Assembly (NCBI RefSeq): GCF_035594765.1
Contig: NC_085841.1
Location: 330,655,402-330,719,401 of the forward strand
Length of the DNA: 64,000 bases
Direction of reading: 5' to 3'
Origin: Anolis carolinensis
Lineage: Eukaryota
The position numbers were made by a program, and so were the translations under genes. Below are positions 1 through 64,000 of the stretch, one piece after another (positions within the stretch are counted from its first letter, which is position 1; each line of letters starts with the position of its first letter). The notes beneath the pieces were generated by a model. It was not told the origin of the DNA. It saw only the letters and a program-made list of their open reading frames with translations, and searched no databases.

Positions 1-11865: not shown

Positions 11866-12189
11866 CAGTAGAGTCTCACTTATCCAACACTTGCTTATCC
11901 AACATTCTGGATTATCCAACACATTTTTGTAGTCAATGTTTTCAATATATCGTGATATTTTGGTGCTAAATTCATAAATACAGTAATTACTACATAGCAT
12001 TACTGCCTATTGAATTACTTTTTCTGTCAAATTTGTTGTATAACATGATGTTTTTGGTGCTTAATTTGTAAAATCATAACCTAATTTGATGTTTAATAGG
12101 CTTTTCCTTAATCTCTCCTTATTATCCAACATATTCGCTTATCCAACATTCTGCCGGCCCATTTATGTTGGATAAGTGAGACTCTACTG
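11866..12189. mobile_element. Tc1/mariner-pogo type MITE
   Basis: Full TIRs and TA duplication. Confidence 0.85.
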
Positions 12190-13834
12190 TACTTTGTAAC
12201 AGAGCTATTCAGTGATGTGAATCAGTTTTATGTATAATTCAAGTATTTAGGAGGTCTGAAATTGCAACCAGTTCCATCACAGAATACAGATCTGCATAAA
12301 ATTGAAGTTTGTTTATTTAACTATGTATGCTGATATAAGATCAGTTGGGATTTTCTGCTTGTGATCCCCACAAATAGTGTGGCTCAGCACCTGTGGAACT
12401 CCACTCTATTTACAATCAGGTTGACTCCACCCCCATCTCATGTGTTTCAGGGAGCAGTTACATACATAACTACTATACTCAGCTTTCAAAAATAAGTATT
12501 TGATGTTTCTTTTATAGCTGCTTGTTCATATTGCGCTTATTTTATTTTAGAAGATGTTTCTAATTGGTGAAGTTAAAGAGTTGTGATGAGCTCTAATAGG
12601 AAAGAATGGAGTATAACTCATATTAATAGTAACCACTGCTGCCACCCAATGCAGGGTGATGTCAAAGAGAGGACTGTCCCTGCAAAGTAGGGGAGTTAGT
12701 CCCTTTAGTAAAGATACTGCTTTAGTAGTTACAGCCACTGTTTGTGCTGTTGCAGCTAAATGAGATTTATAGGATTGAATTGTCCAAGCTTAAAAATGAT
12801 GCTTCTTTCTTTGCTTGCTTCTCTAGTGATATTTCTTCATTCTTTTCTCCTATGAGCCACTCTTTCAATTTCCAGGCAATTTTCTTTTATGTATCTATCT
12901 GTCGGAGTCGCTTTAAGTTGAATCTATCTTCCTCCTTTTCCCTATTTATGTCTTACCTTTTTATTTTTTTAATTAGGGTAAGATCCATCCATTCCAGCAA
13001 CCCTGCCCTCAGTCAGATCCACAATGTATTGGACTCAATGTAATATTCCTAATAATTATTACAAATGAATGTTACAGCCTTCCTGCATCGCATAAGTGAT
13101 ATGCAGTTGTTTGCTTTTCTCTAGAACTCTGGCTATGTTCACTAAATTGTCTTTTTAAAAGCTCACATCTTTTCCTGTCCTTTTGAAAGTAATCCTAAGT
13201 TCTTTTGGATGACCATTAGGATTCAGGAGAAAGATGTTATGCTGGCAATTGCTGATGATGGCAGCTGCCATACTGGATGCTGTTATTCCACAGAAAACGC
13301 CAGTGCAATAGTAATTTGTGTGTCAAATTTATACTCCCTGTTTTAACCAAAAAGACTCCCAGAGTGGCTTACAATGGTGAATTTATCATCTATATTGCAC
13401 AGACGATTTGTAATTTAAATTTAAGACATTACACAGAGGAATAAAGCACAGTGAAGAAAATCTTTCACTGTATTACAGCTTACCAGTTTTACAGTAGGAA
13501 AAACTTTACTATTTTTGCTATTGGTTATTGTTCATTGGTTGTTGAGTTTATGCTTTTATGATTGTTATATGTTTTTATGTATTAGTTCGTTGTAATTTAA
13601 TGTATATTATTTTGAATTTTATTGTTGCATTACTGGGCTTGGTCCCCATACAAGCCGCCCCGAGTCCTTTTTGGGAGATGGTACAGGATATAAAGTTATT
13701 TTTATATTATTATTTTGAGATACTTATTTTCTTTTAAACTATATTCCCATTATTTATCTGATGGTCAGTATAGTTAGCTCCTACGTGGTTTTCCTGTAGC
13801 AAAAAAGACTAAAGACTACAGTATTGATATTAAT

Positions 13835-14237
13835 GGTCTGGAGAGCAAGCCCTATAAGGAGCAGCTTAAAGAGCTGGGCATATTTAGCCTGCAGAAGAGA
13901 AGGCTGAGGGGAAACATAATGACTATGTATAAATATGTGAGCGAAAGTCATAGGGAAGACGGAGCAAGCTTTTTTTCTGCTTCCCTGGAGACTACAGGAA
14001 AGGAGATTCCACCTGAACATTAGGAAGAACTTCCTAACTGTGAGAGATGTTCAGCAGTGGAACTCTCTGCACCAGTGTGTGTTGGAAGCTCCTTCTTTGT
14101 AAGCTTTTAAACAGAGGCTGGATGGCCATATGTCGGGGATCCTTTGAATGTGATTTTCTGTCTTCTTGGCAAGGGGTTGGACTAGATGGCCCAGGAGGTC
14201 TCTTCCAACTCTATAATTCTGTGATTCTATGATTCTA
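13835..14237 (+). mobile_element. CR1 LINE 3' end
   Basis: Same sequence family and same 5' junction as 9149-9570; GATTCTATGATTCTA tail. Confidence 0.85.
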
Positions 14238-15157
14238 AGACCACTTATTATTCAATTATTGCAGAATCTTACTGCTTTATCGATGTATGAATGTGTGTTT
14301 TACTAAGATTTTTTTTCTTGGACATGTGGTCCATAGCCTCTCAGCTTTGTTACTTTTTATTTTTCTAATCATTATTAGTATAAATATAAACTGTGGAAGC
14401 AAGAAAAGTGGACAGCATGACAACTTCTGTTCCATTCTGTCCTTTGTGGCAGTTGCTGTTTGGCAATGGGGGGAACATGATGAAAGCAACAACCTCACTA
14501 CTTTTCCCTTCTGGGTTGGGCAGGAAAATGGTGATGGCAGCAAGCAGCTTTGTCATGCCCTGCGCTCTCCTCAATCACAAGTCCTCATACCTATATACCA
14601 GCTCAGAAACAACATATTGAAGTATCTATCAACCTCCTTGTCTGTTCATCTGTCTCTCCTCTCCTCTCTTCTGTTCTACTTTGTTCCTCAGCCTGGTCAT
14701 CTCTTTTCTCTCTATCTCCCTGCTACAATAATCCATCCAGTTGCATATTCAGTTGTTGGGTTTTTTGTTTTAGAAAACCTGCCTTGATTGAGGGGGCTCT
14801 TTTCCAACCCAGAATCATATAAAAATAATGTGAGTCCAAAACATAAAGATCCCCAAAAGGCTATATACTCAAACACAAATGATTGCATACATGTGCTCTG
14901 AAAGCATACCTGGTAAAATTCATTTTTAACAGATTTCTGAACTGTATATTTGGAATGTGGGAAACTGCCTTATACTGATTCAGGTCACTGGTTGGTATTG
15001 TGTACTGCTGTTGAGTTTGATCAGCAGCAGTTCTTCAATATTTCAGACAGAAAAGTATCTCACTTGGGTGTGCAATATATCCACTTCACCACTGAGGTGT
15101 GGTCATTTTCATCTTTCAACTCCTTCAGTACTTAGGCCTTGGCCACTCATTGTACAA

Positions 15158-15292
15158 CAGTGGTTTCTAACCTTTGGTCCTCCAGATGTCTTGGACTTCA
15201 GCTCCCATAATTCCTAAGAGCTAGTAAGCTGGCTGGGATTTCTGGGAGTTGAAATTCCAAACAACTGGAGGACCAAAGGTTGGGAACCACTA
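15158..15292. mobile_element. Short hAT-type palindromic MITE
   Basis: CAGTGGTTTCTAACC...GGTTGGGAACCACTA inverted ends; relatives at ~25389-25523, 28793-28925, 33520-33655, 55221-55341. Confidence 0.7.
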
Positions 15293-16619
15293 CTTCAGAG
15301 GGTCAGCTAGGCTAGTGCCATAGTAATAATCCATGAGATGAAAAGAGTGGGTCTAGAAGCCCATCCCGAATTCCTCACCACTTTGTTGCTCAGTCTGATA
15401 GCTCCTCCAAGTTCTCTAATCACCTTCCAGCTGTAATGAGTCTCTCATCTTGCTGATGAAAATCAGGGTATTTGGTTATGAAAGGGACACTGTTAATAAC
15501 ACGATCTCCCTCTCTCTCTAGACCCCTCCCAGCTTTCCACACAATTCTCTCAATTAACGATAGGCAGAAATTAATTTTTCCCCGGGACTGAAACAATTGC
15601 CTAGTGGAGGATTGCCAGCTCAGATCCAGATAGGATCCTTTCCCAGCAGAGCACAGAGAAAAGAGGAGAGACCAAGGCGATAAGCTGGGCCCTATCAGCA
15701 ACCACAGAACGCCGTAATACAAATGTTATCCTTAGAAATGTATTTAAAGAGGATATGTTTATAATTCGGAAGAGATTGTCAAATTGCTCTCTTTCCCTCC
15801 CATTGCAGCTCCATCTTGCTACGGCTCAGCTACTACCTTCTCTTTGCCACAAAGCTCTTATTGCTTGCATAGGGCTTGGCAGAAATAGTGGCCAAATGAA
15901 CATGTCCCTTCCCTTTTGCCTTCCTATCCACAGAATAGATGAACACCACTTGAAATGGAGAAATGTATGTCTTAATGTCTCGTTGCTTGAAATCATAAAA
16001 GGCAAGGGAAGAAGCTTGCAGAGTTTGCTTACAGATGAGCTAGAAGTTGATGGATACAATGGTTGTGGGTATGGTTTCAGGAATTGTGAGATTTCCCTCT
16101 AATAAATGGAGTCAGGGATATACAGATACCACCTGAAGTGGGAAGTGATAAGAATCCTGGTTGTTGGTAGAATCTAAGGCCTACCAAGATTAAAATAAAT
16201 AACAGATTTACAGGAAACAAACAATCAGCCATGGAGGAAGAGGGAAGAAGTCTTGTCTATTGTAGCATGCCTGTTGTATTAGCAAGCACTTTAGGCAAGG
16301 GAGGAAGGGATTGTAAAGAAAGCTTGGCTGCAATGTTCAATATCTATATACTCTGGGAACTACTGCTTCTGCCATTTGAACCAAAGGGTTTATATAGGTT
16401 TACTCATGGGTCCTTTTCCTCTCTTGTTTCAAGTGCCTATCTCTGGACTTAGGTTTGAACCTGACCATCAAATCCATCCCTTAGCTAGAAAGTTAGCTTT
16501 AAGTTTCAACCATTCCCACATCCAAAGACTTTAAAAACTTCATCAGGGTGGTGAGGAAGAAGCCGAGGGTGCAATTGTTGCTTTGTCCAGTGTTCCTTCC
16601 TTCCTTCCGTCTCTCATTC

Positions 16620-17010
16620 TCTCTTTCAGCGCTGTCCTTCTCAATACCCAGGAAAGATTAACTCCTCTCCGTGCGCCAGAGAAAGTTATTATCATTAATG
16701 AAGAATTAAAAGGGAGCGATTAATAAAAGGGCCTTATCTGGTAACGAGGAGGAGTCTGGACAATGGGAGGAAGATGGAGAAAATGAAAAACAATAAATAC
16801 GAAGTGTAAAAGGAGGCGAGTGCTGCTCCCGCTCGTTAGATCACAGCTGCATCTCCTGAGGGGGGAAGGCTCCAAATTGCTAATTACTGCCTCTGAAAAG
16901 ACCTCTCTCTGATATGTTTGCCGCTGAAAGGCTCCCATTAATGAAGCAGCAATGATGCCGTTTCCCTTTGACTTGCCTTCAATTCCCTCTCTGAGCTTCC
17001 TCCCAAACCG
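16620..17010. promoter_or_regulatory. Candidate conserved non-coding element
   Basis: Unique sequence with retained CpGs and clustered ATTAAT/TAAT/TAATAAAA words; inference only. Confidence 0.4.
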
Positions 17011-18349
17011 GGAACAATGAGGCCCTAGGAGCTGGCGGCTCCCATAGGCCTCGCAGAGACTCGGCCGGGGGCAGCCCAGTGAGGGGAGTTGAGCCGGCTG
17101 TGAAATATGGAGGGGGGAGATAAGGCAAAGACAGAGGAAAGAGGCTCACTCCCAGGAGCCCAGGGAAAATTTGCAGTTATTATGAAGAAGATGAGACAGA
17201 TTAAAAGCCCTTGTGTTCCGCACTGCCCTTTTATTTAGTGGCTTCATCTCGGAGATGAAAGAAGTTGGAAATGACTTTCTCTGCATTTTGCTGCAAGAAG
17301 CTTCACGGCACATTTTTTGACTTTATTCCTCCCTTTGTCTCTTGTCCCTTCTATCTTTCGCTTTAACCCCTGAAAGGTTTAGCTGCGAAGCATCCGGCAT
17401 TCTTCTGGAGCATCCGTTGAGGGAGAGCCAAACAGCTCATTGGCCCCCACCTGCCTTGTTAAGAATGGTTGGGCTTTTCACGGGACAGCTTGGCAAAGCA
17501 AAAGATTAGTGTTGGCCAACAAAGCCAGTCCCAATATGTCCCTCTTTTATCAGTGCATTTTGGCTCAAAAGGGCTGATGGGTAGGAAGATGGAAGCAGAG
17601 TGGCTCCTGCTCCGAACAGATCGTGTGCACACATAAGGCTGGGCAGTAGTGTCTTGTCAATTAACAATTAACCTTTGCATCCCTGCATTTCACAAACATG
17701 AATAAGACTGTCAAGACAGAGAGAGAAAAGAAAAGCCAAATATCTTTCCACTGAAGAAACCAAGGGCAAATTATTTGCCTCTAGATTTATTCAGGAGTTG
17801 TTTTTCTAGGGATAGGGTGGCCACATGTCCTCTTTTATGGAGGATATTCCTCCATTTGAGCACTACCAGAGAATAAACTTTCATTTGAGGATGTCATCTA
17901 TCTGAAAAATATCAGGGATCAGGAAGCTGCCCATCCACACCTATCTGAGTGGCATACCCAGCAGGGCATCTCGTCACTGTCTTTTCCACTTGCATGCAAT
18001 GCCCTGTACTTTTATTGAAATTATAACAATCCTTTTATCGAGTCACAGAAGATTCAGGAATCCACAGGATGAAAACTGGACTTTCTGGTGGTATCAGGTG
18101 AGACTAAGTTGAAGGATGTAAGAATAGCTCTTTTGACTCATACCAGAATCCTCTTTAGTCCAGCAACCAGTTTTCCCACACTGGCAGACCAGATTTTCTT
18201 TTTTGAGAAGCCCATAAGTAGGGCATTTGGGCTATAAACGTCTCCTGCTGTTTCCCCTCTAATTGTCTAATCTCCTGGCACTGCCCTGAGGAGGATCCAG
18301 AGTCAGATCAGTCACAGATCATTCCACACAGGTCAGAGGACTTGATATT

Positions 18350-18818
18350 GGGCCGGGCTGTGGCGCAGCTGTTGAGCAGCTGCCTTAAATCACTCTGACC
18401 ATGAGGTCATGAGTTCGAGGCCAGCCCGTGGCGGGGTGAGCACCCGTCAATTAAAAATTAAAAAAAAATAGCCCCTGCTCGTTGCTGACCTAGCAACCCG
18501 AAAGATAGTTGCATCTATCAAGTAGGAGATAAGGTACCACTTATAAAGTGGGGAGGCAAGATTAACTAATTTACGACCTGGAATGAGGAAGTGCCGTCAG
18601 AGTGGATGATGAAGCAGCTGCTGCCCCCTGTGGCCAGAATCAAACATCCCCTCAGAAGAACGTTAACTTGCCTCTGCGTGTGTCTCTCAGTCTCTGTTTG
18701 ATGTGTTTATGGGCATTGAATGTTTGCCCTATGTGTGTTATAATGTGATCCGCCCTGAGTCCCCTTCGGGGTGAGAAGGGCGGAATATAAATACTGTAAA
18801 TAAATAAATAAATAAATA
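18350..18818 (+). mobile_element. tRNA-derived SINE with L2-type 3' tail (long form)
   Basis: A-box-like TGGCGCAGCTG, B-box-like GAGTTCGAGGCC, tail CGCCCTGAGTCCCCTTCGGGGTGAGAAGGGCGG...(TAAA)n. Confidence 0.75.
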
Positions 18819-19151
18819 TTACCCATCCCCCTGTCCCGCATCCCCAACCAGGTTAATGTGACTCATCAATTATTCTCAAATCTCTTGCTCCATAGCCATG
18901 CAACATTGTATAGCTGTAGAGTCATAGCATCCTTTAGGCACTGCAAACTGCTTCCAGGAAGGCAGAACCATTTGGTCTTCCAGTCTTTTTAATGACTTCA
19001 GTTGATTCCAGTTTTGCTGAAACAATATCTACAAGTATAGCTCAGCATGAAGAGTGCTCTAGGAGCTATCCAGGGTTCTGACCAGAGATTTTTGGGGTCT
19101 GTTGATTGTGCCAATGTAAAGTGATTAGAAGAGAAAGAACTTGTTATGTAT

Positions 19152-19350
19152 AGTTGTGTGTGTATTCAAGTTGACTGTCAACTTATGGCAATCTCATATA
19201 TTTTCTTAGGCAAATGATACTCAGAGATGGTTTTGTCAGTTCCTTACTCTGAAATATTGCCTACAGCATCTGGCATTCATTGGAGGTCTCCCGTCTAAGT
19301 TCTATGGGTCTGACTCTGCTTAACTGACTCTGCTTAAAGATCAGATAGGA
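19152..19350 (-). mobile_element. 5S rRNA-derived SINE, degenerate
   Basis: Similar to 11433-11600 and to the reverse complement of 30291-30402. Confidence 0.6.
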
Positions 19351-19358
19351 TATCATTA

Positions 19359-19623
19359 CAGTAGAGTCTCACTTATCCAACACTTGCTTATCCAACATTC
19401 TGGATTATCCAATGCATTTTTGTAGTCAATGTTTTCAATATATCGTGATATTTTGGTGCTAAATTCATAAATACAGTAATTACTACATAGCATTACTGCG
19501 TATTGAACTACTTTTTCTGCCAAATTTGTTGTCTAACATGATGTTTTGGTGCTTCATTTGTAAAATCATAACCTAATTTGATGTTTAATAGGCTTTTCCT
19601 TAATGCCTCCTTATTATCCAACA
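19359..19623. mobile_element. Tc1/mariner-pogo type MITE, truncated by the L2 insertion
   Basis: Left TIR with TA present; similarity stops abruptly at the L2 5' end. Confidence 0.8.
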
Positions 19624-20268
19624 TGTTTCCATCTGCTGGGCTGTTTCCATCTGCTGCCTGCCAGCACAGGAGAAGGGAGTCCTGCTGACCCACCTCTGGC
19701 CCTGCTACTCTGGAGTAAGGAGGAAAGGAAGAGAGTGGAGGAAGCCCTTAAAAACTCCTGCTTCTGGACTCTTCTTGCTGTTTCCATCTGCTGCCTGCCA
19801 GCACAGGAGAAGGGAGTCCTGCTGACCCACCTCTGGCCCTGCTACTCTGGGGTAAGGAGGAAAGGAGTGTGGAGAAGGAGAAGTGGAGGAAGCCATCGGA
19901 CCGGGAGGCTGCCTTCACTGGAGTCATCGCCTGCCACCTCAGAGGGTCCGCTTGGACAGCTTTCGTCGGACTGAATGCTCCCCATTGGAGATTTTTAGAT
20001 TCGCATATGGATATTGCTGTACTTGTCTAAAGAGTGTCCCTTATTAGATTTAATGTGTCGCCGCCACTTGGCTTTCTCCCCATTTTTGTTTCTTACCTAT
20101 CCCTTTTAAACCTATGTTTTTAGCAGTGTGAGTCAATTGAGTATACTTAACTCACATTGTTATAATTGCTTTGAGTAATTAGTGCCTTGGTGCCTTTATT
20201 CAGGACTGGGTTGTGTAGAAGAAGGAGGGTCTGGCTAGAAGAGTAGAGTAGTAGAGTTGTAGTAGAGA

Positions 20269-21261
20269 ATGAGTCAGACAGATGCACACAGGAACCACGA
20301 TCTATCCCAGTTATGCCACCTCATGGGTAGATCGTTTAGCCTCGTCCTCTCTCAGCTCGTAACAGTGAATGAGAAATTAGATCATCTCCTCAAAGGAATT
20401 TTGTTACTGGTAAACACCACTAGACTACAGGATGTTCCTGGGGAGGATAATAATAATACTGGTTATGATCTAAAGGAGGCCAGTTGTCCTTCAGATTTGG
20501 TGGGAGAGGTAGAACTTGGGCTCCAAAAGGGTAGTAAGGAGCTAAGATTAGAAAATGACGAGGGAGGGGATGATTTGTTTGTTGATCAAACTGTTCAAAG
20601 GAGGGAAGGTATGGATCTAGATTTGGCAGCGGTGAAGCCGATAACTAATTCTCCGTTGGAGGGGGATTTCTCTCCTCCATACGCAGAGGATTACTATGAA
20701 CATCTTGTACAGACGAAACAGCTGGCTTTTCAAATTGAAGACTCTATATTGAACAGGGGTAGATGGACCTCGGAAAGAGTGATCCAGAGGTCCTTGGGTC
20801 AAATTCTTTCAAGGAGCCTGACGACAGTCAAGCTAAAGATGATCACTTGGCTCCATAAGGGCTATCAATCATATGATCGCTCTTTACGCCTTATCTTCAC
20901 TTTTGAGAATAAGTCTATAACAGAGGAATTATGGGCCCTTAGGTTCCGGCTGCTCTCATGGGGCATTACCATTAGAAGAGTATTTGTGGACCCCGTGATT
21001 CGCCCTTTGGTGGCCAACCTATCTTTACACACTCAACCATCTGTTAGGCCCAGAGATAATAGGATGTGTAGTCCTCAGCATAGGCTCCCCCCTTTAGAAA
21101 AGTCTCAATTAGAGACTCTGGCCCAATCATTTTCCGTACCAGACCAGCAACTTTCACCCTCTTCAACCTCACTACGTTTTTCCAGTAGGCCCCATTTATC
21201 CCCTTCTTTTGAAGTAAAGTTAGATGGTGTGTCTAGTAACCTTTTGGATCCAGGGAGCTGA
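20269..21261 (+). CDS. L2 ORF1 protein (330 aa; putative coiled coil plus RRM-like domain)
   Basis: Intact ATG-initiated ORF directly upstream of, and in frame with, the APE-RT ORF. Confidence 0.7.
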   Translation: MSQTDAHRNHDLSQLCHLMGRSFSLVLSQLVTVNEKLDHLLKGILLLVNTTRLQDVPGEDNNNTGYDLKEASCPSDLVGEVELGLQKGSKELRLENDEGGDDLFVDQTVQRREGMDLDLAAVKPITNSPLEGDFSPPYAEDYYEHLVQTKQLAFQIEDSILNRGRWTSERVIQRSLGQILSRSLTTVKLKMITWLHKGYQSYDRSLRLIFTFENKSITEELWALRFRLLSWGITIRRVFVDPVIRPLVANLSLHTQPSVRPRDNRMCSPQHRLPPLEKSQLETLAQSFSVPDQQLSPSSTSLRFSSRPHLSPSFEVKLDGVSSNLLDPGS

Positions 21262-24200
21262 CTAGATTCTCTTAAGGATGCTCCAATTGATCCAGACTCC
21301 TTGGGGGGTGGGGAACAGGCGGGGGGTGGCTCCATCGAGGTCGTGTGGGGGAGGAGGAGGAATTGCCATCAACGAATTTCCAGGGAGAAGCGCAACAGGG
21401 TTTTTGCGACCCTGGAGAAGGATAGGTGTGGTAGCCTCCATGGTGGCCCCTCCCGGCTGAAGGTCCTGCTGTTTAATGCCAGATCCGTCAAAGGTAAATC
21501 ATCTATTATCCAGGATCTAATCATGGATGAACATGCGGATCTGGCCTGCATCACCGAAACCTGGTTGGATGATCTGGGTGGGGTTAGTCTTACCCAGCTT
21601 TGTCCTCCAGGTTTCGGGGTGCATCAGCAGGCCAGGCCAGGAGGGCGGGGAGGTGGGGTTGTGGTGGTCTTTTGGCAGTCCATCGCCTTGGTCAGATGCG
21701 CCGTTCCGCAATCTGCTGGGTTTGAGTGTCTCCACTTGAAGGTGGGTACCCGGGACAGTTTGGGGATTCTGCTGGTGTACCGTCCACCCCGCGACACAGC
21801 AGTCTCCGTGCCTGAGCTAGCAGAGGTGGTTTCTAGCGTGGTGTTGGGTTCCCAGCGCCTGTTGGTGCTGGGTGACTTCAACATTCACGCTGAGACCACC
21901 TTGACAGGTGCAGCTCAGGAATTCATGGCCGCCATGACGACCATGGGTCTGTCCCAAATAATATCGGGTCCCACTCATCAAGCTGGACATACACTCGACC
22001 TGGTTTTTGTTGCGGGCGATGGTTTGGTCGGAGTGGAAGAGCAAATTATTCTTCCATTGTCATGGTCCGACCACTATCTGATCAGTTTAAGACTAACCAT
22101 CTCTTCCAACCTCCGCAGGGGTGGTGGACCAATTAAGATGGTCCGCCCCAGGAGACTTATGGATCCTGAGAGATTCCTGAGGTCTTTTGGGGATCTGTCT
22201 ACCATGGAAGCTGACGATCCTGTCGATGCCCTGGTCACTTGTTATAATGACGAGTTGTCCAAGGCAATAGACACGATCGCTCCTGAGCATCCCCTCTCGC
22301 TGCGTGGAGTTGCCCCAGCTCCCTGGTTTACTGGGGAGCTGGCGGAGATGAAACGTGCGAGAAGGAGACTAGAGTGCCGCTGGCAGACAACTCGTGACGT
22401 ATCTGACTGAGCACGGTCTAGAGCCGCTATTAGGGCCTATTCCGCGGCGTTGCGGGCAGCCAGGAAAGTTTTCTCGACTGCCCGCATCGCGTCTGCAATA
22501 AATAGATCTTCAGAGTTGTTTCGAGTTGTTGGGGAGCTCCTCCACCCTCCTCAGGTCGGGGGAGCACCTGACATCTCGTCAACTCGGTGTAGCGAGTTCG
22601 CTCACCATTTTGCAGACAAAGTCGCTCAGATTCGTTCCGACTTAGACGCCGGCCTTGATGCATTGCCAGGTGAGGTAACTGAGGCATCTGTCTGTTCGAT
22701 CTTGTGGGATTCGTTTCAGCTTGTGCAGCCTGATGATGTGGACAAGATTCTTGGAGCGGTGAGGGCAACCACCTGTGCCCTTGACCCTTGCCCATCTTGG
22801 CTCTTAAAACAAGCCAGTGGAGGGCTAGTTGATTGGTTTGTGAGAATAATCAATGCCTCTTTGGAGCAGGGCATATTTCCATCTGGCCTAAAACAAGCTG
22901 TGGTGAGGCCTGTTTTGAAGAAAGCCTCCTTGGATCCGGCTAACCTCAGTAACTACAGACCAATCTCTAACCTTCCATTCTTGGGCAAGGTCTTGGAGCG
23001 GGTGGTTGCTTCCCAGCTCCAGGGATTCTTGGAAGATACGGATTTTCTGGACCAATCGCAGTCTGGTTTCAGACCTGGCTACAGTACCGAGACGGCTTTG
23101 GTCGCCTTGGTGGATGACCTCCGCAGAGAGCTGGACAGGGGGAGTGTGACCCTGCTGGTTCTCTTGGACATCTCAGCGGCTTTCGATACCATCGACCATG
23201 GTATCCTTCTGGGACGTCTCTCTGGGATGGGCCTTGGGGGTGCTGTTTTGCAGTGGCTCCAGTCCTTCCTGGAGGGTCGTTCCCAGATGGTGAAGCTGGG
23301 GGACACCTGCTCGGACCCCTGGCCATTGACCTGTGGGGTCCCGCAAGGTTCCATTTTGTCCCCCATGCTTTTTAATATCTACATGAAACCGCTGGGTGAG
23401 GTCATCCGGAGTTTTGGAGTGCGGTGCCATCTCTACGCGGATGACACCCAACTCTACTACTCCTTTCCACCTAATTCCAAGGAAGCCCCTCGGATACTGG
23501 ACCAGTGTCTGGCCGCTGTATTGGCCTGGATGAGGGCGAACAAGCTGAACCTCAATCCTGACAAGACAGAGGTCCTCCAGGTCAGTCGTACGTCTGATCG
23601 GGGTATTGGGTGGCAACCTGTGCTTGACAGGGTCGCACTCCCCCTGAAGGCGCAGGTCCGCAGCTTGGGGGTCCTCCTGGACTCTGCGCTAACACTTGAG
23701 GCCCAGGTGTCGGCCGTGGCTGGGAGGGCCTTTGCACAACTAAAACTTGTGCGCCAGCTGCGACCATACCTCGAGAAGTCAGATCTGACCATGGTGGTCC
23801 ATGCCTTAATTACCTCTAGACTGGATTACTGCAATGCGCTCTACGTGGGGCTGCCTTTGAAGACGGCTCGGAAACTACAACTAGTACAACGATCGGCAGC
23901 CAGGTTTCTAACTGGGGCAGATTACAGGGCGCGCTCAACGCCGCTGTTTAAAGAGCTCCACTGGCTGCCATTTATTTTCCGAGCCCAATTCAAGGTGCAG
24001 GTTATCACCTACAAAGCCCTAAACGGTTTGGGACCCACCTACCTTCGAGACCGCATTTCCCCCTATGAACCCGCACGACCTCTTCGCTCGTCGGGGGAGG
24101 CCCTCCTCTCGCTTCCACCAACTTCGCAGTTGCGGTTGGTGGGGACGAGGGAGAGGGCCTTCTCCGCCGTGGCCCCCCGGCTGTGGAACTCGCTCCCCAG

Positions 24201-24282
24201 GGAGATTAGGCAGGCCCCTACCCTACTTTCTTTCAGGAAGAGCCTGAAAACTTGGCTATTCCAGAAGGCCTTCGTTGACTGA
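21262..24282 (+). pseudogene. L2 ORF2 endonuclease/reverse transcriptase with one internal nonsense codon (TGA 22408-22410)
   Basis: ORFs 21301-22410 and 22450-24282 share a frame with no frameshift; all catalytic motifs are recognisable. Confidence 0.9.
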
Positions 24283-24452
24283 TCCTTGTGGGATCATGTT
24301 ATTTACCTATTAAGCATTAGAATGTCCATGACAGTGAAAATGGAATCATAGTACTATAACTGTGTACCAGCGAAACAATACTACTTGTATCTTATGCGAT
24401 TGACCTTTGTCAATTCTAAATTCTAAAAGAAAGGCACATTATTAAATAAGTA

Positions 24453-24796
24453 CAGTAGGGTCTTGCTTAGCCAATCTTCGCTTATCCAATGTTATGTATT
24501 ATCCAACACAGTCTGCCTTTTAGTAGTCAGTGTTTTTGTAGTCAATGTTTTCAATACATTGCGATGTTTTGGAGCTAAAGTCATAAATACAGTAATTACT
24601 ACATAAAGTTACAGTGTATTGAATTTCATTTTCTGCCAATTTGTTGTAAAACATGATATCTTGATGCTTAATTTGTAAAATCATGATGTAATTTGACGTT
24701 TAATAGGCTTTTCCTTAATCCCTCCTTATTATCCAACATTTTCGCTTATACAATGTTCTGCCGGCCCATTTATGTTGGATAAGCAAGACTCTACTG
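24453..24796. mobile_element. Tc1/mariner-pogo type MITE, more diverged copy
   Basis: Degenerate TIRs and TA flanks. Confidence 0.8.
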
Positions 24797-24929
24797 TAAA
24801 TAAATTCACAGATTCAAGTAGAAAGAAACACTCCTTGACACAGTCACATACAGCTTTCTGGGGAATAAACAGCACTTTGAACTAGTCCTAGAAATAATTG
24901 TTTATTTATTTTATTTGCTGCCTTTCCCT

Positions 24930-25265
24930 AGTTCATACAGGGAAAGCTGTTAATTCAGATAGTCTGGTCCTAAATCATATAGGGCTTTGTAGGCCATGCC
25001 CAGCACTTTGAATTGTGCCTGGAAATAAAGCAGGAGACAGTGCAGCTGCTTTAATAAGGGAGTTATATGGCCCTGGTTGACATTCTGACCACAACTTTCT
25101 GAATCTGCTGTAGTTTCTAAACAGTTTCCAAAGGCAGCACCACATAGAGTGCTAATAGTAGTCCAAACAAGATGTAATAAAGGCATGTGTTATTGACATC
25201 TCAAGGAAGGGTGTAGCTGGCATAATAGTTTTAGCTGTGCAAATGTAGTCCTGGCCACTGCTGAA
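24930..25265 (-). mobile_element. Old L2 fragment
   Basis: HITPLLKQLH.L...FQAQFKVL...YKAL..LGP and FAQLKL..QL.P peptides on the minus strand. Confidence 0.75.
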
Positions 25266-26694
25266 GGATGTGCAGAGGAAATAGCGTTGGTGCGTATGAG
25301 CTGGGACCATTGTGTATCATATGCAGTTCCAAGCAATTTAATCTGGGAGTGATTAAAGTATATGTAACTAAGGTCAGATCCTCTAAAGCAATGGTTCTCA
25401 ACCTGTGGGTGCACAGATGTTTTGGCCTTCAACTTCCAGAAATCCTAGCATCTGATAAGCTGGCTGGGATTTCTGGGAGTTGTAGGCCAAAATATCTGGG
25501 GGCACACAGGTTTAGAATTACTGTTCTAGAAAGTCATACAGCTACTACACCATAGAAATTGTTCAAATGAACTCCTAGCTATGGCTGCCAATTAAATATT
25601 CAGGAGCTCTGCATTTAAGAGCACCTGCAAGCTAAAACATAGTCATGCAAGGGAAATACAATCACATTCAGAAAGGTTTATATGCTTACATTCATTATCC
25701 TATACTGTACTCTGTTGCAGATCCCTATGCTGCCTTGGCACAAACTGAGAGGATGAAACAAGAACATGACAGGGAAGAGACTATAACTGTAGCATATGTA
25801 GTTCCTGGGGACTTTGGGATGTATAGTCAAGATGTTAGGCACAAAAATGAAAAGCAGGACTTTAAAGATGTCATTTCATCCAAACCCACTACAGTGGGCC
25901 TTTGGTATCCATATGTGTTTTGGTTACTAGAACCCCCATGGATACCAAAATCCATAGATGCTCAAGTTCCATCATGAAAATTTGTGGGTTCCCACACCTG
26001 TCTGAGAAGAATTGGTCTATGTCAGTCCACTCCAACCTGGTGTTCATCAGAACATGTTGAATTTCGGTTCTCATCAGACCTAGCCATTTGGGCTATTGGA
26101 TAATGGGATTAATAGCCAATACATCTGGGGGGAAATTTATATGCTCAGTGTTCTTGAAATTGTATGTGAGTTAGAACTTATCAACTAATGGATCAATTCA
26201 AACACAGATTTAGCAACAGATAGCTAGATAGATGGTTTGTAAATTAGAATTGATAAGATATGGATATATAAAAATTTAGAAAGGGGCCACACAGTCAAAA
26301 AGACATAATCTTCATTAAATTAGAAATTAAAAGGAAACAAATATTCTCATACTATTTTTTTGGTAGAAATCCAAGGTCAAAATGTATAATAGCATAAGAC
26401 AATACTGTCTTCTGTCCCGAATTCTTTAAATGAAAAGGAACCAGGGCTTCAGTGTAATTTTAAATGTAAAAACAATGGGTTAGACTTTCAGAGCTGTTGG
26501 ATAAATGTAAAGTGAATATGAGGTGCAGAAAATCAGATAGAGATTGAGTAAAACCACCAGGTGACTAAAGGTATTACACGGAACACAGGAAAACCAGAGA
26601 AGAGCTTGTTTACTCCAGAAGAGACTACAGCAACACACACACACACATAATATGGAACATATATTAAGAGAGTAAGAGATTAGCAGAAGTTTAA

Positions 26695-26945
26695 CCAATA
26701 ACCAGCAGCATGGATTTATACACAATAGATCATGTTAGGCTGCCTGATTACTTTCTCTAATTGAACCCACAAAATTAGTAGCTGAAGAGAATGCCAGGTA
26801 TATAATTTATCCGGAGCCTACCAAAGCATTTGATACACTGCCTCATAAAATGTTACTCTGAAAAATGAATTGATATTGGCTTGTCACTGTCACCTGGATC
26901 AAAAGCTAACAGAAGGATCATAAACAAAAGAGAATGGCAAACAGC
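26695..26945 (+). mobile_element. Highly decayed ancient CR1/L3 RT fragment
   Basis: Colinear remnants QHGF ... KAFDT.PH ... WIKS of the CR1 RT. Confidence 0.55.
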
Positions 26946-27884
26946 AAAGGATTGAATTGTAGGCAACAGAGCAGAGGTGGGCACAAGCCTCAGCTGTATT
27001 CAGAGTCTTTGCTGATGATCTGGAGGGAACAGATCAAAGGCGTTTACAAATGAGAATCTGGGGAAGAAATGCGGGAGGGAGCTGCAATTATCAGTGAATA
27101 CAGAGGGGGAATGTGGCTAGTAATGTGATCAAGAAATGAAAAGTGTGTAATAAATGCTTCTGTTGCTCTGTGAAGACAGAGAATTGTGAAAGGGAGGAAA
27201 AGCATAATGTTTTTAGAACAACAGAACCAACCTACACATTATGATTCCTTTATTAGTTCAACGATTCAAAATTTCACCGCTTTAGAAACACGTTGCCTCC
27301 TCCATCAGGCAAAGATGTTGAAAATTTGATAGAGTGGTTCTGAAAGCATTTTGTACTTAATCAAAATACTAGTTCCACCCCAAAGCTGAAATCAGGAATT
27401 AGTAAATACATATAAGGTTTTAAACAGTCACTGGCTATTCACTGCATTCTGTGTCTTCTCCAATCCAGGGAAGTACCAAAGTGTTATACAAGCCCTACTC
27501 CATCAATTTCCAGAAGATATTGGCATTTAATATAAAGGTCTCTATATTTTAATTAAAGGGATTAATTAACATGTAAACACATTAATATTCATATTGCCTT
27601 TTTTAAAAAAGCAAAAGCCTCCTGGAACATATTAGGAGAGCAAGACTGATGGCTGAGTGAGCATTTGTCTTGCTGAAATTTGTGATGTGTCTAAAATTTG
27701 TTAAATGGATGCATATTGAAATATGCAGTGTCAACAAAATCAGAGGACTGGTTTTAGCATTTGTAGCATAAGCTCTGGATTGGACCTCTGCAGTTTCCCC
27801 CTATAAACTGGGACAGAACAAGTTGCCATCTAAAGCTTTTGTAATATAGAAAGGACATGACAGGGCACTGCATACTAAAATTTT

Positions 27885-28058
27885 GCCATCCTTGTGGGAG
27901 GCTTCTCTCATGTCCTTGCATGGGGAGCTGGAGCTGACAGAGTGAGCTCATTGTGCTCTTCTCAGATTCGAACCAGCAACCTTCAGATCAGCAACCCAAC
28001 CTTCAGGCCAGCAGTCCTACTGGCACAAGGGTTTAACCCATTGCGCCACCGGGGGCTC
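27885..28058 (-). mobile_element. tRNA-derived SINE, 5' part (same family as 53805-54066)
   Basis: Reverse complement of GGAGCCCCGGTGGCGCAATGGGTTAAACCCTTGTGCC...GAAGCCTCCCACAAGGATGG. Confidence 0.75.
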
Positions 28059-29309
28059 CTGTGCCAGTGATAAGGCTTGGTCATGTTTCAGCTCTGCCCT
28101 TTATATTAGTTGGTGAGAGTGTGAATGCCCAGTATTGCTCAAGTTTGGGCCACCAAGTAAGAAAATTGACCCATAACCACCTCATGGATCTTGCTGTCTG
28201 GGAAACATGTTGTATTCATTCAGCTGTCAGGCAGGAGATGACTTATGAGCTGTTCTCATCACATGTTTGAAAATGCACCTGATCAGAAGAATCTGACATC
28301 AGATTAATCACATGGAAAGTAGGCTATTATGACTCTACTCTGAGCTATGCCCTGGAACAGAGGTGTCAAACACATGTACAACATTATTGTTGTACATGGG
28401 ATAGAGGTAGCCATATGTACAATATTATTGCAAGAGAGCAGTATTAGTGTGGAGCTCTTGGGAAAGCTAATCCGTTTCTGTCCCATAGAAATGTCTGTGT
28501 ATATAACGAAATATGCAGCAGCAAACTTGTCATGTAGCCAGGAGGTGAATCTCATCTGCACAGCATTGTTACTGAGCATAGTTCCTTTTCTTGCCACCCC
28601 TCCCCTCCGCCCCCATGTATATATACAAAGAAAAATGTCTGTGTAGCTTGAGCCTCTTGCTTGAACAGTTTAAGCCAGGCATGGGAAAACTTTGGCTCTC
28701 CGGGTGTTTTGGACTTCAACTCTCACAATTCCTAACAGCCAGTTTGCCCTTGCCTAGCTTAAGATGTACAAACATTTTTGCTTGTATATATATAGGCATC
28801 CTCAATCTGCAGCCCTCCAGCTGTTTAGGCCTTCAATTCCCAGAATTCCTGACATGGAGCAAGCTGGCTATGGGTTCTGGGAGATGGAGGGCCAAACAGC
28901 TGGAGGGCCGCAGGTTGAGGATGCCTCTTCTATAGTATAGACACGCCCTTTAATGGCAGTTTTACACATCATGATTGCACTGATGTAAAAAGAAAGCCCA
29001 GCTGTATTTGTGTGGCAGTCTTCAACCCTTTGGCTGGATTTTCTGTTAATCCTAGCTGAATCCTGGCAAATCCAACAGTGTGCCTCTTCAAACACATAAT
29101 CCCCCAATAGGCACATGATCAGGAAAATCTCCAAATAGGTTTTTCTGTTGAATTTCTTTTTCTTTTTTTCTGTCCATAAATTGTAGTTGCAAGGGTGCTA
29201 GAACAGAATCAGCTGGGAACCTGAATGCTCCTCCAAAAGCCTCCCATTTCCTTGGGCATGTACAGAAAAGGGCAGACTGGGTGTGTTCTCTTCTTTCCCA
29301 ACAAGAGGC

Positions 29310-29328
29310 AGAGAGAGAGAGGGGGGGG

Positions 29329-29372
<44 letters not shown>

Positions 29373-29400
29373 GAGGGAGGGAGGGAGGGAGGGAGGGAGA
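29310..29400. repeat. (GA)n/(GGGA)n microsatellite
   Basis: Directly visible. Confidence 0.95.
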
Positions 29401-29666
29401 TTGACATATCTTTAAGTGCCATGGCTCAATGCTATGGAATCATGTTGTAGTTTTCAAGGTCTTTAGTCTTCCCTGCCACATAGGGCTGGTGCCTCACCAA
29501 ACTACAACTCCTATGACTTCTTAGCACTTAAATTAATTGCCACTTCATGGCAATTAAAGTGGTGTCAAACTGCATTAATTCTACAGTATACATATTGTCT
29601 TCTGATTCTCTAGTTTCCAGTCAATATTTCCTGCTGTTTTATTTTCTTAGTCAAACATAAAGATAG

Positions 29667-29898
29667 GGAGCTACCATGGTGTACTGGATTGAGCACTGGA
29701 CAATGTGTCTGGAGGACAGAGTTCAAATCTCTGCTCAGCCATGGAAACCCACTTGGTGAAGTATAGGAGTCACACTCACTCAGCCTCAGAGGACCAAGGG
29801 CAGAATTCCTCTGAAAAAATATTGCCAAAAAAACCCATGTTAGGTTCACTTTATGATCATCTTAAGTGGAAATGACTAGAAGATACACAAGAAGAAGC
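29667..29898 (+). mobile_element. tRNA-derived (MIR/CORE-like) SINE
   Basis: tRNA-like head with GAGTTCAAATC and CAGCCATGGAAACCCAC, tail GACTAGAAGATACACAAGAAG; minus-strand relative at ~40740-41110. Confidence 0.55.
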
Positions 29899-29961
29899 AT
29901 AAAGTTGTCATCTTTTTTTCTAGTAGAGAAACAGGAGCCTAGAGTCTTATGATATCTCAAA

Positions 29962-30151
29962 AAGGTAAAGGTTTCCCCTTGAAATTAATTATAGTCATGT
30001 CTGACTCTGGGGAGTGGTGCTCATTTCCATTTCTAAACCAAAGAGCCAGTGTTGTCCATAGACGCCTCTAAGGTCATGTGGCTGGCATGACTGCATAGAG
30101 CACCATTATCTTCCTGCCAGAGCAGTACCTATGGATCTACTCACATTTGCA
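29962..30151 (-). mobile_element. Sauria SINE fragment
   Basis: AAAGGTAAAGGTTTCCCC tail plus body. Confidence 0.75.
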
Positions 30152-30290
30152 TCAGCTGGTAGGAATTGTGGAAGTTGAAGTCCAAAACACCCGGAGGGCC
30201 AAAGTTTGCCCTTGCCTGGTCTAGGGCTTTAAAGGTCATAACCAGCACTTTGAATTTTGTTCAGTAATAGAGTGGCAGGCAATGGAGCTG

Positions 30291-30402
30291 GCTGATATTG
30301 GAAGCTAAGCAGGGCGATCTCTAGTTAGAACTCAGATGGGAGACAGCCAATGAATACCAGGTGCTGTATGCTATATTTCAGAGGCAGGAACTGGCAAAAC
30401 CA
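30291..30402 (+). mobile_element. 5S rRNA-derived SINE head
   Basis: GGAAGCTAAGCAGGG...GATGGGAGAC.GCC...GAATACCAGGTGCTGT followed by SINE body ATATTTCAGAGG. Confidence 0.7.
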
Positions 30403-30406
30403 TGGC

Positions 30407-31113
30407 TGGGTTGCTGTGAATGTTCCGGGCTGTATGGCCGTGTTCCAGAAGTATTCTTTCCAGAGGTTTCGCCCATATCTATGGCAGGTATCCTCAGAGG
30501 TTGTGAGGTCTGTTGGAAACTAGGCAAGTGGGGTTTCAGTATACAATAAGAGTCTCACTTATCCAACATAAACGGGCCGGCAGAACGTTGGATAAGCGAA
30601 TATGTTGGATAATAAGGAGAGATTAAGGAGAAGCCTATTGAACATCAAATTAGGTTATGATTTTACAAACTAAGTACCAAAACATCATGTTATACAGCAA
30701 ATTTGACAGAAAAAGTAGTTCAATATGCAGCAATGCTACATAGTAATTACAGTATTTACGAATTTAGCACTAAAATATCGCGATGTATTGAAAACATCGA
30801 CTACAAAAATGTGTTGGATAATCCAGAACGTTGGATAAGCGAATGTTGGATAAGTAAGACTCTACCTTATGTGGGCTGTGTAGGGTGGGAGAAAGAACTC
30901 TTGTCTGCTTGAGGCAGGTGTGAATGTTGCAATTGGCCACCTTGGTTAGCATTGAAAAGCCTTGCAGCTTCAAAGCCTGGCTGATTCCTGCCCGAGGGGA
31001 GGGGATTCTTTGCTGTGAGGTGTTAGCTGGCCCTGATTGATTCATGTCTTGAATTCCTCTGTTTTCTGAGTGGTGTTCTTTATTTATCGTCCTGATTTTA
31101 GAGTTTTTTTAAA
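30407..31113 (-). mobile_element. Penelope-like element terminal region, interrupted by a MITE at ~30544-30867
   Basis: Reverse-complement match to 35820-36122; contains a hammerhead-like core. Family call from recognition. Confidence 0.65.
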
Positions 31114-31169
31114 TCTTGCCAAGCAGCATTTTCCTCCACCACCGCAATGCTTTCAGACTCCACTCATTG

Positions 31170-31520
31170 CAGAGCATGCCCGCCCCCTCGTCTAGCTGTG
31201 ACGTCACGCACCCGGAAGGGGAGGGTGTGCTCTCCCGCCCCCTCCCGCGAGGACCGGAAGTGCCGTTTGGAACCGACTGCCTGAGCGGAACGCGAGAGGC
31301 CTAAGCGGCGGTTGAGCGTCGCGCGGAAGGCGGATGAGGCCTGAGAGGCCGCCGCGGGACACCGGGTGAGGCACCAAACCGGGAGCGAGGATCTCCTGTG
31401 GGGCGGAGTGGTTACACTTTGAGCCGCGGATCAGGGTAGAAGGAGATTTGGGCCGACTGCTGCTTAGGTCGAAAGGCCTGTGAGGGAAGGAAGGCGGGGG
31501 AGGGTGGAACCAACGGCCGG
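31170..31520 (+). promoter_or_regulatory. GPATCH2L: CpG-island promoter of GPATCH2L
   Basis: CpG-dense; palindromic CRE GTGACGTCAC (31198-31207), ETS sites CCGGAAG (31212) and ACCGGAAGTG (31253-31262), GC boxes at ~31179 and ~31233; 3.2 kb upstream of the ATG exon. Confidence 0.8.
31260..31365 (+). other. GPATCH2L: GPATCH2L putative non-coding exon 1 (start approximate)
   Basis: Donor CGG|GTGAGG at 31365/31366 inside the CpG island; exon 2 has an acceptor only 9 nt before the ATG. Confidence 0.6.
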
Positions 31521-31677
31521 AAAAGAGGGAGGGTCTTAAGAGCCACCTTGGCCTGGACTAAACCAAACATCCAAGGATTGGGCCTACTGAGGACATCCTA
31601 TTCCCCTGCGTTGTTGTTGTTGACATCCTATTCCCCTGCGTTGTTGTTGTTGTTATAGAATCGTATCCCATATTCCT

Positions 31678-32390
31678 AGAATCATAGAGTTGGAAGACTT
31701 CACAAGAACCACCCAGTCTCAACCTCCAGCCCTGCAGGAACACACAGTCAAAACACTCTTGACAGATGGCCAGCCAGCTTCTGCTTAAAAGCTTCCAGAG
31801 GAAGACATCACCTCTGGAGGCAGCATATGACACTACTGAACAGATTTCACTGTTAGGAAGTTCTTCCTAATGTTCGTTGGATCTTATTTTCCTGCAACTC
31901 AAATCTATTTCTCTAGGATGTCTCGGGGCCCTTCCACACAACCATATAACCCAGAATATCATGGCAAATAATCCACACTGTCTGCTCTGAATTGGGTTAT
32001 CTGAGGTCCCTTCCACACAGCTGAATAAAATCCCACAACATCTGCTTTGAACTGAGATATCTGAGTCCACATTGCCATAAAGCAGATAATGTGGGATTTT
32101 GTTCAGCTGTGTGGAAGGGGCCTTCCTCAAGCGTTTTTCCTAAGCATGGTTTCCAAACCTTTGATAATTTTGGTCGCCCTTCTCAGGAAACTTTCCAGTT
32201 TGTGAATATTCTTCTTCATTTGTGATGTCCAGAATGTCACTTAGGGCTCTTCCACACAGCTATATAATCCAGAATATCAAGTCAGATCTGAGTCTACACT
32301 GCCATATAATCCAGTTCAATGTGGATTTTATACTGTTGTGTGGAAGGGGCCTCAGTATTTCAGGTGAGACTTGACCAAAGCAGAGTAGAT
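31678..32390 (-). mobile_element. Fragmented CR1 3' end with nested palindromic MITEs
   Basis: AGAATCATAGAGTTGGAAG tail and CR1 body pieces separated by MITEs at 31926-32122 and 32263-32351. Confidence 0.7.
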
Positions 32391-32447
32391 TAGTACTATT
32401 GCTGTACAATCAGGAGAGAGAGAAGTCTGTTGGAAGTTACTCTAGAG

Positions 32448-33149
32448 CAGGGGTCCCCAAACTAAGGCCCGGGGGCCGGATGCGGCCCTCCAAGGTCATT
32501 TACCTGGCCCCCACCCTCAGTTTTATAATATAATATTTTTATATCAGTTTTAATAATATAATATATTGCATATACATATAATATTATGTTATACAATAGA
32601 ATACTAATAGTAATACCATATAATAATATTAATTATATGTTATATATTACATACTATATAATAGTATAGTGGTATAGTTCAATATAGTAATATATAATGC
32701 TAATATTGTGTTAAGCTAATAATATAATATTTTGTATGTTCATTCAGCTGCTCTGAGTCCCCTTCGGGGTGAGAAGGGTGGGATATAAATGTAGTAAATA
32801 AATGCAGTAAATAAATAATTAATTTTAGAATTAGGCTCGGCCAAAGTCTGAAATGACTTGAAGGCACACAACAACAACAACAACAATCCTAATTAACTTG
32901 ACTATCTCATTGGCCAGAAGCAGGCCCACACTTCACATTGAAATCCTGATAGGTTTATGCTGGTTACAATTGTTTTCATTTTTAAATATTGTATTGTTCT
33001 TTCATTGTTGTTGTTTTGCACTACAAATAAGACATGTGCAGTGTGCATAGGAATTTGTCCGGTTTTTTCTCTCCAAATGATAATTCGGCCCCTCCACAGT
33101 CTGAAGGATTGTGTACCGGCCCTCTGCTTTAAAAGTTTGAGGACCCCTG
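32448..33149. mobile_element. Non-autonomous hAT transposon (OposCharlie1-like ends)
   Basis: TIRs CAGGGGTCCCCAAACT / AGTTTGAGGACCCCTG and perfect 8-bp TSD CTCTAGAG. Confidence 0.85.
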
Positions 33150-33315
33150 CTCTAGAGAGTCACATTGTCTGTCCAGTTGATGATGCATTTCCCAAACTCT
33201 CATTTTCCAGGTATTTTGAACTTCAAGTCCCAGAATCACTGATCATTGACCAACGCTGCTGAGGCTTCTGGGATTTGGCTCAAAACACCCGGAGAACCAG
33301 AGTTTAGGAATCACT

Positions 33316-33517
33316 GATCTACACTGTAGACTGAATGCAGTTTGACACCACTTTAACTGCCATGGCTCAGTGCTATGGAATCCTGGAAGTTGTAATTTGG
33401 TGAGGTATGAGAACTCTTTGGCTAACAATCTTGTAAAACTACAACTCCCATGATTCCATAGTATTGAGACATGGAAGTTAAAGGAGTGTCAAATTGCATT
33501 AATTCTACAGTGTGGAT
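33316..33517. mobile_element. Palindromic MITE
   Basis: Long imperfect inverted arms; partial relatives at 29410-29590 and 41255-41382. Confidence 0.7.
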
Positions 33518-34525
33518 AAGGCCTGCACAACCTGTGGCCCTCCAGGTGTTTGGGACTCCCAGCTCTCAGAAGCCCTAGCCAGCTTTTCCAATGATCAGGA
33601 ATTCTGAGAGCTGAAGTCCAAAACATCTGGAAGGACACGGGTTGTGCAGGCCTGGTAAAGATCTACGTTTAGTCCTTACCTTTCTCCATGCCACTCAAAG
33701 TAGTGGTCCTTGGGCGGCTATAAGCCCCATAGACTTTGGCTTACCTGTCCCTGGTAAGTTTGCAGAAAAGAAAGAAACAACCATAGCCATTGGTCACAAA
33801 TATGATGCTGGTTCCTAGAGAAATTGGGGTGAACAATAATAATTGCCCATCTTCAATCATATAAGCAGAAAGTGCTGGTTTTAGGCTGGGGTCCTTTTTC
33901 AGTGCTGGATGGAGATTCCTGGGGTTGAACTTCAAGCATGTTCTCTTCAAGCTAGATTACATCCTTTCTTAAAATAAATGGTCCAGAAAGCAGTTGTGCT
34001 GTGTCAGTAAGAGCTGTGTCAGTGTTTGCAAAGGGAGATTTCTGCCCATAGGTCTTCACATTTCTACATAGGTTTTATCCAAAGGACTTCACGAGGAAAT
34101 GATTGGTTAGTAAACTGTGGTGGGTTTTGGAAGTACTCATACCATTATTATGGAAACCCTAGGGTTCCTGATGGGATCTTGTGCAGTAAAAACCATTTGA
34201 TAAACCGAGCAGCTCCATGATACTGTCCTTATTTATTTTTAAAAGACTGAACAAAATTTCTTCATCTAATAAGTTATCGTTAGGTATAGTCTTACTTCTT
34301 CAATTCCTCATAAGCAAGAAAGTGTTCTTGGAAATATGAGAAAGCAAGAGCACTTCGGTGTCAAGGTAAAGCGTATCTTGTAAAAAAATTGAAATCGTAA
34401 TTTATTTCCCCACCAGAAAATCGTTCAGTAGATAGAGTGGATAGTTTAGATATATATGATACAGATTTGATTTAGTAACATGATGACTGCAGGTTAATTT
34501 TTTATATATGTCTATGTTTTGTTGA

Positions 34526-35197
<672 letters not shown>

Positions 35198-35501
35198 TAA
35201 GATGTCCTCGCCTTTTCTTTTCATTTGATAGAAGAAACTAGTTTTTGGGTTATTGGGGGGTTTTCTTTGACAGAGTTCACCTTTATTTACTTGGCATGAC
35301 ATTGTTTTTGGAAGATAACTCTGTATCCACTGTCGGTGAACTTTTGTGGAAAACTTGTTCTGCAAGATAAGTATAGCAAGAAACAACTAAATCAAGCATG
35401 ATCAGTCTGGCTTGCTTGCTGTTAAAGTGCATCCTCTTCATCACATTGTCTTGTGTGTCATTTCTTCCCCCCCCCCCCCCTAAAAGAGGCTGAGAGAGAG
35501 G

Positions 35502-36309
35502 CAGAGCCGGCCCTAGGTATTTTTCAAGTGTAGGCGAACAAAATTTTGGCGCCCCCCCAAACCAATCACTGAAAAATAAAAGAGTTGGATAAGAGAAAAT
35601 GTTGGTTAATAAGGAAGTATAAAGGAAAAGCCTATAAAACATCAAATTACATTATGATTTTAAAAATTAAGCACCAAAACATCATGTTTTACAACAAATC
35701 AATAGAAAAAGCAGTTCAATACATGGTAATGTTATGTAGGAAATACTATATTTGCAAATTTAGCACTAAACATTGAACAGGGATATAGGGCAGTGTGGAC
35801 TTAGATAACCCAGATAGCCCTCAGTATTAAAAATAACCCCTCTAAAATCAGGACAATAAATAAAGAACAACACTCTGTAAACAGAAGAAATCCAGACAGT
35901 AAACAATCAGGGACAGCTAACTCCTCCCAAAAAAAGATTCTCCCAGGCAAGAAGAAACCAGGCCTTGAAGCCACAGGGCCATTAAATGCTAATCAAGGTG
36001 ATTAATTACAACATTCACACCTGCTTCAAAGAAAAGTTCTTTCTCCCACCCTGGACCTTCTACAGATATATAAACCCCACATACCTAGCTTCCAAGTTCC
36101 TACAGACCTCACAATCTCTGAAGGCCCCAAAGGTGGGCTTGCGTGGTGCGAAGGTGGGTCTGCGCTGGCCGGAAGGCCCAGCGCGGCCGCTGGAAGGCCC
36201 GAAAGAGAAGGAGGTGGAGAGTGGTGCCCTCCTCCCAGGACGATGGTGCCCCCGGGACGATGGCGCCACAGGCAAATGCCTATTTCGCCTTATGGTTGGA
36301 CCGCCTCTG
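35502..36309. mobile_element. Composite non-autonomous hAT-like element carrying MITE and Penelope fragments
   Basis: Imperfect TIRs CAGAGCCGGCCC / GGACCGCCTCTG and perfect 8-bp TSD GAGAGAGG. Confidence 0.75.
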
Positions 36310-36889
36310 GAGAGAGGGAGGAAAATGGCCTTGTTGACTTTTGTCTCTAAATCTGCAAGTTGCCACACTTATCCATGGACAAATTACTTCTAAAAAATAT
36401 AATCCAGGGAAAGACATGCAGAATGAATTCTACAATTGGAGAACTTTTGATGGAACTAAATAGAAAGTTTGCCATGTGATTTCCACTCTGTTGAATCTCA
36501 TCTTTGAGATTAATCTTTAAAACAGGTAGTCTTGGTTCCTGGTGTTGGAATTTGTGGCCTAGGTTACATAGAGCTAATATAGCCAGACTCCCAATTAGGT
36601 GAAGTGCTTATTTCAATATAATGACAAAGTCATTAATTATTTTTAAAAATTTTACACAGGCACATTCTATGTCAACATGCATGTATTTTTCTTTTTCCAT
36701 ATTATCCAATTTATGCCAAATAAATGACATTTTTCCCTCAGAAAACATCATGGGAAAGCAGAGACTTTCAATATTTTGTTGATTGTAAGAGATCAGAGAG
36801 AGTGTGGACAGGAAACTTAGCAATCCTGTCATGAACTTCATTTTAATAAGTTTTACACTAAGGATGGCACTGAGGTCAGGATGTAAGTT

Positions 36890-37210
36890 AGGCAGGTTTT
36901 TAAAAACCTGCCTTAATAGAAACATTTTAGCCTGCCGCCGGAAGAACAGCAGGGAGGGGGCCATTCTGGTCTCCCTAGACAGGGAGTTCCAGAGAAGAGG
37001 GGCAGCCACAGAAAAGGCACTCTCCAAACTGCTTGTGATGGCAGTGCGACTGAGAGAAGGGCCTCTCCTTAGGACCTCAGTGCCTGGGCAGATTTGTACT
37101 GAGAGATACGGCCTGCCAAATAGCTTGGACCTGAGCCATATAGGGCTTTACAGTTCATGATTAGCACTTTGAATTGTGTCTGGAAACAAACTTGCAGTTA
37201 GTGGAGTTGT
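36890..37210 (-). mobile_element. L2 fragment
   Basis: AFSVAAPLLWNSL.RE.R.APSL..FR...K..L peptide on the minus strand. Confidence 0.8.
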
Positions 37211-37741
37211 AGCAAAGGGGGGAGGGGTTCTAGACCATAAAGCAATATATCACATTAAATGATAACTTAGATTTACTGATTTTAAATGGCTGTTACTGAT
37301 TCTGTTGCCTTTTTAGTGAAATAACAGTATTAAGAATTACAGTGAAATAACAGGAAAGTAGTAGAGATTTCTCATTTGGTCTATTACATAGGAAAATACA
37401 TCAAGTTTAAGTGGCACTGATTAGGGGAGAAATATTTCCTACTTAAAAAAAACCTTTTTAGGGTTCTGCATTTCTCCTTCAGAAGTGGAAGAACTCCTTT
37501 TCTGCTAAAAGGAGAAGAGGCAATTTTCACCACTGCCCTCATGTCTCCCATATTATTCATACCCTATGTGTGAGTTTTTTTGGGATACATAAAGTAAAGA
37601 AGGATTGAACAAAGGGCAAAAATTGCCTCATCTCCTTCTTTCAAACAAACATTACTGTGAAATAGGTTCCATTCACAGGAAGCTTGGACCCAGACTTTGG
37701 CACCTAAGTGTTCTTATTTGTGGCTAGTTATCACCCTTGTG

Positions 37742-38075
37742 ATCCCTCGGTGGCACAGCGGGTTAAACCGCTGAGCTGCTGAACCTGCTGACTGAAAGGT
37801 TGGCGGTTCAAATGTGGGGAGCGGGGTGAGCTCCTGCTGTTAGCCCCAGCTTCTGCCAACCTAGCAGTTTGAAAACATGCAAATGTGAGAAGATCAGTAA
37901 GTAACATTCGGGCAGGAAGGTAATGGCGCTTCATGCCGACATACCGGCCACATGACCTTGGAGGTGTCTATGGACAATGCCGGTTCTTAAGCTTACAAAT
38001 GGGGGTAAGCACCAACCCCCAGAGTTGGACACAACTACACCTAATGTCAGGGAAAAAAATTTACCTACTTTTACC
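37742..38075 (+). mobile_element. Sauria SINE, full length
   Basis: tRNA-like head (GGTGGCACAGCGGG; GGTTCAAAT), body and TTTACC tail. Confidence 0.8.
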
Positions 38076-40305
38076 TATCACACTCTAATATGTAGAAATA
38101 GTGGACATTATGATTAAAACGGTTGAAATAAAACCACAGCATTATTTATCACCATGATGAATGTGAATAAGGCCTTGCATTAATAAGCTTCTCAATTTTA
38201 CTTAGAAGTCAGTCGTGTTGGGTTCATTATGACTTATTTCATAGGAAGTGTGTAAACATGGCAGCCCCAAACTTTGTGCTATCTAAAACCGTTATTCAAT
38301 CGTATGTGTTTTATAAAGCTCTCATATTTTAGAATGGACATTTGTAGAATTATGGTCAACTTAATGTTCATAGAAAAAAGTAAAATTATATCTGCGTGAC
38401 TAGAGCCAGCCAAATTAATTCAGCTTCTTTGGGTTTGATTTAGTTGCTAGTGATATAACCTCCTCTTTGTAAAGCTAATTAACTTTCTCTTATACTGCTT
38501 GAGTCTAACTGAAATACCATGCTGAATTTCCCTGTTATCTGATATGTTCCATAGCTTGTTGAATTCTAGGCTGCCAGACCACCCACTTGTTTCCCTCTTT
38601 GTAGCTTACTTCCTTTCCGTTTTGATGGGAATGTATTTGGTGATAGCCTGAAGTGGCATTTGAGAGCCTGGCTGATCTGATGTATTAGAGGTTGCCACCC
38701 AGGAAAGAAAAGAAATCTACTCCTAGAAAGCAAGTGACAGAGACAGAGTGTCCTGGTTCCCCCTCCTCCTTCAGCCCAAGCTGACCTTCTGTAGCCCCTT
38801 GGTGCCTCTTGTTTTCTTATTTTTATAGAAAATCGATACCCTTCCTGACACAAACAATAGCTCAAGAGCAGAACTAAATGGGGGAGAGCTAGGATCTGTC
38901 CATCACCTCTCACTTTAACTCTTCCAAACTATTTAATTATAGGCATGCTTTGCTCCAGGTGTTTGCAACACTGCAGCTGCTAAATGAAGGCCATTTTAGC
39001 CAAAGATTGGGTGATCAATAACACTCTATAGCAGTAACTTGTCGGATCAATAGCATTCATTATTTTGTGGTTAAGGTAAGTAGCCTCCATTGTAACTGGA
39101 GGTCATTAATCAGTGCTTACTGGACTGTATGGTCTATACGAAATGCTGGTGTATTTTCCTGTGTATATAGGCAATGTAAGAACTGTCGTTCTTTGGCATA
39201 AATCTTTGGGTGGAATTGTGATTATAAGATATTTATAATTTGTTTAATTTTATTCTACTTCCTTGTCTTGGGAATTTGAAGTGTTGATGGTACTTCAAAA
39301 GCAAAACATTATAAAAATCTATAGACATCTTAACAGGTTCTCATGAGAGCTAGCTCAAATAAGAAGGCCTTGCCTAGAAGATATCTAGGGGGTATCAGTG
39401 TCCATATATCATGTATTGTTTTCCGTGATTGCAACAAAAGCTGCTTTGAACAGCAGATTGTATGGCATATGAGGCATTCAGTCTTCCATTCCTGTGCAAG
39501 TTTGCATTCCTTGAAGATACTAAAGAGTGATCCCTTTCTACTTGAAACATGACAATTTAAAATTGAGGTAGTAATTTTGTACTGGGACTTGTAGCACCTT
39601 CTGCATGAAAAAGTGAAAGACAACCTAGAGGAATTAATTCAGATTACAAAGCCCACTGTAGAGTTTGGGGTATGTTTAGCTTGTGTTTTTATCAAACTCA
39701 GATGTAATAAGCATTTACATTCTCAATATTACAGACTGTAATAAATAATACAATATGTATATAGAGCCTTAATATTAGTTAGATGGATAGTTTTATGTTG
39801 TGATAGACAAAAGTGTCAAGTAGTCTGGAATTGGCTAAGTAACTAAAATACTTTTAGGTTTTCCAAAATAACTTTCAGTCATAAATAAGTCCCTTGATTA
39901 ATAGGCATTATCCATCCTGTTACAAGGTGTAGTTTAGAGATCTAACACCAGACCTGTGTATACACCTCTACCCTTAGAAACTATGATATGTTGAGCACAG
40001 ATTCACTGTTTTCTTTTGGACAGTCAGGCCAAAAGGAAAATGTCATATGCAGAGCTCTGTCTAGCTTTTAGATGCAGCAACAGATTGATTGTGGACTCTA
40101 TTTTTCTGCAGTTACGGTACAAAATCCTGGTTTTACAAAGTGAAATGGTTATAGTCTGTTGTCCACATTTGTAGCATTAAATGCCTTGCGGAGGATTTTT
40201 ACCCCTTATTTTCTTATAAATGGAAATATGGATCAATCACGTTTATTAACTTTGCATAGGACAGAGGCAGTCTAGATCTCAAAGAAATCTGCTCTTCTGT
40301 TGCTA

Positions 40306-40721
40306 CCCTGTTTCCCCTAAAATAAGACCTCCACAGAAAATAAGACCTAGTAGAAGTTTTGCTGAATTGCTAAATATAAAGCCTCCCCCAAAAGTAAGAC
40401 CTAGCAAAGTTTTTGTTCGTAAGCATGCCCGCCGAACAGAATACCAGAGTGTGAAGGATTGGTAAATGTACATACCATGGATTGTTGTACATGGAAATAA
40501 TGGTAGTAACAAGAAATTCTTGATAGGATTCACAGTTTATCTGGTTATGCTGGTTTGTGATGACAACTACTGTACAGTATATAATGTTCATTTTTTTTGT
40601 TCAACAATAAAAGTGAATTCTTCTTCATAGAAAACTAAGACGTCCCCTGAAAATAAGACCTAGCACATCTTTGGGAGCAAAAATTAATATAAGACACTGT
40701 CTTATTTTCGGGGAAACATGG
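40306..40721. mobile_element. Tc1/pogo-type non-autonomous DNA transposon
   Basis: TIRs CCCTGTTTCCCCTAAAATAAGAC / GTCTTATTTTCGGGGAAACATGG, TA flanks, internal AAAATAAGACCT repeats. Confidence 0.8.
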
Positions 40722-42799
40722 TAATAGAATTGAAATTGTGCTTGTTGTTTCCCTTCAAATTGTTTCTGACTTATGGCAGCCCTGAGGCAAACCTATCACA
40801 GGGATTTCTAGCAGAGGGGGGTTTGCCTTTGCTATCCTCTGTGGTTACTTCTACACTGCCCTATATCCCAGGATCTGATGCCAGATTATCAGCTTATCCT
40901 GGATTATATGGTAGTGGGGACTCATATAATCCAGTTCAAATCAGATAACCTGGGATCAGATCCTGGGATATAAGGACAGTGTTAAATAGGGGCCTGAAGC
41001 TGAGAGAATGGAGCTTGCCCAATGACAGCCAAGGGACATCAATGGCAAGGGGGTATTTGAACTGTGATCTTCAGAGTCATAATTCAGTGCTTATACCACT
41101 ACAGTATATTGGCTCAATTTTATTACCCATCTTTTATTGCCCTTTGTCCCTGGTCCTCACATGGCCAAAAGGGGGGTTGACTTCTGTCTGCATTGATATC
41201 TAGATCAACTTAACTGACAACTGAAATAACATCTGAAACAAAAAGTTATAGTTTTATAAGATCTTTAGCTTTCCCTGCTGGAGTGCTGGTGCCTCACCAA
41301 ACTACAACTCCCAGGATTCCATAGCATTAAGCCATGGCAGTTAAAGTGGTGTCAAACGGAATTAATTCTACAGTGTGGTGCACCCATAGTCACTTTTTTT
41401 CTCTCCTATATGATTTTTGACATCTTTGCCTGATAAAGAAGCTGTCAAAAGACAGAGAGAATGGGATTTGTTTCACATTCAGAAATATGTTTCCGAATGT
41501 GAAACAAAGCAAGCTATTCTGCTGGGAGATGATCCTGGACAGTATGTGGCATGCTGTCAATTGTCTACTTGATGTCTTGGAAATAATTATATAGAGTATC
41601 CAGAAAAATACTGTATGGAGACCAAAATTAGCATGCATTCCAGTAAAAATTAATAGGCAGAGAAATCAATTGAAAGGTATTTAAATTAACTGATATGAAC
41701 CTGTTGTCATCCTACATAAAGTCCCCCCCCCTAAAAGTATATTTTTAAAAAATTATCAGATTATGTCAGTAGTATCTCTTTATTCTAGTTAACTGACCTA
41801 ATATTTGGCTGTTGGTTTCATCAGTAAGAGGAACAAAATGACTGCAAGGTTGAGAAATCCTGTAATGTTGCCTTTGCTCATGAAATTTGTCTCATGTCAT
41901 CACTCATTTCTCATTGCAAACACCCAATCAGTTGTGCTTATTTTCTTCATACTCTAATTATCTTCTAACAGATTGCTAGAGCTAATCCAGGAGAATATAC
42001 TAGCTTTCACAGTAATTATTTTCTTTGAGCGCATCCTGTTTGCTCATTCTTTCATGGTTATACAGGGCCAAAGAACACAGAGATGCTGTCTTCCCACCAT
42101 GACTCTTGTAACATGTTATATTGGAAACTACCCTGATAAACTGCATGGAAACTATAGTTGGTGACTGGGAATAGCTAACTAAGGGCAGTCAATCTGCCCA
42201 CACGGATCTGAACACAATTCAGGGTGCTGGTGATCATCTTTTAACCCTTTAGTTGCTTAAACTACAGAGGGCAATCTCCTTTTGTATGAAATTAAATCCT
42301 ATCATAGTCAACAACATTCAAGCCGCTGTTTTTTGAGTTTTTAAACTGAATAGTAGCTGGTAAATGTATTAAATAAAATATCATATAAATAAATGGCATT
42401 CTGAAAATGGTTGTGCTTCTTATGTGTGCATTTCTTGTGTGGAAATCTGATTTTTTTGTCTCTTCAGTAATAGTGTTTCTTTATCGTTCTTCTAATTTCA
42501 CCACTAAACTTCACATTTAGCTTTGGTATTCAATAATTGAATCCTTCCTTTAGGTTCATTGCATGTCTTCATTACTGATTTTCTTTCAATCTGTGCGCCA
42601 GGGTAGACTTTAGGGTGGCAAGATATTTGTAATTTTAATAGAACTCAAGGATTTACTAGTTGGAGTCTGTTGCAAAAGTATTTTTATCTAGGAATTTGTT
42701 TATTATTTCTGTAGACATTGCTCATAGACCTTGCATGTAAAAACCATTTAAGCAGCACAATCATTATGTGGCTGTTATTGTTAACCAGCTGAGCATTAA

Positions 42800-43278
<479 letters not shown>

Positions 43279-44527
43279 AGGTAACGCAGAATCACGTTCC
43301 GCTCTGCTTTTTATATTTGTATTTAGAATTATATGCAAAAGTAGTTGTCATTGATGGGTCACTATTTCCAAAAAAAGAAGGGATTTGGGAAGGTGCATGC
43401 ATTTTTTTAAAAAAAACTCCAAAATCTGTGTATGCATTGGCTTGTATGCCTTTATCTGACAGCAAAGAATCAGTTTTACTAATTCAAATATTTTTGCAAT
43501 CTCAGGTTCTTACCATTCCAGTTACAAAGATATTTATAAACATTTATAAGGTTTTATAAAGAAATTGAATTCTCATCCATCTGCAATGGGTAAATTCAAT
43601 AGTTACAGCTATTCCCGGATGTAGATAGCTGTATTGTAGCTTCCTACCATGTAGCTGTTAAAAATAAGGAGCCAGTAAGAGAACAAAAAGATGTAGCATT
43701 GCAAGCTCTCTCCCTAAACAGGCAAATCACACCAACAGCATTTTCTTTCCTGTTTAAATATTAAAAATAGCAAGTTCATTCTTGGGAAGGAATTTTTGAA
43801 TTTCTAAAAAAAATGATCAAAATGAATTGAATAAAATTTTCTTCTGGCTTGACTTTTGCAGCAAGAAGATTTTCATCTGCTGGTTAGTTCACCTCTTCTG
43901 CTGTAGATTCTTCTTTTTCCTGCAATTAGAAAGCCCTCACAGTGTTACCCCCCCCCCCCCCCGCTATTTTGCTCAGAGTAACACAAGCAGAGGGTGCTAT
44001 ATCCTCTGCTATTGTATTTTACAATTTCATAAAAACTTACCTTTAAAATTAATTCTTAGTCTTTTGGAACGTGTGTTTTGTCATTTATCTTTTTTTTAAA
44101 AACTGAACAGACAGTTATTCTTTGCCAAAAAGGCTGCCCTGGTTCAAGCCATACCATGATAAGGAGAGAAATATTTAAAATTGTCTCTTAAGACTTTAAA
44201 GACTTTATTAAGTGTGATTTGATGTAAGTATAGTGTGTGGTGGTTAGTCAGTTGTTGTTAAGGACATTTTAAAGTTACCCTTTTTTGGTCTGCTTGTTGT
44301 AATTGCATTAATATGCTGTGCAGTTTTCTAAAAAAATACTATGGACAGTAACTTCACAGTTTGATGGTGTGCTTATGTTGCCAAACTCAAAGGACAAAGT
44401 CACCTTGAAATCCTAGATCAATAATATTCAGACATGATGCAACACATGTAATAGAAAGTTATATTTTCATTCTAACTAGATAAGTAAGTTTGGTGCATCA
44501 AGGAAAAAAAATCACTTTGTCTTTTGA

Positions 44528-44797
<270 letters not shown>

Positions 44798-44949
44798 TGA
44801 CCTAGCTCCAGATATTAGTAGATGTGTGAGTTTTGATAAATCTACACGGGTGAGTTTGTCATAGTGAGTTGTATATAACTTTTCTGAGTGTAAAGCTATC
44901 CCTCACCTAACATATGTAAACATGTTAATGCAGCTTTGCTGCTATTGGT

Positions 44950-45360
44950 TCTTTTCTGGGCACAATTCAAAGTGCTGGTCATGATCTGTACAACCCTAGA
45001 TGATATGTACAACTCTGGCTTAGGACCATCTTGTCTGAAGATATATAAACCTACATATAAACCTGACAGAGTTCTAATATTTACAAGAGATAGCTATCTC
45101 TCGGCTCCACCACCATAATGTGGAAACAAGGGAGGGCCTTCTTTGTAGTTGCGCCCACTCTCTGGAACCTCTTCTTGTGAGATGCTGGGCTGATCCCACT
45201 CCCCCTTTCCTGTTTTTCTTTTGGCAGTAGGCAAAAACCTTTTTGTTTAAACTTTTTTAAAAATCTTTTATTGTGGGGTTTTTTTTTAATTGACTGTCTC
45301 TAGGAGCTGCCTTAGGTCCCACTGTGGGAGAAAAGTGGCATGCAAATGAAATAAATAAAC
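44950..45360 (+). mobile_element. Old L2 3' fragment
   Basis: AQFKVLV...LGP..L peptide, GGGCCTTC...CTCTGGAAC and a degenerate L2 tail. Confidence 0.65.
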
Positions 45361-45600
45361 AACAAATCATGTAGCACCCTATTGTCAGGAGAGGATGTTG
45401 TTTCCCATATGGTTACCTTGTCTTGTGGAATCTTTGGTCATTTTTGTATAGGCAAATGTAATTTGTTCCTTGTACTGCAAGCATACTGGAAGGTTTGACA
45501 AACTGCCTGATCTCTGCAAAATATCAGAATTAACATTGGTAATCACAATCTAGGTTATTGCGCTGCCTTCTATCTAACTGCATCATGGTTTCTGCTGTAA

Positions 45601-45789
<189 letters not shown>

Positions 45790-46539
45790 TGACTGAGGAC
45801 CACTTCATCTCATATGCTAACGCAAAAACTCTTAATTGTAAGTGGACATGGTAAAACTGTTTCTAATGTAATGTTTCATTTCCAAAGGCATTAAAATAGT
45901 GCTAAGTAGGGGTGGATGGCTGAATACCAAAATGTGGTATGGAAAAAGGAACAAAGTTACAGTGCTTTTGGAGGAGTGAAGGATATAAGGGCATCCAAAA
46001 TGAGCAAAGAATGCAGGAAATAGGTTTTTGTAAAACCTAGTAAATCTCTAATGTAGTAGTGCATTTGTTTCTATGTTGTGTGGCTATTAGCTTCAGGGTT
46101 TTTTGAGTTTTGAATTGCATATGTTTCGTGCCATTCCTTCTGGCACTTTTTCTGATAAATCTTGGCCTCCAAAGTCTTAGTAAGGAAAGGAAATGGCCAC
46201 ATGTACTTGTTGGGAAATATACTCTTCCTTTTGCTCACAAGTCTTGTAGAAATTGATAACTCTCTGTATTTTGAGCCATTGGGCACCCATCATGTTTTCA
46301 TCATGTTGAAAGTACTGGAAAGCTTTGCAGTAAGACAACAACTTCAATTAATTGAAAAGTTGGAAGTACTGTATTATTGGTAGTATGTGCCCCAGCAGTT
46401 CAGGAGCCAGTTTTTTTTTCTTTCTTTTCCCCCTTCTTGGCTTTTGTGTTCAACAGCTTCTGTGCGCCTTTTCTCTTTCTTAACTGGCTAAGTTAAAGAG
46501 CTCTGAAATACAGCTTGTGTTATGGTGAATGTAGTGTCT

Positions 46540-46880
46540 TGTTCACAGCGTGCCAAGCCACTGGTAAGGGCCTAAAGCTGTTAGCTTTTTTGAAGGCACC
46601 TCTAATGATCCAAATTGAGAAGAATAATATTTACTTGTTTAATTCATCTTCATCACCTTAAAGGGATCTATGTCATTTGCAATGGAGGTCACTGCTCCCC
46701 CCCCCACCTCCATCCTCTTCTAAATTGTAATAATAAATAATGAGTTTCATTCAAAGCTCCCCGCCAGCGAGCTGCTAATTACCCAAAGTACGGCTTGTAA
46801 TTTACACAGTAATAAACTGTAAATTTAAACATTACGGTGCTTTAAGTTAATAATTTCTCTGCTGTAACAAATAGCCCATC
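46540..46880. promoter_or_regulatory. Candidate intronic conserved non-coding element
   Basis: Unique sequence dense in TAAT/GTAATAAA words with retained CpGs; inference only. Confidence 0.45.
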
Positions 46881-48442
46881 TCTCATCCATGCTACTGCTG
46901 TCTTGTAGATCTTGCATGTGATGTTTTTCAGGATTCTTGGGCACAGACCTACCACTGTTGTTGATCAGATTCCAGTCCTGACTTTGGACGAATTTGTTCT
47001 CTGTTGAATGACCCCAAGCATAGAGCCCAGCACGAAAACCTATGCAACTGTATACAATACAGTGCAATGGTGTATTGTATTGTAAAGCTGTTTTACCTTT
47101 AAGGATATGTCATAACCTCTTTTAGGTATCTTATTCTTTTTTTGCTTTTGTTTATTTATATGAGAGATTATTAGAAACTGCTCAAATTAATATAGGGTTA
47201 GTTATACTAGAAAAGCTTGAAATGCTTAATTAGGAGTTTTGTTGTAAACGTAACATTGTTCTGGATGAATGTTCTTTTCAACCTTGACCCAGAGTTGGGT
47301 TCCTTTATTATTTTTAATGCACAAATGTGAAGGCTAATCAGATTTCTCATGAGATCTTTCCATTTAATTCTGGGTAGGCAGAAGATCCTGATGAACCTGG
47401 GTAGCTGGTGAACTGTCATGTTTCATGTATAAAAACTGTTGTTTTTTTTAAGAAAAGCATTTACTGCCATAATACCCCCACCCCCCCGATCAAACTACAA
47501 TGGGGCTCTGTGTTTTAACAGGGATAAGTTTGCTAGGTGCACAACAGGACATGGCTCTTACACCTAATCATTGTGTAGAAGAGGATATTTCAACAAGTAT
47601 AATTGGTCTTCAATTTCCACAGATTCTGGAGTTTGATTTTTTATAAATCCAAAAACCAAACGTTGATTTTGCCCATTTATATTCATAAAAAGAGGCACTT
47701 TTTATTAATCCACTGTATGTTTACAATGGAACTTGAGCATTCTTGGATTTTGTTATCCACAAGGAATCGGTACGCAGTGGATACCAAGCACCTACTGTAT
47801 ACAATTTTCTCTATCTTTTGCTTGATGTTGATTGTCTCTTCATAGGGTTTTACCCCTTCTGTAACAACCATAGGAGCTCTATCCTCTGGTTTCATCTGGC
47901 AGATCTACCGAGGGTGAACTAGCCTGTTGGAAAAAGTAAAGTTAACACCACCTCACTTGCTGTTAAATGAAATAATTATAAATGGAGGGATTTTGACATA
48001 TTTTGTAGCCTTCCTTTAGTGCTGTATCTAGGTTAATTCTGAGTAACCAAGTGACTTGTTTTAAGCAAGAACTTTTAAAGAAACAGAGCAAAATGGGATC
48101 TTAAATGTTCAGGTCTTTCGGTAATGAACGAAACAGGAAAATGCAAGTAAATAAACATGAAATGTGTTCTAAACAAAAAGATCAAAGTTCTTCGTTATGA
48201 ATCTAAATAAATCACAAATACATTTCTAGCTAGACGTTTTTGGGTAGTAAAAGGTATGCCTATTTATAGAATAAATAGACTGAAAATTTAGGATAAACCG
48301 TATAATAAACCATATAATTCATAACTATCAAAAGCATTTTAGTTGTATTTCACTGTAACAGGACTTAATAACTACATTTAATGTGAACTTGGAATAAAAG
48401 GAGAGCAGTTGGATCCATATTTTTTGACCCTGAAGAACTACC

Positions 48443-48860
48443 TGTGGCGCAAACTGGTGAGCAGCCAGCTGCAGCCAGCTGAGACCAATCACTCTGACCA
48501 AGAGGTCATGAGTTTTAGGCCAGCTCGGAGCCTGCGTTTGTCTTTGTCTTTGTTCTATGTCAAGGCATTGAATGTTTGCCTTATATGTGTAATGTGATCC
48601 GCCCTGAGTCCCCTTCGGGGTGAGAAGGGCGGAATATAAATACTGTAAATAAAAAAATAAAAAATAAAAGTAGCACTGAATTTGGTATAGTTTGGATTAG
48701 TTTAGTTCAGAATCCTGTCTTTGTCTCTGTCTTTGTCTATGCCCCTATGTTCATATGGCATTGAATGTTTGCCGTGTATGTGTACATTGTGATCCTCTCT
48801 GAGTCCCCTTCGGGGTGAGAAGGGCAAAATATAAATACTGCGAATAAATAAATAAATAAA
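48443..48860 (+). mobile_element. Short-form L2-tailed SINE (48443-48669) plus a second 3' fragment (48715-48860)
   Basis: Both end in GAGTCCCCTTCGGGGTGAGAAGGGC...TAAA repeats. Confidence 0.75.
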
Positions 48861-49320
48861 CAAATCCTCCTCCATCCCCAGTAGTGAGCTATGGTTAACT
48901 TTTCTCTGCTGGCATAGGGGTAAAAAGGGTATGAGCATTCTTAGAAGTAGTGAATTAGGTATAGTTGCAGGGATCATAATCTGCTTTTTAGCAAATTCTC
49001 CATGATGCAGGAAGAAATAACAACTTCTTGAATATTTTATATTAACATTGCAATCCTATTTATGTTAACTAGAAGTAAACTCTGTTGAATGGTATAATTT
49101 ACTCCCAGGTGTATGTGGTCTTTAGATGTTCATGTAAGAGTTTTTATCAAGGACTAAGATTGTTTACTATTTCATAACTCAAATATATAATATTAAATTT
49201 TTATTGAGTTTCCAGGCCTTGTTGATCATACTGGGACTGATAAGCAGACTAGAGAATTCCATCATAAGAATAAAAAGGAGTGAAAATTCTTTATGGATAT
49301 CATGAAGGTCTAGTCTACTA

Positions 49321-50519
49321 CGAGGGTTGAATGAAAAGTAATGCCTCCACCTTCGTAACTCCACAACAGATGGCAGTACTGGTATGCGGCAGGTACTGGC
49401 TTGTTTAGTAGACTCTCCTCTACAGTTCCATTTGAAGGGAAGCCTTAGCATTGAATGGTTGTGTTGTTGAAGTGCGAAGTATGGAACCTTGTGCAGATGG
49501 TCGGTTAATGTGACTTAAGCAACATGCAGTCACTGAATTCTTGACAGCAGAAGGTGTCACCCCAAAGGAGATCCATCAGAGAATGCAAGCTGCTTATGGT
49601 GATTGTGTTGATGTGAGTACTGTGTGTCATTGGGTGAGTAAGTTTAAAGATGTTGAGGTGGGAACATCTGACTTGCGTGACAAACGAAGAGTTGGACGTC
49701 CTTTACTTGACTATCGGAAGATCTGTGCACGATGGGTACCCAGGTTGCTGATGCCTGAAATGAAAGTGCACAGTCTTGAAATTTGCCAGGAACTCCTCTC
49801 ACGTTATGAGAATGAGGGTAATGCCTTTCTCCATTCAATTGTGACAGGAGATGAAACATGGGTTCACCATTACGACCCGGAGACAAAGTGTCAGTCTATG
49901 GAATATCGATACAAAAGACTCGCCCCAGAAAAAGAAATTCAAGACACAGCCCTCAGCTGGAAAAATCATGGCAACAATGTTCTGGGATGCAGATGGTGTT
50001 ATCTATGTTGATTTCCTTGAATGTGGAACAACAATAAATTCAGAGTGTTACATCACAACGCTGCAAACTTTGAAACAACGGCTGACAAGAATCTGAAAGG
50101 AAAAGGGAAATGTTTTCCTGCAGCATGACAATGCCAAACCACACTCTTCACATGCCACCACAGCAGAACTTCAGAGACTGCATCCTCCATACAGTCCAGA
50201 TTTAGCACCGTCTGACTTCCATCTGTTCCTGATAATGAAAGAAGATCTATGGGGACATCATTATGCTTCTGATGAAGATGTTGAGAGAACTGTGAGATGC
50301 TGGTTTCGGAAACAGAGTGTCGACTTCTTCCGTGACGGCTTCAGAAAACTTGTTCATCGTTGGCAGAAATGTATCCAATGTCTGGTGATTATGTGGAAAA
50401 GTGAATAGTGGTAGTTAAAGAGCACATTCTAAGGATTATTTCTGCGTTTGATTTATTAAAATATTCCCATCCAAACCCAAGTAATGAAGGTGGAGGCATT
50501 ACTTTTCACTCAGCCCTCG
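49321..50519 (+). mobile_element. Mariner transposon with decayed, internally deleted transposase
   Basis: TIRs CGAGGGTTGAATGAAAAGTAATGCCTCCACCTTC, TA flanks; motifs WVPRLL, IVTGDETW, HDNA.PH, YSPDLAPSDFHLF broken by frameshifts and stops. Confidence 0.93.
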
Positions 50520-50529
50520 TATTTACTTA

Positions 50530-51074
50530 GGGCCCTTTCAGACAGGCCCAAAATGCAGGACCTGTCTCAGTTTTACCTGAAATGTCCAAATGACATCTCA
50601 GGTAAAATTGTATTAATCCAGAGAAAACCAGGATATCCCAGTTTGCTCTGATTAATTTGACACCTGAAAAGATCCCGACCTTGAGCCAAGGTCCAGATCT
50701 TTGCAGGTGAGGGCTCTGTGGTGATTGACTCTCAAGATTACTTCTGCAGTCCCAGGGGTCAATCCCCACAGCGATCCCAGTTCTTTGAACTCCTCCTAGA
50801 GCCCGAAGGAGCAGGATGGCACCCCTCCCCTCCCAGCACCCCATTTCCCCCCCCCCCAAAACCTACCTGAGGGGCCTGCACTGCCAGGAGGCCTCTCAGA
50901 TATGTTTGGGGGGGGGGGGGTTGAAGGGTGGCTGGATGCTCTCTTCGTCAATCTTTATAGCCATCCCTGAGAGAAATCCCAGGGTTGTGGAAGGGTATAG
51001 GACCTTAACCCCTGAAGGAACTGGGTTTAAATAACCCAGTTCCTCCCAGGATTAATGCCTGTCTGCAAGGGCCC
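50530..51074. mobile_element. Harbinger/PIF-like non-autonomous element
   Basis: TIRs GGGCCCTTTCAGACAGGC / GCCTGTCTGCAAGGGCCC; TTA and TCA flanks. Confidence 0.7.
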
Positions 51075-51587
51075 TCAGAGTCATCATGATGGTCAACTTC
51101 TTATAGGACTGCTGGAATTACATTCTGTTACTAATTGGCCAGAAGTTAATGATAATATTTTGACAGCATGTGAACATGAATTTAATGAGTGTGGCATGTG
51201 TGTGTGCTGATTGGTTTCTGAAAGGGAAGTACCTTAGGCTCAACTTGTCTGCATTTGGGATGACCCCAATCATACTTCAAGTGGAGATAGTGGACTCAAT
51301 TTAAGAAATCATGAGGTGAGAGGAGTTGCAGTTCAGCTTCTTGCACATCCTCTTAATCAGATGTATTTCAGTATCAATGTAAATTGGATGTAAAAGGTGT
51401 TCAGGCAACAGATTGTATAGTATAGGTTATGCATGTGTCTTCTCCCCTTGCTCATGAGGCTTTTTTCTCTTAAAGCTAACTTTCCACCCTGTCCTTCATT
51501 TATTTTCAGTTGGGACTTACCCAGATATTAAACAAATGGGTGTGGTTCCAGACTCAGTGTTCCCCCTGTTGTCACTTTGTGTTTCAG

Positions 51588-51655
51588 GAGACCATCATGA
51601 GTGCTATGGGCACTGAGAGAATTAGCCACATCATTGGTGATTCCTGCCAAAAAGA
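51588..51655 (+). CDS. GPATCH2L: GPATCH2L exon 6
   Basis: ETIMSAMGTERISHIIGDSCQK; 68 nt, TCAG| and |GTAAGC. Confidence 0.92.
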
Positions 51656-51959
51656 GTAAGCATATGTGTCTTGCTGACAAAACTCTTAGAAGCTGGAGTC
51701 TCATGGTACAGAATGAGATTAGTCTTTGCTTGCCTTATATGACTTGGTAGGGGATGTTTGTAGTTAAGAAGGGATAAGGAGTTTATCTTGCCTACTTCCC
51801 ATGGCCCTAAAAATGGCTATTAGTTGAATCAGTCTCCTCATTCTTTCATAATATACATTTATTAAATACACAAATGCCTATCATTGATTAATAAAAGGTC
51901 AGATCTAGGGGGCTGCTAACATTGCTGCATCATACCAGTGTCATTACCAAAAGTAGTAG

Positions 51960-52246
51960 GTAAAGGTAAAGGTTTTCCCTTGACATTGAGTCTAGTTGTT
52001 TCCGAATCTGGCAGTTGTACTCATCTCCATTTCTAAGCCAAAGAGCCCGCGTTGTCCATAGACACCTCCAAGGTCATGTGGCCGGCATGACTGCATGGAG
52101 CGCCGTTACCTTCCTGGCGGAGCGGTATCTATTGATCTGCTCACATTTGCATGTTTTCGAACTGCTAGGTTGGCAGAAGCTGGGGCTAACAGCGAGAGCT
52201 CACCCCGCTCCATGGATTTAAACCGCCGACCACCACCGAGGGCTCC
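51960..52246 (-). mobile_element. Sauria SINE with 13-bp TSD
   Basis: CCAAAAGTAGTAG at 51947-51959 and 52247-52259; short deletion in the tRNA-like head. Confidence 0.85.
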
Positions 52247-52622
52247 CCAAAAGTAGTAGCCAGTTTTTTTCTAAAGGGAGGGGTTAACAATGTTCTGTTC
52301 TTCAAAGGGCAGCTCACTTTCGCTATAAATGTGGAGGCAGGACTAAAAGGTTTCTTCTTGATATGGTGGCACTATTTGCTGCACCCTGTAAACTTAAAAT
52401 AGTGTGGGTTCCCTTGATTGTGCTTCATTTAATTAAGTTTTCCTTAGTTGTTGGTGGGTAGATTTATTCCCATTGTCTTGATCCTGTCTTTAGCACGCTT
52501 GTGTTTCATGAAAATCTAACCTGTTTTTCTTTCTTTTGCATCTACTTTTCCTTGTTTTTGGTTTTTCCCCCCATTCTTTTCTCATGCTTCCTCCGATTTC
52601 ATGTCTTCTGCCAACTCTCTAG

Positions 52623-52662
52623 TTTCTGGTTGCCATCAGTGGGAATGAGAGATCGCAACCAG
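52623..52662 (+). CDS. GPATCH2L: GPATCH2L exon 7a (frame-preserving)
   Basis: (D)FWLPSVGMRDRNQ; 40 nt, long pyrimidine tract and CTAG|, donor CAG|GTAAGC; joins exon 6 (phase 2) to exon 8 (phase 0). Confidence 0.85.
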
Positions 52663-52720
52663 GTAAGCGGGATCTACTTTACTTTCTTTGTAAATTTTCA
52701 CTGGACTTCTGTCTCTTAAG

Positions 52721-52774
52721 AAAGAATAAAAGCTTGGCTTTCAGTTTCTTCTTCCACATTGCTGACTGCAAAAG
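52721..52774 (+). other. GPATCH2L: GPATCH2L alternative exon 7b candidate (54 nt, frame-shifting here)
   Basis: (E)KNKSLAFSFFFHIADCK resembles human EKNKALASDFPHISACAHE (recalled); TAAG| and AAG|GTAAGG. Confidence 0.6.
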
Positions 52775-53804
52775 GTAAGGTCTCCTCATTCTTTGGTCTT
52801 GTGCTATGCCTAGTAAGCCACAGTAGTTCCTTCTGCAAAAGGTACTTCAGGATTTCAACCTTCTTTTGCTATCAAGCTCTTGAGCTACCTTGTCATCTTG
52901 CTTTCTGATTATTTTGAAAGTAGGCAAGCATTTAAATAAATAAACTTTCTTCTTGAACAGTGTTTGGAAGTTTTGATATTTTTCATATCTCCTGTGACTG
53001 GCATTCAGCCATGCACTGTGTGTGTTTCTGTGTGCCTGATTGTCTGTGTAGAGAGAGAACACCATGAGGATTTTACACTTGAGTTCTTCAGTTGCACCCT
53101 CTCCTAGGTTACACCAATGAAAGAGATTAATGAACCAACTCTTGGGCATGTAAAGTGGTTTAATTAATAAACACTGATGCTGCTAGATAATGGAGCTTCT
53201 CTTCCTCTTTCAGTGGCAAACACTTATCCTTTTAAATTCAGAAGCATTTGGGCTGTTTTCCTCCCCATTCAGTGTTTCTATCTTGTTTCACAGGCAATGA
53301 TGGCACCTACTCTGTTTCTCAAATTGACCCTCGCGCCCAAGCCAGTCAAGCAAATTCTGAAGCTTGGTTGATGATATTGTGTCTTCCTTTCTTTCTTTGA
53401 CAGAATATATGTTTACTTTTATAAGTGATAGGCGTGAATATCTGGTAAAACTTTAAAAACAGGTTATTCTGTGAGTCCCAAGGAAATCCTCTCCCTGCTG
53501 AATGCCTATAAACTTGTAGTTTGAAGCAAAATATATTAATCCAGTTGAAAGGGAATTGTAATTTTGATTCCTTTACATTCTGAATGTTTCAGGTCTAATT
53601 CTTCCTATTGCATTTTTACTTCTTTGTGATTTATGGAAATCAAGCTTTAGTAATTGCAGAATTATCTTTCCAAATTTAAGCGAGAGAAGGTGGCTTTTTA
53701 AAAGAAAATCTATATAATGCACATTCCTGTGCAGAGTTATTTCATCAGTTTGCATCACAGTAAACTTATGTTGAAAGTAATCAATAAAATGCACCACAGC
53801 AGTT

Positions 53805-54066
53805 AGCTCCCGGTGGCACAGTGGGTTAAACTCTTGTGCCGGCAGGACTGCTGACCGACAGTTCAACAATTTGAATCCGGGGGGAGCAGGTGAGCTCCTT
53901 CTGTCAGCTCTAGCTCCCATGCGGGGACATGAGAGAAGCCTCCCACAAGGATGGTAAAACATCAAACATCCAGGCGTCCCCTGGGCGATGTCTTTGCAGA
54001 CAGCCAATTCTCTCACACCAGAAGCGACTTGCAGTTTCTCAAGCCACTCCTGACACACACACAAAA
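53805..54066 (+). mobile_element. tRNA-derived SINE, full length
   Basis: Head GGTGGCACAGTGGGTTAAAC, tail CCTGACAC..AAAA, flanking repeat ACCACAGCA. Confidence 0.75.
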
Positions 54067-54694
54067 ACCACAGCAATTGATGAGGTCAGCATTTGCAAGT
54101 GTTTGTGCAGATAGGTGACAAGGTGAAATATGTCAACATTGCTATAAATGGCGCTATTTGTCAGCATCCTTTGCTCAGAAGAGTGAACTCAGAAGATTGA
54201 ACTGATCTAAATATTCAGCAAGGCACACATGGTACAATTTTCCTGTGACTGAACCAGTATAAATATACAGAGAATTACAAGTAGCCTAAATTTGTATGTA
54301 ATAAACATGTCATATTATGGTAACATGATATGGGAAAATATTTGGTCTATTGATAAAGTTGTTGGCTTCCCTCTTGTCTCTGCTAAGAACAGTTAGTTTA
54401 TGTAATTTTGTGTTGCAAATGCAATTTTCTGTGATACTGAAGTTGTATCTATGCAAGTTCTCAAATGAATTACAGTTGGCCCTCCATACCGAGAGATTCT
54501 GTATCCACAGATTCAACCATCTACTACTTGAAACTATACCCCCCATTACAAAATCCCAAAGGCAAACCTTGATTTTGCCATTCTATATAAGGGGAATGAT
54601 TTTACTACAACATTGTATATAATAGGACTTGATCATCCATTGATTTTTGTATCCATGGTTTGGGGGGGGGGGGGGTTATAACCAAACTCTAGTG

Positions 54695-55104
54695 CTGCGT
54701 TTCTTAACCTGGGGGTTGGGACCCCTGGGGTGGGTTGCAAGAGGGGTTCAAGGGGTTGCCAAAGACCCGTATTTTCTGTTGCTCATGTGGGTTCTGTGTG
54801 GGAAGTTTGGCCCAATTCTATTGTTGGTGGGGTTCAAGGGGCTCTTTGATTGTAGGTGAACTATAAATCTCAGAAACTACAACACTCCACCAGTGTTCAA
54901 ATTTGGGCATATTGGATATTTGTGCCAAATTTGGTCTAGTGAATGAAAACACATCCTGCATATCAGATTTTTGCATTACGATTAATAACAGTAGCAATAT
55001 GACAGTTATGAAGTAGCAACGAAAATAATTTTATGGTTGGGGATTACCAAAACATGAGGAACTGTATTAAAGGGTCGCAGCATTAGGAAGATTGAGAACC
55101 ACTG
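54695..55104 (+). mobile_element. SPIN (Space Invader)-type non-autonomous hAT, nested in an older TA-flanked element (~54472-55130)
   Basis: SPIN-like 3' end ...GAAGTAGCAACGAAAATAATTTTATGGTTGGGG...GAGGAACTGTATTAAAGGGTCGCAGCATTAGGAAGATTGAGAACCACTG; 8-bp TSD CTCTAGTG. Confidence 0.85.
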
Positions 55105-55650
55105 CTCTAGTGGATACCAGAGGCCCACTATATGTTGATGGCAAAGATTTCATGGCAGAGGTTGACCGTGGTTATGTTAGAGATAATGATGCAGAAATGA
55201 GAACAAACATAGTGTCTAGAGCAGTCATGTTCTAACTTCAACCCTACAATTCCCACAATTCCTAACAGCTGGTAAACTGGCTAGGATTTCTGGGAGTTGA
55301 AATCCAAAACACCCGGAGGGCCGAAGTCTGCCCATGCCTGGTCTAAAGGTAGTTTCAGTCACTTGGAAAATAGAAAACTGTTTCCTCAAAGGATTGGTGG
55401 AGTTAGGTGTGTTGCTAACTGATCTTAGAAAAGTTAGTTTTTGGATTATAACTTTTAGAATCCTCTGAAAGATATAGTTTCAGAAGTAACTTTTCCAGAC
55501 TCTGGCTTCTAGCTGTGTTGGCTTGTCTCCTTAAGAGAAGAGAGGAATATTACTTGGTATTCTGCGTGACTGGATGGGGAGAATTTAACCATCTTTATTC
55601 AGATAGTGTCACATGATATGCTGTTAACCACACTTCTCTTGCCTTTCTAG

Positions 55651-55736
55651 TTCAATCCACTATCTCCCCTGTATTCTTTGGATGTTCTTGCTGATGCTTC
55701 CCACCGAAGGTGCTCTCCAGCACACTGCACAGCCAG
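55651..55736 (+). CDS. GPATCH2L: GPATCH2L exon 8
   Basis: FNPLSPLYSLDVLADASHRRCSPAHCTA(R); 86 nt, CTAG| and |GTAACT. Confidence 0.95.
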
Positions 55737-58700
55737 GTAACTATTACGATTCACTTTTGTTGTGGGGAATAATAATATCTGACAGCTTACGTGATATATC
55801 TGTCAGAAAATAGGCTACTCAGATAGTTTTATTTAAAACATTTCTACATGTCTTTCCCCTAGGCAGTTAATAACCGTAACGTTAAAGAAATTAAATGACC
55901 TTAAGGTAAACATCAACTCCAAAACAAAAAGCAGCAGAACAAAACAGAGCCTTACAGCACTCTTTAAAATAAGGACATGGTACAAAAAACAGACTTCATA
56001 AAAAAGAAATTTGTTGTGCAGCAGAAGCCATTAATTAAGAAGAGTGCAATGTACTGTTTACTATTTAGCATCTGTTCAGTATCAAAGCTTTTACAGTTGT
56101 TTAGTCCCAAGTACACCTACAGAATTATGGAAACTGAATTGCTAAATTCAGTACTTGAGTTGGGGCCTATATTTTGTAGCTGGGTAAACATGAAGTTCTC
56201 CTAATATTGGTGCACAACTCAGGATTCCTTATTACTGAGTAGACTGGCTTGCACTATTAGAAGTTTCAGTCCAACATTATCTGGAAGGCTGTATAGTTCT
56301 ACAGTACTTTAAGAATGCCATGACTCTAGGTGAGATATTGAGAGAATTGATCTATGCTTGAAGGATAAGGATTCTTTTAACTTATGTTAAATTGTGACTT
56401 TGATTCCATGTACAGAATATAACTGCCATATCTGTGATTTAGAGGACAGTTTTCTTTCAAGGGAATTATCTTCCATTCCTATTTGTGGCATGACTCATTT
56501 CTATGTTTACTGAAATATTCCTTGAGTGTTTATATATGTTCTTATTTTCTGATATGTAGTGTATAGTTCAAGATGAATTATACATGAAGAAACTTATTTT
56601 ATGACAGGGGCTTAGTTTTGTGACAGATTCTTAGATTAAGACTAGGATGGCAGCCAGTAGTGAGGATCTATGTAGACTTTGTATTAGACTTGTAACTGTT
56701 TGCTGATAGTGTCTAAGTGTCTAATTTTAAAACATTATGAGATAGAAATACATATTTCCAAGTCCCATATGAGTGTGATTTTTTTAATTGCATGATGATT
56801 TTGAAGTAAAAATTTGCCACAAAATCCACCCCTGCCCCATAAATAGAGCTTATGAACTCATAAATAGAATGTGCTAATAAGATCAATCTTTTTGAATGTG
56901 GGATTCTCAGGTGTCCTACTTTAGGGTGCACTAGGAAGAAAGATACAACAACCTTCAAAAGTTGTTGTGGCTTAGGCTGTAGTTGGGCCAACTGGCATTT
57001 CAGTGTGCATTTCATTTTTTCATCCCTTCATAAACCGTCAGTGCCTGCAAGACTTGTCTTCCTTTGGAAAGCCATTTGTGGATGCATTACCCAATGGAAA
57101 AGCCTGTTAACAGCCAAATACTGTTTTTGTTTTTGTTTTAACTGCCTTCCTTAGTCCATATTATCTTTGCCTCCCTAGTGGTTCCTGGTACAATTCATTT
57201 AAGTGGCATAGCAGTTGTCATGTAACTCATTGCTTCATTTAAACAGAGCCGCCAGCCAGATTGCTGAATTTGAAGCCATGGGTGTGCAAGGAGGGGTTCT
57301 TCAGTGTCAAGGAGAAGGCCCTGTACGAAGGCTTCCTTGGAAGATGCAGTTAAAAGACTGTATAAATTGCAATATACCAAGATTCCCTTTCTTGCTTCCT
57401 GTCTCTGATGTGTTGAGAGTTCTCTCAAAGTGACAGAAACAGCACTGGGAATTCCACACCCATCATTAGACAGGGTGTGCACGCATGCACTCATGTGTGC
57501 CTGGTGACTGTTATCATTAGTAGTATAATTTTATTTTGCAAAGCGAGGAGTGTTTTCTGTTTTTTTTTCACCTTCCTCCCTGGAGATGGTTGGTGTATTA
57601 ATTTGCTGGATTGCCTCCTGGCTGTTCCCAGGCTGTTTTTGATTCTTCATCATGGAATTTTAATGGCCTGCTGCCTCTCGGGAGGAATGTGAGGAAGAGC
57701 ATCTTGGGGACTGCTTCCTTTCTTTTCACATGCCTGTAATTGCTGCTCTTTAAGAGCACAAAGCATTTACTAATCATGCCATGTCTGTCATGGCTTCTGT
57801 TTTGACAAGGCTTTCTCTTTAGAGAAAAGCATGAAGAAGTTGGCATTGAGACTTCATTTCAGTACCATTTTTGTGCCTCCAACTTGTGAATGGCATCATA
57901 CTTCTTTTTCATGATCTTTTATATTGACAGTTTTCCTTGCTGGCTTGGAGCATTGTTGATTAGTTGGCCATTTGGGTTGACAGTATGCTGTTTCTCAAAA
58001 ATAGTCCCAAGATTTCCCATGCAGAGTCATGTTTCTGTCAGGAGTCTTGCTTTGTCTTGGTCGTTCGGTTGTGGTAAGAGTTTGAATTTAGCATGAAATC
58101 TCTTGCATCCAAGGCAGATGAAGACAAACATGAGTATTTGACCTGCTCAATTGAGACAGTACAGATGGGGACAGAGCATGATGTAGCATCAGTCAATGGA
58201 ACAATACTCATAGATCTTGAGCAAAACAAGTCTTAAAGGTGCTTATGCCAGTCTCTGGGAAACTTCTTTCCAGCATTTATTGGTAAGTGAAGCCTAAAGG
58301 AGAACACTAGCTGGAGTTCATTCCAAATAATAATATATATCTGTATGCACATCATCATCATCACCACCACCACCACCACCATCTCTTGGAATTCTAGAAA
58401 TAGGCAGTCTGGTTGCCATTCTGTTCAGTACAGGTGTACACAAGAGTTTTAAATTGTTATTTTCTTTACATAGACACTTTTCTGTGTGTAGTAATGAGTT
58501 AATCCTTACATACAAAGATGTCATGTTTGATGGGGCAGATTGGAACTACCAGTAGTTACTTCCACCTGTGATGTGCAGATCAGACTTAGGTGCTCAGCTG
58601 GCTGGTGTCTTTTCAAAGAGAAGGAGGATGTCTGTTCTTACTAATAATTTTGACCTTTGAAGGCATCGGAAATAGCCCCAGGTGGTATCTCAAGCCACCT

Positions 58701-61196
58701 TTAATGCAACCCATACTTGCAGAGGATGCTGTAAGCACAATGGAAACAGCTAGGCTGAGTTCAGCCTTGTTATCCATACCACAAACAGTAAGTGTGTTAT
58801 ACTAAGCATTTCTTTCTACATGAATATATCTGAACAATTTGTTTGGAAGAGAACATATTAGCACTCCTTGCTGTATGACTTTACATTAGCACAATCCATG
58901 TACATTATTTCAGAATTTGGGATAAAGGAAAAACCTTCAATTGTATCAGTAGTGTGTGGGTTTGCAGTGAGCAACTGATATCTCAGGTTCTTTGAAAGCC
59001 CTCAGTTGCTTATGAAATTCCTGAGTTTGATATTATAATAACAAAGGACTCCAGTTTTCAATTGAGGCCCCTCTCTGTTGTGAAGCGAGTGCTTTGTATA
59101 GCTGTCACTATGAAGGTCAATTGCAATTAAACATGAATTCTTAGAAGTGACTCTTTAGTGTAGAGAGTTTCTTGAAATCTTTCATTCCATCTTGTTTGCA
59201 TCAGATACATTTGAAGAAAAGAAGACTAGATTTCCTCCCCAACCCACTGTGCTGTAACTGCTGACCCAAATACACTGATTCTGATGTTGCAGTCTAGTGT
59301 TGAGTAGGCAAGCAAGTGCATTCCTTCTACATTTATTCCTTTCATTTATCAATTTTCCCACTTCTTGGATATTTTAATGCCAAGACATAATAGTTGTGCT
59401 TTATTATAGAGATGATAATTGATAAAGAATTAAATATGGGGTGTATGTATCAGATTTCTGGCTATTTTATTACATAGACACTTGATTCATCATGAGATGG
59501 GATGGACTGAGCACATTTTTAGGGAAACTGGTTGTTGCTGCTACTCTAAGTTGTAAATAATGGGGTGTGTTTCTGCTGTTTTGGCTAGAGCATTGCTAAA
59601 GAAAACTCAACATGGGATACCAATCAATTGAGATTGTGGATATGCTCTTATTACATGGGAAGAAAAACACCTATTTGATTAGAAGTACTGTGCTGATTTC
59701 TTTTTCTTCATATAAAATATCCCAAAAATGACCATCATGTATTATGTTGATGACTTACTGCATGCTGGACACTGCTACTTCAATGCACAACATTAGATCC
59801 TGAGAAATTGTTCAGTACATAGCTTTAGCCTTGTGTCCTGATAAATTTGTGACCATTTTCTTATACTGAGGTTAGGTTACAAAGTAATTGTAGACTGTTC
59901 CTTCAAGTCCTCTCAGCTGAACTTTAAAACATGTGGACAGCCTGGAAAAAGTAGTTTTAGCAGTCAGGCGTGGAAATGGTCCTATTTTAAACAATTGAAG
60001 TCCATATGAAGGCACTTTGCAGCACTTCTCCAAAGCTTTTGATGGTGAGGGAAAAAACATATTTTTGGTCTGCCTGTCTTGTCAACTACTTTTTGTTATT
60101 ACTGGTTTGATTAGAGACTTTCAGAGGAGTAGCTGAATGTTGATACATTGGTGTCCTTAACTGGACTATATCTATTTATCCTCTCATATATTTTCCTGGG
60201 TGTTTGAATCCATTGATTTATGGGTTTAGCACACAATGAGGACTTGAAATGCCCAGTTGTACCACTGCATTGGTCAAAGATAGAGAGAGGTCAATACTGT
60301 CTTGATTTATTAAGCAATCAATAAAGCATAAACTTCAATGAAATGTTCATGAAAATGTTAGCTGGTATTTCTATATTGTGTGCCGGACATTTTCATAACT
60401 CATAACTTTTTTCATTTCAGAAAAGTATTTCTATTTTTTTATCACACCTTTTATCTTTTTTTGATTTTTTTGTGGTGATGATTGAATAACCTCAGGGCAA
60501 TTCTTCCAGAGTTTTAAAAAATGTTATCACTTTGTCTCATAGGATTAGGGTAAAACAGTGTATGTCAGATCCAGGGTTAGTCATCGGCAGAGTAGAGCCT
60601 CTAGAATGACTGAAACTTGCATTCATTTCCACATTTTAAAAAACTATGATCTAACATTTCAGATTCTACATTGTGATCTAAATGTTTTATTTTATAAAAG
60701 TACAGGTACATCTCAGTTAACAAAGTAGATACATTCTTGGGCTGTACTTATTTAACAGAAAATTTCATACCAGATGTAGAAATAGCACAGAAAGGAAAGA
60801 GATATGATCCTACAACACAAAAAAGCAGAGCAATTTACATTTCAACAAATTTTTTATTTAAAATCAATAAAACTACTTATAAATCTGTGATATGAAACAA
60901 ATAGGTAGGTAAACCTTGCATGAGTAGGCAAAAACATTTTGTATCTTTTAGAGACTACTTGGGATTTTTAAAACTTTATTTAGCCTCTACTTTCCTTCTG
61001 ACATCCTTTTGGATAATCTTATAAATCTATGCTTTTTCAACATACTACGGTATTTAATGTGGCAGTCAAACCTGATTTCCTTTCCCCCTTTCTGTATTGC
61101 TCTTCACAGATGCTTAATAAATTGATTCTGGAGGCAGCTGTTACCTTGCCTGTTGTATGTATGCTCACACAGCTACAGCATGATCACCAAGAGTAG

Positions 61197-61415
<219 letters not shown>

Positions 61416-64000
61416 TAATCACAGTATAATGAGTTTATGTGCTGCAACTTTTTGTATGAGAAGATCGAAAAAGCCCCGAAGATATGTGTCTGATGGCAGA
61501 ACTTGCAAAGCTAAAATACCAGTGAGTATTGGAAGCAGAAATTCAAGTTACTTCTGCTTTTGGTGGAGTGAAGAGAATAAATTGAGAGTTAACAAGGCCA
61601 CTGATGGCATGGCGTCTGTTTTTTGGTTCCCATCATAACCCTTCTCCTTACCTTCAGTGGCCATCGGGTCTAGAATTGTTTTGCAATAGAAATATAAGTA
61701 CTTTATTCTTTTTGCAAAGTGCTGCCTTCCTTGACATAGAATTTGGTTTACCTTTGTACTATGTTTGAATACAGAATTTTGCCCAGACCAGCCATCAGAT
61801 ATGGGTCTCCTTAGAACGTATTTTTAAAGGAAGTACGAGCTGAGTTTTGGCTTCCTTTTTATGTCAGTTTTAGCCACTTTAGGGAATAAAAACTCCTTTA
61901 GGCAAAGAGCATCTTGCTCGTTCAGGGGAATTATATTGTGCCTTGAGGGCAAAGAGGGCTTGCTTGTTCTCTGGCTGCATTTTTTTCTGTAGTGGCAAAC
62001 TGACTTTCCTGGTTATAAAAGGAACAATTCATAACAATTTAAATTGTACCAGTATAGAAGAAAGGCATTCCTTTTAACACAGATATCTATGTCTATCTTT
62101 CCAAATGTTTGGAAGAGACAGAGATAGCATTTAGTTCACTAATAAGGAAGATACAAGTAGCATGAAGACAAAAAGGTTCCAAAGAACCATATTCTAGGAG
62201 GTATGGCAGCATCAGTGCTACATTGCCAGTCTTAACATTTTTCCCCTGAAGGTTCCTGGCATAATCTCACATGCCTATCTGTGCTCAGTAACCACCTTTT
62301 TAAGGGGTTCTTCAAACTTGCTGCCACCTAATAAATCACACTACCACTATAACTGCCACTTGCCTTTCCACTCCTTTGCATGGAAGCCAGTGAATTGCTT
62401 GTATTGCTATGGGCTTTGAAACCAGCCAAAGCATGTCACCCAACTTCTTCATGCTCCAGATCTCAGCATAGTGAGACCACATTTTCTCTTTCTGGTGTCT
62501 GGGGATGTGGTAGTTTTCACGTCACACTGAGTTGAACCCAAGTAAAAATCCAAAGACATCCCCCCATGCAAGCTGGCAAATAGAGGTCTTCTTAGGGGCT
62601 TATGTATCTCCCCAGCCTTCCAGAGTTGTCCACATGATATATATGAATGGGGCATACAGATAAACAGTAAATATTATGGCATTAGATCTAATTCAGCCTC
62701 TGAAGACCCCGCCCCCTCCCCTTTAAACATAATGTCCAACCGAGGCTCAGGATGCCTCACACTACAATGATCACTACAACCAAGTGTCAATGAGTGTTAC
62801 CAGGTCAGAAGCAGGTGGAACAAAAGGTGTACCTGGAAACTTGAAGATGAAGCTGTTCTGGATTCTGAACCTGTACATTTTTCAAAGCTAGAAATCTGCT
62901 TCTTTCTATTTTCCAAAAGTGAGAAGGGGGGAGATAGAGAAAGTAGAAGGAGGAAGGCATTTGTGTTTGCTGCTATTCCATGAGAGTAAAATAGTTTTTA
63001 TTTAAATGTGTGGTGCATGGGACATGTACATCACTGATCACTGGACTTTCTTTCATCCTCTCATCAGCATGTTTTCAGTCATCATTGACTTGGATATTTC
63101 CTGACTGACTAACTTGTGAACTTCAATTTTCTTTCGTGGTAGATTTAACTCCATGTGACAGATTTTTTTATCTTCAGTGAAAAATTGGAGTGAATTAGAA
63201 TTCAGGTCAGGGCTTGCGATTAGAGAGTTTGTATAAGCAAGGATGTCTCCAGCAGACAATACTAGACCCCTGCTTGAGCCCCGTTGTTCTCATTGCACTT
63301 GTTGACCAGGTCCTGCTTCAGTGAACACCTTCTATGCAACCTGAGTGCCCCACAGAGGTGAAGGACACAGTCTGAGCTGGCTCCATCAGTCAGCAGAACA
63401 AATGGGCTTGCTCTGCCTAACATCGGGCCATCTCGGATTCCACCTCTTTTATAGAGATGAGTGATGAAGAGAGGCTCGTTCCGCTTTGCCGCTGTATTAA
63501 TACACATCAGGGGCCAGCTCCCAGCACTAAATCACACTCCTGCATACATCTGTTATCGGACTCCTCACCAACGTGATGAGCAAGACTGCAGATAGAGGCT
63601 TCCTCATGTCATTCTTTATAGGATTTTCCTAAAAGAATAAATAGCTCAAATCTCTGCCAACACTCTCCCCTGTCATTGTGATGAATTTAGCTTCTTTCTT
63701 AAACATGCAGCAACAAATCTTCTTCTGTCGTGAACCCCTCCCCTCCCCACTTACAGAAAGTTTTGTGGAATTTGACTGAATTTTACATGATAACAGGTAT
63801 GCATTCAGTGGCTGGAACTGAAGCAGCCATCCAGAGTTCTTATTTAAGAAGCCCAATGAGATGTTTAAAAGTACATGTACAAGATGATGGCCCCTTGCTT
63901 TGGAAAACTCTGAACTGACTCTTTACTAGCAGTTCATGCTCTGTTGCTCACACACGAGCCATTTGACCGCTTATGGCAAATGTGCTTGGACTCATGCAGA

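Follow-up and report, generated by a model that had tools for sequence, protein, structure and literature searches.

The 64,000-nt stretch of Anolis carolinensis DNA analysed here (the window) was found to carry one full-length LINE on the plus strand (~19624–24427, ~4.8 kb), in which ORF1 and ORF2 share one frame and are separated by a UGA stop codon followed by CUAG. Readthrough at this UGA-CUAG is proposed as the best explanation of how ORF2 is expressed, with a probability of roughly 0.6; the odds given to this reading and to its rivals are a matter of judgement. The junction is a real anomaly and probably belongs to the family. One long ORF and the loss of a start codon in this copy only are both unlikely, so that expression of ORF2 without an AUG is what remains, and the UGA-CUAG in frame with it then points to readthrough. 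Since ORF2 has no usable AUG, a leaky stop in frame would be the simplest route to it.

The element and its family

Three stop-to-stop frames (20266–21261, 21262–22410 and 22411–24282) follow one another in the same phase. They are preceded by a 5′ UTR (19624–20268, plus strand) with four upstream ATGs and a 90-nt segment present twice at a spacing of 137 nt (19640–19729 and 19777–19866), and are followed by a 3′ UTR (24283–24427, plus strand) with two terminal TTCTAAA units. Both outer ends are putative, the 5′ end having been placed with reference to the point at which similarity to a flanking repeat ends (19627). The frame from the ATG at 20269 to 24279 comprises 1337 codons, in agreement with the ~1337-aa fusion predicted in the first-pass annotation, but a second in-frame TGA (22408–22410, plus strand, codon 714), overlooked in that annotation, blocks such a product in this copy. 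This TGA is regarded as a lesion, the 12 relatives that are ≥45% identical having Arg (9/12), Gln (2/12) or a gap (1/12) at its position. As the copy is broken, the 1337-aa product is impossible from it and the readthrough claim can concern the family only.

An APE endonuclease followed by a reverse transcriptase in ORF2 identifies the element as an APE-type non-LTR retrotransposon, and one basis of its assignment to L2 is a reverse transcriptase protein of A. carolinensis with 67% identity to it. The L2 families of this species were reportedly treated by Novick et al. in 2009. Anolis L2 elements are given as 4.8–6.3 kb in length in an account of family numbers and lengths (PMC5389967), with an AT-rich ORF1 (~54%) without known domain followed by a GC-rich ORF2 (PMC7140322). 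The element has this profile, at ~4.8 kb with 55.2% AT in ORF1 and 44.7% AT (55% GC) in ORF2. Lepidosaur L2s have also been said to be without ORF1 (PMC13343379), which is at odds with PMC7140322 and with the element.

The element was compared with the consensus of 17 young L2 families of A. carolinensis for which ORF2 lengths and codon-position composition are available and whose ORFs were checked as intact (PMC7140322). Composition distances were lowest for L2_AC_14 (4.1 per 100 codons) and L2_AC_15 (4.6), the remaining 15 families lying at 6.1 or above. The differences from L2_AC_15 consist mainly of C-to-T and G-to-A changes, with purine counts off by 1, 0 and −2 of 920, and therefore agree with CpG decay. 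When 12 composition counts and the length were simulated, the fit to L2_AC_15 was that of a copy 0.5–1% decayed or of a sister family ~5% away; as both fit, and L2_AC_14 fits too, the family name is tentative. The element is best explained as a full-length copy, with slight decay, from an Anolis L2 family that lies nearest to L2_AC_15 or L2_AC_14; these two resemble it in size (~4.8 kb), AT-rich ORF1, GC-rich ORF2, ORF2 length and codon-position composition.

Within the 64-kb window no further copies of the junction were detected, only 3′ fragments. Among GTDB genomes, none of 52 candidate stretches matched the ORF1 profile, and the three of 109 matching the endonuclease profile (all at 27–28% identity) were set aside as they were frameshifted, lay on repeat-rich contigs and had no ORF1 match. 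Nothing matched in plasmid and phage collections, and Rfam gave a single chance match (E 0.32).

The ORF1-ORF2 junction

ORF1 ends in the context GGG AGC TGA CTA GAT, with the TGA at 21259–21261 and CTAG at 21262–21265. The candidate readthrough signal (21256–21265, plus strand) thus comprises a last sense codon AGC (Ser), UGA and CUAG. These features were read correctly in the first-pass annotation, as were the first in-frame ATG past the stop (21523) and the out-of-frame ATG at 21278, which is in the +1 frame. The post-stop frame is open over 21262–22407, and at this one junction the downstream ORF accordingly shares the frame of ORF1 and is separated from it by one stop of leaky context. 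CTAG is expected by chance after a given stop at ~0.25–0.4%; among the TGA trinucleotides of 20269–24282 in any frame it follows only the ORF1 stop (1/72), and over the whole window, both strands, it follows 4/2442. The stop context is identical to the UGA-CUA(G) of alphaviruses, OPRL1 and DUS4L. In human cells UGA_CUAG gives ~1.5–17% readthrough with a strong dependence on the P-site codon, and the Ser codon AGU gives ~16% in the OPRL1 context (PMC9841425; the available text holds no figure for AGC, the codon of the element).

The RNA 3′ of the stop preferentially forms a possible 11-bp hairpin (21268–21278 with 21298–21308, plus strand; pair probability 0.6–0.8), and not the short stem between 21281 and 21301 that had been suggested earlier. 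It begins 6 nt past the stop, a spacing which falls within the 6–9 nt of stimulatory structures in other readthrough systems (PMC3159437). Its stability is no better than that of shuffles (z 0.0 to 0.44), which counts against readthrough and differs from the alphaviruses, where a conserved 3′ stem-loop is found as well. Stimulatory structures 3′ of the stop accompany many, but not all, cases of programmed readthrough. When upstream RNA is added, a different stem enclosing the ORF1 stop is formed. The G-rich linker has no four-tract G-quadruplex pattern, and a search from the ORF1 stop to the endonuclease for a pyrimidine-rich splice acceptor was negative.

The linker from the ORF1 stop to the endonuclease has 63 codons and is probably largely unstructured. 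An I-x-V-V-x-G-R motif common to sister L2 ORF2 N-termini is present in frame at 21334–21360 (plus strand), 24 codons past the stop; with a profile from nine relatives it ranked first among 2178 pieces, although the match was weak (E 0.058). The APE-type endonuclease domain covers 21451–22107 (plus strand, residues 64–282 of the post-stop frame), its fold starting at residue 64–65. A sequence search of the domain against the PDB gave nothing significant, whereas the fold search matched the TRAS1 endonuclease (Z 20.7, rmsd 3.0, 200 aligned) and also the R1Bm and L1 endonucleases. Pfam families PF03372, PF14529 and PF00078 were above cut-off in ORF2, and the remainder of ORF2 with the reverse transcriptase extends over 22411–24282 (plus strand; RVT_1 E 2.4e-36, YADD at 23434, stop at 24280–24282). 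The ATG at 21523 is residue 88, within the endonuclease and 23 codons past the start of its fold. An ORF2 started there would lose the first strand, LFNARS (beginning at 21469) and most of the first helix, which upholds the earlier statement that AUG initiation would truncate the enzyme. The Asn of the LFNARS-type motif is required for L1 endonuclease activity.

The lack of a usable AUG looks like a family-wide trait, apparently shared by most sister families, if the published ORF2 lengths are read as ATG-to-stop (the available text of PMC7140322 is silent on this and does not discuss ORF2 translation). With few indels, 10 of the 17 families would have an ORF2 shorter than the 2814 nt needed for LFNARS, and seven would fall below the 2412 nt needed for GDFN; the lengths of seven families extend beyond the first endonuclease motif. 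Both of the closest families begin at ATGs of the element, 2760 nt in L2_AC_15 corresponding to ATG 21523 and 2358 nt in L2_AC_14 to ATG 21925. Counted back from the stop of the element, three of the 17 lengths hit one of the seven Met codons among 406 (P 0.003, which is overstated since these are related families and two of the three hits coincide), and a fourth coincides with a Met of P0151. A start codon lost solely in the studied copy is thus unlikely, as L2_AC_15 and L2_AC_14 start on the same downstream ATGs.

ORF1 and its stop codon

ORF1 (20269–21261, plus strand) encodes 330 aa from the ATG at 20269, with a predicted N-terminal coiled coil (residues 1–57), an RRM-like domain (147–244) and a Ser/Pro-rich tail with a final Ser. 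No Pfam family was above cut-off and the ESM Atlas gave no usable match. A structure model based on a five-sequence alignment (mean pLDDT 51.6) has a helix at 3–53 and a mixed domain at 147–244; the Ser/Pro-rich residues 241–330 after the RRM are of low confidence. The mixed domain matched L1 ORF1p 2w7a (Z 6.7, rmsd 3.7, 84 aligned), tied with other RRMs. Type II (L1-like) ORF1 proteins consist of coiled coil, RRM and CTD (PMC4120745), and the modelled ORF1 would possess the coiled coil and single RRM of this arrangement, a shared arrangement which does not imply homology. The available part of PMC4120745 makes no mention of Anolis. The predicted domains set the element apart from the Anolis L2 ORF1 of PMC7140322, for which no conserved domain is given.

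Four homologues of ORF1 (P0001, P0037, P0048 and P0051) are stand-alone proteins of 322–356 aa. They end 81–109 residues past a DP-x-x-x-PL motif, compared with 90 in the element, and the final residue is Ser in four of the five ORF1s (P 0.009 against the Ser content of the tails, noticed post hoc). When ORF1 read through into the endonuclease was used in a full HMMER scan of representatives, the best 150 matches included four to ORF1 (322, 343, 349 and 356 aa) and no fused protein covering ORF1 and endonuclease. A word-index search of 1982 candidates turned up a single homologue, which is 322 aa long and comes from A. carolinensis (52%); there was none among 4256 longer candidates, the latter being weak evidence. 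As the homologues stand alone and end at a like place, and no fused form was found, comparison of the sequences indicates that the ORF1 stop is genuine and not a break in one long ORF. Protein records end at any stop codon, so the homologues show a conserved end and bear nothing on readthrough itself.

The same observations make very improbable the alternative raised in the first-pass annotation, in which a single ORF1-EN-RT frame was interrupted in this copy by a CGA to TGA change at 21259. Such a change does exist at 22408; however, besides the conserved ends and the lack of fused proteins, the largest ORF bearing a reverse transcriptase among the Anolis L2 consensus families is 3216 nt, where the fused form would need ~4014, and two ORFs are described in PMC7140322.

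Routes to ORF2

It is also improbable that the AUG at 21278, 16 nt past the stop, is the true ORF2 start, reached by ordinary reinitiation, with a single base deleted from a G run of this copy and the match to the ORF1 frame being accidental. G runs are indel-prone. This AUG (out-of-frame ORF of 60 codons, 21278–21460, plus strand) has an A at −3 and lies ~19 codons before the shared motif, in keeping with Met at 15 and 18 in P0002 and P0007. With one base added, an ORF2 begun at ATG 21278 would measure 3006 nt, precisely the length of L2_AC_9 (PMC7140322), and that family may really start there. The composition distance from L2_AC_9, 10.0–10.4 per 100 codons, has, however, no CpG-decay component and is a poor fit to a young copy of it, an upstream in-frame ATG is absent from the nearest families, ~3,900 coding bases show no further frameshift, and the CTAG would be a coincidence. 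The length of L2_AC_9 also speaks against readthrough, as do all seven of the 17 families, L2_AC_9 included, which pass the first motif and the sister proteins P0002, P0007, P0031 and P0151, which start with Met 4–39 residues before the shared motif. The N-terminus of P0151 was dropped as start evidence, since gene models of this kind might include an extra exon.

The main rival, which is unlikely but carries real weight, is AUG-independent termination-reinitiation as in mammalian L1, or a near-cognate start, giving a separate ORF2p with the CUAG due to chance or serving a minor side route. Precedents exist in L1 (PMC5009743, PMC5972666, PMC2881922) and SART1, the start of human L1 ORF2 being thought independent of AUG (PMC5009743), and an AUG-less ORF2 in 10 of 17 families is explained equally well. 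A near-cognate candidate is the in-frame CUG at 21412–21414 (plus strand), with A at −3 and G at +4, 13 codons ahead of the endonuclease fold. If translation began there, the shared motif at 21334 would lie outside the product, although the motif signal is weak, and the CUG may merely encode a Leu found also in relatives. The four near-cognate codons at or before the motif (AAG 21274, AUU 21286, UUG 21301 and AUC 21334) are weaker candidates and all have a pyrimidine at −3, which, with the in-frame position of the motif, favours readthrough. Reinitiation accounts for the missing AUG but not for the CUAG context, and under reinitiation or a near-cognate start the stop-free in-frame linker and the CTAG, itself expected at the low frequency given above, must be due to chance. 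The mammalian L1 and silkworm SART1 elements resemble the element in having bicistronic LINE RNA and scant ORF2p, and the ORF2 AUG of L1 is thought dispensable. Unlike the element, both have an AUG ahead of the endonuclease and make a separate ORF2p, across a 63-nt spacer in L1 and by a UAAUG overlap in SART1; an AUG overlapping the ORF1 stop is absent here (AGC TGA CTA). In APE-type LINEs a virus-like recoding close to the N-terminus of ORF2 is known, namely 2A (StopGo) in L2, CR1, Crack and Ingi (PMC3708506), but 2A splits one ORF, whereas in the element a stop would be joined over, and by eye the translation lacks the 2A motif D(V/I)ExNPGP. The initial proposal of readthrough is thus partly sustained, by the AUG-less ORF2 and the in-frame UGA-CUAG, with AUG-independent reinitiation still its chief competitor.

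Readthrough is established in gammaretroviruses, alphaviruses and some vertebrate genes, and occurs also in a few LTR retrotransposons. Moloney MLV gag-pol likewise has a structural gene and a polymerase in one frame with one stop between them and a low fusion ratio, but it uses UAG with a pseudoknot 8 nt downstream, while the element has UGA-CUAG, lacks a significant structure and gave no protease domain in Pfam. In vertebrate readthrough genes the product is a C-terminal extension, whereas in the element an essential enzyme would be made in no other form. For L1 ORF2, even accidental readthrough of premature stops has been thought sufficient for low Alu mobilisation (PMC4176336).

Under readthrough, ribosomes would begin at the ATG at 20269 and the majority would end at the UGA at 21259, giving the ORF1 protein with its predicted coiled coil and RRM. 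In a few per cent a near-cognate tRNA may read the UGA, helped by the CUAG context, and these ribosomes would cross the 63-codon linker and go on to translate the endonuclease and reverse transcriptase. Where a family member is intact, the ORF1-EN-RT fusion would be the only source of enzyme, made at a small fraction of ORF1p as Gag-Pol is to Gag in gammaretroviruses; speculatively, it might enter the RNP by its own coiled coil, favouring action in cis. Weighing against this scheme, the junction is known from one copy, which bears at least one lesion (22408), and ORF1 functions have been argued to need a product apart from ORF2 (PMC3708506). At somewhat less than even odds, it is suggested that the recently diversified anole L2 clade, following the acquisition of a new coiled-coil/RRM ORF1, abandoned the ORF2 start codon and makes its EN-RT solely as a Gag-Pol-like fusion through a UGA-CUAG signal also present in vertebrate host genes, the terminal Ser codon being kept to tune the leak.

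How LINE ORF2 is translated from bicistronic RNA is called unclear in reviews (PMC2881922, PMC5009743, PMC3708506), and the answers known so far comprise coupling of stop and start codons, reinitiation that needs no AUG, and skipping at 2A. No programmed ORF1-ORF2 readthrough in LINEs was found in searches of the open-licence literature, and the available parts of PMC3880073 and PMC4559204 hold nothing on ORF2 translation. If true, the proposal would mean that a LINE depends on programmed readthrough for its obligatory expression. The known routes would be joined by a retrovirus-like one, LINE activity would be linked to host control of readthrough, and a covalent ORF1-RT fusion would be implied. 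ORF2 annotations defined by ATG would omit part of the endonuclease in AUG-less families. Even if reinitiation is the mechanism, young active vertebrate LINEs with no AUG before the endonuclease would provide a natural system in which to study ORF2 expression that needs no AUG.

ORF1 content and C-terminal end

The L2 ORF1 (window 20269-21261) is predicted to contain a coiled coil together with an RRM, a combination which is not reported for lizard L2 ORF1 in the available portions of PMC13343379 and PMC7140322. Serine was found to be the last residue in four of five ORF1 homologues (codon 21256-21258 in the window, and the protein homologues P0037, P0048, and P0051). This could be due to a favoured P-site codon; alternatively, the terminal serine of the relatives could arise from a TCA TGA stop-start overlap.

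RNA folding and ORF2 N-termini

A stem formed by 21244-21258 with 21280-21295 was predicted to enclose the ORF1 stop codon with a pair probability of about 0.97, in competition with the predicted downstream hairpin (21268-21278 with 21298-21308), and its stability was not above that of shuffled sequences. In some relatives (P0041 and P0008), the linker seen in the window L2 is replaced by a long, extended ORF2 N-terminus with a DLLALR motif, and these sequences suggest a second layout with a single ORF among related L2s.

Flanking repeats and other features

The L2 is flanked by two copies of a MITE-like repeat (19356-19627 on the left and 24451-24798 on the right) with terminal inverted repeats of 24-27 bp. 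The left copy is broken off at the 5' end of the L2, and a target-site duplication was not evident. About ten further pieces of this repeat lie within the window. Other L2-like elements are present there as short 3' fragments (9792-10689, 24932-25351, 36896-37185, and 44954-45282), with protein identities of 34-68%. Decayed LINEs were also observed in microsatellite-rich contigs of a GTDB Metamycoplasmataceae MAG (L001-L003, 5001-5931), which look like eukaryotic DNA binned as bacterial. A remnant at 49514-50011 (+) resembles a mariner transposase. An open frame of 224 codons at 34526-35200 (+) has the appearance of a large host-gene coding exon, probably from GPATCH2L.
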